Assembly: GCA_963742735.1 (NCBI GenBank)
Contig: CAVUMN010000002.1
Location: forward strand, 96,001 to 160,000
Source: an uncultured Actinomycetes bacterium
GTDB taxonomy: Bacteria > Actinomycetota > UBA4738 > JBBDTT01
Direction: 5' to 3'
DNA length: 64,000 nucleotides
Position numbers and translations under genes: made by a program. Below the pieces are notes generated by a model. It made no database searches and was not told the origin of the DNA. It saw only the letters and a list, made by a program, of their open reading frames with translations. This document shows, piece by piece, positions 1 to 64,000 of this stretch (positions are counted from its first letter, which is position 1; each line of letters starts with the position of its first letter).

Positions 1-552
1 AACGGGGAAACGGGCGTCCAGGTGGAGGAGGAGTCCTTCACGGGGAACTTCGTCCTCTCCCGCAACACCATCTCCGGGAACCTGGACTGGGGGATCGTGA
101 ACTTCTCGGGTGTCCAGGTGAACGCGGCGGAGAACTGGTGGGGCCACGCCTCGGGGCCCGACGACTGGTCGAACGGAACCGGTGACGACGTGTCGCCCGA
201 CGTTCGGTTCTTCCCGTGGTCCACGAACGCCACCTTCACGGCCTTCGCCAAGTGCAAGAACACGCCTACGGCCGCGAACCAGACCATCAACGGGACCACC
301 GGCAACGACATCCTGTGCGGCGGCGGCGGTCAGGACACCATCAACGGCAAGGCCGGCAACGACCTCATCCTGGGCGACGCCGGGAGCGACATCCTGACGG
401 GCGCGCTGGGCGACGACGCCATCCTGGGCGGCCAGGGCGACGACACCCTGAACGGCAACGCCGGGTTCGACTCCCTGCAGGGCCAGGCCAACAACGACTT
501 CTGCGACCTCGGGGTGGACTCGGGACAGTCGGCCACCTGCGAAGGATCTTGA
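1..552 (+). CDS. C-terminal part of a protein with a beta-helix-like region and RTX/hemolysin-type Ca-binding repeats (runs off the window at 5')
   Basis: Frame open from base 1; NAAENWWG motif then repeated GxGGxDxL/I nonapeptides (GGGGQDTI, GDAGSDIL, GGQGDDTL). Confidence 0.75.
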   Translation, partial: NGETGVQVEEESFTGNFVLSRNTISGNLDWGIVNFSGVQVNAAENWWGHASGPDDWSNGTGDDVSPDVRFFPWSTNATFTAFAKCKNTPTAANQTINGTTGNDILCGGGGQDTINGKAGNDLILGDAGSDILTGALGDDAILGGQGDDTLNGNAGFDSLQGQANNDFCDLGVDSGQSATCEGS

Positions 553-565
553 TCAGTTCGCCGGC

Positions 566-832
566 CTAGGAGGCCTGCGAGGTCTGGCGGTTCAGCGCCT
601 TGGCGGCGCGGGACTTGCGGTTGGCGGCGCGGCGCTTGTGGATGACGCCCTTCGACGCGGCCTTGTCCAGGGACCGGGTGAGGTCGCGGAGACGCTCCTG
701 ACCGGTCGCGGCGTCCTCGGCCTCGCCGACGCGGCGGGCCTTGGTCTTGAGCGCGCTGCGCACGCCCTTGTTGCGTTCCCGCGCGCGCTCGTTCTGCCGG
801 TTGCGCTTGATCTGTGACTTGATGTTCGCCAT
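566..832 (-). CDS. rpsT: 30S ribosomal protein S20
   Basis: [15 protein letters not shown]...[21 protein letters not shown]; divergent from lepA. Confidence 0.97.
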
Positions 833-886
833 GAGCCGCGGAGTTTAGCAGGCGAAGGATCGCGCGCCCGCTACGCTTGGGCCGTC

Positions 887-2694
<1,808 letters not shown>

Positions 2695-2698
<4 letters not shown>

Positions 2699-3795
2699 AC
2701 GCCGGCCTGTACGTCCACGTCCCGTTCTGCCTGACCCGCTGCGGGTACTGTGACTTCAATGCGTATGCCGGACTGGATCACCTGGCGGGCCGCTACACGC
2801 GGGCGTTGCGAGCCGAAGCCGACCTGTGGTCGGACGAGTGGCGAGGGACCGGAATCGCCAGCACCTTTGTAGGGGGTGGAACGCCCACCACGCTGGCGGC
2901 GCGCGAGTTGGTCAAGCTGCTTGACCATTTCCGTGGAGCGTTCCACATCGCTGGCGGTGGTGAAGTCACCGTGGAGGCGAACCCGGACACCGTGGATGCG
3001 GACTACTTCTCTGCGTTGCTTGCCGGCGACGTCAACCGGATCTCGATGGGGGCGCAGTCGTTCGACCCGGCGGTCCTGGCGTCGCTGGAGCGCGTGCACG
3101 GGCCGGAGTCGGTTCGCGCGGCGGTCGCGGCGGCCCGCGCGGCCGGGGTCGAGAACCTCTCGCTCGACCTGATCTACGGGGCCGAGGGCGAGACCGACGC
3201 GTCGTGGCGGCGGACGCTGGAGGAGACGATCGCGCTCGAGCCCGAGCACGTGAGCGCCTACGCGCTGACCGTCGAGCCGAACACGGCCCTGGGCCGGCAG
3301 GTCGGGCTCGGGCTCCGGCCCGCCCCGGACCCGGACGTCCAGGCCGATCGGTACGAGGTGGCGTGCGAGCTGCTCTCGGCCGCGGGCTACGAGCACTACG
3401 AGGTCTCGAACTGGGCGACGCCCGGCCGGCGGTGCGTGCACAACGAGGGGTACTGGGAGGGCCGTCCGTACCTGGGCCTCGGCGCCGGCGCCCACTCCTA
3501 CCGCAATGGCGTCCGCTGGTGGAACGTTCGTCCTCCCACCGACTACCTGCTCCGGGTCGAGGTGGGAGAGCGCCCGGTGGGGGCCCGGGAGCGACTCACC
3601 GACGACGAGCGCCGGACCGAACGGTTGTTGCTCGGCCTGCGCATGCGCGAGGGCGTCCCCGCCGAGTGGGTGGACGCCGCCCGCGCCGACGACTACGTCG
3701 CCGAGGGGCTGGCGGAGCGCCGCAACGGACACCTCGCCTTGACCGAGCGCGGCTGGTTCGTCGCCAACGACCTGGTGCTCGAGCTGGGCCGTTAG
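2695..3795 (+). CDS. hemW: Radical SAM heme chaperone HemW
   Basis: GTG overlapping lepA stop; [30 protein letters not shown]; lepA-hemW-hrcA order. Confidence 0.93.
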
Positions 3796-3818
3796 CACTC
3801 GACCGGCGAGAGTGCCAA
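3792..3818 (+). promoter_or_regulatory. CIRCE operator (HrcA site)
   Basis: TTAGCACTC-N9-GAGTGCCAA, one mismatch to the CIRCE consensus; followed by TACAAT (3820-3825) and the hrcA GTG. Confidence 0.95.
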
Positions 3819-3831
3819 CTACAATGGGTGC

Positions 3832-4875
3832 GTGAGTCCCTCCGAGGAGCTCGGGCAGCGCAAGGGGACCGTGCTCCGCGCGGTCGTGACCGAGCACATC
3901 CGCACGGGCGAGCCGGTGGGCTCGGGGGCGGTCGTCACCCGGTATCGCCTGCGGGTGAGCCCGGCGACCATCCGCAACGACATGGCCGCGCTCGAAGACT
4001 TCGGCTACCTGGCGCAGCCACACACCTCCGCGGGCCGGATCCCCACCGACAGCGGCTACCGGTACTACGTGGACACCTCGCCGCGCGCGGCGATGTTGCG
4101 CGAGGCCCACAAGCAGGCCATCGCCCGGTTCTTCGGCGACGCCCAGCCCGACCTGGACGAGGTCGTGCGCGGCACCACCCAGCTCCTCTCGGAGCTGACC
4201 CGTCACGCCTCGCTCGCCCTGGCCCCCAGCCTGACCGACAGCGCGATCGTCCGCCTGGACCTCATGCGGATCGGGTCGGCGCTCGTCCTGCTGGTCATCG
4301 TCGACACCGGCCGAGTGGAGAAGCGCGTGCTGGCCGGAGGCTCGGAGCTTTCCGCGCCGGCGGCGGAGCGCCTGGGCGCCCGGGCCGAGCATGCGGCGGC
4401 CGGGCGAACCCTTGCCGAGGCCGCTACCGCGTTGGCCGGCGTGGCCCGCGAGGCGACCGGCGACGACGCCGAGGTGCTGGGGGACGTGGCCGCGGCCGTC
4501 GGTGAGATGGCCGGCGAGGCGCCGTCCGGCGACGTCATCCTGGGCGGCGTGGGCAACCTGGCCGCCGAGGAGGGCTTCGAGCGCCGCGAGTCGGTGCGCC
4601 AGCTCTTCGAAGCCCTGGAGCGCCACGCCGAGGTCACCGACCTGATGCGCACCGCGAGCGACGCCCCCGACGTCACCGTCTCGATCGGCGGCGAGAACCC
4701 GCTGCCGACCATGCACAACGCGAGCCTGGTGATCGCGTCGTACCGCGTGGACGATCGTCCCCTGGGCTCGATCGGGGTGGTCGGGCCCACGCGCATGGAC
4801 TACCTGGAGGCGATCACCGCCGTGCGCGCCGTGGCCCGGCGCCTGTCCGAGGCCATCGGCCCCCTCACGAGTTGA
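3832..4875 (+). CDS. hrcA: Heat-inducible transcription repressor
   Basis: EPVGS, SPATIRNDMAALE, QPHTSAGRIPTD, GVVGPTRMDY; CIRCE upstream. Confidence 0.97.
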   Translation: MSPSEELGQRKGTVLRAVVTEHIRTGEPVGSGAVVTRYRLRVSPATIRNDMAALEDFGYLAQPHTSAGRIPTDSGYRYYVDTSPRAAMLREAHKQAIARFFGDAQPDLDEVVRGTTQLLSELTRHASLALAPSLTDSAIVRLDLMRIGSALVLLVIVDTGRVEKRVLAGGSELSAPAAERLGARAEHAAAGRTLAEAATALAGVAREATGDDAEVLGDVAAAVGEMAGEAPSGDVILGGVGNLAAEEGFERRESVRQLFEALERHAEVTDLMRTASDAPDVTVSIGGENPLPTMHNASLVIASYRVDDRPLGSIGVVGPTRMDYLEAITAVRAVARRLSEAIGPLTS

Positions 4876-5972
4876 GCACGCAGCTCCCCGACCTGTACGG
4901 CGTCCTCGGGGTCCCCCACGACGCCACGGCCGAGGACATCAAGCGCGCCTACCGCCGCCTGGCCCGCGAGCACCACCCGGACGTCAGTGCCAACCCTGAG
5001 GCCGAGCAGCGGTTCAAGGAGATCTCGGCCGCGTACGAGACGCTGTCCGACCCCGCGAAGCGCCGGCAGTACGACCTGTTCGGGTCGGGCCAGCTCGGCT
5101 CCGACGCGTTCCCGTTCGGCGGCCTGGGCGACCTGTTCGAGGCGTTCTTCGGCGGGGGGTTCCCCGGGCGGTCCCAGAGCCCGCGGACGCGGGTCCGCCG
5201 CGGCGAGGACCTGTACGCGCGCGTCGCCCTGTCGTTCGAGGAGGCTGCGTTCGGGGTGGAGCGCGAGCTCTCGCTGGAGAGCCTGGAGACGTGCGCGACC
5301 TGTCAGGGCTCGGGCTGCTCTCCGGGGACGTTCCCGTCCCGGTGCACGAGCTGCGGCGGGACCGGCCAGGTGCAGGACGTCGCGCGGAGCGTCTTCGGCA
5401 CCGTCGTGACCGCGCACGCGTGCGGGACGTGCGACGGCAGCGGGCAGGAGATCGGCTCGCCGTGCGCGCAGTGCCGCGGCGAGGGGCGGGTGCGATCGCA
5501 GCAGCGGATGACGGTCCAGGTCCCGCCCGGCGTGGCCAGCGGGACCGAGCTACGGGTGGCCGACGCCGGTGCGGCCGGACGCTCGGGCGGCCCCGCGGGC
5601 GACCTGTACGTCGGCGTTGAGGTCGCCGCCCACCCGGTGTTCGAACGCCGTGGGGCCGACCTCGTCTGCGCGCTTCGCCTCCCGGTGACGCAGGCGCTCC
5701 TTGGGACCGACCTGGAGATCGACACGCTGGAGGGACCGGAGACCCTGCGAGTGGAGCCCGGAACCGAGTCCGGTGCCGTGATCCGGCTGCGGGGCCGGGG
5801 CATCCCGCACCTCGGGCGCCGGGGCCGGGGCGACCTGCTCATCCAGGTGGCCGTGGAGATGCCGGAGAAGCTCTCACGCAAGGAGCGGGAGCTGGTCGAG
5901 CGGCTGGCCGAGCTCCGCGGCGAGGATCGCGGGAAACCGGCGAAGGGCCGGCTCGGCCGGCTCGAGCGCTGA
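4872..5972 (+). CDS. dnaJ: Chaperone DnaJ
   Basis: J domain with HPD, four CxxCxGxG repeats, C-terminal GDL motifs. Confidence 0.96.
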   Translation: MSTQLPDLYGVLGVPHDATAEDIKRAYRRLAREHHPDVSANPEAEQRFKEISAAYETLSDPAKRRQYDLFGSGQLGSDAFPFGGLGDLFEAFFGGGFPGRSQSPRTRVRRGEDLYARVALSFEEAAFGVERELSLESLETCATCQGSGCSPGTFPSRCTSCGGTGQVQDVARSVFGTVVTAHACGTCDGSGQEIGSPCAQCRGEGRVRSQQRMTVQVPPGVASGTELRVADAGAAGRSGGPAGDLYVGVEVAAHPVFERRGADLVCALRLPVTQALLGTDLEIDTLEGPETLRVEPGTESGAVIRLRGRGIPHLGRRGRGDLLIQVAVEMPEKLSRKERELVERLAELRGEDRGKPAKGRLGRLER

Positions 5973-5978
5973 GGCCCG

Positions 5979-6689
5979 ATGCCCAAGGGCCTGCCGTACT
6001 TCTACGTCGACGAGCCGGGCGAGCGCGTTCGTCCGTCCGAGGACGACGCCGCCCACGCGGTGCGCTCCTTGCGGCTCCGGCCGGGCGACGAGATCACCGT
6101 CGCCGACGGCCGCGGATGGGTCGGGCGCGGGACGCTCACTCCCGACGGCGACGTCCAGATCGTGGAGTCGCGCACCCTCGGGCCGCCGACGCCGCGGGTG
6201 CGCGTGGCGATGGCCCCGCCGGCGAGCGACCGGGCGTGGTGGGCGGTCCAGAAGCTGACCGAGCTCGGAGTCGACGAGATCGCGCTCGTGGAGTCGACGC
6301 GATCGACCCGCGCGCTCGGTCGTGACGGGCACGCGCTTCGGCGAGCCGTCGCCGTCGCCCGCGAGGCCTCGAAGCAATCGCGCCGGACGTTTCTTCCGGA
6401 GGTCACCGTCAGCGGTGCTCGCGGCCTGTTTGTCGGCGCGCCCGATCAGGAAACCTCGGTGGTCCTGTTCGAGGACGCGACCGAGCCCTTGAGCTCGGTT
6501 CTGCCCGAACGTCTGGAAAGGATCTCGGCCTACATCGGCCCCGAGGGCGGGCTGGCGCCGGAGGACCTGGACGCGGCCCGGGAGCGGGGTGCCGTCCTGG
6601 CCTCGCTCGGCGAGCCCAACCTGCGCACCGAGACGGCGGCGATCGCCGCCGCGGCCATCGTGCTGTCCCGGTACGGCCGGCTCGGGTAG
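5979..6689 (+). CDS. rsmE: 16S rRNA m3U1498 methyltransferase
   Basis: HAVRSLRL, QKLTELGV, EASKQS, IGPEGG, LRTETAA. Confidence 0.92.
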   Translation: MPKGLPYFYVDEPGERVRPSEDDAAHAVRSLRLRPGDEITVADGRGWVGRGTLTPDGDVQIVESRTLGPPTPRVRVAMAPPASDRAWWAVQKLTELGVDEIALVESTRSTRALGRDGHALRRAVAVAREASKQSRRTFLPEVTVSGARGLFVGAPDQETSVVLFEDATEPLSSVLPERLERISAYIGPEGGLAPEDLDAARERGAVLASLGEPNLRTETAAIAAAAIVLSRYGRLG

Positions 6690-6705
6690 GGGTAGGCTCG
6701 ACGCC

Positions 6706-6936
6706 ATGAGGAAGCTGGAGTCGAGGCTCTGGTTGGCGGTCGTCCTGATCCTGCTCGCGGCGGCCGCCCTCGTGTTGATCCCGTTCAACCTGCGGTGGGC
6801 CGGCGTGTACGTGCCGGTCGCGATCCTGTCGGCGGCGGTCGCGGCGTTCCTGGCGGTCTCCGTCGTCCGGGGGCGTCGCGCGTCGGGATCGTTCGGAGAT
6901 GTGGGGCGTCGCGTGGACGAGGTCGAGACGCAGTGA
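6706..6936 (+). CDS. Small two-TM membrane protein
   Basis: ATG 7 nt after TAGGCT; two hydrophobic segments; stop overlaps next start. Confidence 0.6.
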   Translation: MRKLESRLWLAVVLILLAAAALVLIPFNLRWAGVYVPVAILSAAVAAFLAVSVVRGRRASGSFGDVGRRVDEVETQ

Positions 6937-7277
6937 TGGACTGCCTGTTCTGCAAGATCGTCGCGGGCGACGTGGACGCCGACGTCGTCCACCGCACCGA
7001 GAGCGTCGTGGCGTTCCCCGACATCAATCCGCAGGCTCCGACGCACATCCTGATCATCCCCGTGGAGCACATCGAGTCCGCGCTCGCGGTGCGCGAGCAG
7101 CACGGCGAGCTCCTGGCCGAGCTGTTCTCCGCCGCGCAGCACCTGGCGAGTACCGAAGGGCTCGACGAGCGCGGCTGGCGACTGGTGACGAACGTCGGCC
7201 CCGACGCCGGGCAGACCGTGCACCACCTGCACCTCCACCTGCTCGGGGGCCGGCAGATGGCGTGGCCCCCGGGGTAG
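6936..7277 (+). CDS. HIT family nucleotide-binding protein
   Basis: DCLFCKIV, DINPQAPTH, GQTVHHLHLHLLGGR...WPPG. Confidence 0.95.
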   Translation: MDCLFCKIVAGDVDADVVHRTESVVAFPDINPQAPTHILIIPVEHIESALAVREQHGELLAELFSAAQHLASTEGLDERGWRLVTNVGPDAGQTVHHLHLHLLGGRQMAWPPG

Positions 7278-7357
7278 GAGCCGAAGGGCCCGCTGGTATG
7301 ATCGGGCACGAAGCCGGGGCCGCGAGCGCGGCGTCGCCTTCACGGAGAAGCACTCCC

Positions 7358-8335
7358 TTGGCGGAAGCCACGCAGGTACGAATCATCGTCCCCGGCCACC
7401 AACCCATGGTGGCGCTCCTCGGACAACGCGACGAGCTCCTCAAGCTGATCGAGGGCGCGTTCGAGTCGCGCATCCTGGTTCGCGGAAACGAGATCACCAT
7501 CGAGGGGGACAAGGCCGAGACCGAGCGGCTGGCCACGCTGTTCGAGGAGCTCCTGAACCTGGTCTCGGCGGGCCAGGTCCTGACCGCGGAGTCGGTCGGA
7601 CACACGATCAACCTGATCAAGGACGACGAGGCGACCACGCCGGCGGATGTGCTGCGCGACGTCGTCCTGTCCGCGCGCGGGAAGTCGATCGCCCCCAAGA
7701 CGGTGGGACAGAAGCGCTACGTCGACGCCATCCGGCGCGCCACCGTCACCTTCGCGATCGGGCCGGCCGGAAGCGGCAAGACGTTCCTGGCGGTCGCGGC
7801 CGCGGTGAAGGCCCTGAACGGGGGAGACGTCTCGCGGATCATCCTGACCCGGCCTGCGGTCGAGGCCGGCGAGAAGCTGGGGTTCCTGCCCGGCACGCTC
7901 TACGAGAAGATCGACCCGTACCTGAAGCCGTTGTACGACGCGCTCTACGACATGATGGCGCCCGAGGCGTTCCAGCGGCTCGTCGAGCGGGGGACGATCG
8001 AGGTCGCGCCGCTCGGGTTCATGCGGGGCCGGACCCTGAACGACTCATTCATCATCCTGGACGAGGCGCAGAACACGACCCCCGAGCAGATGAAGATGTT
8101 CCTGACGCGCCTGGGGTTCGGCTCGAAGGCGGTCGTCAACGGCGACGTCACCCAGACCGACCTGCCCACCGCCCAGCGATCGGGCCTGTCGGTGGTCGAG
8201 GAGATCCTGCAGGGGATCCCCGGTCTCGAGTTCATCCGCCTCGGGGCTCGCGACGTGGTCCGGCACAAGATCGTGCAGGACATCGTGGAGGCCTACCGGC
8301 GCTACAGCGAGGAACCCTCCGAGCGCCGCGCCTGA
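7358..8335 (+). CDS. phoH: PhoH family ATPase
   Basis: GPAGSGKT, RPAVEAGEKLGFLPG, MRGRTL, DEAQN; start TTG 7358 (ATG 7298 possible). Confidence 0.93.
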   Translation: MAEATQVRIIVPGHQPMVALLGQRDELLKLIEGAFESRILVRGNEITIEGDKAETERLATLFEELLNLVSAGQVLTAESVGHTINLIKDDEATTPADVLRDVVLSARGKSIAPKTVGQKRYVDAIRRATVTFAIGPAGSGKTFLAVAAAVKALNGGDVSRIILTRPAVEAGEKLGFLPGTLYEKIDPYLKPLYDALYDMMAPEAFQRLVERGTIEVAPLGFMRGRTLNDSFIILDEAQNTTPEQMKMFLTRLGFGSKAVVNGDVTQTDLPTAQRSGLSVVEEILQGIPGLEFIRLGARDVVRHKIVQDIVEAYRRYSEEPSERRA

Positions 8336-8340
8336 TCCCC

Positions 8341-8772
8341 ATGCCCGACGACCTCCCTCGATTGCTCGTGTCCGATCGGCAGGACCTGCCGGTTGAGCTG
8401 GTCCCCCTGCTGCAGGCCGCGCGCGCCGTCCTGGTGGCCGAGGACGCGAAGCAGGCCGAGCTCTCGATCTCGTTCGTGAGCCGCGAGGAGATGGAAGCCC
8501 TGCACGTCCGGTGGATGGGCGAGCCCGGCCCGACCGACGTCCTGTCCTTCCAGATCGGCGACAGCGACGACGACGGCATGCGCATCCTGGGCGACGTGGT
8601 GATCTGCCCCGACGTCGCGAAGGAGGGCGCCAACGCGTTCGACGACGAGCTGCGGCTGCTGCTCGTGCACGGCATCCTCCACCTGCTCGGCCATGACCAC
8701 GAGGAGCTCGCGGACCGCCGCGCCATGTGGGAGAAGCAGGAGGCCCATACCGGCATCCGGGTGCAGCTGTGA
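8341..8772 (+). CDS. ybeY: rRNA maturation endoribonuclease YbeY
   Basis: PTDVLSF, LGDVVIC, HGILHLLGHDH. Confidence 0.95.
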   Translation: MPDDLPRLLVSDRQDLPVELVPLLQAARAVLVAEDAKQAELSISFVSREEMEALHVRWMGEPGPTDVLSFQIGDSDDDGMRILGDVVICPDVAKEGANAFDDELRLLLVHGILHLLGHDHEELADRRAMWEKQEAHTGIRVQL

Positions 8773-10031
8773 CCTGGATGCTCGTCGTGGTCGGGTTCCT
8801 GGTCGTGTTCGGCTCGCTGCTGGCGATCGCCGAGGCGGCCATCAGCCGGATGACGCGGGTCCGCGCGATGGCCCTGAAGGAGGACGGCCGGCGCAACGCG
8901 GCGCTCCTGGAACGCATCGAGAACGACCCGCCCACGTACCTGAACTCGATCTACCTCGCCGTGATGTTCGCGCAGAACGGTTCGGCCATCCTCATGGCGA
9001 TCTACGCCGAGCGACGGTTCGACTCCCTGGGCATCACCCTCACCTCGATCGGGTTCACGCTCCTGTATTTCGTCTTCGTCGAGGCGATGTCGAAGACGTA
9101 CGGCATCCTGCACAGCGACCGCGCCGCCCTGCTCCTGGCGCCGTTCGTCTACGGCCTGGCCCGTCTGTTCGCGTGGCCGACGAAGGCGCTGATCGGGCTG
9201 GCCAACGTCCTGCTGCCGGGCAAGGGGCTCAAGGCCGGGCCGTTCGTCTCCGAGGAGGACATCCGCTCGATGGCCGAGGTCGGCCGCGAGGAGGGCGCCA
9301 TCGAGGCCGAGGAGACCGAGCTGATCCACTCGATCTTCGAGTTCGGCGACACGATCGTGCGCGAGGTGATGGTCCCCCGGCCCGACATCGTGGCGATCGA
9401 GGTCAAGAAGAGCCTGCGCGCCGTGCAGGACCTGGTCCTGAAGCACGGCTTCTCCCGCCTGCCGGTCTACCGCGAGCAGCTCGACGACGTCGTCGGCGTG
9501 ATCTACGCGAAGGACGTGCTGAAGACCCTGCACCAGCGCAAGTCGGACGTGAAGATCGACGACATCGCCCGCAAGCCGCACTTCGTTCCCGAGTCGAAGA
9601 AGGTCGCCGAGCTCCTGCGAGAGATGCAGCGCGACAAGTTCCACATCGCGATCGTCACCGACGAGTACGGCTCGGTGGTGGGGCTGATCACCCTGGAGGA
9701 CCTCCTGGAGGAGCTGGTGGGCGAGATCGCGGACGAGTACGACCGCGAGGAGCCCCAGATCGAGCCGGTGGACGACCACACGTTCCGCGTGAACGCGCGG
9801 CTGGCGATCGACGAGGCGAACGAGATCCTCGACGCCTCGTTTCCCGACACCGAGTGGGACACGGTGGGCGGGCTGATGCAGGGGCTGCTCGGTCAGATCC
9901 CGCGCCAGGGCCAGGAGGTCACCTTCGAGAACTTCCGGTTCGTGGCCGAGCGGGTCAAGGGCCGGCGGATCGGGCGGATCCTCATCGAGCGACTCCCGGA
10001 GGCGGACGAGGATGGACAGCGCCCCGCCTGA
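8769..10031 (+). CDS. HlyC/CorC family transporter (CNNM TM + CBS pair + CorC domain)
   Basis: N-terminal TMs, VREVMVPRPD, FSRLPVY, DEYG...TLEDLLEELVGEIADEYD. Confidence 0.92.
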   Translation: MTWMLVVVGFLVVFGSLLAIAEAAISRMTRVRAMALKEDGRRNAALLERIENDPPTYLNSIYLAVMFAQNGSAILMAIYAERRFDSLGITLTSIGFTLLYFVFVEAMSKTYGILHSDRAALLLAPFVYGLARLFAWPTKALIGLANVLLPGKGLKAGPFVSEEDIRSMAEVGREEGAIEAEETELIHSIFEFGDTIVREVMVPRPDIVAIEVKKSLRAVQDLVLKHGFSRLPVYREQLDDVVGVIYAKDVLKTLHQRKSDVKIDDIARKPHFVPESKKVAELLREMQRDKFHIAIVTDEYGSVVGLITLEDLLEELVGEIADEYDREEPQIEPVDDHTFRVNARLAIDEANEILDASFPDTEWDTVGGLMQGLLGQIPRQGQEVTFENFRFVAERVKGRRIGRILIERLPEADEDGQRPA

Positions 10032-10434
10032 CCTGCGCGCGCGCCTGGACGAGCTCCTGGCCGCCGCCCGCGAGGCCCGCGACGGCGCCTACGCCCCGTA
10101 CAGCAACTACACGGTCGGCGCCGCGCTGCTGGCCGGCGATCGGATCGTGACGGGCGCGAACGTCGAGAACGCCTCGTACTCGGTGGCGATCTGCGCCGAG
10201 CGGGTGGCGGCGGGCCACGCGGTGGCCCACGGGCTGCGCGACCTGCAGGCCGTGGCGGTGGTCGGGCCCGGCGAGGACCCGATCACGCCGTGCGGCGTCT
10301 GCCGGCAGTTCCTGAACGAGTTCAACCCGAACCTGATCGTGGTCTCCGAGGGGTCCTCCGGCGAGCGCTTCGCCGAGCCGCTGTCCGCACTGCTGCCCGA
10401 GGCGTTCGGCCCGGCCAACCTCGAGGACACGTGA
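10012..10434 (+). CDS. cdd: Cytidine deaminase
   Basis: AYAPYS, GANVENASY, CAERVA, PCGVCRQ. Confidence 0.95.
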   Translation: MDSAPPDLRARLDELLAAAREARDGAYAPYSNYTVGAALLAGDRIVTGANVENASYSVAICAERVAAGHAVAHGLRDLQAVAVVGPGEDPITPCGVCRQFLNEFNPNLIVVSEGSSGERFAEPLSALLPEAFGPANLEDT

Positions 10435-11318
10435 CGTTCCGCAGCGGCATCGCCGGCGTGGTCGGCCGGCCGAACGTCGGGAAGTCGACCCTCGTCAACG
10501 CCCTGGTGGGGGCAAAGGTAGCGATCGTCTCCGACGTCCCCCAGACCACCCGCACCCGGATCCGCGGAGTGCTCTCGACCGAGGACTCCCAGATCGTGTT
10601 CACCGACACGCCGGGGTTTCACAAGCCACGCAGCCGGCTGGGGGACCGCCTCAACAAGCTGGTGGGGGAGTCGCTCGCGGACGTCGACGTGTGCGTGATG
10701 GTCGTCGACGGCCACGCCGGCATCGGGAAGGGAGACGGGTTCGTCTACCGCCGCCAGGTGGCGCCGCTGGGGATGCCCAAGGTCTGCGTGCTCAACAAGA
10801 TCGACCGGATCTCGCACCAGCGGGTGGTCAGTCAGCTGTCCCGAGCCCAGGCCCTGGGCGACTTCGACGAGATCATCCCGGTGTCGGCGAAGGCGGGGAC
10901 CGGGCTGGACGAGCTGCGTGGGCTGATCGTGGCGCGGCTTCCGGAGGGCCCGCCGCTGTTCCCCGTCGGCGAGGTGACCGACCAGACCCTGGAGCACCGA
11001 ATGGCCGAGGTCATCCGCGAGAAGGCGATCCTGGCCACGCGCGAGGAGATCCCGCACTCGATCGCGGTGGTCATCGACGAGGTCGAGCCGCCCGAGCACG
11101 ACGACGTGACGCGCATCCATTCGACGGTGCTCGTCCAGCGCGAGTCGCAGAAGGGCATCGTCATCGGCAGGGGCGGCGAGATGCTCAAGGGCATCGGCAC
11201 CCACGCACGCGAGGAGCTCGAGGTCCTCCTGGGCACCCGCGTCTACCTGGAGCTGCGGGTCAAGGTCCAGAAGGAATGGCAGCGCGACGACAACGCGCTG
11301 ACCCGCCTCGGGTTCTGA
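10431..11318 (+). CDS. era: GTPase Era
   Basis: GRPNVGKST, PQTTR, DTPG, NKID, KH domain (SQKGIVIGRGG). Confidence 0.97.
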   Translation: MTFRSGIAGVVGRPNVGKSTLVNALVGAKVAIVSDVPQTTRTRIRGVLSTEDSQIVFTDTPGFHKPRSRLGDRLNKLVGESLADVDVCVMVVDGHAGIGKGDGFVYRRQVAPLGMPKVCVLNKIDRISHQRVVSQLSRAQALGDFDEIIPVSAKAGTGLDELRGLIVARLPEGPPLFPVGEVTDQTLEHRMAEVIREKAILATREEIPHSIAVVIDEVEPPEHDDVTRIHSTVLVQRESQKGIVIGRGGEMLKGIGTHAREELEVLLGTRVYLELRVKVQKEWQRDDNALTRLGF

Positions 11319-11325
11319 GCCGTCG

Positions 11326-11715
11326 CTACTGCGCGGTCAGTGTCCCCGTCATCTCCGGGTGGTACTTGCAGACCATCTCGTACTCGCCCGGAGCCACGGC
11401 GTTGCCCTCGCCGTTGAACGGCTCGCCAGGGGAGACGTCGACGTCGACCTGGGTGCCGGGGAGCTGGAAGTTATGCAGGGCGGTGCCGGTGTTCTCGACG
11501 CTGATCGGCTGTGACGCGAGGACGATCAGACACTCGGGCTCGAAGAAGTTGTCCCCCATCTCGATCTGGATCAGGTCCTGGTCGGTCTGATCGACGCAGG
11601 GCTCCTGGGTCTCGGTGGGCTCGTCGGTTCCGTTCGTGCCGGGAGTATCAGAGCCGCCGCAGGCGGCGGCGGTGAGCATCAGCAGGGCGAACAGCATGTA
11701 GAGGGTCTTGCGCAT
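11326..11715 (-). CDS. Cupredoxin-domain lipoprotein
   Basis: Lipobox-like LTAAAC; HNF...CKYHPEM type-1 Cu ligands; SD upstream. Confidence 0.85.
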   Translation of the reverse strand: MRKTLYMLFALLMLTAAACGGSDTPGTNGTDEPTETQEPCVDQTDQDLIQIEMGDNFFEPECLIVLASQPISVENTGTALHNFQLPGTQVDVDVSPGEPFNGEGNAVAPGEYEMVCKYHPEMTGTLTAQ

Positions 11716-11741
11716 ATGTGGCCTCCTGGATGCGTGGGCGA

Positions 11742-12179
11742 TCAGACGACGGTGAGGGTCCCCGACATGCCGCCGCCGGCGGCGGAGCCGTGGAACCGGC
11801 AGTAGAAGGTGTACTCGCCGGGATCGAGCGGAGAGGGTCCCGACAGGGTCCGGGCCTGTCCCGGGTCGAGCTCGGCGTCGATGGGCGAGTTCGCGATCGT
11901 GAACGTGTGCGTCGCCGAGCCGTCGTTGCTCAGCAGGATGTCCGAGGACGCGTCGGCGGTGAAGCACTCGGGCTCGAAGAAGTTGTCGCCGATGCTCAGG
12001 CTGGCGTCCTGGCCGGAGAAGTCGGTGCAGTCGTCGGTGGGCTCGTCCGTGGGCTCATCGGTCGGCTCGTCCGTGGCGGTGGTGGGGCTCCCCTCGATGG
12101 CCGGGTTGTCGTCGCCGCCGCACGCCACGGCGAACAGGGCCAGCACGACCAGCAGGAGGATCGACACGGATCTGCGCAT
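11742..12179 (-). CDS. Cupredoxin-domain lipoprotein (paralogue)
   Basis: Lipobox-like FAVAC; TDEP repeats; HTF...CRFH...GM. Confidence 0.85.
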   Translation of the reverse strand: MRRSVSILLLVVLALFAVACGGDDNPAIEGSPTTATDEPTDEPTDEPTDDCTDFSGQDASLSIGDNFFEPECFTADASSDILLSNDGSATHTFTIANSPIDAELDPGQARTLSGPSPLDPGEYTFYCRFHGSAAGGGMSGTLTVV

Positions 12180-12259
12180 GGGAGGTACCTCCTCGATCGG
12201 AATGGGGTCAACCCAGCGTAGCATTGGAGGTCCCCCCTCGATGGCGAAGGGAGACGTTC

Positions 12260-13222
12260 GTGGCCAAGGCCCCCGTCCGGGCAACCGGCGAAGTCCCGCA
12301 GACGAGCGGCCCTCAGGCCGTGTTTGCCGGCGGACGCCTGTCCCGGGTGACGCCCGTCGACGCGGTGGGGCTCGAGGAGCGAGCCGCCGGGCTGGCCACG
12401 CGCTCGATCAAGCGCGAGTCCAAGCTGTGGGCGCTCGACCTGGCCATCCGGTCGATGGACCTCACCACGCTGGAGGGCTCGGACACCGCCGGCAAGATCG
12501 TGCAGATGAGCGCGAAGGCCGTGCGTCCCGACCCGACGGACCCGTCGATCCCCAGCGTCGCCGCCGTGTGCGTCTACCCCGAGCTGGTCCCGGTGGCCGC
12601 CGCGCACCTGCGGGGGACCGGCGTAAAGGTCGCCAGCGTGGCCGGCGCGTTCCCCAGTGGGCACGGACCGCTGCAGGCGCGCCTGGAGGAGATCCGGTGG
12701 GCGGTGGCCAACGGCGCCGACGAGATCGACATCGTCCTGAACCGCGGCGCGTTCCTGGCTGGCGACTACCGCAAGGCGTTCGACGAGTGCGTCGCGGAGA
12801 TCGATGCGTCCCGGCCCGCCCACGTGAAGGTGATCCTGGAGGTGGGCGAGCTCGGCTCCTACGATCAGGTCCGGCGGGCCTCCGTCCTGGCCATGGCCGC
12901 CGGCGCCGACTTCATCAAGACCTCGACCGGCAAGATCCAGAAGGGGGCCAGCCTGCCCGCGGCGCTGTGCATGATGGAGGCCGTCCGCGAGTTCGCCCAG
13001 GAGGCCGGCCGCCGCGTCGGCGTGAAGGTCGCCGGCGGCGTCCGCTCCTCGAAGAACGCCATCCAGTACCTGGTCCTGCTGCACGAGACCCTGGGCGAGG
13101 ACTGGATGACGCCGGACCTGTTCCGCATCGGCGCCTCCACCCTGCTCAACGACGTGCTGATGCAGATCCACAAGGAGCGCACCGGCGCGTACCAGAGCCC
13201 CGACTACTTCACGATCGACTGA
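12260..13222 (+). CDS. deoC: Deoxyribose-phosphate aldolase
   Basis: DLTTLEG, GADEIDIV, KVILE, GADFIKTSTGK, GVKVAGG, FRIGAS. Confidence 0.95.
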   Translation: MAKAPVRATGEVPQTSGPQAVFAGGRLSRVTPVDAVGLEERAAGLATRSIKRESKLWALDLAIRSMDLTTLEGSDTAGKIVQMSAKAVRPDPTDPSIPSVAAVCVYPELVPVAAAHLRGTGVKVASVAGAFPSGHGPLQARLEEIRWAVANGADEIDIVLNRGAFLAGDYRKAFDECVAEIDASRPAHVKVILEVGELGSYDQVRRASVLAMAAGADFIKTSTGKIQKGASLPAALCMMEAVREFAQEAGRRVGVKVAGGVRSSKNAIQYLVLLHETLGEDWMTPDLFRIGASTLLNDVLMQIHKERTGAYQSPDYFTID

Positions 13223-13226
13223 CGCG

Positions 13227-14747
13227 ATGGCCGACGACTCGAAGGACCTCCAGCCCCGGGCGGGGACGCCGGCCACACGGCCGCCGGCGTGGGAGTACGC
13301 CGACGCGCCGGAGTCCCGCGACCTGGTCCGCATCGAGCCGCGCTACGGCCTGTTCATCGGCGGCGAGTTCGTCGAGCCCCGCTCCGGCCGGGTGTTCAGC
13401 ACGATCGACCCCGCCACCGAGGAGGCCCTGTCCGAGGTGGCGGAGGCCGGGCCCGAGGACGTCGAGCTCGCGGTGACCGCGGCCCGCGAGGCCCAGGAGA
13501 ACGTGTGGGGCGAGATGCCCGGACGCGAGCGGGCGAAGTACCTCTACCGCATCGCCCGCGAGATCCAGGAGCGAGCCCGCGAGTTCGCCGTCCTGGAGTC
13601 GATCGACGGCGGCAAGCCGATCAAGGAGTCGCGCGACGTGGACGTCCCGCTCGCCGCGGCGCACTTCTTCTACTACGCGGGGTGGGCCGACAAGCTCGGC
13701 TACGCGTTCCCGGGCCGGCGGCCGAAGCCCCTCGGCGTGGCCGGCCAGATCATCCCGTGGAACTTCCCGCTGTTGATGGCGGCGTGGAAGCTCGCGCCGG
13801 CGCTGGCCACGGGCAACACCGTCGTGCTGAAGCCGGCGGAGACCACGCCGCTGACGGCGTTGCTGCTGGCACAGGTGCTGCGCGACGTGGAGCTGCCGCC
13901 CGGCGTGGTGAACATCGTCACCGGCAACGGCGAGACCGGCGGGTACCTGGTCCGGCACCCGGGCGTGGACAAGCTCGCGTTCACCGGCTCGACCGAGGTC
14001 GGCAAGGCCATCCGCAAGGCCACGGCCGGGACGCGCAAGCGGCTCACCCTGGAGCTCGGCGGCAAGGCCGCCAACATCGTGTTCGAGGACGCGCCGCTGG
14101 ACCAGGCCGTCGAGGGGATCGTCAACGGGATCTACTTCAACCAGGGCCACGTGTGCTGCGCGGGCTCGCGGCTGCTCGTCCAGGAGTCGGCGTTCGACGC
14201 GGTGCTCGAGAAGCTGAAGGCGCGGCTGGGGACGCTGCGGGTCGGCAACCCCCTCGACAAGAACACCGACCTCGGTGCGATCAACTCGAAGGCGCAGCTC
14301 CGGCGGATCGAGGAGCTCGTGGCCTCGGGCGTCGAGGAGGGTGCCGAGATCTACCAGCCCCCGTGCGAGCTCCCCGAGCGCGGGTTCTGGTTCGCGCCGA
14401 CGCTGTTCACCGGCGTCAGCCAGTCGCACCGCATCGCCCGCGAGGAGATCTTCGGCCCGGTGCTGTCGATCCTCACGTTCCGCACGCCCGACGAGGCCGT
14501 CGAGAAGGCGAACAACACGCCGTACGGCCTGTCGGCGGGGGTGTGGACCGAGAAGGGCTCGCGCATCCTGTGGATGGCGGAGCGCCTGCGCGCCGGGGTG
14601 GTGTGGGCCAACACCTACAACCGGTTCGACCCGGCCTCGCCGTTCGGCGGGTACAAGGAGTCCGGGTTCGGCCGCGAGGGCGGCCTGCACGGGCTGTCCC
14701 CGTACCTGGAGCTCGAGCCCATGGCCACGAACGGCGGCGGCGCGTGA
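13227..14747 (+). CDS. Aldehyde dehydrogenase
   Basis: IIPWNFP, FTGSTEVG, LELGGK, GHVCCAGSR, EEIFGPV. Confidence 0.95.
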   Translation: MADDSKDLQPRAGTPATRPPAWEYADAPESRDLVRIEPRYGLFIGGEFVEPRSGRVFSTIDPATEEALSEVAEAGPEDVELAVTAAREAQENVWGEMPGRERAKYLYRIAREIQERAREFAVLESIDGGKPIKESRDVDVPLAAAHFFYYAGWADKLGYAFPGRRPKPLGVAGQIIPWNFPLLMAAWKLAPALATGNTVVLKPAETTPLTALLLAQVLRDVELPPGVVNIVTGNGETGGYLVRHPGVDKLAFTGSTEVGKAIRKATAGTRKRLTLELGGKAANIVFEDAPLDQAVEGIVNGIYFNQGHVCCAGSRLLVQESAFDAVLEKLKARLGTLRVGNPLDKNTDLGAINSKAQLRRIEELVASGVEEGAEIYQPPCELPERGFWFAPTLFTGVSQSHRIAREEIFGPVLSILTFRTPDEAVEKANNTPYGLSAGVWTEKGSRILWMAERLRAGVVWANTYNRFDPASPFGGYKESGFGREGGLHGLSPYLELEPMATNGGGA

Positions 14748-15604
14748 GCGACGACCGGCTGCCCGTCCGCAAGACCTACAAGCTCTACGTGGGCGGCGAG
14801 TTCCCGCGCAGCGAGTCGGGGCGCTCGTACCCGGTCAACGACCACGACGGGAATTTGCTGGCGTGGGCGGCGCGGGCCTCGCGCAAGGATCTCCGCGAGG
14901 CCGCGCGGGCGGCGCGAGCGGCGTTCGGTGGATGGGCGGCGAAGACCGCCTACAACCGCGGCCAGGTCCTGTACCGGGTGGCGGAGCTCATGGAGGGCCG
15001 CCGGGCGCAGTTCGAGGACGAGGCCGGCCGAAGCGGCTCGGACGACCCGGCCCGCGAGGTGGCGATCGCCATCGACCGGTGGGTCTGGTACGCGGGGTGG
15101 GCGGACAAGGTCCACCACGTGATGGGCACCGTGAACCCGGTGGCCGGCCCGTACTTCAACTTCACGTTCCCCGAGCCGACCGGCGTGGTGGGCATCGTCG
15201 CGCCGGAGGGCCCGCCGCTGCTGGGCCTGGTGTCGCGGCTCGCCCCGGCGATCGTCAGCGGCAACGCGACGGTCCTGCTGGCCAGCGAGGAGGCGCCGCT
15301 GCCCGCGGTCACGCTGTCCGAGGTCCTGGCGACGAGCGACGTCCCCGGCGGCGTGGTCAACGTGCTGACCGGGTTGAAGACCGAGCTGATCCCGTGGCTC
15401 GCCGGGCACATGGACGTGAACGCCCTCGACCTGACCGGCGTCCCCGAGCACCTGCGGATGGAGGTCGAGCAGCTCTCCGCGGAGAACGTGAAGCGGCTGG
15501 TGAGCGCGGACGGCGCCGACCCGTTCGACGACGCCGCCCAGTCGCCCTACGCCGTCACCGATCTCATGGAGATGAAGACGGTCTGGCACCCCATGGGCGC
15601 CTGA
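14744..15604 (+). CDS. Short aldehyde-dehydrogenase-family protein lacking the catalytic domain
   Basis: KTYKLYVGG, YAGWADK, EPTGVVGI, GVVNVLTG, KTVWHPMG; no ELGGK or catalytic Cys. Confidence 0.88.
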   Translation: MSDDRLPVRKTYKLYVGGEFPRSESGRSYPVNDHDGNLLAWAARASRKDLREAARAARAAFGGWAAKTAYNRGQVLYRVAELMEGRRAQFEDEAGRSGSDDPAREVAIAIDRWVWYAGWADKVHHVMGTVNPVAGPYFNFTFPEPTGVVGIVAPEGPPLLGLVSRLAPAIVSGNATVLLASEEAPLPAVTLSEVLATSDVPGGVVNVLTGLKTELIPWLAGHMDVNALDLTGVPEHLRMEVEQLSAENVKRLVSADGADPFDDAAQSPYAVTDLMEMKTVWHPMGA

Positions 15605-15614
15605 TCCGGAGGCT

Positions 15615-15639
15615 TACATCACCATCATCGAGTGATGTA
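15615..15639 (+). promoter_or_regulatory. Inverted-repeat operator of TA operon 1
   Basis: TACATCAC-N9-GTGATGTA perfect IR abutting TATCCT -10 (15638-15643). Confidence 0.7.
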
Positions 15640-15649
15640 TCCTCCACCC

Positions 15650-15868
15650 ATGGCCATGAAGCGGCTGCAGATCTCGATCGAGCCCGAGCTCGACGACGCG
15701 CTCGCGGTCGAGTCCGTACGGACCGGGCGGTCGAAGGCCGACCTGATCCGGTCCTACGTGCGCGAGAAGCTCTCGCGGAAACGGGGCGGACGCGACCCGA
15801 TCGACGACCTGGTCGGCGCGTTCGACTACGAACCGGCGGATATCGACACCGTCGTGTACGAAGAGTGA
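15650..15868 (+). CDS. vapB: RHH/CopG-type antitoxin
   Basis: MKRLQISIE...GRSKADLIR; overlaps PIN gene start. Confidence 0.8.
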   Translation: MAMKRLQISIEPELDDALAVESVRTGRSKADLIRSYVREKLSRKRGGRDPIDDLVGAFDYEPADIDTVVYEE

Positions 15869-16266
15869 GGTTCGTCGATTCCTCCTTCTGGATCGGGCTA
15901 AGCAGTCCGAGGGACCACCGGCACGTCGACGCAGTCGCCATCTGGCGCTCGGGCCCAGGCCCGCTCGTAACGTCGAACCACGTCCTGGGAGAGTCGTGGA
16001 CGTTCCTGCGCAGGCGCGCCGGTCATCGCGCGGCAGGTCTGCTGCTTGACCGAGTGTCGAGCTCGCCACAGGTCGAGGTTCAATTCGTCGATGAGGGAAC
16101 CGAGGACGTCGCCTGGCGGTGGCTTCGCCGCCATGACGAGCGTCCGTACTCCTTCGTGGACGCGACGAGCTTTGCGGTCATGCGTCGCCTACGGATACGA
16201 GAAGCGCTGGCGTTCGACGGCGACTTCTCCGCGGCCGGGTTCATCGAGGTCCGGCCGGTGGGCTGA
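15865..16266 (+). CDS. vapC: PIN-domain toxin
   Basis: FVDSS, VLGESW, SFVDATSF, AFDGDF. Confidence 0.9.
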   Translation: MRFVDSSFWIGLSSPRDHRHVDAVAIWRSGPGPLVTSNHVLGESWTFLRRRAGHRAAGLLLDRVSSSPQVEVQFVDEGTEDVAWRWLRRHDERPYSFVDATSFAVMRRLRIREALAFDGDFSAAGFIEVRPVG

Positions 16267-16271
16267 CCGTT

Positions 16272-17909
16272 CTACGACAGGGGCAAGCCGTATCGGCGGG
16301 CCGAGGCCTTGATCAGCGGCGCGTAACCCGTCTGTCTGAGGGCCTTCGCCGCCGTGATCAGGGCGGCGACGCCGTCGCCGAAGTCCGCGTTCGTCGACAT
16401 GAACTCGTGCGAGGTGAGGACGAGCTTCAGGACGCGGTCGGTGCGGAGGGCGGCGAGCTGCGCGGGACTGCGCTTCTTGCAGACCTTCGTCTTCTCGTTC
16501 GGGGTGCAGCCGAGGGACGTCCGCAGCCTCCACAGGAAGGCCGACCAGATCTCGCCGTCGTCGTGGACCTCCGGTGGATCGACCATGTCCTCCGGATAGT
16601 GCTTGGGTTCGTTCGTGAGCCGCAGGCAGACCGGGCCCGCGGCGGGATCCGCGTACGAGGTCGCGTCCCACTCGCCCACGCACTCGTCCTGGAAGCCCTT
16701 GCTGATCGAGCGGGCGTAGTACGCGGCGGCCAGGAAGTCGCCCCAGCCCTCGCCCATCGAGCCGCCCTCGTGGTGCTGACCCCATCCTGGGACCTGGGCG
16801 TCGTGCACGGCGTGCCCGTACTCGTGGACGATGATCTCGGCGTCCTCGCCGTCGTCGACGCCGCCCGAGCCGAACAGCATCAGGTCATTCCCCGGCTGGT
16901 AGAAGCTGTTGTCGAAGCCGGGGACGATGACCGCGATCACCTGCTGCGGCTCGGCGTTCACCCCGGCCTCGCCGCGGAACCCGAGTGACTGGAAGTACCG
17001 CTGGATGCGGTCCAGGTGCGCATAGGCCATGGTCGCCTCGAATCGCGGGTCGCCGCGCGTGAACGAGAAGGCCGGGCCGAGGAGCAGGGGAAGCGGCGCC
17101 TGGACGTCCACGTACGGCCCCACGAGCCGGGCGAACGGAAGCTGTCCCTCGTCGAGGTCCCGGAGGGGGAGGCCGACGAGCTCGGCCGTCAGCTCGGCGC
17201 TGTCCAGGTCGGTGTCCACGCCTCCCTCGTCGAAACCCGGCTGCCGCATCGCCGGGTTCCGAGCAGAGACGGTGGGGCTCGGGTCGAACACCGTCGCCGA
17301 GCCGTCCGCGAACCGCCGCCCGTCGCGGATCTCGATCGGGCGCCCGGTCGCGGCGTCCACGACCGCGGTGCCGGCGATCGCGGGCCGCAGGGACAGCGCG
17401 GTGACGTGCCACGCGTCGACCAGGCGGCCGGCGTGGATCGTGAGCATCCGCGCCACGGCGGGCGGGGAGTAGGGGGTCGCGATACCGAGCGCGGCCAGGC
17501 CGAGCTCCCCGGCGGCCGCGGCGGAGATCGGATGGAGCGCAGGCCCTCCGGGAAGGCTCGACGGGCGGGCCTCGATCTGCCAGACCCGTCCGCGGACCAT
17601 GTGGACGGCGGTTGAGGTCGTCTCGACGGGCACCCCACCGCGGAACTCGCGTCCCCGGACATGCACGCCGACGATGGAGCGGCGGACCGACTCGAAGCGG
17701 AAGGCGGAGCCATCCAGGCCGAGCTCGGCCGAGTGAGCCGCCAGGGCTCGCCGGGCCACCGTCAGGGGCGCGCCGGCGCCGGGGCCCAGGTCGCCGCGGA
17801 GGATCCCGCCGGCATGGGCAGAAGCGGGTGTGGCCGAGCCTGCCCCGGCCGGGAGCAGGCCGGCGGTCATCACGACGACGAGCAGCGCGGCGATGCGCAT
17901 CCGGCCCAT
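16272..17909 (-). CDS. Secreted M36/M4-like zinc metallopeptidase
   Basis: Signal peptide, propeptide, HEYGH, GSMGEGWGD, VHDDGEIW. Confidence 0.88.
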   Translation of the reverse strand: MGRMRIAALLVVVMTAGLLPAGAGSATPASAHAGGILRGDLGPGAGAPLTVARRALAAHSAELGLDGSAFRFESVRRSIVGVHVRGREFRGGVPVETTSTAVHMVRGRVWQIEARPSSLPGGPALHPISAAAAGELGLAALGIATPYSPPAVARMLTIHAGRLVDAWHVTALSLRPAIAGTAVVDAATGRPIEIRDGRRFADGSATVFDPSPTVSARNPAMRQPGFDEGGVDTDLDSAELTAELVGLPLRDLDEGQLPFARLVGPYVDVQAPLPLLLGPAFSFTRGDPRFEATMAYAHLDRIQRYFQSLGFRGEAGVNAEPQQVIAVIVPGFDNSFYQPGNDLMLFGSGGVDDGEDAEIIVHEYGHAVHDAQVPGWGQHHEGGSMGEGWGDFLAAAYYARSISKGFQDECVGEWDATSYADPAAGPVCLRLTNEPKHYPEDMVDPPEVHDDGEIWSAFLWRLRTSLGCTPNEKTKVCKKRSPAQLAALRTDRVLKLVLTSHEFMSTNADFGDGVAALITAAKALRQTGYAPLIKASARRYGLPLS

Positions 17910-18016
17910 GACCGATTTGTTCGACCCCGCCGGGCACCGTACCTGCGTGGGGAGTTCCACGGCTTCTTCACATCTGCGCGGCCGAGCGCGTCCGGGCCGG
18001 TAGTACGATGCCGACG

Positions 18017-18772
18017 ATGCCGCTCTACAAGGAACAGGGCGTCGTCCTTCGTGCCACGAAGCTCGCCGAGGCGGACAAGATCGTCTCGATCCTCACGCAG
18101 GGTTCGGGGAAGGTGCGCGCCGTCGCGAAGGGCGTCCGGCGCACCCAGAGCAAGTTCGGGGCGCGGCTCGAGCCGTTCACCCACGTGTCGCTGCTGCTGT
18201 ACCAGGGCCGCTCGCTCGACACGATCACCCAGGCGGAGATCCTCTCGCCGTTCGTGGCCATCCGCGAGGACTTCACGCGGTTCTCCGCTGGGGAGGCCAT
18301 GCTCGAGGCCGTCGACCGCGTCTCCGAGGAGCACGAGAAGAACGTCCCGCTGTTCCTCCTCCTGCTGAACGGCCTGCGCGCGCTCGACACCCGCCCGCCC
18401 GACCCGGCCGCCGTGGCGGAGTCGTTCATCCTCAAGCTGCTCTCGCTGTCCGGGTTCCACCCGAGCCTGTCCGCATGCGCGGAGTGCGGGTCGCCGGACG
18501 TCGTGGCGTTCAGCTCGTCACAGGGCGGGGCGGTGTGCGCCGACCACGCCGAGCGCGACGCGATGCCGGTCGGGCGCGAGGTCCTGGTTTGGCTCGACGC
18601 CCTGGCCGAGGCCGAGCTGGCCCAGGCCGGTCAGGGCGGCGCCCCCGACCTGCTGCGCCGCGAGGCCTGGCAGCTCCTCTCCGGCTACACCGAGTACCAC
18701 CTGGAGCGCCGGATGCGCTCGCTGCCGCTGCTGTCCCGAACCGCGCCCCCGGCCACCCTCCCGCTCGCATGA
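18017..18772 (+). CDS. recO: DNA repair protein RecO
   Basis: EADKIV, GKVRAVAKGVR, KFGARLEPF, CAECG zinc motif. Confidence 0.95.
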   Translation: MPLYKEQGVVLRATKLAEADKIVSILTQGSGKVRAVAKGVRRTQSKFGARLEPFTHVSLLLYQGRSLDTITQAEILSPFVAIREDFTRFSAGEAMLEAVDRVSEEHEKNVPLFLLLLNGLRALDTRPPDPAAVAESFILKLLSLSGFHPSLSACAECGSPDVVAFSSSQGGAVCADHAERDAMPVGREVLVWLDALAEAELAQAGQGGAPDLLRREAWQLLSGYTEYHLERRMRSLPLLSRTAPPATLPLA

Positions 18773-19509
18773 GCTATCGCTCCGACCTCGACCTGTCGAA
18801 GATCCCCCGGCATGTCGCCATCGTCATGGACGGCAACGGGCGGTGGGCCAAGCAGCGCGGCCTTCCCCGGACCGAGGGCCACGGCGCGGGCGAGCAGGCC
18901 CTGTGGGACACGGTCATGGGCGCGCTCGACGTCGGCGTGAAGTGGCTGACCGTGTACGCCTTCTCCACGGAGAACTGGCGCCGCCCGAAGGCCGAGGTGC
19001 AGTACCTGATGAACTTCAACCGGGGGCTGCTCCAGCGCCGGCGCGACGAGCTGAACGAGCTGGGCACGCGGGTCCGCTTCGCCGGCCGGCGCGACTGGAA
19101 GGTCCCGCGCTCGGTCCTGCGGGAGATGGACCGCTCGCAGGAGCTGACCAAGGACAACCGGCGGATGACCCTCACCATCGCGTTCAACTACGGCGGGCGG
19201 ACCGAGGTCATCGACGCGGTGAAGCAGATCCTGGAGGAGGCGAAGCGGGGCAAGCTCCGCGGCGAGCGGCTCACCCCGGACTCGATCACCAAGCGGCTGT
19301 ACCACCCGGACATGCCCGACCCCGACCTGCTGATCCGCACCGGCGGCGAGATGCGCATCTCGAACTTCCTGCTGTGGGAGGCCGCCTACGCCGAGCTCTG
19401 GTTCACGCCGGTGTTCTGGCCGGACTTCAACCGCGAGAACCTGTTCGAGGCCATCCGCGACTACCAGAAGCGCGACCGCCGCTTCGGCAAGATCGAAGAC
19501 GCCGAGTAG
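18769..19509 (+). CDS. uppS: Polyprenyl diphosphate synthase
   Basis: HVAIVMDGNGRWA, YAFSTENWRRP, NYGGR, RISNFLLW. Confidence 0.96.
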   Translation: MSYRSDLDLSKIPRHVAIVMDGNGRWAKQRGLPRTEGHGAGEQALWDTVMGALDVGVKWLTVYAFSTENWRRPKAEVQYLMNFNRGLLQRRRDELNELGTRVRFAGRRDWKVPRSVLREMDRSQELTKDNRRMTLTIAFNYGGRTEVIDAVKQILEEAKRGKLRGERLTPDSITKRLYHPDMPDPDLLIRTGGEMRISNFLLWEAAYAELWFTPVFWPDFNRENLFEAIRDYQKRDRRFGKIEDAE

Positions 19510-19540
19510 CAACGCCTCCGCCGGACTCACGATCGCCCTC

Positions 19541-19870
19541 GTGGTTGTTCTCGTCCTGATCGGGGCGTTCTGCTTCTCCGTGGCCACATTGATCTCGCTT
19601 TCCACCTCGAGGCCGGTGCAGATCCGCGCCGCACACGAGTACGGGGGATGCGGAGTCCTTCCGGCGCACTCAGATGAACGCGAGAGGTGCGCGGCGGACT
19701 ACGCCCGGACGAACCCTGCGCCGTTTCCTTTGAGGTGGATGCTCCTGGCCGGCCTTTGCGGTATCGCGGCGACCGCGCTCCTCTGGTCAGCGTCTCGCCG
19801 GGCAGAATCACGTGGAGCTCGTGATTCCGGATCCGCCGTTCGCCCTCGTGTCTCGCGCGTCCGCCGGTGA
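19541..19870 (+). CDS. Hypothetical membrane protein
   Basis: Two hydrophobic segments around a Cys-pair loop; atypical codons; start uncertain. Confidence 0.4.
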   Translation: MVVLVLIGAFCFSVATLISLSTSRPVQIRAAHEYGGCGVLPAHSDERERCAADYARTNPAPFPLRWMLLAGLCGIAATALLWSASRRAESRGARDSGSAVRPRVSRVRR

Positions 19871-20238
19871 GGTCTCAGGAGACGCCCCGTTCGACTGCAG
19901 TCGCGTTCGTGGTGATCCTGATCCTCCTGCTCGGCTCGCTCTTTACGAGTCTCACCCTGCTCCCGGGCACCGTTCTGCTTGAGAGCGACCTTGGGGCGCC
20001 GCGGTGGAGTGATTGTTGGCAGGTCGTCGGTGACGCGCGAATGGAGTGTCTCGGTCCGGCATTCTGGCGAGAGAAGCTGGCGGACACATCGCCCTCGTTC
20101 GCCATCACGCTCATCGCGTCCGTGGGAGCGCTCGTGCTGTCCGCTCGGTTTCGCCTTACGGGCGGGATCGCAGTCTCCGTCGGGGTGTTCGGTGCTGCCG
20201 TCTTGGTAAGCGTCGCCGGGGCACTGCGCGTGTCCTGA
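19867..20238 (+). CDS. Hypothetical membrane protein
   Basis: Three hydrophobic segments, Cys-pair loop; GTGA overlap with upstream ORF. Confidence 0.45.
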   Translation: MRSQETPRSTAVAFVVILILLLGSLFTSLTLLPGTVLLESDLGAPRWSDCWQVVGDARMECLGPAFWREKLADTSPSFAITLIASVGALVLSARFRLTGGIAVSVGVFGAAVLVSVAGALRVS

Positions 20239-20288
20239 CCACACGGACCTGGCCGATCGACTCTCGTGGGCGCCGGTAGGCTTCGCGG

Positions 20289-20882
20289 ATGACTCCATCG
20301 ATTCAGATCCCGGACACGTCGATCGCCGTCGCGTCGCGTGAGCTGGCGCGGGAGGTGTCGAGCCCCGCGCTGTACCACCACTGCGAGCGGACGTACGCGT
20401 TCGGGTCGGTGCTCGGCGAGCGGGAGGGCTTCGAGTTCGACCCGGAGCTGCTGTACGTCGCCAGCATCCTGCACGACCTCGGGCTGACCGAGCGCTTCGA
20501 CGGGCCGGACGAGTTCGAGGTCCAGGGGGCGAACGCGGCGCACGCGTTCCTGACCGAGCAGGGATGGGATCCGGCGAAGGCCGACCTGGTCCGCGAGGCG
20601 ATCACGTTCCACACCCGCCCCGCGAACGAGGACCACGAGCGCAAGGAGGTCCCCCTGCTCACGATCGGGGCCGGGGTCGACGTCCTGGGCCTGGGGATCG
20701 AGGACGTGCCGTCCGAGTGGCTGCATCGCATCGTGGAGGAGTGGCCGCGGGAAGGGCTCAAGGCCGAGCTGGTCGAGCGGTTCGGCGACCAGGCCCGCCG
20801 CAAGCCGGGGTCGTGGATCGGCATGCTCGTCGAGAACCTCGAGTGGCTCGAGCGGATCCAGGCGGCCCCGTTCGACGAGTGA
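20289..20882 (+). CDS. HD-domain protein
   Basis: HCERTY, ILHDLGL, FEVQGA, AITFH. Confidence 0.88.
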   Translation: MTPSIQIPDTSIAVASRELAREVSSPALYHHCERTYAFGSVLGEREGFEFDPELLYVASILHDLGLTERFDGPDEFEVQGANAAHAFLTEQGWDPAKADLVREAITFHTRPANEDHERKEVPLLTIGAGVDVLGLGIEDVPSEWLHRIVEEWPREGLKAELVERFGDQARRKPGSWIGMLVENLEWLERIQAAPFDE

Positions 20883-20902
20883 GCCGGGGTAGCATCCCGC
20901 CC

Positions 20903-21814
20903 GTGAGCGCCCCTGCCGCCGCCGACACCGACGCCGTCACGCTCGACGAGGCCGACCTGCCTGAGGTCTTCCGCTCGGGCAACCGGGTCTCGATGAGCGG
21001 GCAGAACCGGTACATCCGGTCCACCGCCGCCCAGCTCATCCTGCTGGTCGTCGCGGCCGTCGCCGGGGCGATCCAGGTCGCGGGCGACGCCCCCGACGCC
21101 GCGGTGATCGTGGCCGCGGCCGCCTTCCTTGGAGCCGCGCTGCTGAAGGTCCAGGTCATCGCCACGCACCCCGAGCAGGACTGGTACGAGGGGCGGGCCG
21201 TCGCCGAGTCCACGAAGACCCTCGCCTGGCGCTACGCCGTGGGGGGCGAGCCGTTCCCCGTCCGCAAGGGCCCCGAGCGGAAGATGAAGGAGCTGTTCCT
21301 GGCGCGGCTGCGCGACATCGGGCAGTCCATCGACCTCCCGCTCGTCTCCGGCACGCAGCGCGTCGAACAGATCACCGACGGCATGGAGCGCCTGCGATCC
21401 CAGCCCCTCGCCGCGCGCCGGGCGGCCTACGAGCAGGGGCGCCTGCGGGACCAGCTCGCGTGGTACTCGAGCAAGGCCGTGTGGAACCAGACGCGGGCCC
21501 GGCTGTGGAACGGCGGGATGCTCGGGCTGATGGTTGCGGGCGGGGTGATCGCGCTGGTGAGCCTGAGCTCGGGTATCAACCTGAGCCTGGTGGACGCGAT
21601 CGCCACCCCGGTGGGGGGCATCGGCGCGTGGATCGCGACGAAGCAGCACCAGACCCTGGCCAGCGCTTACTCGGTGACCGCCCGGGAGCTCGCCGACATC
21701 CTGGACCTGGCCGAGATGCCGAAGAGCGAGGCCGAGTGGGCGGCCTTCGTCTCCCACGCGGAGGAGGCCGTCTCCAGGGAACACACGCTGTGGCGGGCCT
21801 CACGGGGCAAGTGA
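20903..21814 (+). CDS. SLATT (DUF4231-like) four-TM effector protein, tandem SLATT domains
   Basis: Two TM hairpins; WYEGRAVAESTKTLAWRY...GEPF, RLRDQLAWYSSKA, AEEAVSREHTLW. Confidence 0.82.
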   Translation: MSAPAAADTDAVTLDEADLPEVFRSGNRVSMSGQNRYIRSTAAQLILLVVAAVAGAIQVAGDAPDAAVIVAAAAFLGAALLKVQVIATHPEQDWYEGRAVAESTKTLAWRYAVGGEPFPVRKGPERKMKELFLARLRDIGQSIDLPLVSGTQRVEQITDGMERLRSQPLAARRAAYEQGRLRDQLAWYSSKAVWNQTRARLWNGGMLGLMVAGGVIALVSLSSGINLSLVDAIATPVGGIGAWIATKQHQTLASAYSVTARELADILDLAEMPKSEAEWAAFVSHAEEAVSREHTLWRASRGK

Positions 21815-21869
21815 AGATTCCCCCCTTCCTCAACGCGCGGCCGGGGATGTACCCTGCGCCGAGTGCCCC

Positions 21870-23435
21870 ATGAGTGAGACCCCCGAGGACCGCGAGCACG
21901 CCGACCTCCCGCCCGTGCGGGTGCTGATCAGCTACCGCCGGGACGACACCGCGGGTCACGCCGGACGCCTGTACGACTCGCTCAGCGAGCGCTTCGGCCG
22001 GGAGCAGATCTTCATCGACATCGCGGCCATCGAGCCGGGTGTGGACTTCAGCGAGACGATCGCCCGCGAGGTCGGCTCCTGCGACGTCCTGCTCGCCGTC
22101 ATCGGCCGCCAGTGGCTGACCGTCACCGACGCCAAGGGCCGGCGCCGGCTGGACAACCCCGACGACTACCACCGGCTGGAGATCCAGGCCGCCCTGGAGC
22201 GCAACATCCGGGTCATCCCGTGCCTGGTCCAGAACGCGCAGATGCCGGCCCTCGACGACCTCCCCGAGGCGATTCAGCGGCTCGCGCTGCGCAACGCGCT
22301 GGAGCTCTCCGACGAGCGGTGGAGCTACGACGTCGGACGCCTCGACGCGGCCATCTCGAGCGTCGCCCGCGCGAAGGCCCTGCGCCCGAAGGAGGAAGAC
22401 GAGGCGCCGAAGGAGCCCGAGCCCGAGGAGCCCGAAGCGCCGCCGACCATCGAGGAGCTTCAGGCAAACGCGGTACCGGAGGAGATCCCCCCGGTCGAGG
22501 AACCGGCAGGCGAGGCCGAGCCACTCCCGACCCCCGCGGTCCCGATGGAGCCGGACGCGTTCGTCCACGTCGAACCGCCCGACCTGCCGGGGACGCCACC
22601 GCCACCACCCACCCCGATGCCCGAACCAACGCCCGAGCCCGAACCCGAACCAACGGAGCCCGCCCCCGAGCCCGAGCCCGAGCCCGAGCCGGCACCGGCG
22701 GCGTTCGTTCCGCCGCCGCCGGTCGAGCCCGCGGCGATGGTGACCGCGCCGATCACGCCCGCGCCGCCCACGGAGTCCTTCCCCCCGGTCGCCCCACCCC
22801 CGCCCCCGCCCGGGCCCTCCGAGCCGAAGCGATCCAGGCGAGGGTTGTTGATCGGGATCGTCATCGCGGCCGTCATCCTCGGGGGCGGCGCCACGGCCTT
22901 CGTCCTCACCCGAGACGACACCCCGGAGCGCACCATCCCAACCGTCGACCCGACCTCCCCGACCCCGACCATCACCGTCACCACCACGACGACCCCGGCG
23001 CCCGCCGACCCGCACGCCGAGCTCATCGCCCGCGTCCCGGCGTCGTTCAGCGCCACCTGCGCGGACGACGACGCGAACTACCTTCCGGACCTGGCCCTGG
23101 GCGGGATCCGGTGCACCGCTTCCGGGATCGAGGTCTGGTACTACCTGTTCTCGACCGGCGCGGACGTGGACGACTGGTACTCGCGGCGGATCGCGGACAC
23201 CGGGATCACCCAGGGCATGGGCGGCGACTGCGCGTCCGACGACACCGCCGAGGACCAGCTGCAGGTGGGCGGCGTCGACGTCGAGGGCCGGCTGTTCTGC
23301 CTGACGAACGACCGCGGCCGGTGGATCGAGTGGAAGCGCACCGACTATCGGATCTACGCGTACGTGCTTCGCGCCGACGGGAACCGCTCCTCGCTGTACG
23401 AGTTCTGGACCGGCGCGGGACCGAACGCCCTCTAG
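21870..23435 (+). CDS. TIR domain - Pro/Glu linker - TM - Cys-containing extracellular domain
   Basis: ISYRRDD, IFID, CDVLLAVIG, RLEI (catalytic Glu position); one TM LLIGIVIAAVILGGGATAFV; four Cys after TM. Confidence 0.88.
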   Translation: MSETPEDREHADLPPVRVLISYRRDDTAGHAGRLYDSLSERFGREQIFIDIAAIEPGVDFSETIAREVGSCDVLLAVIGRQWLTVTDAKGRRRLDNPDDYHRLEIQAALERNIRVIPCLVQNAQMPALDDLPEAIQRLALRNALELSDERWSYDVGRLDAAISSVARAKALRPKEEDEAPKEPEPEEPEAPPTIEELQANAVPEEIPPVEEPAGEAEPLPTPAVPMEPDAFVHVEPPDLPGTPPPPPTPMPEPTPEPEPEPTEPAPEPEPEPEPAPAAFVPPPPVEPAAMVTAPITPAPPTESFPPVAPPPPPPGPSEPKRSRRGLLIGIVIAAVILGGGATAFVLTRDDTPERTIPTVDPTSPTPTITVTTTTTPAPADPHAELIARVPASFSATCADDDANYLPDLALGGIRCTASGIEVWYYLFSTGADVDDWYSRRIADTGITQGMGGDCASDDTAEDQLQVGGVDVEGRLFCLTNDRGRWIEWKRTDYRIYAYVLRADGNRSSLYEFWTGAGPNAL

Positions 23436-23452
23436 GGCATAGGCTCGACCCC

Positions 23453-24559
23453 GTGGACGAGGGCTTCCTCACCATCGGGATCGAGGAGGAGTTCCAGATC
23501 GTCGACGCGGAGACCCGCGAGCTCCGCGCCCACATCGACGCGGTCATGGAGGTCGCCGGCCCCACCCTCGGCGACGAGGTCAAGCCCGAGATGATGCAGT
23601 CCGTCGTCGAGGTCGGGACCAAGGTCTGCGCCGACGTGGCCGAGGCCCGGCGCGAGATCGTGCGCCTGCGCGCCACCGTCGCCGGGATCCTGGAGGCCTC
23701 CGGCCTGCGCCTGGTCTCCGCCGGTACCCACCCGTTCAGCCGGTGGCAGGAGCAGCTGATCACCAACAAGGAGCGCTACAAGCTCATGGAGGAGGAGATG
23801 CAGGACGTCGTCCGCGAGCTCCTCATCTTCGGACTCCACGTCCACGTGGGCATCCCCGATCCGGAGCTGCGGATCGAGCTCATGAACGAGGCCCGCTACT
23901 TCCTGCCCCACCTGCTGGCGCTGTCGTCCTCGAGCCCGTTCTGGATGGGCCGGGAGACCGGCGTGAAGTCCTACCGGACCGTCCTGTGGTCGAGGTTCCC
24001 GCGCACCAGCATCCCCCCGGACTTCGACTCGTGGAGCGAGTACCAGGGCTTCATCGACCTGCTGGTGAAGACGAACTCGATCGAGGACGGCACGAAGATC
24101 TGGTGGGACATCCGCCCCCACGTCATCTACCCGACCCTCGAGTTCCGGATCTGCGACGCGGCCACCCGGGTGGACGAGACGATCTGTCTGGCCGCGCTCA
24201 TCCAGGCGACGGTGGCCAAGCTCCTGAAGCTCCGCCGGCAGAACCTGGGGTTCCGCAAGTACCCGCCGCGTCTGGTGCGAGAGAACAAGTGGCGGGCCCT
24301 GCGCGGCGGCCTGGAGGGCAACCTGATCGACTTCGGCAAGCAGACAGAGGTGCCGATGCGCGACCTGGCCCTGGAGTACCTGGACTTCGTCGACGACGTG
24401 GTCGACGAGCTCGGCTCGCGGGCCGAGGTCGACTACGTCCACACCATCATCGAGGGCGGCACGAGCGCCGACCGCCAGCAGGCCACGTGGCGGGAGACCG
24501 GGGACCTGAAGGCCGTGGTCGACCGCCTTGCCGAGGAAACCCTCGAGGGGGTCCGTTGA
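23453..24559 (+). CDS. Carboxylate-amine ligase (YbdK/GCS2 family)
   Basis: TIGIEEEFQIVD, GTHPF, FGLHVHVG, WWDIRP, TLEFRICD. Confidence 0.92.
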   Translation: MDEGFLTIGIEEEFQIVDAETRELRAHIDAVMEVAGPTLGDEVKPEMMQSVVEVGTKVCADVAEARREIVRLRATVAGILEASGLRLVSAGTHPFSRWQEQLITNKERYKLMEEEMQDVVRELLIFGLHVHVGIPDPELRIELMNEARYFLPHLLALSSSSPFWMGRETGVKSYRTVLWSRFPRTSIPPDFDSWSEYQGFIDLLVKTNSIEDGTKIWWDIRPHVIYPTLEFRICDAATRVDETICLAALIQATVAKLLKLRRQNLGFRKYPPRLVRENKWRALRGGLEGNLIDFGKQTEVPMRDLALEYLDFVDDVVDELGSRAEVDYVHTIIEGGTSADRQQATWRETGDLKAVVDRLAEETLEGVR

Positions 24560-24573
24560 CGTACACCGGGGTG

Positions 24574-25086
24574 ATGCGCTCGCTCCGGGTCGCCCTCGCC
24601 GCCCTGCTCGTCGTCGGCCTGCTGGCCATGCCGGCGGAGGCGGCCAAGAAGAAGAAGCCCAAGCCCGACCGGACGCCGCCCCGCTCGGTCATCCACGACG
24701 AGAACAACGCCGTGAAGATCGGGATGGACGCCGACCAGGACGCGCCGGCGCAGCCGCCGGCGGAGCTCGAGCCCTACACGAAGGTCACCGGCATCACCAC
24801 CGACGCCAAGGGCGGGCTGATCGACTACGTGGTCATCCGCTTTCACCGCGAGGACCCGGTGGGGGGCACCCTCGGCGAGATCGAGACCGCCACCTGTGAG
24901 CCGCCCCGGCGGACGTGCCACTGGGAGGCCCGCGTCCCCTGGCTCGACGACGACCTGATCATGGCCGACCCCGTCCTGGGTCTCACCCACGGGATCCCGG
25001 CGATCTGGACCGTGACCGTGAAGGCCTACGACGAGGCCGGCAACGTCGAGACGAACGGGCCGGAGATCCAGATCGTCGTGATCTGA
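24574..25086 (+). CDS. Secreted protein with Ig-like fold signature
   Basis: Signal peptide (PAEA), DRTPP, VKAYDEAGNVE. Confidence 0.65.
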   Translation: MRSLRVALAALLVVGLLAMPAEAAKKKKPKPDRTPPRSVIHDENNAVKIGMDADQDAPAQPPAELEPYTKVTGITTDAKGGLIDYVVIRFHREDPVGGTLGEIETATCEPPRRTCHWEARVPWLDDDLIMADPVLGLTHGIPAIWTVTVKAYDEAGNVETNGPEIQIVVI

Positions 25087-25111
25087 ACCGCCGGCCGGTT
25101 CCCCGTCTGGG

Positions 25112-26719
25112 TCAGCTGCTGGCGGTCTGGACGTCGTTCACCAGGCGAAGCGTGTGCATCAGGACCGCGTCGCCGAAGCACGCGTCGAGCCCGTAGGCGT
25201 CCTCGTACTCCGACAGGACGAGCTCGTCCTGTCCCACTCCGTCCGTCACCTCACTGGGGACGCTGCCGACGAACCCGACGCCCTGGCGCCCGACGTGGTC
25301 GGTCTCGAAGGACTGCATGATGTAGCCGAGGCCGTCGTTCACCTGGGCCAGCGGGAAGGCGATGAACGGCGTCTCCTCCTCGATGGTGTTCGACAGGTTG
25401 GAGAACGTCTCGCCGGGGGCGCCGGTGAAGATCAGGTTCCCGACTCGGGCTGCGGACACCGCGGTGCTCACCCCGAGCGGAGACGCCGAGCGGCACCAGC
25501 GGAGCTCGCTCTTGCCGGCCCCCACGAGGCCGAGCGGGGTGAACGGCCGATCGAAGAACCCGACCGCGCCCAGCGTGCCGAGCGGGATGTTCGTGATGGG
25601 CTGGGTCCAGAACGTCTGCCTGACCACCACGTCGGTGCCGGTCACGGCCTGGCCGCCGCCGGGCTGCGGGATCAGGTTGGCCAGCCCGTTGCCGACCCCC
25701 TGAGTTCCGCCCGAGTTGCTCATGTTGCCCAGGCCGGTCTGGAAGAAGAGGCCGACCCCGCCGAACCGATCCTCCACGCGCTTCTCGAAGACGGCGGGGA
25801 AGTCGGCGTGCGCGGTGCCGCCGTTGTTCCCCACCGACGTCGGGTGGGCGGCGTAGGCGCCGAGGGTCCCGATGGTCGCCCCGGTGGCGCTGTTGGTGAA
25901 CCGCGCCCACGAGAACGTGTTCTCCTCCGCGGACCAGTACAGGTCGCGGCGCTCGCCGTTGAACTGCCGGGCGAGCACGTCGCCGGCCTCCACCGAGGCG
26001 GGGACGCGGTTGGCGATGGCGTTGCCCACGGAGGTGCGGATCGCGTCCGCCACCTGCTCCATGTACCAGCTGGGCACGCCGCCCCATCCGCCGATGAAGT
26101 CCGGGGCGGCGTGGCTGTGCGTCGAGGCGAGCATGAACCCGGCCGGGTTGAAGCCGTGTTCCGCCCCGAGCTCCTCGGCCAGGTCGAAGGCGCCGCAGCC
26201 GTCGCAGAGCTTGCCGTACTTGCCGAAGTAGGAGGTGCCGTCCAGGATCGACAGGACGAACGAGTCCCGGCCGTCGGAGATGAACAGCGTGCGGACCCAC
26301 AGGCCGTACTGCTGGTCCCAGGCCGTGATGGGGTTCATCGGGCCGATGCCGAACCCGCCCTGGTACAGGCAGCTCGGGTTCTCCGGCCAGGTCAGCCGGA
26401 GGTCGCCCAGGTGGCCGAACGCCTCGGGGGCGTCGTCACCCATGGTGGCGCAGCCCTCCTTCGCCCAGGTCCCGCCGTAGGCGGCGGGCTTCGGCTCGAT
26501 CGACACCTTCGCGGCGCCGACGACGAACTGGCCGGGGACGAGCGCCGCGGCCGCGGACTCCGAGCCGGCCTCGCCGGCCAGGAGGGGGGCCTCGATCCCG
26601 AGATTGTCGGCCGTCCCGGAGACCGGGGCCAGCCCGACTCCTGCCCACGCCACCGAGACGGTGAGCACGCCGGTGAGGAGCGAGACGAACAGGGTTCGTA
26701 CGGGACGTCGAGCGGGCAT
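25112..26719 (-). CDS. Secreted neutral/alkaline ceramidase-like protein
   Basis: Signal peptide; STHSHAAPD, AAHP, ADFP, QTGLGN, GAPGE. Confidence 0.7.
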   Translation of the reverse strand: MPARRPVRTLFVSLLTGVLTVSVAWAGVGLAPVSGTADNLGIEAPLLAGEAGSESAAAALVPGQFVVGAAKVSIEPKPAAYGGTWAKEGCATMGDDAPEAFGHLGDLRLTWPENPSCLYQGGFGIGPMNPITAWDQQYGLWVRTLFISDGRDSFVLSILDGTSYFGKYGKLCDGCGAFDLAEELGAEHGFNPAGFMLASTHSHAAPDFIGGWGGVPSWYMEQVADAIRTSVGNAIANRVPASVEAGDVLARQFNGERRDLYWSAEENTFSWARFTNSATGATIGTLGAYAAHPTSVGNNGGTAHADFPAVFEKRVEDRFGGVGLFFQTGLGNMSNSGGTQGVGNGLANLIPQPGGGQAVTGTDVVVRQTFWTQPITNIPLGTLGAVGFFDRPFTPLGLVGAGKSELRWCRSASPLGVSTAVSAARVGNLIFTGAPGETFSNLSNTIEEETPFIAFPLAQVNDGLGYIMQSFETDHVGRQGVGFVGSVPSEVTDGVGQDELVLSEYEDAYGLDACFGDAVLMHTLRLVNDVQTASS

Positions 26720-26822
26720 TCGATTTCCTCCGGGAGTGGGAGCGCTGCGGGCGAGTACTGCCAGACTCATTCCAGGGAGGGGCCTCGATTCCTGCCCGGC
26801 GCGCCGAAGCCGCCGGCTCGAG

Positions 26823-28367
26823 CTAGAGGGACCCCATGAGGGTCAAGGTCTTCTCCAGGACCGCGTCGCCGAAGCACGCGTCCAGGCTGAACGCGTCCTC
26901 GTACTCCGCGACGGGGTCCCCGGCGAAGCCGGTGCCCTGGCGCCCGAGGTGGTCGGTCTCGAAGGACTGAATGATGTAGCCGAGCCCGTCGTTGACCTGG
27001 GCCAGCGGGAACGCGACGAAGGGCGCCTTCTCCTCGATGGTGTTGGTCAGGTTCGAGAACGTCTCGCCGGGGGCGCCGGTGAACCACAGGTCCCCGACTT
27101 TCGCCCCCGAGACGGAGGTGTTCACCCCGAGGGGTGAGACGGAGCGACACCGGCGCACGTCGTTCTCGCCCTCGTCGACCAGCGAGCCCGCCGAGAACGA
27201 GCGGTCGAAGAACCCGGCCGTGCCGAGGGTCCCCAGCGGGATGTTCGTGATCGGCTGGTCCCAGAACACCTGCCCGACCTTCACGTCGGTCCCGGTCACC
27301 CGCTCGCCCTGCCCCTTGCCGGGGACCAGGGCGGCCAGGCCGTTGCCCATCTCCTCGGTGCTCCCGCGCGGGCTCATGTTGCCGAGCCCGGTCTGGAAGA
27401 ACATGCCGATGCCGCCGAAGCGCTGCTCGACCTTCCGGTCGAACACCCCGGGGAAGTCGGCGTTGGCGACGCCCATGCTCTCGTCCGCGGTGACCGGGTG
27501 TGCCGCGAACGCGCCCAGCGTCGCGATGGTCTTGCTCGTGCCGGCGCGGTAGAAGCGGACCCAGGACATCGTGGGGTCCTCGGACGACCGGTAGAAGTCG
27601 CGGCGCTCGCCGCTGAAGTCGCGGGCGAGCACCTCGCCCGCCTCGACGCTCGCGGGCTTCCGCTGGGCGTACGCCCCGCCGACTGCGCCGCGGATCGCGT
27701 CGGCCACCTGCTCCATGTACCAGCCGGGGACGCCGCCCCACCCGCCGATGAAGTCGGGCGCCGTGTGACTGTGGGTCGAGGCGAGCATGAACCCGGCCGG
27801 ATCGAAGTGGTACTTCGCGCCGAGCTCCTGGGCCAGGTCGATGGCGCCGCAGCCGTCGCACAGGTTGTTGAAGTGACCGAAGTACGAGGTCCCGTCGAGG
27901 ATCGCCAGGACCAGCGCGTCCTTGCCGTCGGAGATGTAGAGCGCCCGAACCCACAAGCCGTACTTCGTGTCCCACGAGGTGATGGGGTTCATCGGCCCGA
28001 TCCCGTAGCCGCCGCTGTACAGGCAGCCCGGGTCCTCGGGCCAGGGCAGCCGGATGTCGCCCAGGTGACCGAACGTCGCGGCGCCCGCGTCCTCCTCCAG
28101 CGTCGCGCAGCCCTCCTTCTGCCAGGTCGCGCCGTACTTGGCGGGCTTCGGCTCGATGGAGACCTTCGCGGCGCCGACCGTGAACTGGCGCCCGCGGGGG
28201 AGCGCCGCGGACGTCTCGCCCCCGCCCTTCGAAGGCGCGGCCGCGTCGAGCACCGGGTCGAGGAGGCCCTTCACGGGGGCCAGGCCGATCCCGGCCCAGG
28301 CGGCGCCCACGGTCAGCGCACCCGTGAGGGCCGCGACGATCAGGGTGCGAACGGTGCGTCCAGTCAT
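26823..28367 (-). CDS. Secreted neutral/alkaline ceramidase-like protein (paralogue)
   Basis: Colinear similarity to 25112-26719; STHSHTAPD, AAHP, GAPGE. Confidence 0.7.
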   Translation of the reverse strand: MTGRTVRTLIVAALTGALTVGAAWAGIGLAPVKGLLDPVLDAAAPSKGGGETSAALPRGRQFTVGAAKVSIEPKPAKYGATWQKEGCATLEEDAGAATFGHLGDIRLPWPEDPGCLYSGGYGIGPMNPITSWDTKYGLWVRALYISDGKDALVLAILDGTSYFGHFNNLCDGCGAIDLAQELGAKYHFDPAGFMLASTHSHTAPDFIGGWGGVPGWYMEQVADAIRGAVGGAYAQRKPASVEAGEVLARDFSGERRDFYRSSEDPTMSWVRFYRAGTSKTIATLGAFAAHPVTADESMGVANADFPGVFDRKVEQRFGGIGMFFQTGLGNMSPRGSTEEMGNGLAALVPGKGQGERVTGTDVKVGQVFWDQPITNIPLGTLGTAGFFDRSFSAGSLVDEGENDVRRCRSVSPLGVNTSVSGAKVGDLWFTGAPGETFSNLTNTIEEKAPFVAFPLAQVNDGLGYIIQSFETDHLGRQGTGFAGDPVAEYEDAFSLDACFGDAVLEKTLTLMGSL

Positions 28368-28464
28368 CGAGTCCTCCACGCGTCGCCGTTGGCAGGAGGC
28401 AGGGCGCCGCACCGCCATACCTGACAGATTTCCCCGGATTCGCTCGGATTCCTGCTCGGCGGAG

Positions 28465-28860
28465 CTACACCGGGGGGCGGGGCGGCAGCGTGCGAGGGAT
28501 GTCCTGGGCCAGCTCGACCACGTGGCCGTCGGGGTCGAGCACGTGCACGGTCCGGTGCCCCCATGGGCGGTCGACGGGCCCGTGGACCTCCAGGCCGGCA
28601 GCGCGGAGGCGATCCGCCTCGGCCTCCGCGTCCTCCACCGAGAACACCACCTCGGCGGTGGGGCCGGGCTCGCCCGGCGGGCGGCGGATCAGCCCGGGGA
28701 CCCGGGCCCGCTCGAACAGGGCGAACCGCGGCGCGTCCGTCGAGAACTCCGCGTAACCGTGCTCGGTGAACTTCAGCTCGAGCCCGAGGGCGTCGCGGTA
28801 GAAGGCCACGCTCGCGCCGAGGTCCGCGACGAACAGGATGACGTGGCTCAGGCGACGCAC
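28465..28860 (-). CDS. VOC/glyoxalase family protein
   Basis: HVILFVADL..SVAFYRDALG, PWG, DPDGHVVEL. Confidence 0.9.
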   Translation of the reverse strand: MRRLSHVILFVADLGASVAFYRDALGLELKFTEHGYAEFSTDAPRFALFERARVPGLIRRPPGEPGPTAEVVFSVEDAEAEADRLRAAGLEVHGPVDRPWGHRTVHVLDPDGHVVELAQDIPRTLPPRPPV

Positions 28861-28884
28861 GGCCGAACACTCTACGATCGAGGC

Positions 28885-29160
28885 GTGAAGGGCGATCGGG
28901 TCGAGATCGTCGTGGACGCCGGGGACGGCGCCCGGACCTTCGAGATCGAGGCGACGAAGGCGGGCCGGCGCGTGGAGGTCTCCACCGCACGCGGCGTGGT
29001 CGAGGTGGCCGAGCTCACCCGGACCGGCCAACCCGTGCGCACCGGCCGGTTCATGGCCAGCCGGGTGATCGCGCTGGTGGAGCACCCCGCCGAGGACGAA
29101 CGCCCTAAGGCCTCCGGGCCTCGCGCGCGCGACCAGGCCTCCTTGCTCTCGCCCGGCTGA
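28885..29160 (+). CDS. Small hypothetical protein
   Basis: Host-like codon usage; GTG 6 nt after TACGAT. Confidence 0.65.
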   Translation: MKGDRVEIVVDAGDGARTFEIEATKAGRRVEVSTARGVVEVAELTRTGQPVRTGRFMASRVIALVEHPAEDERPKASGPRARDQASLLSPG

Positions 29161-29198
29161 GCAGGATTCGCCCGCCAGGGCATGGAATCACCTTTCCC

Positions 29199-31559
29199 AT
29201 GCGCCCGGCCCGCGTCTGCGCCCTGCTGCTCGCCCTCGGCCTGCTCGCGCCCACCTCGGCGCACGCGGCCGAGCCCCTCATCCCCGTCGACCTGCCCGTC
29301 GGCGGCCACGAGCTGAACAAGGGCACCGGCAAGGTCGTACCCGCCACCCCCATCGCACCCGTCGCGAAGACCATCGACGGGGCCATCGGCGACTGGGTCG
29401 GCCTGCCCTCACGGTACGCCGGCACCAGCGTGTACTCGGGCGGCGAGTACGTGTACCAGGACCACCTCTTCGACGCGTTCGGCGCCGACGCCGGCGAGGA
29501 CGTGGAGCTCAACGCGACCCTCGACCCCCTGGCCGCGGCGGTCCCCGAGACCTACCGCACCGAGGGCATCTTCCGGTACCTGGCCGGTGAGCTCGGCCTG
29601 CCCCCGCCCTTCGAGGCGACGGTCAACTACGGCAACCTGGGGCCGCTGTTCGGCGCGGACCTCGAGGAGCTCCACGTCTCCCTCGACGCGGACAACGTCT
29701 ACCTTCTGGCCCGCACGACCAAGCTCGCCACCGCGAACGAGACGGGCCTGCTCCTGCTGGTCGACCTCGGGGGCGGCTCGATCGACCGGGCGGTGCCGTT
29801 CAACACCGGCCTGCGCACCACCAGGGCGGACCTGGCCGTGCTGGTCGCCGGGACCAGCGGCTGGGTGGCCGACCTGGGGACCGGCGCCGTGACACCGCTG
29901 GGCGCCGGGTCCGTCGCCACCGACCCCACGGCGTTCAACAACGCCATCGAGGCCCGCATCCCGCGGGCGGCCCTGCACCTGGGGGCGACCGCCGGTACCC
30001 TGCGCATCGCGGCGGGGACCGGTCCGTTCGACGCCGCGAAGAACGCCTTCGCCGACACCGGCCTTCCGTCGAACCTGGCCAACGTCGCGTTCCGCGCCGC
30101 CGAGCCGGTCCGCGAGTGGTTCGAGAAGCAGCAGGCCTTCAGCCTGTACGCGAAGACGATCGACCCGTTCTTCGCCAACGTCGACATCGCGCGGGTCCTG
30201 CGCGGGGCCACCGAGCGCTTCGTGCCCGGTCCGGGCTACCACGAGCGCGTGTTCATCTCCAAGGCCCAGGCCAGCGAGGGGTCCCGCGACGGCATCTGGC
30301 AGCCGTACGGGCTGTTCCTGCCGAAGGCCTTCGCCGAGGGCAAGACGCTCCCGCTGCAGTTCTGGCTCCACTGGCGGGGAGGGACGGCGCACAGCGCGGG
30401 GACGGCCACCCCCGACATCTTCCGCCAGCTGGGCGAGAAGCAGAACACGATCGTCGTCGCTCCGCGGGGACGGGGGACGTCGTCGTGGTACGTGGGCGCC
30501 GGGCACGTGGACGTCCTCGAGGTCTACGAGCAGGTCACCAGCTCGTTCGCGATCGACCTCAACCGCGTGTACCTGGCCGGTCACTCGATGGGCGGGTGGG
30601 GGTCCTACCTGTTCGCCATCACGCACCCGGACCTGTTCGCCGCCGCGCTGCCCGCCTCGCCGCCCCAGACACAGGGCCTGTGGACCGGACTCGACTTCGA
30701 GGGCTGCGACGGCTACACGGCCGGCGACTACAACCTCTGCTACAGCCCGACGGACGACGGCCGGGCCCGCGACCAGGCCGTGGTGAAGATGATCGGCAAC
30801 CTGCGGAACCTGCCCGTGGCGGTGTTCCAGGGGATGGCCGACGAGCTCGTCTGGTACCCGGGGGTGGCCCGCACCAGCCTGACCCTCACGCAGATCGGCT
30901 ACCGCAACCGCCTGTACTCGTTCCCGACCCAGGAGCACTACGGCCCGCCGGTGTGGGACCAGTGGAAGGACGCCGCGACCTATCTGCACTCGTTCGTGCG
31001 CAACCCGAACCCGCCCCGTGTGACCTTCCGTCGCGACATGCTCTTCGAGCGTGCCGTCGAGGAGATCCGCACCCAGGGCGCCAAGCTCTCCTTCGACTTC
31101 GACCGCGCCTACTGGATGTCCGAGCTGATCCCCGCGAACAACGTGAGCGCCGCGGCCACGTTCGACGGCCGCTCGCTGGCGATCCCCCAGGCGCCCTACC
31201 TGGAGGTCCCCGAGGTGGGCGGGCCGGCGGCCATCGGCAACACCGGCCCGTACTTGATGACCGGCCTGCGGTGGCTCGACGACCCGACCGCGACGGCGCC
31301 GGCGACGGTCAACGGGTTCCAGGCCACACTGTCCGGCGCCAAGGCCGTGCGTCTGGACCTGGGGCGGATGGCGATCGATTCCTCCAGGACCGTCACCGGC
31401 ACGGTCACCACCGACCGGTCGATGCAGCTGCGGCTGTTCGGGACGTGGACCACCGCCCCGGTCGTGAAGCGGAACGGCGTGGGGGTCGCGCGAACCCTGG
31501 CCTCGGGCGTCCTGTCCATCACCTTGCCCGCGGGGACGTCCACGCTCACCATCGGCTAG
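29199..31559 (+). CDS. Large secreted alpha/beta hydrolase
   Basis: Signal peptide (AHA), GHSMGG nucleophile elbow, FQGMADELV, QEH. Confidence 0.85.
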   Translation: MRPARVCALLLALGLLAPTSAHAAEPLIPVDLPVGGHELNKGTGKVVPATPIAPVAKTIDGAIGDWVGLPSRYAGTSVYSGGEYVYQDHLFDAFGADAGEDVELNATLDPLAAAVPETYRTEGIFRYLAGELGLPPPFEATVNYGNLGPLFGADLEELHVSLDADNVYLLARTTKLATANETGLLLLVDLGGGSIDRAVPFNTGLRTTRADLAVLVAGTSGWVADLGTGAVTPLGAGSVATDPTAFNNAIEARIPRAALHLGATAGTLRIAAGTGPFDAAKNAFADTGLPSNLANVAFRAAEPVREWFEKQQAFSLYAKTIDPFFANVDIARVLRGATERFVPGPGYHERVFISKAQASEGSRDGIWQPYGLFLPKAFAEGKTLPLQFWLHWRGGTAHSAGTATPDIFRQLGEKQNTIVVAPRGRGTSSWYVGAGHVDVLEVYEQVTSSFAIDLNRVYLAGHSMGGWGSYLFAITHPDLFAAALPASPPQTQGLWTGLDFEGCDGYTAGDYNLCYSPTDDGRARDQAVVKMIGNLRNLPVAVFQGMADELVWYPGVARTSLTLTQIGYRNRLYSFPTQEHYGPPVWDQWKDAATYLHSFVRNPNPPRVTFRRDMLFERAVEEIRTQGAKLSFDFDRAYWMSELIPANNVSAAATFDGRSLAIPQAPYLEVPEVGGPAAIGNTGPYLMTGLRWLDDPTATAPATVNGFQATLSGAKAVRLDLGRMAIDSSRTVTGTVTTDRSMQLRLFGTWTTAPVVKRNGVGVARTLASGVLSITLPAGTSTLTIG

Positions 31560-31605
31560 GCCGGGGCGAGGGCGGTTCCGCCCGCCGGGATATCATCGCC
31601 GCGAC

Positions 31606-32073
31606 GTGGAGACCGTTCGCTACTTCGCGTACGGGTCGAACATCGAGCCCGGCTTCATCCACGAACGATGTCCGTCCGCGACGAACCCCGTCGTCGGCCG
31701 ACTGGACGGCTTCCGCCTGGAGTTCAACGTCTACTCCGACGTGTGGGGCGGGGGCGCGGCGAACCTGGAGCTCGACCCCGACACGCACGTGTGGGGCGTG
31801 GTGTGGGAGGTGGACCGCGACGACCTCCCGAAGCTCGACACGTTCCAGGGCCACCCCACGTACTACCGGCACGAGAGCGTCGTGGTGGTGTCCGGCGAGG
31901 AGCTGATGCCGTGCACGACCTTCCGGGTGGCGCACCTGCAGGGGTTCGTCCGGCCCACCGACGACTACCTGGAGCGGGTCCGCTCGGGGATGGCCCAGCT
32001 CGGGCTGCCCGAGGAGGCCCTGGAGGTCCTGGAGCGGGCCGCGCGCCCGCCCACGCCCCGGATCTCGACCTAG
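31606..32073 (+). CDS. Gamma-glutamylcyclotransferase family protein
   Basis: YFAYGSNI, VWGVVW, PTDDYL. Confidence 0.88.
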   Translation: METVRYFAYGSNIEPGFIHERCPSATNPVVGRLDGFRLEFNVYSDVWGGGAANLELDPDTHVWGVVWEVDRDDLPKLDTFQGHPTYYRHESVVVVSGEELMPCTTFRVAHLQGFVRPTDDYLERVRSGMAQLGLPEEALEVLERAARPPTPRIST

Positions 32074-32111
32074 CCGGCCCGGGGGATCCCGCCCGTCCCG
32101 GAACCGAGCCG

Positions 32112-32168
32112 TTGACGCCATGCCGCCGGAAGGCGTATCGTGGGGCCTGATGAGAACGATTCTCATTC
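32112..32168 (+). promoter_or_regulatory. SigA-type promoter plus Zur box
   Basis: TTGACG (32112-17), N18, TATCGT (32136-41); ATGAGAA-CGA-TTCTCAT IR (32150-32166). Confidence 0.82.
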
Positions 32169-33025
32169 TTGCTCTTGCACCGCTCCTCGTGCTGGGAGCC
32201 TGTACGCGCGATCCCCGGGACGACAGCGGCGGGCGGCTCCAGGTGGTGGCCAGCTTCTATCCGCTCGCCGAGGCGGCACGGCAGGTCGGCGGCGAGTTCG
32301 TCGAGGTGCGCGACCTGACTCCGCCGGGCGTCGAGCCACACGACCTGGAGCTCACCACCGACCAAGTTGATGCATTGCTGGATGCCGACCTCGTCCTCAC
32401 GATCGAGGGACTCCAACCTGCCGTCGACGACGCACTGGAAGAGGCCGAGGTGCATGCTCTCCGGTTCGTTCCGTCCGGCGCGGATTCCCTTCCGTCAGGC
32501 GAGGATCCCCACTTCTGGCTCGACCCGTACGAGTGGTCGACGGTTGGCCATGGAATTGCCCCAGAGCTCGCCGAGCTCGACCCCGATCACGCCCGGGACT
32601 TTGATCGCGAGGCGCACCTCTACCGGCGCGATCTCGAGGCCCTCGACCAGGAGTACATGAAGGTTCTCGCAGACTGTGATCGCGACCTACTGGTGACCGC
32701 CCACGACGCGTTCGGTCGCCTGGCCGCCCGCTACGGCCTCCGCGTGGAGTCGATCGCCGGGATCTCTCCGGAAGCCGAGCCGAGCCCGGCTCGCCTGGAC
32801 GAGCTGACCGAGCTGGTCGAGCGAGAAGGCGTGACGACCATCCTCACCGAGGAGCTCGTGTCGCCCGAGGTGGCCGAGACCCTCGCCCGCGAGACCGGCG
32901 TCAAGACGGCCGTGCTGAACCCCATCGAGTCCCTCACCGACGAGCAGCGCGCGGCCGGGGAGGACTACCTGTCGCTGATGGAGACCAACCTGGACGCGCT
33001 GTCGGAGGCCCTCGGATGCCGCTGA
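32150..33025 (+). CDS. znuA: Zinc ABC transporter substrate-binding lipoprotein
   Basis: LGAC lipobox, VVASFYPL, EPHDLE, DPHFWLDP, HDAFG. Confidence 0.9.
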   Translation: MRTILILALAPLLVLGACTRDPRDDSGGRLQVVASFYPLAEAARQVGGEFVEVRDLTPPGVEPHDLELTTDQVDALLDADLVLTIEGLQPAVDDALEEAEVHALRFVPSGADSLPSGEDPHFWLDPYEWSTVGHGIAPELAELDPDHARDFDREAHLYRRDLEALDQEYMKVLADCDRDLLVTAHDAFGRLAARYGLRVESIAGISPEAEPSPARLDELTELVEREGVTTILTEELVSPEVAETLARETGVKTAVLNPIESLTDEQRAAGEDYLSLMETNLDALSEALGCR

Positions 33026-33771
33026 CCGGCCCCCTCCTCGAGGCGCGCGGGGTCACGTTCGGCTACGGGCCGGAGCCGGTCCTCGAGGCCGTCGACGTCG
33101 CCGTCCACCCCGGCGAGTACGTCGCGCTCGTCGGGCCGAACGGCTCGGGGAAGTCGACGCTGCTCAAGCTCCTCCTCGGCCTGCTCCAGCCGCAGGCGGG
33201 CACGGTCCATCTCTTCGGCGAGCCGCCGGAGCGCTTCCGCGACCGCCGGCGCCTGGGCTACGTCCCTCAGCGTCCCGTCCTGGCCCGCGAGCTCCCGGCC
33301 ACCGTGGCCGAGGTGGTCGCCACCGGCCGCCTCTCCGCCCGCGGCTGGCTCGGCCGGTTCGGGCCGGCCGACCGGGAAGCCGTCGACGGAGCCTTGCTGG
33401 CCGTCGCGCTCGCCGACGAGCGGAACCGGCTGGTCGGCTCGCTCTCCGGGGGAGAGCAGCAGCGCGCGTTCATCGCCCGCGCCCTGGCCAGCGGCCCGGA
33501 CCTCCTGGTCCTCGACGAGCCCATCGCCGGTGTCGACGCGGCCTCGCAGCGCCGGTTCCGCGACACCCTTCGCTCGCTGGTGCGCGACCGGGGCACCGCG
33601 GTCCTGCTCGTCTCCCACGAGCTGGGCGCGGTGGGGGAGGACCTCGACCGCGTGGTCGTCCTCAAGCGGAGCGTCATCTTCGACGGCTCGCCCCAGGAGC
33701 TCGTCGAGTCGGGCGTGCACCTCGGCGTCCACCGCGAGGACCTTCCGCTCTGGCTGGAGGGCCTGCGGTGA
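33016..33771 (+). CDS. znuC: Zinc ABC transporter ATPase
   Basis: GPNGSGKST, GYVPQ, LSGGEQQR, LDEP. Confidence 0.9.
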   Translation: MPLTGPLLEARGVTFGYGPEPVLEAVDVAVHPGEYVALVGPNGSGKSTLLKLLLGLLQPQAGTVHLFGEPPERFRDRRRLGYVPQRPVLARELPATVAEVVATGRLSARGWLGRFGPADREAVDGALLAVALADERNRLVGSLSGGEQQRAFIARALASGPDLLVLDEPIAGVDAASQRRFRDTLRSLVRDRGTAVLLVSHELGAVGEDLDRVVVLKRSVIFDGSPQELVESGVHLGVHREDLPLWLEGLR

Positions 33772-34646
33772 TCGGCCTCGTCTATCCCTTCGAGCGCGAG
33801 TACATGCAGCTCGCCCTGGCTGCGGGCCTGGTGGTCGGAGTCAGCGCGCCACTCATCGGGGCGTTCCTGGTCCAGAAGCGCATGTCGCTCATCGGCGACG
33901 GACTGGGCCACGTGGCGTTCGCGGGGGTGGCCGGCGGACTGCTCCTCGACGTCTGGCCGGTGTGGACCGCCCTGCTGTTCACCGTCGTCGCCGCGCTCGC
34001 CATCGAACGCCTTCGCGCCCGGGGGACCGCGAGCGGCGACCTGGCCCTGGCCCTGTTCTTCTACGGCGGGATCGCGGCCGGGGTCGTCCTGGCCGGCCGG
34101 GCCGGCGCACTGGACGCGAACCTCCTGCGCTACCTCTTCGGCCAGCTCATCACCGTGACCGGCGCCGACGTCCTCGCCGTCGCCGTGCTCGGCGGCGTGA
34201 TCGTGGCCACGATCGCCGTCGTGGGCCGGGCGCTGTTCGCCACCGTCATCGACGAGGACTGGGCCCGCGTCGCCGGCCTGCCGGTCGGCGCCCTGAACGC
34301 CCTCCTGGCCGTCCTCACCGCGATCACCGTGGTCGCGGCCATGCGGGTGGTGGGGGTGCTCCTGGTCGCCGCGTTGCTCGTGCTGCCCGTGGCCAGCGGC
34401 CAGATCCTGGCCCGCTCGTTCCGGGGGGTGTTGGGATGGTCGACGCTGGTCGGTGCGGGCTCGGTCGTCGCCGGTCTGGTTGCCGCGCGACTGTGGTCGC
34501 TCGCCCCCGGCGGGACGATCGTCCTGGTGGCCGCGGGGGTCTTCGCCGTCGCCGCCGGCATCGTCCGCTTCCGCCGCGGCCGTCTGCCCGAGGTCGTCCA
34601 CAGCGTCTCGGGCCACGGCGAGCCCCACGAGCATCCCCACAACTGA
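33768..34646 (+). CDS. znuB: Zinc ABC transporter permease
   Basis: GDGLGHVAFAG, YLFG, VVGVLLV; His-rich tail. Confidence 0.9.
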   Translation: MIGLVYPFEREYMQLALAAGLVVGVSAPLIGAFLVQKRMSLIGDGLGHVAFAGVAGGLLLDVWPVWTALLFTVVAALAIERLRARGTASGDLALALFFYGGIAAGVVLAGRAGALDANLLRYLFGQLITVTGADVLAVAVLGGVIVATIAVVGRALFATVIDEDWARVAGLPVGALNALLAVLTAITVVAAMRVVGVLLVAALLVLPVASGQILARSFRGVLGWSTLVGAGSVVAGLVAARLWSLAPGGTIVLVAAGVFAVAAGIVRFRRGRLPEVVHSVSGHGEPHEHPHN

Positions 34647-34649
34647 GCG

Positions 34650-35084
34650 ATGCGTGACGACCTGCATCTCACGGCCGCGACCCGCCTGAAGGCGACGCAG
34701 CAGCGCTATACGGAGGGACGGCGGGCCCTCGTTGACATCCTGGCCGCCGCGGCCCGGCCGGTCCCCGTCGACGACATCCTGGAGCAGGACCGCTCGTTGC
34801 CCCAGTCGAGCGTCTACCGCAACCTCGCCGTCCTGGAGCAGGCCCGAGTGGTCCGCCGCGTCCACGGCTCGGACGAGTTCGCCCGATACGAGCTGGCCGA
34901 GGACCTCTCCGAGCACCACCACCACCTGGTGTGCTCGAACTGCGGCAAGGTCGAGGACTTCGAGGCCCCCCCCGGCCTCGAACGGACGGTCCGCAGGGCG
35001 ATGGACGCCGCCGAGCTGAGCGAGGGCTTCTCCGCCCACGGCCACCGCCTGGACCTCGTCGGCCTCTGCCGCGACTGCGCGTGA
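34650..35084 (+). CDS. zur: Fur-family regulator, probably Zur
   Basis: SSVYRNL, HHHHLVCSNCG, GLCRDC; last gene of znu operon. Confidence 0.85.
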   Translation: MRDDLHLTAATRLKATQQRYTEGRRALVDILAAAARPVPVDDILEQDRSLPQSSVYRNLAVLEQARVVRRVHGSDEFARYELAEDLSEHHHHLVCSNCGKVEDFEAPPGLERTVRRAMDAAELSEGFSAHGHRLDLVGLCRDCA

Positions 35085-35112
35085 GCGCGGCTGGTACGTT
35101 GTAGGGGCGACG

Positions 35113-35166
35113 CCTCCGGCAGCCGGTCGGGGGACGGAGGGGACCACGGCAGCCGGTCGCGGTTCC
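35113..35166 (+). promoter_or_regulatory. Tandem anticodon-like stem-loops in glyQS leader (candidate cis-regulatory RNA)
   Basis: CGGCAGCCGGTCG repeated at 35117-35129 and 35147-35159, each at the apex of a hairpin. Confidence 0.6.
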
Positions 35167-35185
35167 AGGAAGGGGTGAAATCGAT

Positions 35186-36514
35186 ATGGCCGACACCATG
35201 GAGGCCATCACCGCCCTCGCCAAACGGCGGGGGCTCATCTTTCCATCGAGCGAGATCTACGGCGGGCTGCGCTCGTCGTGGGACTACGGCCCCCTCGGGG
35301 TCGAGCTCAAGCGCAACGTCAAGAACGCGTGGTGGCGGGCGATGGTCCAGGACCGTGCCGACATCGTCGGCCTCGACGCCGCGATCATCATGAAGCCCGA
35401 CGTGTGGGTGGCCAGCGGCCACGTCGACTCGTTCTCCGATCCGCTCGTCGAGTGCGGCACCTGTCACAAGCGGTGGCGCCAGGATCACCTCACCCCCAAC
35501 GAGGCGGGCGAGCTCGTCTGCCCCGACGACGGCGGCAAGCTGTCCGACCCCCGCCACTTCAACCTGATGTTCAAGACGTTCCTGGGCCCGGTCGACGACG
35601 AGGCGCACATCGCCTACCTGCGCCCAGAGACCGCGCAGGGGATCTTCGTCGACTTCGTCACCGTCCAGGCCGCGAGCCGCAAGAAGGTCCCGTTCGGGAT
35701 CGCCCAGATCGGCAAGAGCTTCCGCAACGAGATCACCCCGGGGAACTTCGTCTACCGCACCCGCGAGTTCGAGCAGATGGAGATGGAGTTCTTCGTCGAG
35801 CCCGGCACCGACGAGACCTGGCACGAGTACTGGATCGAGCAGCGCATGGCCTGGTACACGAACCTCGGCATCGACCCGACCCACCTCCGCGTCCGCGAGC
35901 ACGAGCAGGACGAGCTCAGTCACTACTCCAAGCGAACCGTCGACATCGAGTACGCGTTCCCGTTCACCGACTGGGGCGAGCTCGAGGGGATCGCCAACCG
36001 CACGGACTTCGACCTGAAGGCTCACGAGAAGGCCTCCGGCGAGGACCTCACCTACTACGACCAGGAGAACGACCGTCGGTACCACCCCTACGTCATCGAG
36101 CCGGCGGCCGGCGCCGACCGCGCCACCCTCGCGTTCATGCTGGATGCCTACACGGTCGAGGACACCACCACCGCGAGCGGCAAGACCGAGAAGCGAACGG
36201 TCATGCGGTTGCACAGGGACCTCGCGCCGATGAAGGTCGCGGTGCTTCCGCTCAGCCGACACGAGGACCTCGTCCCCGAGGCCAAGCAGGTGTTCGACCT
36301 GGTGAAGCGGCACTGGATGGCCGACTACGACGACTCAGGCTCGATCGGGCGCCGGTATCGCCGGCAGGACGAGGTGGGGACGCCCTACGCGGTGACCATC
36401 GACTTCGACACGGCAACCGACCGCGCGGTCACCGTTCGCGACCGCGACACCATGGCCCAGGACCGGGTCGCGGTCGACCAGCTGACCGGCTACCTGAAGG
36501 AGCGGTTGGACTGA
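35186..36514 (+). CDS. glyQS: Glycine--tRNA ligase, alpha2 type
   Basis: [54 protein letters not shown]. Confidence 0.96.
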
Positions 36515-37830
36515 GCAGGCGACAGCCGGCCGCGCCGCTGGCCCTGCTCCTGCTCGCGACGGTGATCGGGCAGGGGATCGCCGTCGGCTCACGCCTGGCG
36601 AGCGAGCGCGAGCGGAGCGTCGTGCCCCACGTCACCCCGCTCGGCGAGGGCGTCACCTCAGACGAGGCTCGCGCCGCCCTCTGTCAGCGCGAGGCCCCCT
36701 CGCCCGAACCGGCCACCACCGGCCCGCCGCTGCCCGAGCCCCTGCGTCCGGTCGCCGCCGCCGTCGAGGACATCCGCACGCTCAAGTTCAAGCGCTCCGT
36801 GAACCCCGAGGCCGTCACCCGCGAGGAGATGGCGCGCCGCGCCGCGGAGCTCAACGCGGCCGCCTTTCCCGAGGACCGGATGGCCCGGCGAACCCTGGCA
36901 TGGCGCACGATGGGCGTGATCCCTCCCGACGCCGACCTGGTCGAGCAGCTGCGCACGTTCGCGCAGAACACGATCATCGGCTACTACGACACGCTGTCGA
37001 AGGAGCTCGTCTACGTCGGCACCGGTGACCCGAACCCTTACGAGCGGGTCATCCTGGCCCACGAGCTCACCCACGCCCTGGACGACCAGCACTTCCAGCT
37101 CGCGCGCCTGGACGCCATCGACGCGCGGTGCGAGGACGACGCCCTGATCGCCGGTGTCGCCATCGCGGAGGGCAGCGCACGGCTGACCGAGCTCATCTAC
37201 ATCTCCCGGGAGCTCACCCCGAACGAGTACGCGGAGTACCAGCAGGAGTCGCTGTCCGGCGGCTCGGCCCCGGTCGGCGTGAGCCCGTTCCTGATCAACC
37301 TGCTGCTGTTCCCGTACCCCTACGGCCAGACGTTCGCCCAGGGGATCGTGGCCACCGAGGGCTTCGGCGGGCTCAACGGGGCGATGCGAACGCTCCCCGC
37401 GAGCACCGAGCAGATCCTGCACCCGAACCGGTTCCCCGAGGACGCGCCCCGCGACGTCGACGTCCCCGACCTGGCCCCGGCGCTCGGGGAGGGATGGGCC
37501 GACCTTGACGTCTACGACGTCGGCGAGGCCTGGCTGCGCCTGGCCCTGACCCTGAAGCTCACCACCGTCGAGGCGGCGAGCGCGGCCGCCGGGTGGGACG
37601 GCGGCGAGTACCGGGCGTGGGCGAGCGGCGACCGGACCGCGGTCGCGCTCCAGACCCTGTGGGACGACGAACGCGAGGCGGGGGAGTTCGCGCAGTCCAT
37701 GCGCGCCTGGCTCGGCCGGACGGCGAGCGGCGCGGTCACCCGGGTCCACCGCGACGGCGCGAGGGTGACGGTGCTGTGGGCCCCCGACGAGGACGCGTTG
37801 AACGCGATGTCCAACGGCGTCCGCGCCTAG
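36511..37830 (+). CDS. Membrane-anchored HExxH zinc-peptidase-like protein
   Basis: N-terminal hydrophobic anchor, [31 protein letters not shown]; probable CTG start. Confidence 0.75.
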
Positions 37831-38475
37831 CTACGCGGCGACGACCTCGGCCTCGGCGGGCAGCAGCGCGGCGATGGCCTCGCCCAGCCGGCGGGTCAGG
37901 TGCTGAGCGCTCTCGCCCTTGCGAGGCTTGAGGGGCTTGCCGTAGACGACCTCCAGGGGCACCCGTCGCTGCAGGAGCTTTCGGTGGGTCCGCGTCCAGA
38001 TCCGTTGGGTGCCCCACACCGAGACGGGGATGAGCGGTGCGCCGGACTCCAGGGCCATGCGGGCGGCGCCGGTCTTCAGGCCGTCGATCCTGAACTCGAT
38101 GTTCATCCGGCCCTCGGGATGCAGCCCGACCACATCGCCCTCCCGCAGCGCCTCGATCGCGAAGCGGAACGCCTGGGCCGGGTCGTCGTCGCGGTCGACG
38201 GGGATGTGGCGCATGGCCCGCATCATCGGGCCCGAGATCCTGTGGCGGAACGCCTGGGCATGCGAGATGAACCTGACCAGCCGGTGGCGGGGGATCGCCG
38301 CGTAGCCGATGAACACGAAGTCCAGGAAGCCGACGTGGTTGGCCGCCAGGATGGCGGGGCCGGTCAGGGGCAGGTTCTCCTCGCCGCGGACGGTGATCTT
38401 CCAGCGCAACAGGCGCATCAAGCTGACCGCGAACCAGACGACGAAGTTGTAGAAGCGATTCTTCTGCGGACGCAC
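37831..38475 (-). CDS. Lysophospholipid acyltransferase (PlsC family)
   Basis: NHVGFLD, HPEG, KTGAARMA. Confidence 0.9.
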   Translation of the reverse strand: MRPQKNRFYNFVVWFAVSLMRLLRWKITVRGEENLPLTGPAILAANHVGFLDFVFIGYAAIPRHRLVRFISHAQAFRHRISGPMMRAMRHIPVDRDDDPAQAFRFAIEALREGDVVGLHPEGRMNIEFRIDGLKTGAARMALESGAPLIPVSVWGTQRIWTRTHRKLLQRRVPLEVVYGKPLKPRKGESAQHLTRRLGEAIAALLPAEAEVVAA

Positions 38476-38528
38476 GAGCGCAATGGTAGCGATAACGGCC
38501 TCGTCCGCGAAGCCGTTGACACAAGGGG

Positions 38529-38939
38529 CTACTGCGTGACGGCGCTGATCTCGATCAGGTGGCCGTCGGGATCGCGGGTGAACGCGCGGGTCTCGCGGCC
38601 GGACGTGACCGGCGGCGTCAGGAACTCGGCCCCGCGCGACCGCAGCGCCTCGTACGCGGCCCGGCAGTCCGGGACCCGGATCGTCCAGGCGTGGTCGACC
38701 CGGTCGGGATCGTGAGGCACGTCGAACGTCACGGTCGGCTTGTCGGGTGTGGGGCCGCCGCCGGTCACGAGCAGGACCCAGCACCCCAGGAACCGCAGGA
38801 CCACCGAGGTGCCGCCGTACTCGTACTCGACGGTCGCACCCAGGACGTCGCGATACCAGTCGCGGGAACGGGCGGCGTCGGAGACCACCAGGATCTGGGT
38901 GAGCTCCATCCCCTCGGCGGGGAACTCCGGAAACGACAT
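38529..38939 (-). CDS. VOC/glyoxalase family protein
   Basis: LVVSD..RSRDWYRDVLG, RDPDGHLIEI. Confidence 0.9.
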   Translation of the reverse strand: MSFPEFPAEGMELTQILVVSDAARSRDWYRDVLGATVEYEYGGTSVVLRFLGCWVLLVTGGGPTPDKPTVTFDVPHDPDRVDHAWTIRVPDCRAAYEALRSRGAEFLTPPVTSGRETRAFTRDPDGHLIEISAVTQ

Positions 38940-38966
38940 GTGGGCAGCCTATTGGCTGCCCACATG
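38937..38966 (-). terminator. 13-bp perfect hairpin downstream of csp gene
   Basis: CATGTGGGCAGCC-TATT-GGCTGCCCACATG, followed on the minus strand by TCGTTT. Confidence 0.6.
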
Positions 38967-38993
38967 CGTTGGGTTGCTACTTGAGCGGGATGC

Positions 38994-39206
38994 TCAGGCG
39001 GCGCTGGAAGGACGGACGTTGTTCGCCTGCGGGCCCTTCTGGCCCTGGCTGACGTCGTACTCGACCTTCTGGTTCTCCTCGAGGTTGCGGTACCCCTCGC
39101 CCGAGATCGCGCTGAAGTGCACGAAAACGTCGGCGGTTCCGTCGTCGGGGGTGATGAAACCGAAGCCCTTCTCTGCGCTGAACCACTTCACGGTGCCAGT
39201 TGCCAT
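38994..39206 (-). CDS. Cold-shock protein
   Basis: [26 protein letters not shown]. Confidence 0.97.
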
Positions 39207-39232
39207 GTGCTGTTCTCCTATCTGACTGCTGA

Positions 39233-39334
39233 CTACTTCGCTTGCTTGCCCTTCTTCGCCTTGCGCTTTTCCTTCAGGCTCTTCTGGGCGGTCTTCTTAC
39301 TACTTTTGGTTCCTCCCTTGTCCTTGTTGGCCAT
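39233..39334 (-). CDS. 33-aa Lys-rich small protein
   Basis: [33 protein letters not shown] with GAGGAG SD. Confidence 0.7.
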
Positions 39335-39356
39335 GAGGACTCCTCTCCTCGAGTGG

Positions 39357-39548
39357 CTAGGCCTTGCCGCCGGTGCGCCGGGCGGCCGCCGGGTTCGGGC
39401 CCCAACCGCGGTGGATCCCACACTCGTCGCTCGCGTTGTAGCGCGACAGCTGTGTGTCGCACACCGAACAGGTCCGACCTTGCCCGTAGGACTTCATGGG
39501 ACGGTCGTTGCTGCCGGCCAGAGCGCCGATGCTGTGGGTTCGTTTCAT
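39357..39548 (-). CDS. 63-aa putative zinc-binding protein
   Basis: GRTCSVCDTQLSRYNASDECGIH (C2-C-H); GGAGGAG SD. Confidence 0.7.
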   Translation of the reverse strand: MKRTHSIGALAGSNDRPMKSYGQGRTCSVCDTQLSRYNASDECGIHRGWGPNPAAARRTGGKA

Positions 39549-39671
39549 GCGATCGGGTCTCCTCCCCAAGCACCCGGGGTTCGGGAGCCGTAGGAAGAGC
39601 CTACCGCGTTTTGGCCCTCCCTCGCCCCGAGCGACGAACCCGCGCCGGATCGGCCCTAGACTCGACGCGCC

Positions 39672-42600
39672 GTGGTGCGCTGTCCGGTTTGCAATCAGGA
39701 GAACCCCGAGCATGCCAAGTTCTGCCTGAACTGCGCCGCCCCGCTCGGCGCCGCGGCGATCCCCGAGGCCGAGGAGCGCAAGGTCGTCTCGGTCCTGTTC
39801 GCCGACCTCGCGGGGTTCACGGCGCGCTCGGAACAATCCGACCCCGAGGACGTCCGCGCGATCCTGCGTCCGTATCACGCCGCGCTGCGCAAGGAGATCG
39901 AGCGCTACGGCGGGACCGTCGAGAAGTTCATCGGCGACGCCGTCGTCGGGGTGTTCGGCGCGCCGGTTGCGCACGAGGACGACGCCGAGCGCGCGGTCCG
40001 CGCCGCGCTGCGCATCCAGGATGCCATCGGGGAGATGAACGCCGCCGAGCCGGGCCTCGACCTCACCGTCCGCTCGGCGGTCAACACCGGCGAGGCCGTC
40101 GTCACCCTCGCCGCCCGGACCGAGCTCGGCGAGGCCATGGTCGCCGGCGACGTCATCAACACCGCGTCGCGCCTCCAGGGCGTGTGTCCCGAGGGCGGGG
40201 TGGTCGTGGGGGAGATGACCCACCGAACGACCTCCGGGCTGTTCGACTACCGGCAGCTCGACTCCGTCCGGGTGAAGGGCAAGCGCGAGCCCGTCGCCGT
40301 CTGGCAGGCAGTCGCCCCGCTGAGCCGGTTCGGCGTCGACGTCCGACAGCATGCGGACACGCCGCTCGTCGGCCGGGACGACGAGCTCGACCTGCTCCGG
40401 CGAAGCCTCACCCGGACCCTCCGCGAGTCCAGCGTCCAGCTCGTCACCGTGATCGGCGAGCCCGGCGTCGGCAAGACCCGCTTGGTGTCGGAGGTCTTCG
40501 CCCACGTCGACGAGCTCACCGACATCGTCGCGTGGCGGCAGGGCCGGTGTCTGCCCTACGGCGAAGGCGTGACGTACTGGGCGCTGGGGGAGATCGTGAA
40601 GGCGCAGGCCGGGATCCTCGAGTCCGACACGCCCGACGAGGCCGCCGCGAAGCTCGAAGTCGCCGTGAACGGCGTGATCGAGGAAGAGGCCGACCGCGGC
40701 TGGGTCCGCGCCCGCCTCGCCCCGCTCACCGGGCTGGCCGTGGAGCAGGCCGACCAGGTCGAGAAGGGCGAGTCGTTCGCGGCCTGGCGCCGCTTCATCG
40801 AGGGCATCGCGGCCCGCGACCCGCTCGTCCTCGTCTTCGAGGACCTCCACTGGGCCGACCCCCCGCTCCTGGAGTTCATCGACCACCTCGTCGACTACGC
40901 CATCGGCGTGCCGATGCTCGTCCTGTGCACGGCCCGTCCGGAGCTGTTCGAGTCGAACCCCGATTGGGCCGGAGGCAAACGCAACTCCACGACGATCGCG
41001 CTCACGCCGCTCTCCGAGGACGAGACCGGCCGCCTGGTCTCGGCCCTCCTGCAGGACGTGACCCTCCCGCCGGACGTCCAGACGGCCCTGCTCGAACGCG
41101 CCGGCGGCAACCCCCTCTACGCCGAGGAGTTCGTCCGGATGCTCACCGACGCCGGCCTCCTCGAACGGACGAACGGCGAGGTGAAGCTCGTCACCGATCG
41201 TGACATCCCGGTGCCCGACACCGTCCAGGCGCTCATCGCCGCGCGCCTCGACACCGTGCCACCCGAGCGCAAGGCTCTCCTGCACGACGCCTCGGTGGTC
41301 GGCAAGGTGTTCTGGTCCGGCGCGCTCGCGTCCATGGGCCCTGCAGGGGAGCCCGCCGTCCGCGACGGCCTCCACGAGCTGGCGCGCAAGGAGCTGGTCC
41401 GCCCCGCGCGCACCTCCAGCGTGAAGGACCAGGCCGAGTACGCGTTCTGGCACGTCCTGGTCCGCGACGTCGCCTACTCCCAGATCCCGCGAGCCGCGCG
41501 GGCCGCGAAGCACCGCGCCGCCGCAGCCTGGATCGAGACCATCGCCGGCGATCGTGTCGCCGACCACGCCGAGCTCCTGGCCCACCACTACGTCCAGGCC
41601 CTCGAGCTCGCCCGGGCCAGCGGGGAGACGGAGGAGGCCGAGGCCCTCGAGGAGCCCGCGGCCCGGTTCCTCCAGCTCGCGGGGGACCGCGCCTACCTGC
41701 TCGACGTCCCGAGTGCCGACGCGTACTACCGCCGCGCGCTGGAGCTGTTCGCGAAGGGCCGCCCGGGCCGCGGCGAGTTCCTGGCGAAGGCCAGCCAGAC
41801 CGCCTATCTGCGGGGAGAGCTCGAGGAGGCCCGGCGGTTGGTGGAGGAGGCCGTCGAGGTCGCCCTGGCCGAGGACGATCAGCTCTCCGCGGGACGGGCG
41901 CTGCTGCATCTGGCCGAGGTCGTGTCCGACCTCGGAAGGACCGAGGCCGGCCGGGCGCCGCTGGCCCGAGCGGTCGAGATCCTCGAGGCGCTCCCGCCCG
42001 GACCGGACCTCGCCCGCGCCTACTCGTTCATGGCCCGCGACCGCACGCTGAGCGGCTACCCGGCCGAGGCTGTGCCGTGGGCCGAGAAGGCTCTGACCCT
42101 CGGCCGGGAGGTCGGGCCGCCGGCCGTCGTGGTGCGTTCGCTCCAGTACCGCGGGATGGCCCGGCAGGAGCTGGGGGATCCCGGAGGCCTGGAGGACTCG
42201 CGGGAGGCCCTGGCGGTGGCCACCGCGAGCGGGCTCGGATGGGAGACCGCGCGGGCGTACAACAACCTGTCCGACCAGGTGTGGTTCGAGGAGGGCCCCC
42301 AGGCCGGCCTTCGCCTGATCGAGGAGGGACTGAGGATCGCCGAGCAGCGGGGCGACGCGTTCGACGTGGCCTGGCTCACCGGCACGAGCATGCTTCAGCT
42401 CTACGAGGCCGGCGAGTGGGACGAGTGTCTCCGGCGGGCCACGGGGCTCTTGGAATGGAAGGCGGGGGAGAGCGGCTCCATCGGGCTCATCGCCGCGGCC
42501 GCCGCGGAGGCGGTCCAGGTCCAGCGGGGAGAGGTCGACGCGGCGGCCGCGCTCATGGAGCACTGGCTGCCGCGAGGCCTCGAGAGCCGGGAGCCCCAGA

Positions 42601-43070
42601 TGCTGATCCCGTCCCTCTCGGTGGCGACCGCCATCGAGTACGCGCGGGGGAACGCGGCGGCCGCGACCGCGCACCTGGACCGGGCGGCCGAGATCCTCGG
42701 GGCGTCGACGGGCACCCAGGGCACGCTCACCCAGCTCGATCTGCTGCGCGAGTCCGCGGCCGCGGGCGACCTCGCCCGATCGGAACTGTTGCTGTCTCGC
42801 GTCGGCGAGGCCACGAGGCGCGAGCGCCTGGCCCGCCTCTCGGGGGAGGCATACCTGGCCGAGGCGAAGGGCGATCGGGAAACGGCCGCGGCGGGATTCC
42901 GCGAAGCCGCCGGGCAATGGAAGGCGTTCGGCAGCGTCCCCGAGGAAGCCCACGCGCTGCTGGGCCTCGGCCGGGCGACCGGGGACCGCGAGGCGCTCCA
43001 ACAGGCGAGAGCCATCTTCGAGCGCCTCGGCGCGAAGCCGAGAGTCGAGGAGATCGACCGCCTGAGCTGA
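39672..43070 (+). CDS. Zinc ribbon - class III cyclase - STAND/AAA ATPase - TPR protein
   Basis: CPVC..CLNC, FADLAGF, EKFIGDAV, GDVINTASRLQ, GEPGVGKT, FEDLHWAD, GGNPLY. Confidence 0.93.
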   Translation: MVRCPVCNQENPEHAKFCLNCAAPLGAAAIPEAEERKVVSVLFADLAGFTARSEQSDPEDVRAILRPYHAALRKEIERYGGTVEKFIGDAVVGVFGAPVAHEDDAERAVRAALRIQDAIGEMNAAEPGLDLTVRSAVNTGEAVVTLAARTELGEAMVAGDVINTASRLQGVCPEGGVVVGEMTHRTTSGLFDYRQLDSVRVKGKREPVAVWQAVAPLSRFGVDVRQHADTPLVGRDDELDLLRRSLTRTLRESSVQLVTVIGEPGVGKTRLVSEVFAHVDELTDIVAWRQGRCLPYGEGVTYWALGEIVKAQAGILESDTPDEAAAKLEVAVNGVIEEEADRGWVRARLAPLTGLAVEQADQVEKGESFAAWRRFIEGIAARDPLVLVFEDLHWADPPLLEFIDHLVDYAIGVPMLVLCTARPELFESNPDWAGGKRNSTTIALTPLSEDETGRLVSALLQDVTLPPDVQTALLERAGGNPLYAEEFVRMLTDAGLLERTNGEVKLVTDRDIPVPDTVQALIAARLDTVPPERKALLHDASVVGKVFWSGALASMGPAGEPAVRDGLHELARKELVRPARTSSVKDQAEYAFWHVLVRDVAYSQIPRAARAAKHRAAAAWIETIAGDRVADHAELLAHHYVQALELARASGETEEAEALEEPAARFLQLAGDRAYLLDVPSADAYYRRALELFAKGRPGRGEFLAKASQTAYLRGELEEARRLVEEAVEVALAEDDQLSAGRALLHLAEVVSDLGRTEAGRAPLARAVEILEALPPGPDLARAYSFMARDRTLSGYPAEAVPWAEKALTLGREVGPPAVVVRSLQYRGMARQELGDPGGLEDSREALAVATASGLGWETARAYNNLSDQVWFEEGPQAGLRLIEEGLRIAEQRGDAFDVAWLTGTSMLQLYEAGEWDECLRRATGLLEWKAGESGSIGLIAAAAAEAVQVQRGEVDAAAALMEHWLPRGLESREPQMLIPSLSVATAIEYARGNAAAATAHLDRAAEILGASTGTQGTLTQLDLLRESAAAGDLARSELLLSRVGEATRRERLARLSGEAYLAEAKGDRETAAAGFREAAGQWKAFGSVPEEAHALLGLGRATGDREALQQARAIFERLGAKPRVEEIDRLS

Positions 43071-43154
43071 GAGATTCGTCACAAGGGGGTAGACGGACTC
43101 CGGCGCGCCTCCCACAATCCTCTCCGAGCGCTCATCTCGCCACCGGGAGGGTCC

Positions 43155-44690
43155 GTGTCCCGCCGCCGTACGCCGACAACACTCGTTGCCGCCGCCGTGT
43201 TCATCGTCATGGCTCTGGCATCGGGGTCGGTCCATGCCGAGGAGTGCACGCCCGGCCAGGACGGCTGCCTGCCCACGCCCGAGCAGTGCGCGACGGGCGA
43301 GCACAACGGCGTCGCCCTTGGCGAGGCGTTCCTCTCACTGTCGGTGTGCGCCGGCGCCGGGGGGGCGGCGCTCGTCTACGCCGGCGGCCAGCCGAACCCG
43401 CTCGCCCTGTGCGGCGCGATCGTCGTGGCCGGGCAGGTCCTGGCCGACGCCGATCCCAACGCCTGTACGGACGTCGACGGCCTGCTTCCTCCCCGCGTCC
43501 CGTATCGCGTGGTCCTGCCCGCGGACTATCGAACGTCGGGCCGCCGCTACCCCGTCGTCTACCTGCTCGCCGGCGGCGGCCACGACCAGGACGCGTGGCT
43601 CACCTACGACCCCGCCGATCCGAAGCTCCTGCAGACGCTGGCGAACCGAGGTGTGATCATCGTCTCGGTCTTCACGGGGATCACGTTCCACACCAACTGG
43701 CGCGACGGCACCGGCAACTACGAGTCGATGTTCGTCAACCAGGTCATCCCGGCGGTGGACCGGACGTATCGCACGATCGCCCGCCGAGGCGGACGGGCGA
43801 TCGCCGGGTTCTCGATGGGCGGCTACGGCGCGCTCGCCCTGGCCGCCCACCATCCGGACCTCTTCGCCGCGATCGGCTCGTTCTCCGGAGTGGCGGACAC
43901 CACGCAGGTGACGGAGGAGGTCAACTGGTATGTCGGGCCGGTCTCCCTCGGAACGTGGGATTCACCCGTGGGCCCCACCCCGTGGGGGGACCCCGTGACG
44001 AACGAGCTCTGGTGGCGGGACGCGAACCCCGTCGATCTGGTCCACTCCTACAACGGCACCTCGATCTGGCTGTCGACGGGTGACGGGACTCCGACCGAGG
44101 AGGAGCTTGCCGCCGGCGATCCGTTCGTGGCCCTGGGCGCGCAGGCCGAGGCGGCGATCTACCTGACGAACGAGACGCTGCACTCGGCGCTGGAGGGTGC
44201 CGGGATCCCGCACGACTACCGGGTCCATCCGGGGACCCACAGCGGCGTCGCGGCCGCGCGGGACCTGCGCGACTGGTTTCCGACGTTGTTGAAGGCCTTT
44301 GGCAGAAAGGATCCGGCGATCTTCCACCTGGATCGCGCGATCCCTGCGTTCGGGGCGTTCGGGTGGACGTTCCGCGCGGATCCGGAGCGGGCGCCCGAGG
44401 TCCTCCAGGTGGTGCGGGCCAGCCGCCGGGGCGTGTCGTTCCACGGATCGGGACAGACCCGCGTCACCACGCCGGCGTGGTTCCGGCCGGGGTCGCGGGT
44501 GCGGGTGAGCGACGAACTGGGCGCCGAGCCCGTGATCGGCACCGCCGGCAGGACGGGGAGGCTGTCCTTCACCGTCGACCTCGGCGCCCCGCATGCGTAC
44601 CAGCAGTACACGGCGCCCGCCCTCGCCGCGCAGTCGAACTCGTTCGCCCCCTACTGGGGGATCGCGATCCTGACGTTCACGATCCTCTAG
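43155..44690 (+). CDS. Secreted esterase (alpha/beta hydrolase)
   Basis: Signal peptide, YPVVYLL, GFSMGG, PGTH. Confidence 0.85.
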   Translation: MSRRRTPTTLVAAAVFIVMALASGSVHAEECTPGQDGCLPTPEQCATGEHNGVALGEAFLSLSVCAGAGGAALVYAGGQPNPLALCGAIVVAGQVLADADPNACTDVDGLLPPRVPYRVVLPADYRTSGRRYPVVYLLAGGGHDQDAWLTYDPADPKLLQTLANRGVIIVSVFTGITFHTNWRDGTGNYESMFVNQVIPAVDRTYRTIARRGGRAIAGFSMGGYGALALAAHHPDLFAAIGSFSGVADTTQVTEEVNWYVGPVSLGTWDSPVGPTPWGDPVTNELWWRDANPVDLVHSYNGTSIWLSTGDGTPTEEELAAGDPFVALGAQAEAAIYLTNETLHSALEGAGIPHDYRVHPGTHSGVAAARDLRDWFPTLLKAFGRKDPAIFHLDRAIPAFGAFGWTFRADPERAPEVLQVVRASRRGVSFHGSGQTRVTTPAWFRPGSRVRVSDELGAEPVIGTAGRTGRLSFTVDLGAPHAYQQYTAPALAAQSNSFAPYWGIAILTFTIL

Positions 44691-44692
44691 GC

Positions 44693-44712
44693 CCGGGGCG
44701 AAACGGCTCCGG
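44693..44712 (+). terminator. GC-rich hairpin after esterase stop
   Basis: CCGGGGC-GAAACG-GCTCCGG (one G-U pair), no U tract. Confidence 0.35.
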
Positions 44713-44783
44713 GGGCCGCTGCCCAATGCCCGCCAAGTTGCACGAAGAAGGACTATTGACTCCTGGCCGGGCGAAGCCCATAG

Positions 44784-45650
44784 CCTCGCCGCAACAACCG
44801 AGAGGCGGGCACGTTCACCTCGGGGAGCATCGGCACGACCAGCCTGGTCGTCGGTGAGACCTACTACAGCTGCGTGCAGGCATTCGACGCCGCCGGCAAC
44901 GAGAGCCCGATAACGGCATCCGACGGCGTCACGGTCGTCGCGCCCTCCTCCGGCGCCGACCTCGAGGCCGGCGTCGAGGACTCGGCCGACCCGGTCGCGG
45001 CCGGAACGACGCTCACCTACACCGCGCGGGTCCGCAACCTCGGCCCGGACGCGGCCACGAGCGTGACGGGCACCATCGAGCTCCCCGAATACGGGGTGTT
45101 CGTCTCGGCCACGCCGGGCCAGGGAACCTGCGGCACGCCGGTGAACAAGCTGATCAGCTGCAACTTCGGGACCATCGCCTCGGGTGCAACGGTGGACACC
45201 ACGGTCGTCGTGCGCATGACCCACGCCGGATCCCGCAGGCTCCGGCTGCTGGGGCTGGACTCCGCCGAGAACGAGCCGGTCTCGAACAACCACAGCAGCT
45301 CCGAGACGACGACGGTCAACGTCAACACCTCGGTGGTTCCGGGCGTGTCCTGCACCGTGGTCGGCACGAGTGCATCCGAGACCCTGGACGGCACGCCCGG
45401 CAACGACACGATCTGTCTGCTCGGGGGCAACGACGTCTCCAACGGCAAGGCCGGCAACGACCGGATCATCGGCGGCACGGGTATCGACAACCTCCAGGGC
45501 GGGGGAATGGGCAACGACACCCTGGAGGGCAACGGGGGCGGCGACACCCTGAACGTCAAGGACGGCTCGGGCGGCGACGCGGTCCACGGCGGCGACGGCT
45601 CCGACACCTGCAAGAAGGACCCGGGAGACACGGCCACGGGCTGCCCGTAG
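44784..45650 (+). pseudogene. 5'-truncated FN3-like + DUF11 + RTX-repeat surface protein
   Basis: Frame opens after TAG 44781 mid-domain (GETYYSCVQAFDAAGNES); ADL..DPV..TYT..VRNLGPD DUF11; GGxGxD repeats; no signal peptide. Confidence 0.6.
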
Positions 45651-45707
45651 GGCCGTCCAGCCGCTCGCAGACGCGAGTCGGCGGTATCACGGCACTGCTA
45701 TATGGCC

Positions 45708-46067
45708 TCACGAAAGGGTCGCGGGCGGCCTGACCTCCAGCCCCGGCACCCTCGCGAAGTCGCGGGTGTTGCGGGTCATGAGGTCCAGCTTGTGAGCGAT
45801 CGCGGACGCCGCGATCAGCGCGTCGGGCGTCCGGATTCGGAGGTCGCGGCGCAGACGTCCGGCCCGCTCGGCGATCCGGCGGTCGACGGGGATCTCGGTG
45901 AACGGCGCGAGCAGGCGGTTGATGGTCCGCTCGTCGGCGCCGCGTCCGGCGAAGAGCTCGCACCGGGTGACGACGGAATAGGACACTCGGTCCGTGCCGG
46001 GATCGAACCTCCGCTCGCCGGTCAGGTGGGAGATCAGGACGTCGGTGTCGACCAGGACCTCAGCCAC
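45708..46067 (-). CDS. vapC: PIN-domain toxin
   Basis: LVDTDVLI, CEL, PDALIAASA, TRNTRDF. Confidence 0.9.
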   Translation of the reverse strand: MAEVLVDTDVLISHLTGERRFDPGTDRVSYSVVTRCELFAGRGADERTINRLLAPFTEIPVDRRIAERAGRLRRDLRIRTPDALIAASAIAHKLDLMTRNTRDFARVPGLEVRPPATLS

Positions 46068-46281
46068 GGTCCCACTCGTCACGGGAGGGGGCCTTCAGGC
46101 GGGGGAGCGCGCCGAACGTAGCCTCGAGGGCCGATCCCGGATCCGGCGCCGCCCGGTCGAGATAGGCGTCCACCGCGTCTCGAATGACCTCTGCCAGGGA
46201 AACGTCCCGGCCCTTCGCGAGTTGATCCAGGCGTCGCCGCTGCTCGGCGGTCAGGTAGATCTGGGTGCGGGTGGATGCCAT
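46060..46281 (-). CDS. vapB: RHH/CopG-type antitoxin
   Basis: TRTQIYLT...SLAEVIRDAVD; overlaps toxin start. Confidence 0.85.
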   Translation of the reverse strand: MASTRTQIYLTAEQRRRLDQLAKGRDVSLAEVIRDAVDAYLDRAAPDPGSALEATFGALPRLKAPSRDEWDRG

Positions 46282-46296
46282 ATACAGCGCAGTATA
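46281..46296 (-). promoter_or_regulatory. Operator/-10 of TA operon 2
   Basis: TATAC-AGCGCA-GTATA IR; contains minus-strand TATACT just before the ATG. Confidence 0.6.
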
Positions 46297-46299
46297 CAT

Positions 46300-46704
46300 C
46301 TACATCGCTTTGTCCCCAGGCAGCCACCCGATCCCCTCCGCGATGCGTTCGACCCGTCGGACGATCGACCCGAACCCCCGCGGCTCCGGGTTCGAGTCGT
46401 CTCCCTCGACGGTCCGGTCACCGTCGCTGGTCCTGACGGTGATCGCCTGGGCGGAGGAGCAGGTCGTGAGCGGCGGGTACTCGGCGTCCCAGGTGAAGAA
46501 CCCGGACCGCTCGATGGACGAGGCGAGCGCCTCGAACTGCGCCGGTTCGAAGACGCCATGGTCGAATCCGAACGCCGAGACGAACGCGTCCCCGAACCAG
46601 GTGGCCGTCCCGTCGCGCCGCACCGTGCAGCGATAGACCGGGCACGGGCCGTAGCACATGCCCCGGCTGACGATGACCTCGAGGATGCCGCCGGCGGATC
46701 GCAT
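46300..46704 (-). CDS. DUF6438-like protein
   Basis: SRGMCYGPCPVY...RRDG signature. Confidence 0.65.
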   Translation of the reverse strand: MRSAGGILEVIVSRGMCYGPCPVYRCTVRRDGTATWFGDAFVSAFGFDHGVFEPAQFEALASSIERSGFFTWDAEYPPLTTCSSAQAITVRTSDGDRTVEGDDSNPEPRGFGSIVRRVERIAEGIGWLPGDKAM

Positions 46705-46763
46705 GCGCCCAGGCTACGAAGGGGGTATGACACGAACCGGATCCGAGTGAGGGGAGCGCAGCG

Positions 46764-47189
46764 ATGACGGAAGCGATCGTGGTTCAGCCGGGCGGGGGAG
46801 ACGAGGTCCGCACCGGCGGAGGCGTGGCGCACATCAAGGCGGAGCTCGAGGTCCTCCACGTGAACGAGGTCGAGTCCGGCCCGATGGACATGATCCCCCT
46901 GCACACCCACGAGCGGCACGCCGACGCGTTCTACGTCCTGGAGGGCGAGCTCGAGATCGCGACGTCGGAGACCGAGACGATCCGGCTGGGGGCCGGCGGG
47001 TTCGCCGTCGCCCCGCCGGGAGCCCTCCACGCGTTCGGCGTCCCCGAGCGGGCGCGATACCTGAACATCCATGCCCCCGGGATGGCCTTCGCGACCTACC
47101 TGCGCGAGCAGGTGGAGTACGGCCGGAAGGGCGAGCGCCCTCCACCCGAGTTCTTCGAGCGCTTCGACGTGCACTATCCGAATCAGTGA
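46764..47189 (+). CDS. Cupin-domain protein
   Basis: PLHTH..DAFYVLEGE, PPGALHAF. Confidence 0.85.
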   Translation: MTEAIVVQPGGGDEVRTGGGVAHIKAELEVLHVNEVESGPMDMIPLHTHERHADAFYVLEGELEIATSETETIRLGAGGFAVAPPGALHAFGVPERARYLNIHAPGMAFATYLREQVEYGRKGERPPPEFFERFDVHYPNQ

Positions 47190-48085
47190 CTGAACGCGTC
47201 GCCGGCCTCGCGCTGGGGTTTGCCCTCGTCGTCGGGATCCTCGGATCCTGCGACGCCGAAGCCCCGGTGCCTACCGCCGCCCCGACCGCGATCGGCTCGC
47301 CGGTCTCGCCCGTTGCTTCGCCGCTTCCGGTCGCCATCCCCGAGCGTCCCTCGGCCGACGCCCGGGCCCTCGCCGCGGAGATCGAGCTGGTCGAGGACGT
47401 CCTGCACGACCCGACCGAGCCCGCGGAGCGCCTGCGAGCCGCCGGCGAGCTCCAGCAGCTGGCCTGCCGAAAGCTCGCGCGGGCGCCGGGCCTCATGGAG
47501 CGGGTGACGCCGTTGCTGTCGCCGCGGGCGCGCCGAAGCATGACCGCCGCCCTCACGGGCATCAGGGAGCTGTCGGTGATCGTCCCCGCACAGGAGGCGT
47601 TCCCCAGGGACTGGCGGATCGTGGCGCCCCCGCCGGCCGACGACCTCCTCGGGTACTACCGGGAGGCCGAACGCCGGTACGGCGTGCCGTGGGGCTACCT
47701 CGCGGCGATCCACCTGGTGGAGACGCGGATGAGCCGCATCGTGGGGCCGAGCTACGCCGGCGCCCAGGGACCGATGCAGTTCATCCCGTCGACGTGGGAG
47801 GCCTACGGCGAGGGCGGCGACATCCACGACACGCGCGACGCCATCATGGCGGCGGCCCGGCTGCTACGCGCCAACGGCGCACCGGGAAACATGGACAACG
47901 CCACCTATCGCTACAACCCGTCCTGGAACTACGTGGCCGGCATCAAGTCGCACGCGAGGCACATGCTCGCCGACCCCCGCGCCTTCTACGGGTACCACGC
48001 CTGGCGGGTGTTCTACCGGCATGTCGATGGGGAGTTCATCCTGCCCGTGGGGTACCCGAAGACTCGCCCCGAACCGGCGTCCTAA
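47186..48085 (+). CDS. Lytic transglycosylase (SLT) lipoprotein
   Basis: LGSC lipobox, LAAIHLVET, AGAQGPMQF, YN. Confidence 0.88.
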   Translation: MTERVAGLALGFALVVGILGSCDAEAPVPTAAPTAIGSPVSPVASPLPVAIPERPSADARALAAEIELVEDVLHDPTEPAERLRAAGELQQLACRKLARAPGLMERVTPLLSPRARRSMTAALTGIRELSVIVPAQEAFPRDWRIVAPPPADDLLGYYREAERRYGVPWGYLAAIHLVETRMSRIVGPSYAGAQGPMQFIPSTWEAYGEGGDIHDTRDAIMAAARLLRANGAPGNMDNATYRYNPSWNYVAGIKSHARHMLADPRAFYGYHAWRVFYRHVDGEFILPVGYPKTRPEPAS

Positions 48086-48095
48086 CGCCAGAGCG

Positions 48096-48827
48096 TCAGA
48101 AGCTGGTGCGCTCGGGGTCCTGGTCCCGGGCGTTCACGTCCTCATCCCAGTGATCGGCCCGGTTCCCCGTGGTCGGCAGCCCGCCGGCGTCCTTGAGCGC
48201 GCGGGCGGTGTGCATCAGGTTCCACGACATGATGGTGCAGTTCTTCAGCGTGAAGTCGTTGTCGTAGCCGACGGGTACCTCGGAGCCCTCGAGGACGTCC
48301 CCGTAGCTCGGGCCCGGGCCGGCCTCGCCGATCCAGCCGCAGTCGGCCTGCGGAGGGATCGTGTAGCCGATGTGCTGCATCGCGTAGAGGATCTGCATGG
48401 AGCACGCCTTGACGCCGTCCTCGTTGCCGGTGACCACGCAGCCCGCCGTCTTGCCGTAGTAGAGGTACTGGCCCTTCTCGTTGCGGTCTCCGCTGTAGGC
48501 GTACATCCGCTCGATCACCAGGCTCGCCACGCTCGACTTCATCCCGAGCCAGATCGGCGTGCCGACGACCAGGATGTCGGCGTCCATGATCTTGGCCTGG
48601 ATGCCCGGCCAGTCGTCGCGCGCCCGGCCACTCTCCGAGGTCGCGTCCTTCACCATCCCGAACGCGATCTCGTGATCCAGGACGTGCAGCAGCTCCACGG
48701 CGACTCCCTGCGACGCCATGATCCCCGCCGACCGCGCCAGCAGCCTCCGGGTGTGCGACGAAGCGGCGTCGTACTTGATGGAGCAGTTGAGCAGCAGGGC
48801 TTTGAGGTCTTCGAATCCGCTGGTCAT
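48096..48827 (-). CDS. Flavodoxin-like NAD(P)H-dependent oxidoreductase
   Basis: LNCS, SHT, ADILVVGTPIWLG, TGNEDG, WIGEAGPGPSY. Confidence 0.9.
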   Translation of the reverse strand: MTSGFEDLKALLLNCSIKYDAASSHTRRLLARSAGIMASQGVAVELLHVLDHEIAFGMVKDATSESGRARDDWPGIQAKIMDADILVVGTPIWLGMKSSVASLVIERMYAYSGDRNEKGQYLYYGKTAGCVVTGNEDGVKACSMQILYAMQHIGYTIPPQADCGWIGEAGPGPSYGDVLEGSEVPVGYDNDFTLKNCTIMSWNLMHTARALKDAGGLPTTGNRADHWDEDVNARDQDPERTSF

Positions 48828-48847
48828 GCGGGCAGTCTACGCACGCG

Positions 48848-49258
48848 CTACGGGTGGATCTCGTACGTCGGCGTCAGGACGCGAACCAGGCGACGAACGG
48901 TCCTCTCCAGGGCGCGATCCGTCGTCACCAGGGTCGCGTCGAGGGCCTCGGCCAGGGTGACGTACATGGCATCGTACGGGCTGATCCGGTCCTGGAGCTG
49001 CCAGGCACGGTCGACCAGCGGGAACAGCGGGTAACGCGCCAGCGGCAGAGCCTCGAGGTCCTCGAGCGCTGCCCGGGCATCCCCTCGTCGCAGATGGCCA
49101 CCCAGCATCAGGCCGCGGATCGCCGAGAGCACCTCGACATCCACCAGGTGAGGGGCCGCGACGTTCGGCGCCGCCTCGCCCAGCCGCGCGGCGACCCACT
49201 CCTCGTGCTCCCGTCGCGCGAGCAGGTCGACCACCGCAGAGGCATCGAGGACGATCAC
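48848..49258 (-). CDS. vapC: PIN-domain toxin
   Basis: IVLDASA, DVEV, YDAMYVTLAE, LVTTD. Confidence 0.9.
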   Translation of the reverse strand: MIVLDASAVVDLLARREHEEWVAARLGEAAPNVAAPHLVDVEVLSAIRGLMLGGHLRRGDARAALEDLEALPLARYPLFPLVDRAWQLQDRISPYDAMYVTLAEALDATLVTTDRALERTVRRLVRVLTPTYEIHP

Positions 49259-49488
49259 GGGAGCGGTCCACGGAGCTGCCGGATGATCTCGGCGCCGCCC
49301 GGGCCGTCCTTCTGCTTTGGACGCGATCGGATCCGTTGAAGCACCTCCTGCAGGCTTGGTCGATCGGCGAGGGGAGCGATCTCCGACAGCAGGTAGTCCG
49401 AAAGTGACATCCCGGCCAGGGCCGCCTTTGCCTTGAGCTTGCGGTGCACGTCCTCGGGAACGTTGCGGATCTGGATCATCTTCGACAT
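49255..49488 (-). CDS. FitA-like RHH antitoxin
   Basis: MIQIRNVPEDVHRKLKAKAALAGMSLSDYLL. Confidence 0.85.
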   Translation of the reverse strand: MSKMIQIRNVPEDVHRKLKAKAALAGMSLSDYLLSEIAPLADRPSLQEVLQRIRSRPKQKDGPGGAEIIRQLRGPLP

Positions 49489-49503
49489 GTCCTCCACATT
49501 AAC

Positions 49504-49520
49504 GCATGTGCACTACATGC
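49504..49520 (-). promoter_or_regulatory. Operator of TA operon 3
   Basis: GCATGT-N5-ACATGC IR upstream of antitoxin. Confidence 0.6.
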
Positions 49521-49550
49521 AGACGCACACGGCGAGGGAGGGTGACGAAC

Positions 49551-50399
49551 TTAGCTCGAGGCTCTGACACCGCCGCCGCGGAGACCCCGTGCACGGCCCG
49601 ATCCGTCTGCGGCCCGCCTCCGGCGACGTCCCCGGCCACCCTCGGCCACAGATCCGTCCTCCGCGGGTTCCACCGGCTCCGGCGAACCCGACAGGATCCG
49701 GTCGAGGGCCTCGTCCATGGGCCGGTCTTCGGAGCGCAGGAACGTCCGCAGCCAGGCCATCGCAGCCTCGAGCTGACGGAACGTCCTGGCCACCCGGGCC
49801 CGGATGTCCCGGTTCAGCTGCAGGCCGGCCATACGGCCCAGGATTCCGCTCAGGCGGTGCTGGACGTCGGCGAGCTCACGCGCCAACGACTCCTGCTGCC
49901 GCCGCCCGTGCAGCCCCTCCAACGGGCCGGGCGCCTCACGGGCCCCCCGGGCGCGGAGCTCCCGCTCGACCGCCGAACGGACGCGAGGATCGTCCAGCAC
50001 CTCCCGGACCCCGTCCCGGCTCCGCAGCATCGCCCGCGCGGTTTCCAGCCGGTCCCGGTCGCGACCCCGGCGATGGATCGCCCCCACGCCGCGACCCTCA
50101 CCGTCCGCCTTGCGCTCCAACCGAGTGGCCCGTTCCTTCGAGACGCTCGCCATCGTGTAGTACTCGTTGAACCTCCGCGTGCGCTCGGACGCGGGAAGCC
50201 CGCCGTACCGCTCCCAGACCTTCTTGAGCTGTGAGGCGTGGGACCGGCTGATGCCCAGCCGCTCCGCCCACCTCGTGAGGTCTCCGCGCTCGCCGTCGTG
50301 CCAGACGTCGTACGCGAGCTGCGCGAGCTCCCACTGGGTCTGCTCCGAATGCGTGAGGAGCGCTCGGCCCCTGGCCACCGCGGCCTCCAGATCCAACAT
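49551..50399 (-). CDS. Hypothetical helical, Arg-rich protein with HTH-like segment
   Basis: AGGAGG SD; LTRWAERLGISRSHASQLKKV. Confidence 0.65.
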   Translation of the reverse strand: MLDLEAAVARGRALLTHSEQTQWELAQLAYDVWHDGERGDLTRWAERLGISRSHASQLKKVWERYGGLPASERTRRFNEYYTMASVSKERATRLERKADGEGRGVGAIHRRGRDRDRLETARAMLRSRDGVREVLDDPRVRSAVERELRARGAREAPGPLEGLHGRRQQESLARELADVQHRLSGILGRMAGLQLNRDIRARVARTFRQLEAAMAWLRTFLRSEDRPMDEALDRILSGSPEPVEPAEDGSVAEGGRGRRRRRAADGSGRARGLRGGGVRASS

Positions 50400-50761
50400 G
50401 CGGGCACCTCCTGTCAGGACGCCGGAGGCCCGCCTCCCGGTCGGCTGGGCCGGCCCCCGGAACGAGGCAAGCATTCTGCGCCCACCCGGACGCGGAATTC
50501 AAGGGGAAACAACTCAAGCCGAATCGGTATCGCGTATCTGCTATGTCGACGGTTGGGTGCCGGCCTCCGTCGCTTCACACGGTGCCCTTGACCATCGCCG
50601 AGAGGCAGGCTCCGCGCCGAACCCGGAGCGACGTCCGGCGAGCGAACCAACCGGGATCGCCGCGGCCGACGATCCCGTCCACCGCCCGATCCGGGCCGAA
50701 ATAGCGGATCCGCTATGCACGCGGGTGAGGCCCACCCGAGCCGGCGCCTACGCTCCCACCG

Positions 50762-51223
50762 GTGACTGAGACCCTGGACGCGCTGCGGGCGAAGTTCGAC
50801 GAGACCTTCGAGCAATGGGGCGTGACCCTCCCCGAAGACGACGTCGCCGAGCGCCGGTCCGGCTACCTGAAGCAGCAGGGCGGCTCCGGATCCGTCAGGT
50901 ACGTCTTCGGCAGCGACGACCGAGGCGAGTACCTGGAGTACTACGCCTTCCACCGCATCTGGGGCGACCACCACGCGCGGATCTACGAGTCCGGCGAGGT
51001 CGAGGCCCTGGAGGTCCTGCAGACGGGATACCCGATCGATCCGGATGATCCGGAGGTCGCCGCCCGGAACGAGCGGGAGATGATCGAGAGGAACCGGAAG
51101 CTGCTCGAAGAGCTCGAGACGGCGGGCCTCATGTCCGGAGGCCCCGTGCCAATGTCCTTCACGATCAACGCGACGCTGGTGTCGAACCCGGAGCTGGAGA
51201 AAGGAGGGAAGGAGGAGTCATGA
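50762..51223 (+). CDS. Hypothetical protein
   Basis: Host-like codon usage; GTG 7 nt after TACGCT; ATGA-coupled to next gene. Confidence 0.7.
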   Translation: MTETLDALRAKFDETFEQWGVTLPEDDVAERRSGYLKQQGGSGSVRYVFGSDDRGEYLEYYAFHRIWGDHHARIYESGEVEALEVLQTGYPIDPDDPEVAARNEREMIERNRKLLEELETAGLMSGGPVPMSFTINATLVSNPELEKGGKEES

Positions 51224-51765
51224 GTGGCGTCCCGATGAACCAACGCCCCCGGCTCCTCATCGACGTCGACGGCGTCATCAACGCCTTCGGCCGGCCGAAG
51301 CGCTCGCGGCGAACGATCGTCGGCCCGTACGAGATCGCGGTGCCGAGCGGAACGATCGGGAGGCTGCGGAGGATGATCAAGCCCTTCGACCCGATCTGGG
51401 CCACGACCTGGGCACAGCACGCACCGGTGTACATCAGCCCCCTGATCGGCGGCATCGGCGCCGACTGGGACTTCATCGAGTTCCCCTACCTCGGCCTCGA
51501 CCCGAGAGTGAAGCGAACCTGGAAGCTGGAAGGCCTCCTGGCCTGGGCCGAACGCGAGGAGAACGAGTCCCGCCCGCTGGTCTGGGTCGACGACGACCTC
51601 GACGAAGACGCCTTCGAATGGGCCGCCGCTCGAGTCGTCGCCGGCATCCCGACCGCGCTGGTCAAGACCGACGGCCTAGTGGGACTCTCAGAAGCCAACG
51701 TGGTCGAAGCTCTCGCTTTCGCGACGTCTTTGGAACGAGGCGACACCGTCTCTCGCCAAGCCTAA
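51220..51765 (+). CDS. HAD-domain protein (HAD_SAK-like)
   Basis: LIDVDGVIN, WATTW, WK, VWVDDD, GL. Confidence 0.8.
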   Translation: MSGVPMNQRPRLLIDVDGVINAFGRPKRSRRTIVGPYEIAVPSGTIGRLRRMIKPFDPIWATTWAQHAPVYISPLIGGIGADWDFIEFPYLGLDPRVKRTWKLEGLLAWAEREENESRPLVWVDDDLDEDAFEWAAARVVAGIPTALVKTDGLVGLSEANVVEALAFATSLERGDTVSRQA

Positions 51766-51767
51766 AG

Positions 51768-51982
51768 GCTCGACTTCATGTGAGCCAGATCGGCGTGCCT
51801 GTGACCAGGCGGTCGGCGTCCAGTTCATGGCCTGGATGCCGGCCGGTCGTCGCCGGCCCGCCCCTCCTCGGTCGGGTCCTTGACCATCCCGAACGCGATC
51901 TCGTGATCCAGGACCTGCAGGAGCTCGAGGTCGACCCCCGGGGGATGCCATGATCCCCGCCGACCGCACCGAATGTGCGACG
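51768..51982 (-). pseudogene. Degenerate internal fragment of the flavodoxin-like gene
   Basis: Colinear with 48531-48760, 32-nt exact match (51883-51914 = 48652-48683), several indels. Confidence 0.85.
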
Positions 51983-51984
51983 GG

Positions 51985-52431
51985 CTATGCCTCGTTGAAG
52001 AAAGCTCCCCCGAACCGCGGCCGAAGCTGATTGGCCAAATTGTCCGCGGTAACGGCGACATAGTCCACCGCGACCTCGAGCTCGTCGTCGTCGAGGGTAT
52101 CTCCGAGTAGCGAGTAGCCGAACGACAGGAGAGGCCTCTCTCCCTCGACCGCTAGTGCGAGTGCACCGAAGGCGAAGTCTGTGTTCGACTGCATGGCAAC
52201 GTAGCGGATCAACTCGTCTGTGATGGGCAGGTCTCGAAGGATCGGCGCGAAGACTTGGACTCGGGTGTACTGCTGGTCGAATACCTCGTCGACAAGTACG
52301 AACAGCCAGGTCGTCTCAACCATGGTCGGAACCGCGAGGCCCCCCTCGTCCGTCCAAAACGTCGACGGATACCGGCTCTGGAGCCGGTCGTGGATTCGCG
52401 CAAGAACGTCTCGTGCAGAACTCACCCTCAC
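51985..52431 (-). CDS. YbjN / T3SS-chaperone-like protein
   Basis: VQVFAPILRDLP..DEL..YVA..N..F.FG, LLGDTLDDDEL...ADNLANQL..RFGG. Confidence 0.7.
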   Translation of the reverse strand: MRVSSARDVLARIHDRLQSRYPSTFWTDEGGLAVPTMVETTWLFVLVDEVFDQQYTRVQVFAPILRDLPITDELIRYVAMQSNTDFAFGALALAVEGERPLLSFGYSLLGDTLDDDELEVAVDYVAVTADNLANQLRPRFGGAFFNEA

Positions 52432-52458
52432 CCACCAGGTCTGCGGCCTAGCCAGCGC

Positions 52459-52608
52459 TCAGGTCCACCCTTTGCCCCCACACGTGGTGCACTTGCCGTT
52501 CCCTCCGCATCGGCTGCAAGAGAATGTACTGGGCCATTGATGAATCCTTCCAGTACCTCCGCACTTCTTGCAGTCCCCTGATGCGCCACAGCTGCCGCAC
52601 TTGGCCAA
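52459..52608 (-). CDS. 49-aa DnaJ-type zinc-finger microprotein (not in ORF track)
   Basis: TTG start after GAGGA; MAKCGSCGASGDCKKCGGTGRIHQWPSTFSCSRCGGNGKCTTCGGKGWT. Confidence 0.8.
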   Translation of the reverse strand: MAKCGSCGASGDCKKCGGTGRIHQWPSTFSCSRCGGNGKCTTCGGKGWT

Positions 52609-52683
52609 ATCGGGTTCCTCTCGTTACATCCGTCGGAGTCGAGGCTACGTCCTGTCGCAGGTTCTGGTCAACGAAGGTACGGT

Positions 52684-53388
52684 ATGCCCACCAACGGGCG
52701 CGGCGGTGGGGACCTTGCGTTCGAGCCCGGCGCTGGACATGCTTCAGGTGTGAACGAGGCAGGCGGATCCGCCCAGCGCCGCTACGAGCGGGAACGGGAA
52801 AAGCTCGACGCGTCGTTGCCGGCAAGCCGCTTCTGGCGATCCGTAACGAAACTCGGCTCGGACTATGAACGCCGCCTCAGATACGCAGAGGCCTGGGGAA
52901 AAGGCGCCGAGGGGGAGCGACGGACGGCGGAAGCGCTCCGACCACTCGAGGCCGAAGGCTGGATCCTTCTAAACGACCTCCCGCTTCCAGAGCGGAAGCG
53001 CGCGAACATCGACCACGTCCTCATCGGACCACCCGGCGTCTTCGTGATCGAGACCAAGAATTACAAGGGCCGCGGCCGCGTCGAGCGCTCACGGCTCGTC
53101 ATCAACGGGCGTGATCGCAAGCGAGATCTCGAGGAAGTCTGGCACGAGGCCGGAGCGGTTCAGTTTCTGTTGCGGGTTCAGCTTGCCAATGTCGGCCTGG
53201 ACGTCCGAGCCGTGCTCTGCATCCACAACTCCAGCCTCGAGGGAGGCTGGTTTCGTGAGCCCGAGATCGATCAGGTCCGGATCGCTTCACCCAAGAGGCT
53301 TGTGGCGTGGGTTCGATCTCAGCCGGCGAGGCTCAGTTCCGCCGACGTCCAGTCTCTCGCAGAGACACTCGCGATAGCCCTCCGCTGA
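52684..53388 (+). CDS. NERD nuclease-related domain protein
   Basis: GAEGE..TAEAL, NIDHVLIGPPGVFVIETKNYKG. Confidence 0.88.
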   Translation: MPTNGRGGGDLAFEPGAGHASGVNEAGGSAQRRYEREREKLDASLPASRFWRSVTKLGSDYERRLRYAEAWGKGAEGERRTAEALRPLEAEGWILLNDLPLPERKRANIDHVLIGPPGVFVIETKNYKGRGRVERSRLVINGRDRKRDLEEVWHEAGAVQFLLRVQLANVGLDVRAVLCIHNSSLEGGWFREPEIDQVRIASPKRLVAWVRSQPARLSSADVQSLAETLAIALR

Positions 53389-53404
53389 AGATCATGTCTT
53401 GGAA

Positions 53405-53840
53405 TCAGGAGACGTACGCCCTCCGGACCAAGGCGGGCGTCCAGGCACTGTGGCCATGTGGGCGGGCCACCTTTGTGTTCCTGTTGAGCGACTCCGCGAT
53501 CTCGTCAAGAGATTTGTGACTCTCGAGGAGCGTTCTGATCCGACTACGCCAGCCCCAGTCGCTTCTGTTACACATGACGTGGGCCAATCGGGCGTTGCCC
53601 GGGGTTCGCTTCCCCGGCCATCTCGGGGACTGGATAATGGTCGAGGTTGGGTTCCCAGTCACCCTCGTTCGGGGTTCGTTCGTCGAAGTGCCGACGGCCT
53701 TTTGGGCAGTAGCACTGCGGCATCTCGCATGCGAACTCCAGCAGCTGGCCCCACTCGGCCATCTGCACGAGTACGCCGTGCAACCCCTTCGCGCGCATGG
53801 CGCCTGCCAGATCTGATGGCGACGCCGATTTCTCAGGCAT
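53405..53840 (-). pseudogene. Frameshifted HNH-like protein with recombinase-type HTH tail
   Basis: CEMPQCYC...LDHYP in one frame; NARLAHVMCN...SLDEIAESLN...WT in the next; shift at the run 53612-53615. Confidence 0.65.
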
Positions 53841-53881
53841 CAGTCCTCCTCTTCAGCAAGGTGGGCGAGCTGTAACCCTTT

Positions 53882-56170
53882 CTAGTCGATCGGCCCTTGG
53901 GCCACCCGCGCCAGGACGCCTTGCTTGAAGAGCTCCAGGTCAGATTCGTCGTGGATGTTGCCCGCGACACGCGTGGTTCTGAAGCGCGCGCTGGATGGGT
54001 CGCTCAGTTCCTCGAGAGTCGAGTCCGCTGGGTGGCGCCCTATGAGCCAGAAGTGAACCCATTTCTTGGCGAAGTAGTAACCGCCCAGCCAGCGTTTGCC
54101 GGCGTAGAAGGAATGATGCGACCGAGCGTTGTGAATGACCTCGAGACCGGCTTCCATCAGCCACTCCTCGATACCGTCCACAGCATCCCGAACGAATTCG
54201 GTGGCCGCATAAGCTCTCAGCGCCACGTGCGAAGTTGGCGGAGTCGAGTTGCTAGAGAGCCCCTCCTCCGCTTCTCCGACCTCTTCCTCCGCCTCGGGGG
54301 GCGCCTGGAAGCTCAGCCCGTCCACACCGAGAGAATTCCAGAAGGGATCGGTTGGCCCAGGCCACAGCGACAGGAAACGGGCCGCAAGTTGCTGCCCGCG
54401 CTCGAGGATCGTCGACTCGTTCCACGATCCCGCGTACTCGTTCACTAGATCCTTGTTGAGGAACAGGACTGTGTGATCGCCCAAGGTCTCGCGCTTCTGG
54501 ACCCAAGCCGCGTTCGACAGAGTTGGATTGAGCTTGTGCGTGACCAGCGTCAGGTTGCCGAGTGAGTGCTTCAGGTTGTCGCGATTAGCGGTCGCCTCGA
54601 CGACGTTGACATCTGCTGGCAACGGCCAGTGCGGCTCCCAGCTCTGAGGGAGCACGTGCTCGATAGTGAGGACCCGCGGGACATGCGCTTCCTCGCTCTT
54701 GCCAGGGGAGCGAAGCGAGTCCTCGAGTGCCTCGAGGATCATGCGGAGCCGGCCTCTGCTCACCACCTTGTAGATGGGCAACGACAGCAGCGCGTCACGA
54801 ACCTGCTCGTCGGAGGGCCAGACCTGACTCTCTCCTTCGAGCCGGGCGAGAAACTCCACTGTCACATCGCCGGCGCGTGCCGGGTCCTTTGCGACCTCGC
54901 CGAGCAGCGAGAGGAATACCACGTTGTAGTTCTTTGTCGTCATCCGGCAGACGATTCGCCTGATGAGCCAACTCTCGACCGCCCGGGTGAGCCGCGTTCG
55001 CTGTTCTCCGGAGACCTCAGCCTCGGGATGTCCGAGAACGAACAGCAAGAGAGGGTTCGCCGTCGCGGTCTCGGTCATGCGAAGCCGGTAGAAGAAGGTC
55101 TCTTCCGGGCTGCCCGGTGGATGGAGATCGAATCCGCGGTACGTCTTCGCATGGTGGTCGATGTCCTTGAGGATGCCCTCCGGATCGTTAGTCTCGGCTG
55201 CGAACCGGCGGAACTGGGGGAAGAGCTCGTGCAGGCCGAGCTCCCGACCCCGGCGCATGGTGAGCCAGTGGAAGAAGAAGACGTCCAGCCGCGGCCGCGT
55301 AAGGCGACCCTGCGCGATCGACTCCCTCCACCAGTCAGTGTCGAGCGACCTCCAGTGTGACTCATAGAGGTCACCCATCGGCAGGCGACGCTCCGAGGCC
55401 AATCTAAAGAGCGAGTTCTTGATGAGGTCTGAAGCCAGGAGGGGTGTGCCCCGCGCGTTCAGCGTCTCGAAGATGACCTGCGCGTTGTCGTTCGGCTCGA
55501 GGTCGATTACTACCAGGCGCAGAAGCTGCCATAGGACTATGCGAAGAGCGTCCAGTCGTTCCGTCACGGAAGTATCGGGTGATTCGCTGAGCCACTCTCG
55601 GATCGCGGAGGCAAAGTATGTGTGTGCTTGGAAGATCGACGACTGGGAGAGATTCGCCAGATCGTCGCTTCCCCGCTCCTCCTTCTTCATCGTGGTGCCG
55701 AAGACGGCCTGATCGATGTTCGTTGGCCACACCTTGAAGCGATCGATGGAGCTGCGGATCAGGTCGGGGTCGTTGTCCGTCAATTTCCCAAACAGCTTCG
55801 TGCTCCCATCACCGGCTTCGGCGGCCACATCGGCTGCCGCGTCAAGGAAGAGTTGCAGCGTCGTTAGGCGTTGCTGCCCGTCGATGATGTTGCGCTGCTC
55901 GATCATGCCGGCCCCAAAGGGGAGTTGCTCGACCACGATTGCGCCGAGGAAGTGGGAAGGCGTTAGCGCCTCCGGCGTACCCTGGCTGGTGTCCTCCTCC
56001 GAAGCGACCGACCGTGCTGTGATCAGATTCTCGGCAACGGTCCGCAAGTCGTCCCATAGGGGTTCCCAGTGTTCCTCGCGGTTCCAGACGTAAGGACGCT
56101 GAAACAAAGGGACGATGTATGTCACCGGTTTGTTGAAGAGATTGGTGAGCGTCAGCGTGTCGGCTTTCAT
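53882..56170 (-). CDS. GmrSD-family (DUF262 + DUF1524) modification-dependent restriction enzyme with extra C-terminal domain
   Basis: PLFQRPYVW, IDGQQRLTT, IFETLNARG, TIEHVLPQ, LGNLTL..N. Confidence 0.92.
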   Translation of the reverse strand: MKADTLTLTNLFNKPVTYIVPLFQRPYVWNREEHWEPLWDDLRTVAENLITARSVASEEDTSQGTPEALTPSHFLGAIVVEQLPFGAGMIEQRNIIDGQQRLTTLQLFLDAAADVAAEAGDGSTKLFGKLTDNDPDLIRSSIDRFKVWPTNIDQAVFGTTMKKEERGSDDLANLSQSSIFQAHTYFASAIREWLSESPDTSVTERLDALRIVLWQLLRLVVIDLEPNDNAQVIFETLNARGTPLLASDLIKNSLFRLASERRLPMGDLYESHWRSLDTDWWRESIAQGRLTRPRLDVFFFHWLTMRRGRELGLHELFPQFRRFAAETNDPEGILKDIDHHAKTYRGFDLHPPGSPEETFFYRLRMTETATANPLLLFVLGHPEAEVSGEQRTRLTRAVESWLIRRIVCRMTTKNYNVVFLSLLGEVAKDPARAGDVTVEFLARLEGESQVWPSDEQVRDALLSLPIYKVVSRGRLRMILEALEDSLRSPGKSEEAHVPRVLTIEHVLPQSWEPHWPLPADVNVVEATANRDNLKHSLGNLTLVTHKLNPTLSNAAWVQKRETLGDHTVLFLNKDLVNEYAGSWNESTILERGQQLAARFLSLWPGPTDPFWNSLGVDGLSFQAPPEAEEEVGEAEEGLSSNSTPPTSHVALRAYAATEFVRDAVDGIEEWLMEAGLEVIHNARSHHSFYAGKRWLGGYYFAKKWVHFWLIGRHPADSTLEELSDPSSARFRTTRVAGNIHDESDLELFKQGVLARVAQGPID

Positions 56171-56790
56171 CGGGCCTCCGATGGGCGACTGCATTTCCAA
56201 TCCCGCTACAGGTTAGGTCTACACCCTTTTCGACAACACCGCCCCTCGGAAGTCGGCCCCGCCGTCGTAACTGTCGCGTCGAACCGCCTCCCCCAGAGTC
56301 CCGACGAGATTCAGTGGGGGTATTGGGCGCCGGATGATCTCCCGGTGTTCCCGCCAATGGGTTGACAGATGACAAGGCTACGAATCGAGCGCGATTCGTC
56401 GTCCGAGGTGGGGACATTCCGACGGAGGACGGGTGAATGGCAGCGCCCTCGGGGTGGGGGGATGGGTACGCGGAGATGGACCCTACTCTTTCTCCACCAG
56501 GCGTAGAAGCCGTGTTCCGCCGAAAACCCGTGGGAAGTCTAGGACGGATTGCTAGGTCTCTCCGCCGAGCGCTTCGTAGTGATCCAAACAGCTTCCGGGC
56601 TCTCGGCAAGGCATGTCCTAGCCTCGAAGGGTGAACCGGAACGCCCGCTTGAATCCGTTCGGCTCCCCAGCTGAGCCAGGAATGCCGTCCATGGCTTCGG
56701 GGATGCGGTCACTCAGTCGCGCCATACTGTTACAGCTCGACGTCGCAAGTCGGTCGCCCCGCGATCGGGCGCACGCGGGGGAAGGGGGCC

Positions 56791-57508
56791 CTGATCAGCA
56801 CCGAGAACGCCGAAACGCCGACCCCGACCCAGCGATTCTCCCCATCACCGCGGGCAGATCAAGACGCGTGACCGGGTTCGCGAGTTGGCGGAGGTCTATA
56901 CACACGAGCGTGAGGTCAACGCGATGCTCGACCTCATCCCAGACATGTTCGCCCCTGGTGTTGCGGCCACCGATATTAAGTTCCTCGAACCCGCCTGCGG
57001 CTCGGGCAACTTCCTGGAGGAAGTCCTACGTCGCAAGCTACGCAATATCCGATTCAGAGCCGTCCGCTCCGTCGGCGCCTATGAACACCGCATCCTGCGG
57101 GCAGTCGCCTCCATCTACGGTATCGATATCTCCGCGGAAAACGTCGCGGAGGCACGGGACCGTCTTGTCTCCGCCGTCCGGACGCACTACTACAACGATG
57201 CCAACAGCATCGAACCGACTGCTGGGTTCGTCTCCGCTGTCCGTGCCGTCCTCGACACGAACATCCTCAACGCGGATTTTCTTGCCGACGCTGCCACAAT
57301 CGAGATCGTCGACTACCAACCGATTCGTGGCGGATACTTCAAGCGAGTCTGGTCGATGCTGGACGGGTCGGCTGTGGTAGCAATACAACCGAGCCTATTC
57401 CAGCAGGAATCCGGGCCCAAGCAGGACGAGACACCGATCAAGTACCTTGATCTCACAATAACTCCACGGCCCACTCGCAAGGATGGGTCGACGCGGAGGA
57501 GCGCTTGA
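56791..57508 (+). CDS. Short DNA methyltransferase-like subunit (5' frame broken near 56840-56855)
   Basis: QIKTRDRVRELAEVYT, FLEPACGSGNFL, YGIDI; no NPPY; true start uncertain (CTG 56791 or TTG 56885). Confidence 0.75.
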
Positions 57509-59058
57509 TGCCACAGGTGCTGGGCTTTTCGCACGTTCCCGACATCCTCGATTGCCTCGCTCAGCTGTCAAACGATGAGGTGCCCACGCCGCCCAGACTG
57601 GCACGGGCTATGCTCGACATCCTGCCCACCGAGGTGTGGTCCGACCCGAATCTCAAGTGGCTGGACCCATGCTCCAAGTCGGGAATCTTCCTCCGCGAGG
57701 TCGCCGCCCGACTGCTGGAAGGCCTTGGCGAGTGGGAGCCCGACTTCGAGAGGAGGCGGGACCATATCTTCCGCCAGATGCTATTTGGCACATCCATCAC
57801 GGAGATGACTGGCGTGATTTCTCGGCGCACCGTCTATTGCTCTCGCGACGCAGCGGGGGAACAAAGCGTCGTCGATGTCACCGACGAAGTGGGCAACCTG
57901 CCCTTCATTCCGGCGGAGCACGTCTTTCGGAAGGGCCCAACGACTACGTCGTGCGCCGTTTGCCGGGCACCGACTCAACTCGAGCGTGGCGACAGGCGGG
58001 AGAACTACGCCTATTCATTCATCCATGGGGCATATCCGACGAAGGAGATGAAGAACATGAGGTTCGACGTCGTGGTAGGCAACCCGCCTTACCAGATCGA
58101 CGATGGTGGCCACAACGCCAGCGCGACCCCGATCTACCACTTGTTTGTGCAGAAGGCCATCGAGCTGGACCCCAGATACGTCCTGATGATTACGCCGTCT
58201 CGCTGGTTTGCCGGCGGGAAGGGACTCGAGAAGTTCCGCAGAAGAATGCTCGCGGATAGACACCTTCGGACACTGGTCGACTACCCGAAGCTCTATGACG
58301 GATTTCCAGGTGTGAAGATTCGTGGAGGCGTCTCGTACTTTCTCTGGGATCGGCACCACGATGGCCCCTGCTCCGTGCAGACAATGTGGGATGGCGAACC
58401 ACTCGGACCACCTGTCGAGCGGTATCTGGACGTTTACGACGTGATCGTGCGAAGAAATGAAGCTGTATCCGTGTTGGAGAAGGTGCGCGCATTTGTGGCC
58501 GGAGGATCACCTGAACCGACACTCGAGAGCAAGGTATCCTCCATGAAGCCCTTTGGTCTTCGAACGTACTTCCACGGCGAAAACAGCCCGGCCGGAATGA
58601 CGGATCCCGTGAAACTCTTTGGGTCTCAGAAGGTGACCTGGTTGGAACGAGACGCCATTCCTCTGAATCAGCCTTGGATTAACGACTGGAAAGTGTTGGT
58701 CAGCCGGGTCCAGGGAACCAGTTCTGCTGTGGAGACGCAGTTCCTCGGGCAACCAATCGTCGCGGGTCCAGGTACTGCCTGCACCGAGACCTATCTCGTC
58801 GCTGGTCGGTTCCAATCAGAGGAGGAGGCGGAGAGATATGCGGCCTACCTGCGCACTCGATTCGTCCGCTTCCTTGTGTCGCTGAGGAAGTCGACACAAG
58901 ACGCGGCCCGCGGTGTCTACGCATTCATTCCCGATCTCCCAGTCGACCGAGTCTGGACCGACGAGATGCTCTACAAGCGATATCGGCTGACGAAGAGCGA
59001 GGTCAGCTTCATCGATTCCCAGGTGAGGGAGATGGCTGCGCCCGACCAGTCGGGTTAG
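57508..59058 (+). CDS. Eco57I-like N6-adenine DNA methyltransferase
   Basis: EVPTP, LDPCSKSG, FDVVVGNPPY, PSRWF, CTETYL. Confidence 0.9.
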   Translation: MPQVLGFSHVPDILDCLAQLSNDEVPTPPRLARAMLDILPTEVWSDPNLKWLDPCSKSGIFLREVAARLLEGLGEWEPDFERRRDHIFRQMLFGTSITEMTGVISRRTVYCSRDAAGEQSVVDVTDEVGNLPFIPAEHVFRKGPTTTSCAVCRAPTQLERGDRRENYAYSFIHGAYPTKEMKNMRFDVVVGNPPYQIDDGGHNASATPIYHLFVQKAIELDPRYVLMITPSRWFAGGKGLEKFRRRMLADRHLRTLVDYPKLYDGFPGVKIRGGVSYFLWDRHHDGPCSVQTMWDGEPLGPPVERYLDVYDVIVRRNEAVSVLEKVRAFVAGGSPEPTLESKVSSMKPFGLRTYFHGENSPAGMTDPVKLFGSQKVTWLERDAIPLNQPWINDWKVLVSRVQGTSSAVETQFLGQPIVAGPGTACTETYLVAGRFQSEEEAERYAAYLRTRFVRFLVSLRKSTQDAARGVYAFIPDLPVDRVWTDEMLYKRYRLTKSEVSFIDSQVREMAAPDQSG

Positions 59059-59062
59059 ATCC

Positions 59063-61572
59063 GTGGCGAATCGCATCTATGCCTATACCGTCGTAGGGAA
59101 GGACAGCGAGCCGTGGGAACGCACGGTCGGACAAACGCACGTCACCGGTGTTGGGTTCATCAAGGTGGGACAGACGACCAAGCCCACCGCCCGAACCCGT
59201 ATCAAGGAGCAACTCGGCACGGCCTATCCCAGCTTGGACGGTGTGACAATCCTCCTAGATCAGCCCGCTGCGCGTGCTGATGGCACTGAGTTCTCGGATC
59301 ACGATGTACATGATGCCCTCGTGGCCGCCGGCATCAAACGACAGGGCGGTGAATGGTTCGAGGCAACGCTGGATGAGGTCAGGGCGATTATCAACGCCGT
59401 CGCCAAGGGAAGGACGTTTGATCCGAAGCGTACGGAGTCCTTCCAGATGCGTCCCGAGCAGCAGCGAGCCGTCGAGGTCACCTCTGACTACTTCAAAGCT
59501 CAATCGGTGGGCCCATCGAGAAGGGCTCCCAAGTTCCTCTGGAACGCCAAGATGCGCTTCGGTAAGACCTTCGCGACCTACCAGTTGGCCGTGAGAATGG
59601 GGTGGAAGCGGATCCTGGTCCTTACCTATAAGCCGGTCGTGCAAAGCCAGTGGCGCGACGACCTACTCACACACATCGACTTCGACGGTTGGCGATTCGT
59701 CGACCGTGAGACCCACATCGGAGAGCAGGACGACTTGGTTGCCGGACCGAATCCGCTCGTTTGGTTCGCATCCTTCCAAGACCTCTTCGGCACGACTCCC
59801 GAGGGGGGCACCAAGCCGCACAATGACAAGCTCTACGTGATCAACTGGGACTGCATCGTCCTGGACGAGTACCACTTTGGAGCTTGGCGTGACTCGGCTC
59901 GTGACCTCTATGACCCCACAGACGAGGCGGTCGCCGAGGCGGAGGAACCTGACGAATGGGTGACCGAGGAGGATCTCGGGCTGAGAGTAGGCACTACCTC
60001 TACCTCTCGGGGACGCCGTTCAGGGCAATTACCAACGGCGAGTTCACCGAGGACGCCGTCTTCAACTGGACCTACGTAGACGAGCAGGCGGGGAAGCAAG
60101 GCTGGGACGAAAAGGCGCCCAACCCTTACGCCGAGCTGCCTCGCATGGAAATGTACGCCTACGAGATGAGCCAGGAGGCCGCCGTTTGGGCCGCGGGCGG
60201 CGAATTCAGCGGGTTCTCGCTCAACGAGTTCTTCAAGGCAAAGAGCGCGCACTCGAGTGGCACCGTCGCAGGGGCTGGTGCCTATGTGTTTGAGAGCCCG
60301 ACCCAGGTGTCAGAGTTCCTTGCCATGCTTCGCGGCAAGTTGTCTGATCAGATGAAGTCGTTAATCGTCGCTGGCCAGAAGCCCCCCTTTCCCTACGAGT
60401 CGGTTGGCTTCAAGAAGGCGGTGACACACTCCGTTTGGTTCCTCCCTGACGTAGCTTCATGCTTCGCCATGGGGGACTTGCTGAGGGTGGACCCCTACTT
60501 CTCTGCTTTCGAGATCGTGGTTTCCGCCGGCAGCAGCGGTGGGCAGGGCGCCGCGGCGAAACCTCCTGTCGAAGTAGCGATCGGAAAGGCTATGAAGGCG
60601 GGTGCGGGTTCGATCACCCTGTCCTGCGGAAAGCTCATGACCGGTGTGACAATCAGGGAGTGGGGGGCCATCCTCATGCTCCGCTCGTTGAAGTCACCCG
60701 AGTCATACTTCCAAGCCGCCTTTCGCGTGCAGTCGCCCTGGGCCTACAGAAACGCTGTAGGCGATCTCGATGTACAGAAGGACGTCTGCTACGTGTTCGA
60801 GTTTGATCCGAATCGCGCACTCTCCCTTGTGGCGGAGTATGGAATCCGTCTGGCCAGTTCGGGTGACGTCACGCCGTCCGAGGCCATCGGGCAGTTGCTC
60901 AACTACCTGCCCATATACGGTTTCGCGGGTGGCGCGATGACCCAATTGGACGCCTCTGCGGTTCTCGACTGGGCCACGGCCGGCATCGGAGCAACGGCCC
61001 TGGCGCAACGGTGGAATTCGCCGCTGTTAGTAGAGGTGAACGAACACACCCTGGCCGCTGTGCTGGATCACCCGCAGCTATTGGAGGCTCTGGAGCAAAT
61101 CGAAGACTTCCGAGCGCTGGTGCACAACGCCGAGTATGTCGTGACCTCCACGAGGCTCCTCAAGAAGGCAAAGCGAGAGCAAGGTGGCAAGCTCGATTCG
61201 GATCAGCAGAAGCAGCATCGTGAAACGGCTAGTCGGCGCAAGGAGATCCGAGAGAAGCTTCAGAAGTTCCTAGCCAAGCTCCCGGTGTTCATGTACGCGA
61301 CCGACTTCCGAGAAGAGGCCGTGAAGCATGTGATTGAGTCGCTGGACTCTGCTCTCTTCGAGCGGGTGACCGGTCTAACCGTTGATGACTTCAAGCTGCT
61401 CAACCAGATCGGCCTTTTCAACGCCCAACACATGAACGCTGCGATCTATCAGTTCAAGTCTTTCGAGACGGCCAGCCTCCACTACGCGGACGGCGCCTCT
61501 GAGGAGGAGGTTGAGGACAGGATTGGGCTCTGGGATCGCAGCATAGAAGCCTCCGAGCTTCCCTCCGGCTAG
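59063..61572 (+). CDS. GIY-YIG/T5orf172-like nuclease + SF2 helicase restriction subunit, split by a frameshift near 59983
   Basis: IYAY..IKVGQT..RIKEQ..EWF; NAKMRFGKT, LDEYH; next frame YLSGTPF, LMTGVT, YFQAAFRVQ. Confidence 0.85.
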
Positions 61573-61665
61573 CCGCGAGGCATAGCGTCGACACTCAGTC
61601 GCTCCTAGTGAGTAATCGACAAACGGCTATCTCTGGGTTGCGGGCATGTTCTCTACTCTTCCGAT

Positions 61666-63801
61666 CTAGGGCGGAGCCATAAGTCGATCAGGGTCCTTCT
61701 CGGGCCTGTATGGAATCTCAACGATGACGGGTCGCTCGCTTCTGATCGCCTTGCCGAACACGACGGCATTGAGCTGAGGCAAGTCCCGGAGAAGCTCGGC
61801 ATGCGCCCGTCCATAGACACTCGCGAGAAAGCTAACGCTCGTTTCATCGAAACTGCTGAGGGCCAGGATGGTGTTGCATTGCGTTAGAACATTCTTCGTG
61901 ACGGTCGCTGTGCGCTGGGCGACCACGAGCAAGCCAACACCGTACTTTCGACCCTGTAGGGCGATCTGGGAAATCTTTCCAACGACTCCGCGAGAGTCAT
62001 AGTCGCCTAGGCCCATCGTCGACGCTTCGGGCATTACTGTATGCGCCTCCTCCACCACCAGGAGCACACGGGGGCAGTCATCTGGGTGTTGTTTCGCATA
62101 TCTGAGCAGGCAAGATAGATACAGCTCAGTGATATGAAGAGTCGCCTTGGTGTTGGAGATTTCGTTTAGCGAGATTGTTCCGACTCGATCGCCGCCCTCA
62201 GTGGAGGTCAAGAATCCCTCGATCATCTGCTCGACGTCTTTGGTCAATTCCCCCCGGAATTCCTCCAAGGCCCGTTTCTCGGTCCCTGCCCCATACTGGC
62301 CGGTCTCTACGTCGAAGAGCCGCTCGCCCAGCCTGCGTGCCAGGTCGTCCGAGATGGTCAGATCCCGCGGTGTCACGTCCTGCAATCGCGCTGGGTACTT
62401 CGCAGTAAGGTCTATACAAAGGACCTTGATTCCCTGGTGCACGCAGTGGCGAATAAGTTCGAATGCGAGTTCCGTTTTGCCTGATCCGGTTACGCCCAAG
62501 ATTGCGGTGTGGAAGTCCAGTGTCTTGACGAAGGGGCCTGAGATAGGGACGCCGCTTCCGGGAACAATCCCGAATACGAAGTCACCCTCTGGAATCTCAT
62601 TTCCTTCTCCCAAGTCGGGCGAAGCAGCGAAGACAGCGGAATTCATGGTCGGCAACCAAGCCGCCTTCACGAAACCTCGATGGCGGGTCAGGACCCCTAG
62701 CTGAGCGGCGATCGCGTACTGTGAGCCGAGTCGGTCCGACTCAAGAGACTCCTCCCGCGTCACGCCTTCCATGACCTGGTAGTAAACCGTCTGGCCTGAG
62801 ACGCGGCACGATACAAGCAGGCCTTCCCGACAGAGCTCCTCACGCCACGTCTCAAAGCGGATCTCTCCGATGTTGGAATTCTCGATGACGAATCCGAGCA
62901 ATTGGGAGCCGGGTGTTCCGCCGAGTGCCTCGGCGATGGTCTCTCTGTCAGGCCGGTCAGCATCCGTGAGGGCATAGACAGAGCCACCGATTAGGCCTGG
63001 GATTGACTCTCCCGGACGTTTTGCTATGAGCCCCGTCCCGATTGCTTGTTGATCCCGCACCTGTCTGTACAGGGGCACGAGGAAATGCTGATGACCGTCC
63101 CCGTCCTGATATAGGCGTGGGGTTTCTTCCGTCCATCCCGCGCCAGGTCGAAGCGCGACACGAACTAGGTTTGGCCACTCGCTCAGGGTTACACGTCCCA
63201 GGGCCTCTAGCGTCTCCTTCGGTGCTCTGCGTCTGCTCAAGAATTGCGGAACTCTGAGGGGCCACAAAGCGACGAAGAGTCCCCAAAACACAACGAGCCA
63301 AGCCGTTTCGCGGGATCGCGAACCGTAGAAGGAGAATACGGCGAACAGAAAGACCACTGACTGCAGAAGTCGAGCCCTACCAAGGAGAACAGCAGGTTGA
63401 TAGGTGGCGGCCGCGACTCGCTTTCGCCAGCCCGTGAGATCCGGTCCCGTGCTAACGACGATGCACGTCGAAGCCATGAAGAAGACCACGACGCAGTAGC
63501 TGGTCACCAGCCACCAGCCCAAGCGTGGAGCTGAGCGGTAAACCGTGACGAGAGTGATTATTCCTGCCAACGCATTTACAGCGGAGTCTGCTGGGCGAGT
63601 GAACTTGTGTTCCAGAATTGCTGAGCCGAGCACCACCAGAAGCAGTCCTCCTTGAAAAACGGCGGACTCCTCCGGCCGCCTCGGCACCCACGCGCCCGTG
63701 AGAATTCGCGCGAGAACGGCGGCCACGCCGAGCGTCGTGAGCATTATCAAGACGCGAACCCACGGGGCGACGTACTCCTCCCGTTGGGCCTGTCGGGCCA
63801 T
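61666..63801 (-). CDS. HerA/DUF87 ATPase with N-terminal multi-TM domain
   Basis: About six hydrophobic helices in first 185 aa; HTAILGVTGSGKT, VVEEAH, GRKYGVGLLVVAQR, TQCNT. Confidence 0.88.
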   Translation of the reverse strand: MARQAQREEYVAPWVRVLIMLTTLGVAAVLARILTGAWVPRRPEESAVFQGGLLLVVLGSAILEHKFTRPADSAVNALAGIITLVTVYRSAPRLGWWLVTSYCVVVFFMASTCIVVSTGPDLTGWRKRVAAATYQPAVLLGRARLLQSVVFLFAVFSFYGSRSRETAWLVVFWGLFVALWPLRVPQFLSRRRAPKETLEALGRVTLSEWPNLVRVALRPGAGWTEETPRLYQDGDGHQHFLVPLYRQVRDQQAIGTGLIAKRPGESIPGLIGGSVYALTDADRPDRETIAEALGGTPGSQLLGFVIENSNIGEIRFETWREELCREGLLVSCRVSGQTVYYQVMEGVTREESLESDRLGSQYAIAAQLGVLTRHRGFVKAAWLPTMNSAVFAASPDLGEGNEIPEGDFVFGIVPGSGVPISGPFVKTLDFHTAILGVTGSGKTELAFELIRHCVHQGIKVLCIDLTAKYPARLQDVTPRDLTISDDLARRLGERLFDVETGQYGAGTEKRALEEFRGELTKDVEQMIEGFLTSTEGGDRVGTISLNEISNTKATLHITELYLSCLLRYAKQHPDDCPRVLLVVEEAHTVMPEASTMGLGDYDSRGVVGKISQIALQGRKYGVGLLVVAQRTATVTKNVLTQCNTILALSSFDETSVSFLASVYGRAHAELLRDLPQLNAVVFGKAIRSERPVIVEIPYRPEKDPDRLMAPP

Positions 63802-63920
63802 CTTTGAACCCCTTCGAGGGTCGTTACCCCGTAGTCTTGCAGTTCCCCTGAGATCTACGAGCCCGGCCGCGTGGATAAACTCAGCTTCAGCGCTGCGACG
63901 AGACCGGGAGGCTTCCCTAA

Positions 63921-64000
63921 ATGACCAAGTACGTCTACGACTTCTCTGAAGGTAATCGCGACATGAAGGACCTCCTTGGGGGGAAGGGGGCCCAACCTTG
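63921..64000 (+). CDS. ppdK: Pyruvate phosphate dikinase, 5' end (not in ORF track)
   Basis: GGGAGG SD; MTKYVYDFSEGNRDMKDLLGGKGA; one extra C before the expected NL. Confidence 0.88.
   Translation, partial: MTKYVYDFSEGNRDMKDLLGGKGAQP

Follow-up and report, generated by a model that had tools for sequence, protein, structure and literature searches.

Protein feedback by which a bacterial synthetase controls its own mRNA is, in textbooks, essentially the case of E. coli thrS alone, and in Gram-positive bacteria this role is usually assigned to T-boxes. In the T-box for glycine, the codon GGC pairs with the tRNA anticodon; such leaders measure at least 150–200 nt and comprise Stem I with this specifier codon, the conserved T-box sequence and an (anti)terminator or (anti)sequestrator. 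The thrS operator offers two anticodon-like domains to the two ThrRS subunits, and the rules of tRNA identity govern its control, as described in PMC9976931, where ThrRS, AspRS and several yeast synthetases are reported to regulate their own mRNAs via anticodon mimics. The same source places C35 and C36 in the glycine identity set of bacteria, yeast and archaea. Mimicry of the glycine anticodon is described for a virus: in the poliovirus IRES, a hairpin whose loop has 6 nt is recognised by human α2 GlyRS; in this loop, CC is absolutely conserved and the first base is free, and mutation of the triplet abolishes GARS binding (PMC3384309). According to PMC9778869, the two anticodon sites of the GlyRS dimer could hold two RNA sites, and a second, weaker IRES site is proposed.

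Here, we describe the leader of glyS in an uncultured actinomycete, contained in a window of 64,000 nucleotides (the whole stretch of DNA that was analysed) from a genome with a GC content of 71%, and compare it with glyS leaders throughout the phylum. From sequence comparison we propose that GlyRS probably gauges and restrains its own synthesis via leader hairpins that present the glycine anticodon.

The glyS leader and its surroundings

The features of the locus are collected in Table 1. The product of glyS matches NCBIfam NF003211, glycine--tRNA ligase, with E = 4.5e-194 and also TIGR00389, glyS_dimeric; together with the domain make-up, these families agree with the α2-type GlyRS named in the initial annotation. 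Upstream, the Fur-family gene closes a cluster of znuA, an ABC ATPase gene and an ABC-3 permease gene (32120–34646; Pfam ZnuA, ABC_tran and ABC-3). This regulator gene is context and lies outside the leader element. A Fur-like gene is absent from all 29 loci of relatives within up to 1.5 kb before glyS, so it is glyS, and not zur, that the element accompanies.

Table 1. Features of the glyS locus, in positions of the window
Feature	Position	Strand	Details
Fur-family (zur-like) regulator gene	34650–35084	+	Pfam FUR; stop TGA 35082–35084
Extended -10-like box TGGTACGTT, putative glyS promoter	35092–35100	+	8 nt past the Fur-family TGA
ACGCC	35110–35114	+	Sole portion retained here of the order-wide invariant 5' flank CACGCCAGCGG
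Hairpin 1	35111–35136	+	MFE and centroid fold; first exact CGGCAGCCGGTCG copy; MFE pairs 35111–35120 with 35126–35136, core stem 35113–35120 with 35126–35133; loop AGCCG 35121–35125, GCC 35122–35124
SD-like GGAGG between the hairpins	35136–35140	+	Putative relic
Hairpin 2	35140–35166	+	MFE fold; second exact CGGCAGCCGGTCG copy; pairs 35140–35150 with 35156–35166, single A.C mismatch 35146/35160; loop AGCCG 35151–35155, GCC 35152–35154
Purine-rich Shine-Dalgarno region AGGAAGGGGTG	35167–35177	+	Abuts hairpin 2, 9 nt 5' of the ATG (35186)
glyS, dimeric (α2) glycine--tRNA ligase, 442 aa	35186–36514	+	Pfam tRNA-synt_2b and HGTP_anticodon

At the upstream end of the leader, an extended -10 element had been noted. 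Its sequence and coordinates hold, and a TAnnnT box stands 6–9 nt 5' of the conserved ACGCC in 24 of 24 same-order leaders examined, but a promoter scan of the window leader returned no sigma-70-type or -35/-10 consensus site; transcription of glyS would start near 35106–35109. The 13-mer CGGCAGCCGGTCG, first noted as a repeat, indeed occurs in exactly two copies, at 35117–35129 and 35147–35159. One more copy with 1 mismatch exists in the 64 kb, for which ~0.99 matches are expected, and at least 3 matches were reached in 7 of 100 shuffles. The MFE fold returns exactly the two separate hairpins that had been proposed, each capped by one copy of the 13-mer, and the second one runs directly into the Shine-Dalgarno (SD) region, again as initially described (hairpin end 35166, SD start 35167).

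How did two hairpins come about? The GGAGG between them, taken together with the hairpin-GGGAAAGGAGG arrangement in relatives, suggests that a ~30-nt 'hairpin + SD' unit was duplicated in this genome. The units 35113–35142 and 35143–35172 are identical at 19 of 30 positions, 13 of which make up the 13-mer; outside it they share 6 of 17 positions, yet both lower stems pair. A soil-metagenome contig that covers 35104–35188 shows two differences only, 35164 T>C and 35167 A>G, the first of which converts the G.U pair of hairpin 2 at 35142 into G-C, and it keeps both hairpins. No RNA run was found to contain this stretch; the four DNA runs aligned with it contribute contigs of relatives, with small shares. 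As the folding energy of the leader is ordinary (-35.8 kcal/mol, z = 0.33; 116 of 200 shuffles reach this energy or a lower one), our case rests on comparison: it is because they are conserved in relatives that the window hairpins stand above chance. Perfect pentaloop hairpins of at least 7 bp number 10815 genome-wide, with 384 (3.6%) centred on GCC.

The class IIa synthetase genes other than glyS in this genome, the three genes thrS, hisS and proS, lack an anticodon-like leader; the starts of thrS and hisS overlap the stop of the preceding gene, and proS looks leaderless. Separately, the reading frame of glyS itself holds a hairpin in its first 50 nt (35213–35234, plus strand; codons S/A-L-A-K-R-R-G), which was called terminator-like in the terminator scan. 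An equivalent hairpin folds in most of 20 same-order sequences, and some synonymous changes (Leu CTC/CTG, Arg CGG/CGC) preserve its pairing. It is possibly part of the structure of the initiation region.

The leader hairpin in relatives and across the phylum

An alignment of the glyS leaders of relatives, suggested in the initial annotation, brought out invariant NCC loops on covarying stems, and did so far more widely than expected. Among same-order relatives, whose glyS is 66–77% identical, 28 of 29 feature a single leader hairpin with the loop N-[G/U]CC-R on a covarying stem, in the layout ..TAnnnT..CACGCCAGC-stem-N[G/U]CC[R]-stem-GGGAAAGGAG..ATG. The hairpin runs straight into GGGA(A/G)AGGAG, matching the position of the SD in the window. 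In alignments A1 and A3, C is invariant at both CC positions of the triplet, and the flank CACGCCAGCGG forms the invariant columns 3–11. Over the 22 published rows, 98.1% of the cells are paired and 8 cells have changed on both sides, a score that 0 of 500 shuffles reach, and slid registers pair at most 61%; with all 28 rows, the values are 98.5%, 9 double-change cells and again 0 of 500 shuffles. The loop-closing pair is CG in 15, GC in 6 and UG in 1 of the 22 rows, a compensatory change. The hairpin had initially been given a 7-nt loop by opening the closing C-G pair; since relatives maintain this pair through compensatory change, the free RNA has a 5-nt loop instead, and we abandon the larger one.

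We built a covariance model, R1, from CACGCCAGC, a 7-bp stem, N[G/U]CCR and GGGAAAGGAG. It matches 90 of 101 same-order genomes, with exactly one match in 87, and in 55 of the 55 genomes for which both coordinates were available the match is on the glyS strand, no more than 50 nt ahead of the gene; 27 of these genomes were outside model building. But what about the window itself? Its genome (G000) has no R1 match at E up to 0.01, which makes its leader a diverged, duplicated variant. The region of hairpin 2 scores 6.3 bits (E = 9.8), outside the order-wide motif as R1 delimits it, so membership of the window rests on position, loop and gene and not on the model score. Shared with the order-wide form are ACGCC, the C-AGCCG-G loop context, the adjacency to the SD and the gene. 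R1 found no second copy of the element in the window or the rest of its genome; the best matches fall within coding sequence, namely that of an Era-like GTPase (window position 10712) and, on contig 1, a Pro/Ala-rich frame, and are therefore regarded as chance. In the genomes and metagenomes searched, no close relative has a two-hairpin leader: the only same-genus genome (61% complete) gave no glyS match, and the best metagenome relatives are 71–72% identical.

Other Actinomycetota lineages combine different stems with the same NCC loop. In the order of genome G166, 21 of 21 loci inspected by eye have stems of 8–9 bp, the loop [A/G/C/U]GCC[A/G] and an A-U closing pair, and in an alignment of 19 rows the hairpin is also returned by RNAalifold, with 3 compensatory pairs. 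The order of G140 features many N-GCC-A hairpins and one AUCCA, and two of its loci, L233 and L235, carry two GCC hairpins. The leader of G094 reads CCGCGC-AGCCA-GCGCGG. Finally, 43 loci, mostly metagenomic, share CCGAC-[A/C]GCCA-GCCGG-A(U)GGAG, in which a 16-mer is fully invariant, including a conserved A.C mismatch. Many Actinomycetota, on the other hand, have a leaderless glyS or a leader without the hairpin, so the proposed control is dispensable.

The preference for the triplet is also apparent when hairpins are detected blind to it. Among 195 leaders unselected by motif, the loop centre is GCC in 54, followed by CCG (11), TCC (10) and GGC (10). The published loci alone give GCC in 48 of 187, with 10 for the next triplet, and CC at loop positions 3–4 in 138 of 187, with 52 for the next dinucleotide. 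Variants with UCC (L004, L020, L097, L109, L141, L249 and L291) and CCC (L259, L260, L303, L065 and L069) supply the remaining glycine anticodons. Read as codons, GCC, UCC and CCC would specify Ala, Ser and Pro; the variation of the first triplet base, mostly G and sometimes U or C, thus fits mimicry of an anticodon and not of a codon. A loose and noisy census of 144 loops has A 82, G 26, C 24 and U 12 at the base 5' of the triplet and A 71 and G 52 at the base 3' of it, a purine as at position 37. We also considered 'GCCA' as a mimic of the tRNA 3'-CCA end and rejected this, with CC followed by G in 52 of the 144 loops, including both window loops.

A cross-family alignment of hairpins picked for their pairing would be circular and is not part of the covariation counts. 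The pattern CCGACNNCCAGCCGGA was uninformative, as its counts in 401 phylum genomes resemble those of the reversed control, and loci L339–L368 were left out. A pattern scan of genome contigs yielded at least 120 stretches; among the 80 loci listed, 43 are stemless chance matches outside glyS, and the scan speaks for presence, not for the whole distribution.

In agreement with the initial annotation, which knew of no such element for this gene, no glyS-leader element of this kind was found described in the literature searched, and Rfam 15 returned only noise for the window (E up to 10), for 14 loci of the first motif type and for 12 loci of the CCGAC..GCCGG type. The main texts of PMC5737381 and PMC2864571 have no mention of glyS, glycyl, 'tRNA synthetase' or aminoacyl; their motif lists sit in supplements, outside the search. 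The element was probably overlooked because the well-studied actinobacteria sampled appear to lack it, being leaderless at glyS or having different leaders.

A proposed GlyRS-binding mimic and its alternatives

We consider it reasonably likely that the glyS-leader hairpin is an anticodon-arm mimic that is bound by GlyRS for translational feedback in the manner of thrS. The 5-nt loop N-[G>U,C]-C-C-R would present a glycine anticodon that includes both identity bases, C35 and C36, and has a purine next to it, as at position 37. The C-terminal anticodon-binding domain of free dimeric GlyRS would bind this loop. As the hairpin directly adjoins the SD, we propose that bound GlyRS hinders binding of the 30S subunit and so lowers its own translation, a block that uncharged tRNA-Gly would relieve by competing for GlyRS. 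In the window, the duplicated unit places two mimics 30 nt apart, which could engage both subunits of one GlyRS dimer. GlyRS as the ligand, the negative sign of the control, the competition by tRNA and the use of both hairpins by one dimer are steps that we infer.

How close does the hairpin come to a thrS-type operator? It occupies the leader of the cognate synthetase gene, adjoining the ribosome binding site, and the cognate identity nucleotides are conserved in its loop on a covarying stem. A 7-nt anticodon-like loop with a U33-like context is not found, with only the purine after the triplet in keeping with it, and the leader stems show no resemblance to the anticodon stems that tRNA-Gly has in this genome (CCACC-UUGCCAA-GGUGG). 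As a closed pentaloop without a U33-like base, the hairpin is therefore a loose mimic. Of the thrS-like operator initially envisaged, the NCC loops on covarying stems and the tie to glyS stand, but the two-hairpin form is not the conserved state: outside the window it was seen only in L233 and L235, from a single genus of another order, whereas the same-order relatives have one hairpin in 28 of 29 cases.

The loop might instead serve a factor other than GlyRS. In this rather unlikely alternative, the hairpin is a glyS-specific element whose NCC is recognised by some other protein that binds tRNA or RNA, by an RNase or by a ribosomal protein, or else it mainly stabilises the 5' end of the mRNA. 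The invariant flank CACGCCAGCGG and the 16-mer that does not vary either, A.C mismatch included, suggest recognition beyond the loop triplet; simple loop recognition leaves them unexplained, and they could reflect a different or additional ligand. The absence of U33-like and A38-like features from the pentaloop also fits another factor, and a hairpin that is found order-wide ~10 nt or less from the inferred 5' end sits where stabilising stem-loops typically do. A general stabiliser or RNase site would, however, be expected elsewhere too, whereas all 55 genomes checked have the element as a single copy that goes with glyS. What is fixed while the stems drift are exactly the two identity bases of GlyRS, and changes at the wobble-equivalent position keep to the glycine anticodons, which again argues against another factor.

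More improbable still is that no protein is involved and NCC pairs with GGN, either in cis, with the SD or early coding region, or in trans, with a small RNA or rRNA, and thereby adjusts initiation through a pseudoknot or a kissing complex. With two to three fixed loop bases, stable pairing would have too few contacts. In its favour, G-rich partners lie directly downstream (GGGAAAGGAG in relatives, AGGAAGGGG in the window). Some longer metagenomic leaders, L278, L282 and L286–L288, repeat CCGGC/GCCGG, so that alternative pairing with the 3' arm is possible there, and the conserved hairpin at the start of the glyS reading frame would suit such a structure as well. Against this, the second codon is not conserved as a source of GGC (GCC, ACC, CCC, TCC and GCG occur), and in an unsystematic look no downstream change was visible that matches the variation of the first loop base.

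For the window alone, one could also argue that the hairpins are functionless, as a by-product of recent duplication in a GC-rich spacer or as the terminator of zur. Their ordinary fold energy, the abundance of GC-rich hairpins in this genome (the 10815 above) and the failure of R1 to recognise the leader are all compatible with chance. We nevertheless judge this very unlikely: the loop and its position match the conserved element of relatives, the units have diverged outside the 13-mer with lower stems that still pair, and the related soil contig keeps both hairpins through its G.U to G-C change. An intrinsic terminator of zur was rejected, as neither hairpin has a T-run, the terminator scan called nothing at 35085–35185, and relatives have no zur upstream. 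Lastly, a DNA operator, at which a dimeric transcription factor would repress glyS, is barely credible: an inverted repeat at about +10 to +30 of the inferred promoter is a common place for a repressor, but the arms differ completely between lineages and change in a compensatory manner while the 5-bp spacer is conserved, the reverse of a protein operator, G-U cells on the sense strand outnumber A.C-type cells by 8 to 3 (28 rows), and no regulator gene travels with glyS.

Comparison with known operators and mimics

If GlyRS is indeed the ligand, how far does the system extend? That Actinomycetota with α2 GlyRS carry an undescribed, phylum-wide family of GlyRS-sensing glyS leaders seems to us evenly poised between true and false. 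Such a family would comprise at least three architectures, the CACGCCAGC-hairpin, the long-stem A-U-closed form and the invariant CCGAC-NGCCA-GCCGG, with the NCC pentaloop, that is, the GlyRS identity set, placed against the SD as the sole common feature. Independent duplication, at least twice (in this genome and in genus g157 of another order), would have produced two-site operators, which would exploit the avidity of the GlyRS dimer and converge on the thrS design. If true, this would be only the second well-defined class of bacterial synthetase operator after thrS. Should a glyS-specific NCC hairpin prove to be conserved in many Actinomycetota, it would follow that anticodon mimicry has been reinvented for another class IIa enzyme, that the conserved bases of the mimic are the identity set of the enzyme and that the number of mimics can be changed by duplication. 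The hairpin is a candidate for a new Rfam family, and it offers a compact RNA of 20–40 nt to study how α2 GlyRS reads C35 and C36, which is relevant to the binding of GARS to picornavirus IRESs.

The glyQS/glyS T-box of Firmicutes resembles the element as proposed here: both act from the leader on a gene for glycyl-tRNA synthetase, according to the status of tRNA-Gly. Unlike the T-box, the glyS loop carries GCC, UCC or CCC in the sense of the anticodon and not GGN, and the leader measures ~45–80 nt. A T-box riboswitch was also rejected on the grounds that Rfam gave no match (E up to 10 for the window, E up to 1 for 26 relatives' loci) and the loop triplet is not GGN. In yeast, AspRS, HisRS and others are reported to bind anticodon-like elements of their own mRNAs in a feedback on translation that follows tRNA levels (PMC6542539, PMC9976931); these mimics differ from the glyS leader in being eukaryotic, in lying in other mRNA regions and in having no homology to it. 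Domain V of the poliovirus-type IRES is similar in the features described for it: the α2 type of GlyRS, an NCC in a loop of non-canonical size, an invariant CC and a free first base. Its loop has 6 nt with ACC, whereas that of the glyS leader has 5 nt with mostly GCC, and the IRES mimic is viral and eukaryotic, activates translation and lies outside the enzyme's own mRNA.

The closest parallel is E. coli thrS. There is no sequence or structure homology between the two; the enzyme, the anticodon and the host phylum (Actinomycetota) differ, most glyS carriers have a single hairpin, the pentaloop contrasts with the 7-nt anticodon-like loop of thrS, and binding and repression are, for glyS, proposals. 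Yet in both, the leader belongs to a class IIa homodimeric synthetase and sets one or more stem-loops that show the cognate anticodon immediately before the SD, and the two-hairpin form in the window follows the same logic as the thrS operator with its two domains.

The two hairpins of the window's glyS leader

The 442-aa product of glyS is a glycine--tRNA ligase of the dimeric type (NCBIfam NF003211, E = 4.5e-194; TIGR00389). Its leader holds two exact copies of the 13-mer CGGCAGCCGGTCG, each capping its own hairpin, with minimum-energy and centroid folds in agreement. The initial annotation had described these copies, the A.C mismatch in the second stem and the contact of the second hairpin with the Shine-Dalgarno (SD) region; sequence and folds agree with it on these points, and the observation of hairpins, repeats and position is confirmed.

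Features in and around the glyS leader (window positions)
Feature	Position	Strand	Description and basis
znuA / ABC ATPase / ABC-3 permease / Fur-family (zur-like) cluster	32120-35084		directly 5' of glyS
Spacer	35085-35185 (101 nt)		between the Fur-family (zur-like) gene and glyS
TGGTACGTT box	35092-35100	+	spacer before glyS; sequence
ACGCC	35110-35114	+	leader, 3' of the TGGTACGTT box; sequence
Hairpin 1	core stem 35113-35120 / 35126-35133	+	loop AGCCG; minimum-energy and centroid folds
13-mer copies	starts 35117 and 35147		exact repeats
GGAGG	35136-35140	+	between hairpins 1 and 2; sequence
Hairpin 2	stem 35140-35150 / 35156-35166	+	one A.C mismatch, loop AGCCG; minimum-energy and centroid folds
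SD region	from 35167	+	purine-rich, immediately 3' of hairpin 2; sequence
glyS	ATG 35186 (442 aa)	+	class II core and HGTP anticodon-binding domain
In-frame hairpin	35213-35234 (codons 10-17)		GC-rich

The 30-nt units that contain the 13-mer agree at only 6 of their 17 other positions, and still the lower stems of both pair. In the light of the relatives' leaders, the GGAGG between them looks like an SD remnant, as if an ancestral module of hairpin plus SD had been duplicated. Taken alone, the window leader is a weak case: its fold is no more stable than that of shuffled sequence (z = 0.33), and GCC stands at the loop centre in 3.6% of the 10815 perfect pentaloop hairpins that form the background of its own 71% GC genome (assembly of 3.08 Mb in 5 contigs). 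A soil contig spanning 35104-35188 keeps both hairpins and turns one G.U pair into G-C, a minor point consistent with an RNA hairpin.

A terminator scan flagged the in-frame hairpin, with TCATCTTTCC behind it, as a terminator-like site. Most of 20 glyS genes from the order can form its equivalent, often with pairing preserved through synonymous codons (CTC/CTG for Leu, CGG/CGC for Arg); the hairpin might contribute to structure around the initiation site or simply follow from the conserved SLAKRRG peptide.

Conservation and covariation within the order

glyS is present in 36 of 41 related genomes, and 28 of the 29 same-order loci read share a common leader. It runs from a TAnnnT box to an invariant CACGCCAGC 6-9 nt on, a 7-bp stem with the 5-nt loop N-[G/U]-C-C-R and GGGA(A/G)AGGAG, with the start codon next. 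Among the matches listed, the related motif falls in Actinomycetota or Actinomycetes MAGs. The alignment of relatives that the initial annotation had called for thus returned its NCC loop, on covarying stems and with both C's invariant. Across 22 published rows, 98.1% of stem cells are paired; the loop-closing pair is CG in 15, GC in 6 and UG in 1, and another stem pair CG in 18, GC in 2 and UG in 2. None of 500 column shuffles matched the alignment in covariation score or in paired fraction, a control that inflates significance because sequences of one order share kinship; a slid-register control, free of that flaw, gave at most 61% pairing. Adding six rows from unpublished genomes raises pairing to 98.5%, with double changes in 9 cells, G-U in 8 and no pair in 3. 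The 7-nt anticodon-like loop that the annotation had obtained by opening the closing pair is not supported, since this pair covaries and leaves a closed pentaloop.

R1, a covariance model of the single-hairpin leader, matches (E <= 0.01) in 90 of the order's 101 genomes, exactly once in 87. The 11 negative genomes include five incomplete assemblies without detectable glyS, the window genome, and G034. In all 55 genomes with both coordinates, 27 of which took no part in building R1, comparison by eye places the match in the same orientation as glyS and no more than 50 nt upstream of it. A Fur-like gene lies upstream of glyS in none of the 29 same-order relatives read, all of which lack the window's zur-type linkage; the hairpin element therefore belongs to glyS. 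The window's own leader scores only 6.3 bits and so represents a diverged, duplicated version; what it retains is ACGCC, the loop in its C-AGCCG-G setting and the placement next to the SD.

In three genomes of the order R1 has a second match of lower score (42.7, 31.2 and 30.3 bits; G502:C29:9376-9414 and 10377-10416, G486:C150:1306-1339, G497:C27:4435-4467), the two in G502 lying 1 kb apart on one contig. The sole same-order relative read with a different leader, L028 of G034, where R1 finds nothing at E <= 0.01, is GC-rich with CGCG-type palindromes and a possible GCGC-GACC-GCGC tetraloop hairpin, again with CC.

NCC loops on unrelated stems

Dimeric glyS occurs in 72 of 121 sampled genomes of the phylum; we read the regions upstream of 57 published phylum-sample glyS genes, then two further orders and 80 metagenome contigs. 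Four other groups carry an NCC-loop hairpin on unrelated stems. The glyS leader of genome G094 reads CCGCGC-AGCCA-GCGCGG. In the order of G166, 8-9 bp stems carry an N-GCC-R loop closed by A-U (21 of 21 loci by eye), and RNAalifold on 19 rows recovered this hairpin, three of its pairs being compensatory. N-GCC-A hairpins are numerous in the order of G140, where one AUCCA also occurs; within this order, genus g157 (L233, L235) places two tandem GCC hairpins before glyS (loops AGCCA and CGCCA), an independent duplication parallel to that in the window. A further, very widely conserved form, CCGAC-[A/C]GCCA-GCCGG-A(U)GGAG, was found in 43 glyS leaders on AT-rich to GC-rich contigs (L259-L338 range and L065; e.g. 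L274, L283, L294, L305), with an invariant 16-mer, a conserved A.C stem mismatch and a 3' arm touching the SD. Rfam has no match for this form. Its likeness to the invariant 5' flank CACGCCAGCGG seen in the window's order means that the two may be homologous.

Five AT-rich metagenomic leaders (L278, L282, L286, L287, L288) have the CCGAC-AGCCA-GCCGG element some 50-55 nt upstream and add CCGGCUC...CGCCGGAUGAGG, segments that could pair with the hairpin's 3' arm or beside the SD; they look like a switch with alternative folds. Several leaders with the CCGAC..GCCGG element (L271, L275, L276, L279-L285, L290-L293) bear an extra hairpin 5' of the element, whose stems covary (CUUGC/GCAAG, GUAAC/GUUGC, GCAAC/GUUGC) and whose small loop often holds CC (GACCA, ACCA, GACC, GCCC, AGUCC; exceptions GAAC, GUGA, ACAC); this extra hairpin may act as a second site. 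Among the 57 phylum-sample regions, the NCC hairpin is absent from large-genome families. Leaderless glyS genes seem to occur in several Actinomycetota families, where ATG/GTG follows a TAnnnT box by about 7-9 nt (L031, L032, L034, L036, L037, L040, L042, L043, L055, L057, L058, L062), which would preclude a 5'-leader operator there.

A triplet-blind test took every perfect hairpin of at least 5 pairs with a 5- or 7-nt loop of any content in the 100 nt before glyS, leaving out loci fetched by motif pattern. Of 195 leaders, 54 had a hairpin with GCC as its loop centre (next CCG 11, TCC 10, GGC 10), as did 48 of 187 published loci against 10 for the next triplet; under a looser pentaloop definition, CC occupied loop positions 3-4 in 138 of 187 (next dinucleotide 52). 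Leaders being phylogenetically related, these counts are not independent trials, and more weight goes to the reappearance of the loop in several orders with stems that are unrelated. UCC (e.g. L004, L020, L097, L109, L141, L249, L291) and CCC (L259, L260, L303, L065, L069) variants also occur. The variable base, G, U or C, matches the three glycine anticodons among the window genome's tRNA genes; read as codons, the triplets specify Ala, Ser and Pro. A purine follows the triplet in 123 of 144 loops in a loose, noisy census.

GlyRS as candidate ligand

The two fixed loop bases correspond exactly to C35 and C36, which a review (PMC9976931) counts among the glycine identity bases of E. coli, Thermus, yeast and an archaeon. 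The best explanation, which we hold to be moderately probable, is that the glyS leader hairpins are GlyRS-binding anticodon-arm mimics serving translational feedback. A candidate GlyRS dimer (100 kDa) would bind the hairpin touching the SD and, at that site, be expected to hinder 30S binding; we infer from this a negative feedback on glyS, relieved by free tRNA-Gly. The autoregulatory operator proposed in the initial annotation is partly supported: the conserved NCC loop and the glyS specificity favour it, while the pentaloop and the mostly single hairpin count against it, as do the missing equivalent of U33 and stems unlike the tRNA-Gly anticodon stem.

Another ligand or an alternative fold could lie behind the invariant leader parts, as the order-wide flank exceeds what a loop reader needs, and so does the 16-mer, which never varies and includes an A.C mismatch; in some of the long metagenomic leaders, repeated CCGGC/GCCGG segments could pair alternatively. 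A DNA operator is argued against by sense-strand G-U pairs and a conserved spacer with variable arms, which speak for RNA.

No comparable leader was found at the window genome's other three class IIa synthetase genes, all on contig 3 of G000 (L369, thrS; L370, hisS; L371, likely proS). In thrS and hisS the start codon overlaps the stop of the preceding gene (GCTGATG and CACGTGAGC), which suggests translational coupling. L371, the third HGTP-domain gene, looks leaderless because its start lies 8 nt after a TAACCT box; of its 422-aa and 467-aa frames, the shorter was scanned and matched no NCBIfam model.

That no such glyS element has been described, as the annotation had supposed, agrees with our searches: Rfam 15 matches neither the window nor any of 26 loci from relatives, full-text literature searches yielded Firmicutes glyQS/glyS T-box work and eukaryotic and viral mimics but no bacterial GlyRS operator, and two large surveys of RNA motifs leave glyS unmentioned in their main text.

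Control of a synthetase's own mRNA through anticodon mimics is reported for E. coli ThrRS, yeast AspRS and several other yeast synthetases (PMC9976931; PMC6542539). With the thrS operator the glyS leader would share the principle of a synthetase leader with an anticodon mimic; it differs in the enzyme, in a non-homologous RNA, in having mostly one hairpin and in phylum. The enzyme type itself offers a direct precedent: human dimeric GlyRS binds an apical hairpin of the poliovirus IRES in which CC is absolutely conserved while the first base may vary, and binding is lost when the triplet is altered (PMC3384309); a paper from the same group notes that the dimer's two anticodon sites could hold two RNA sites (PMC9778869). 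The likeness here extends to the enzyme type, the invariant CC and the free first base, with a loop of 6 nt in the IRES and of 5 nt in the glyS leader.
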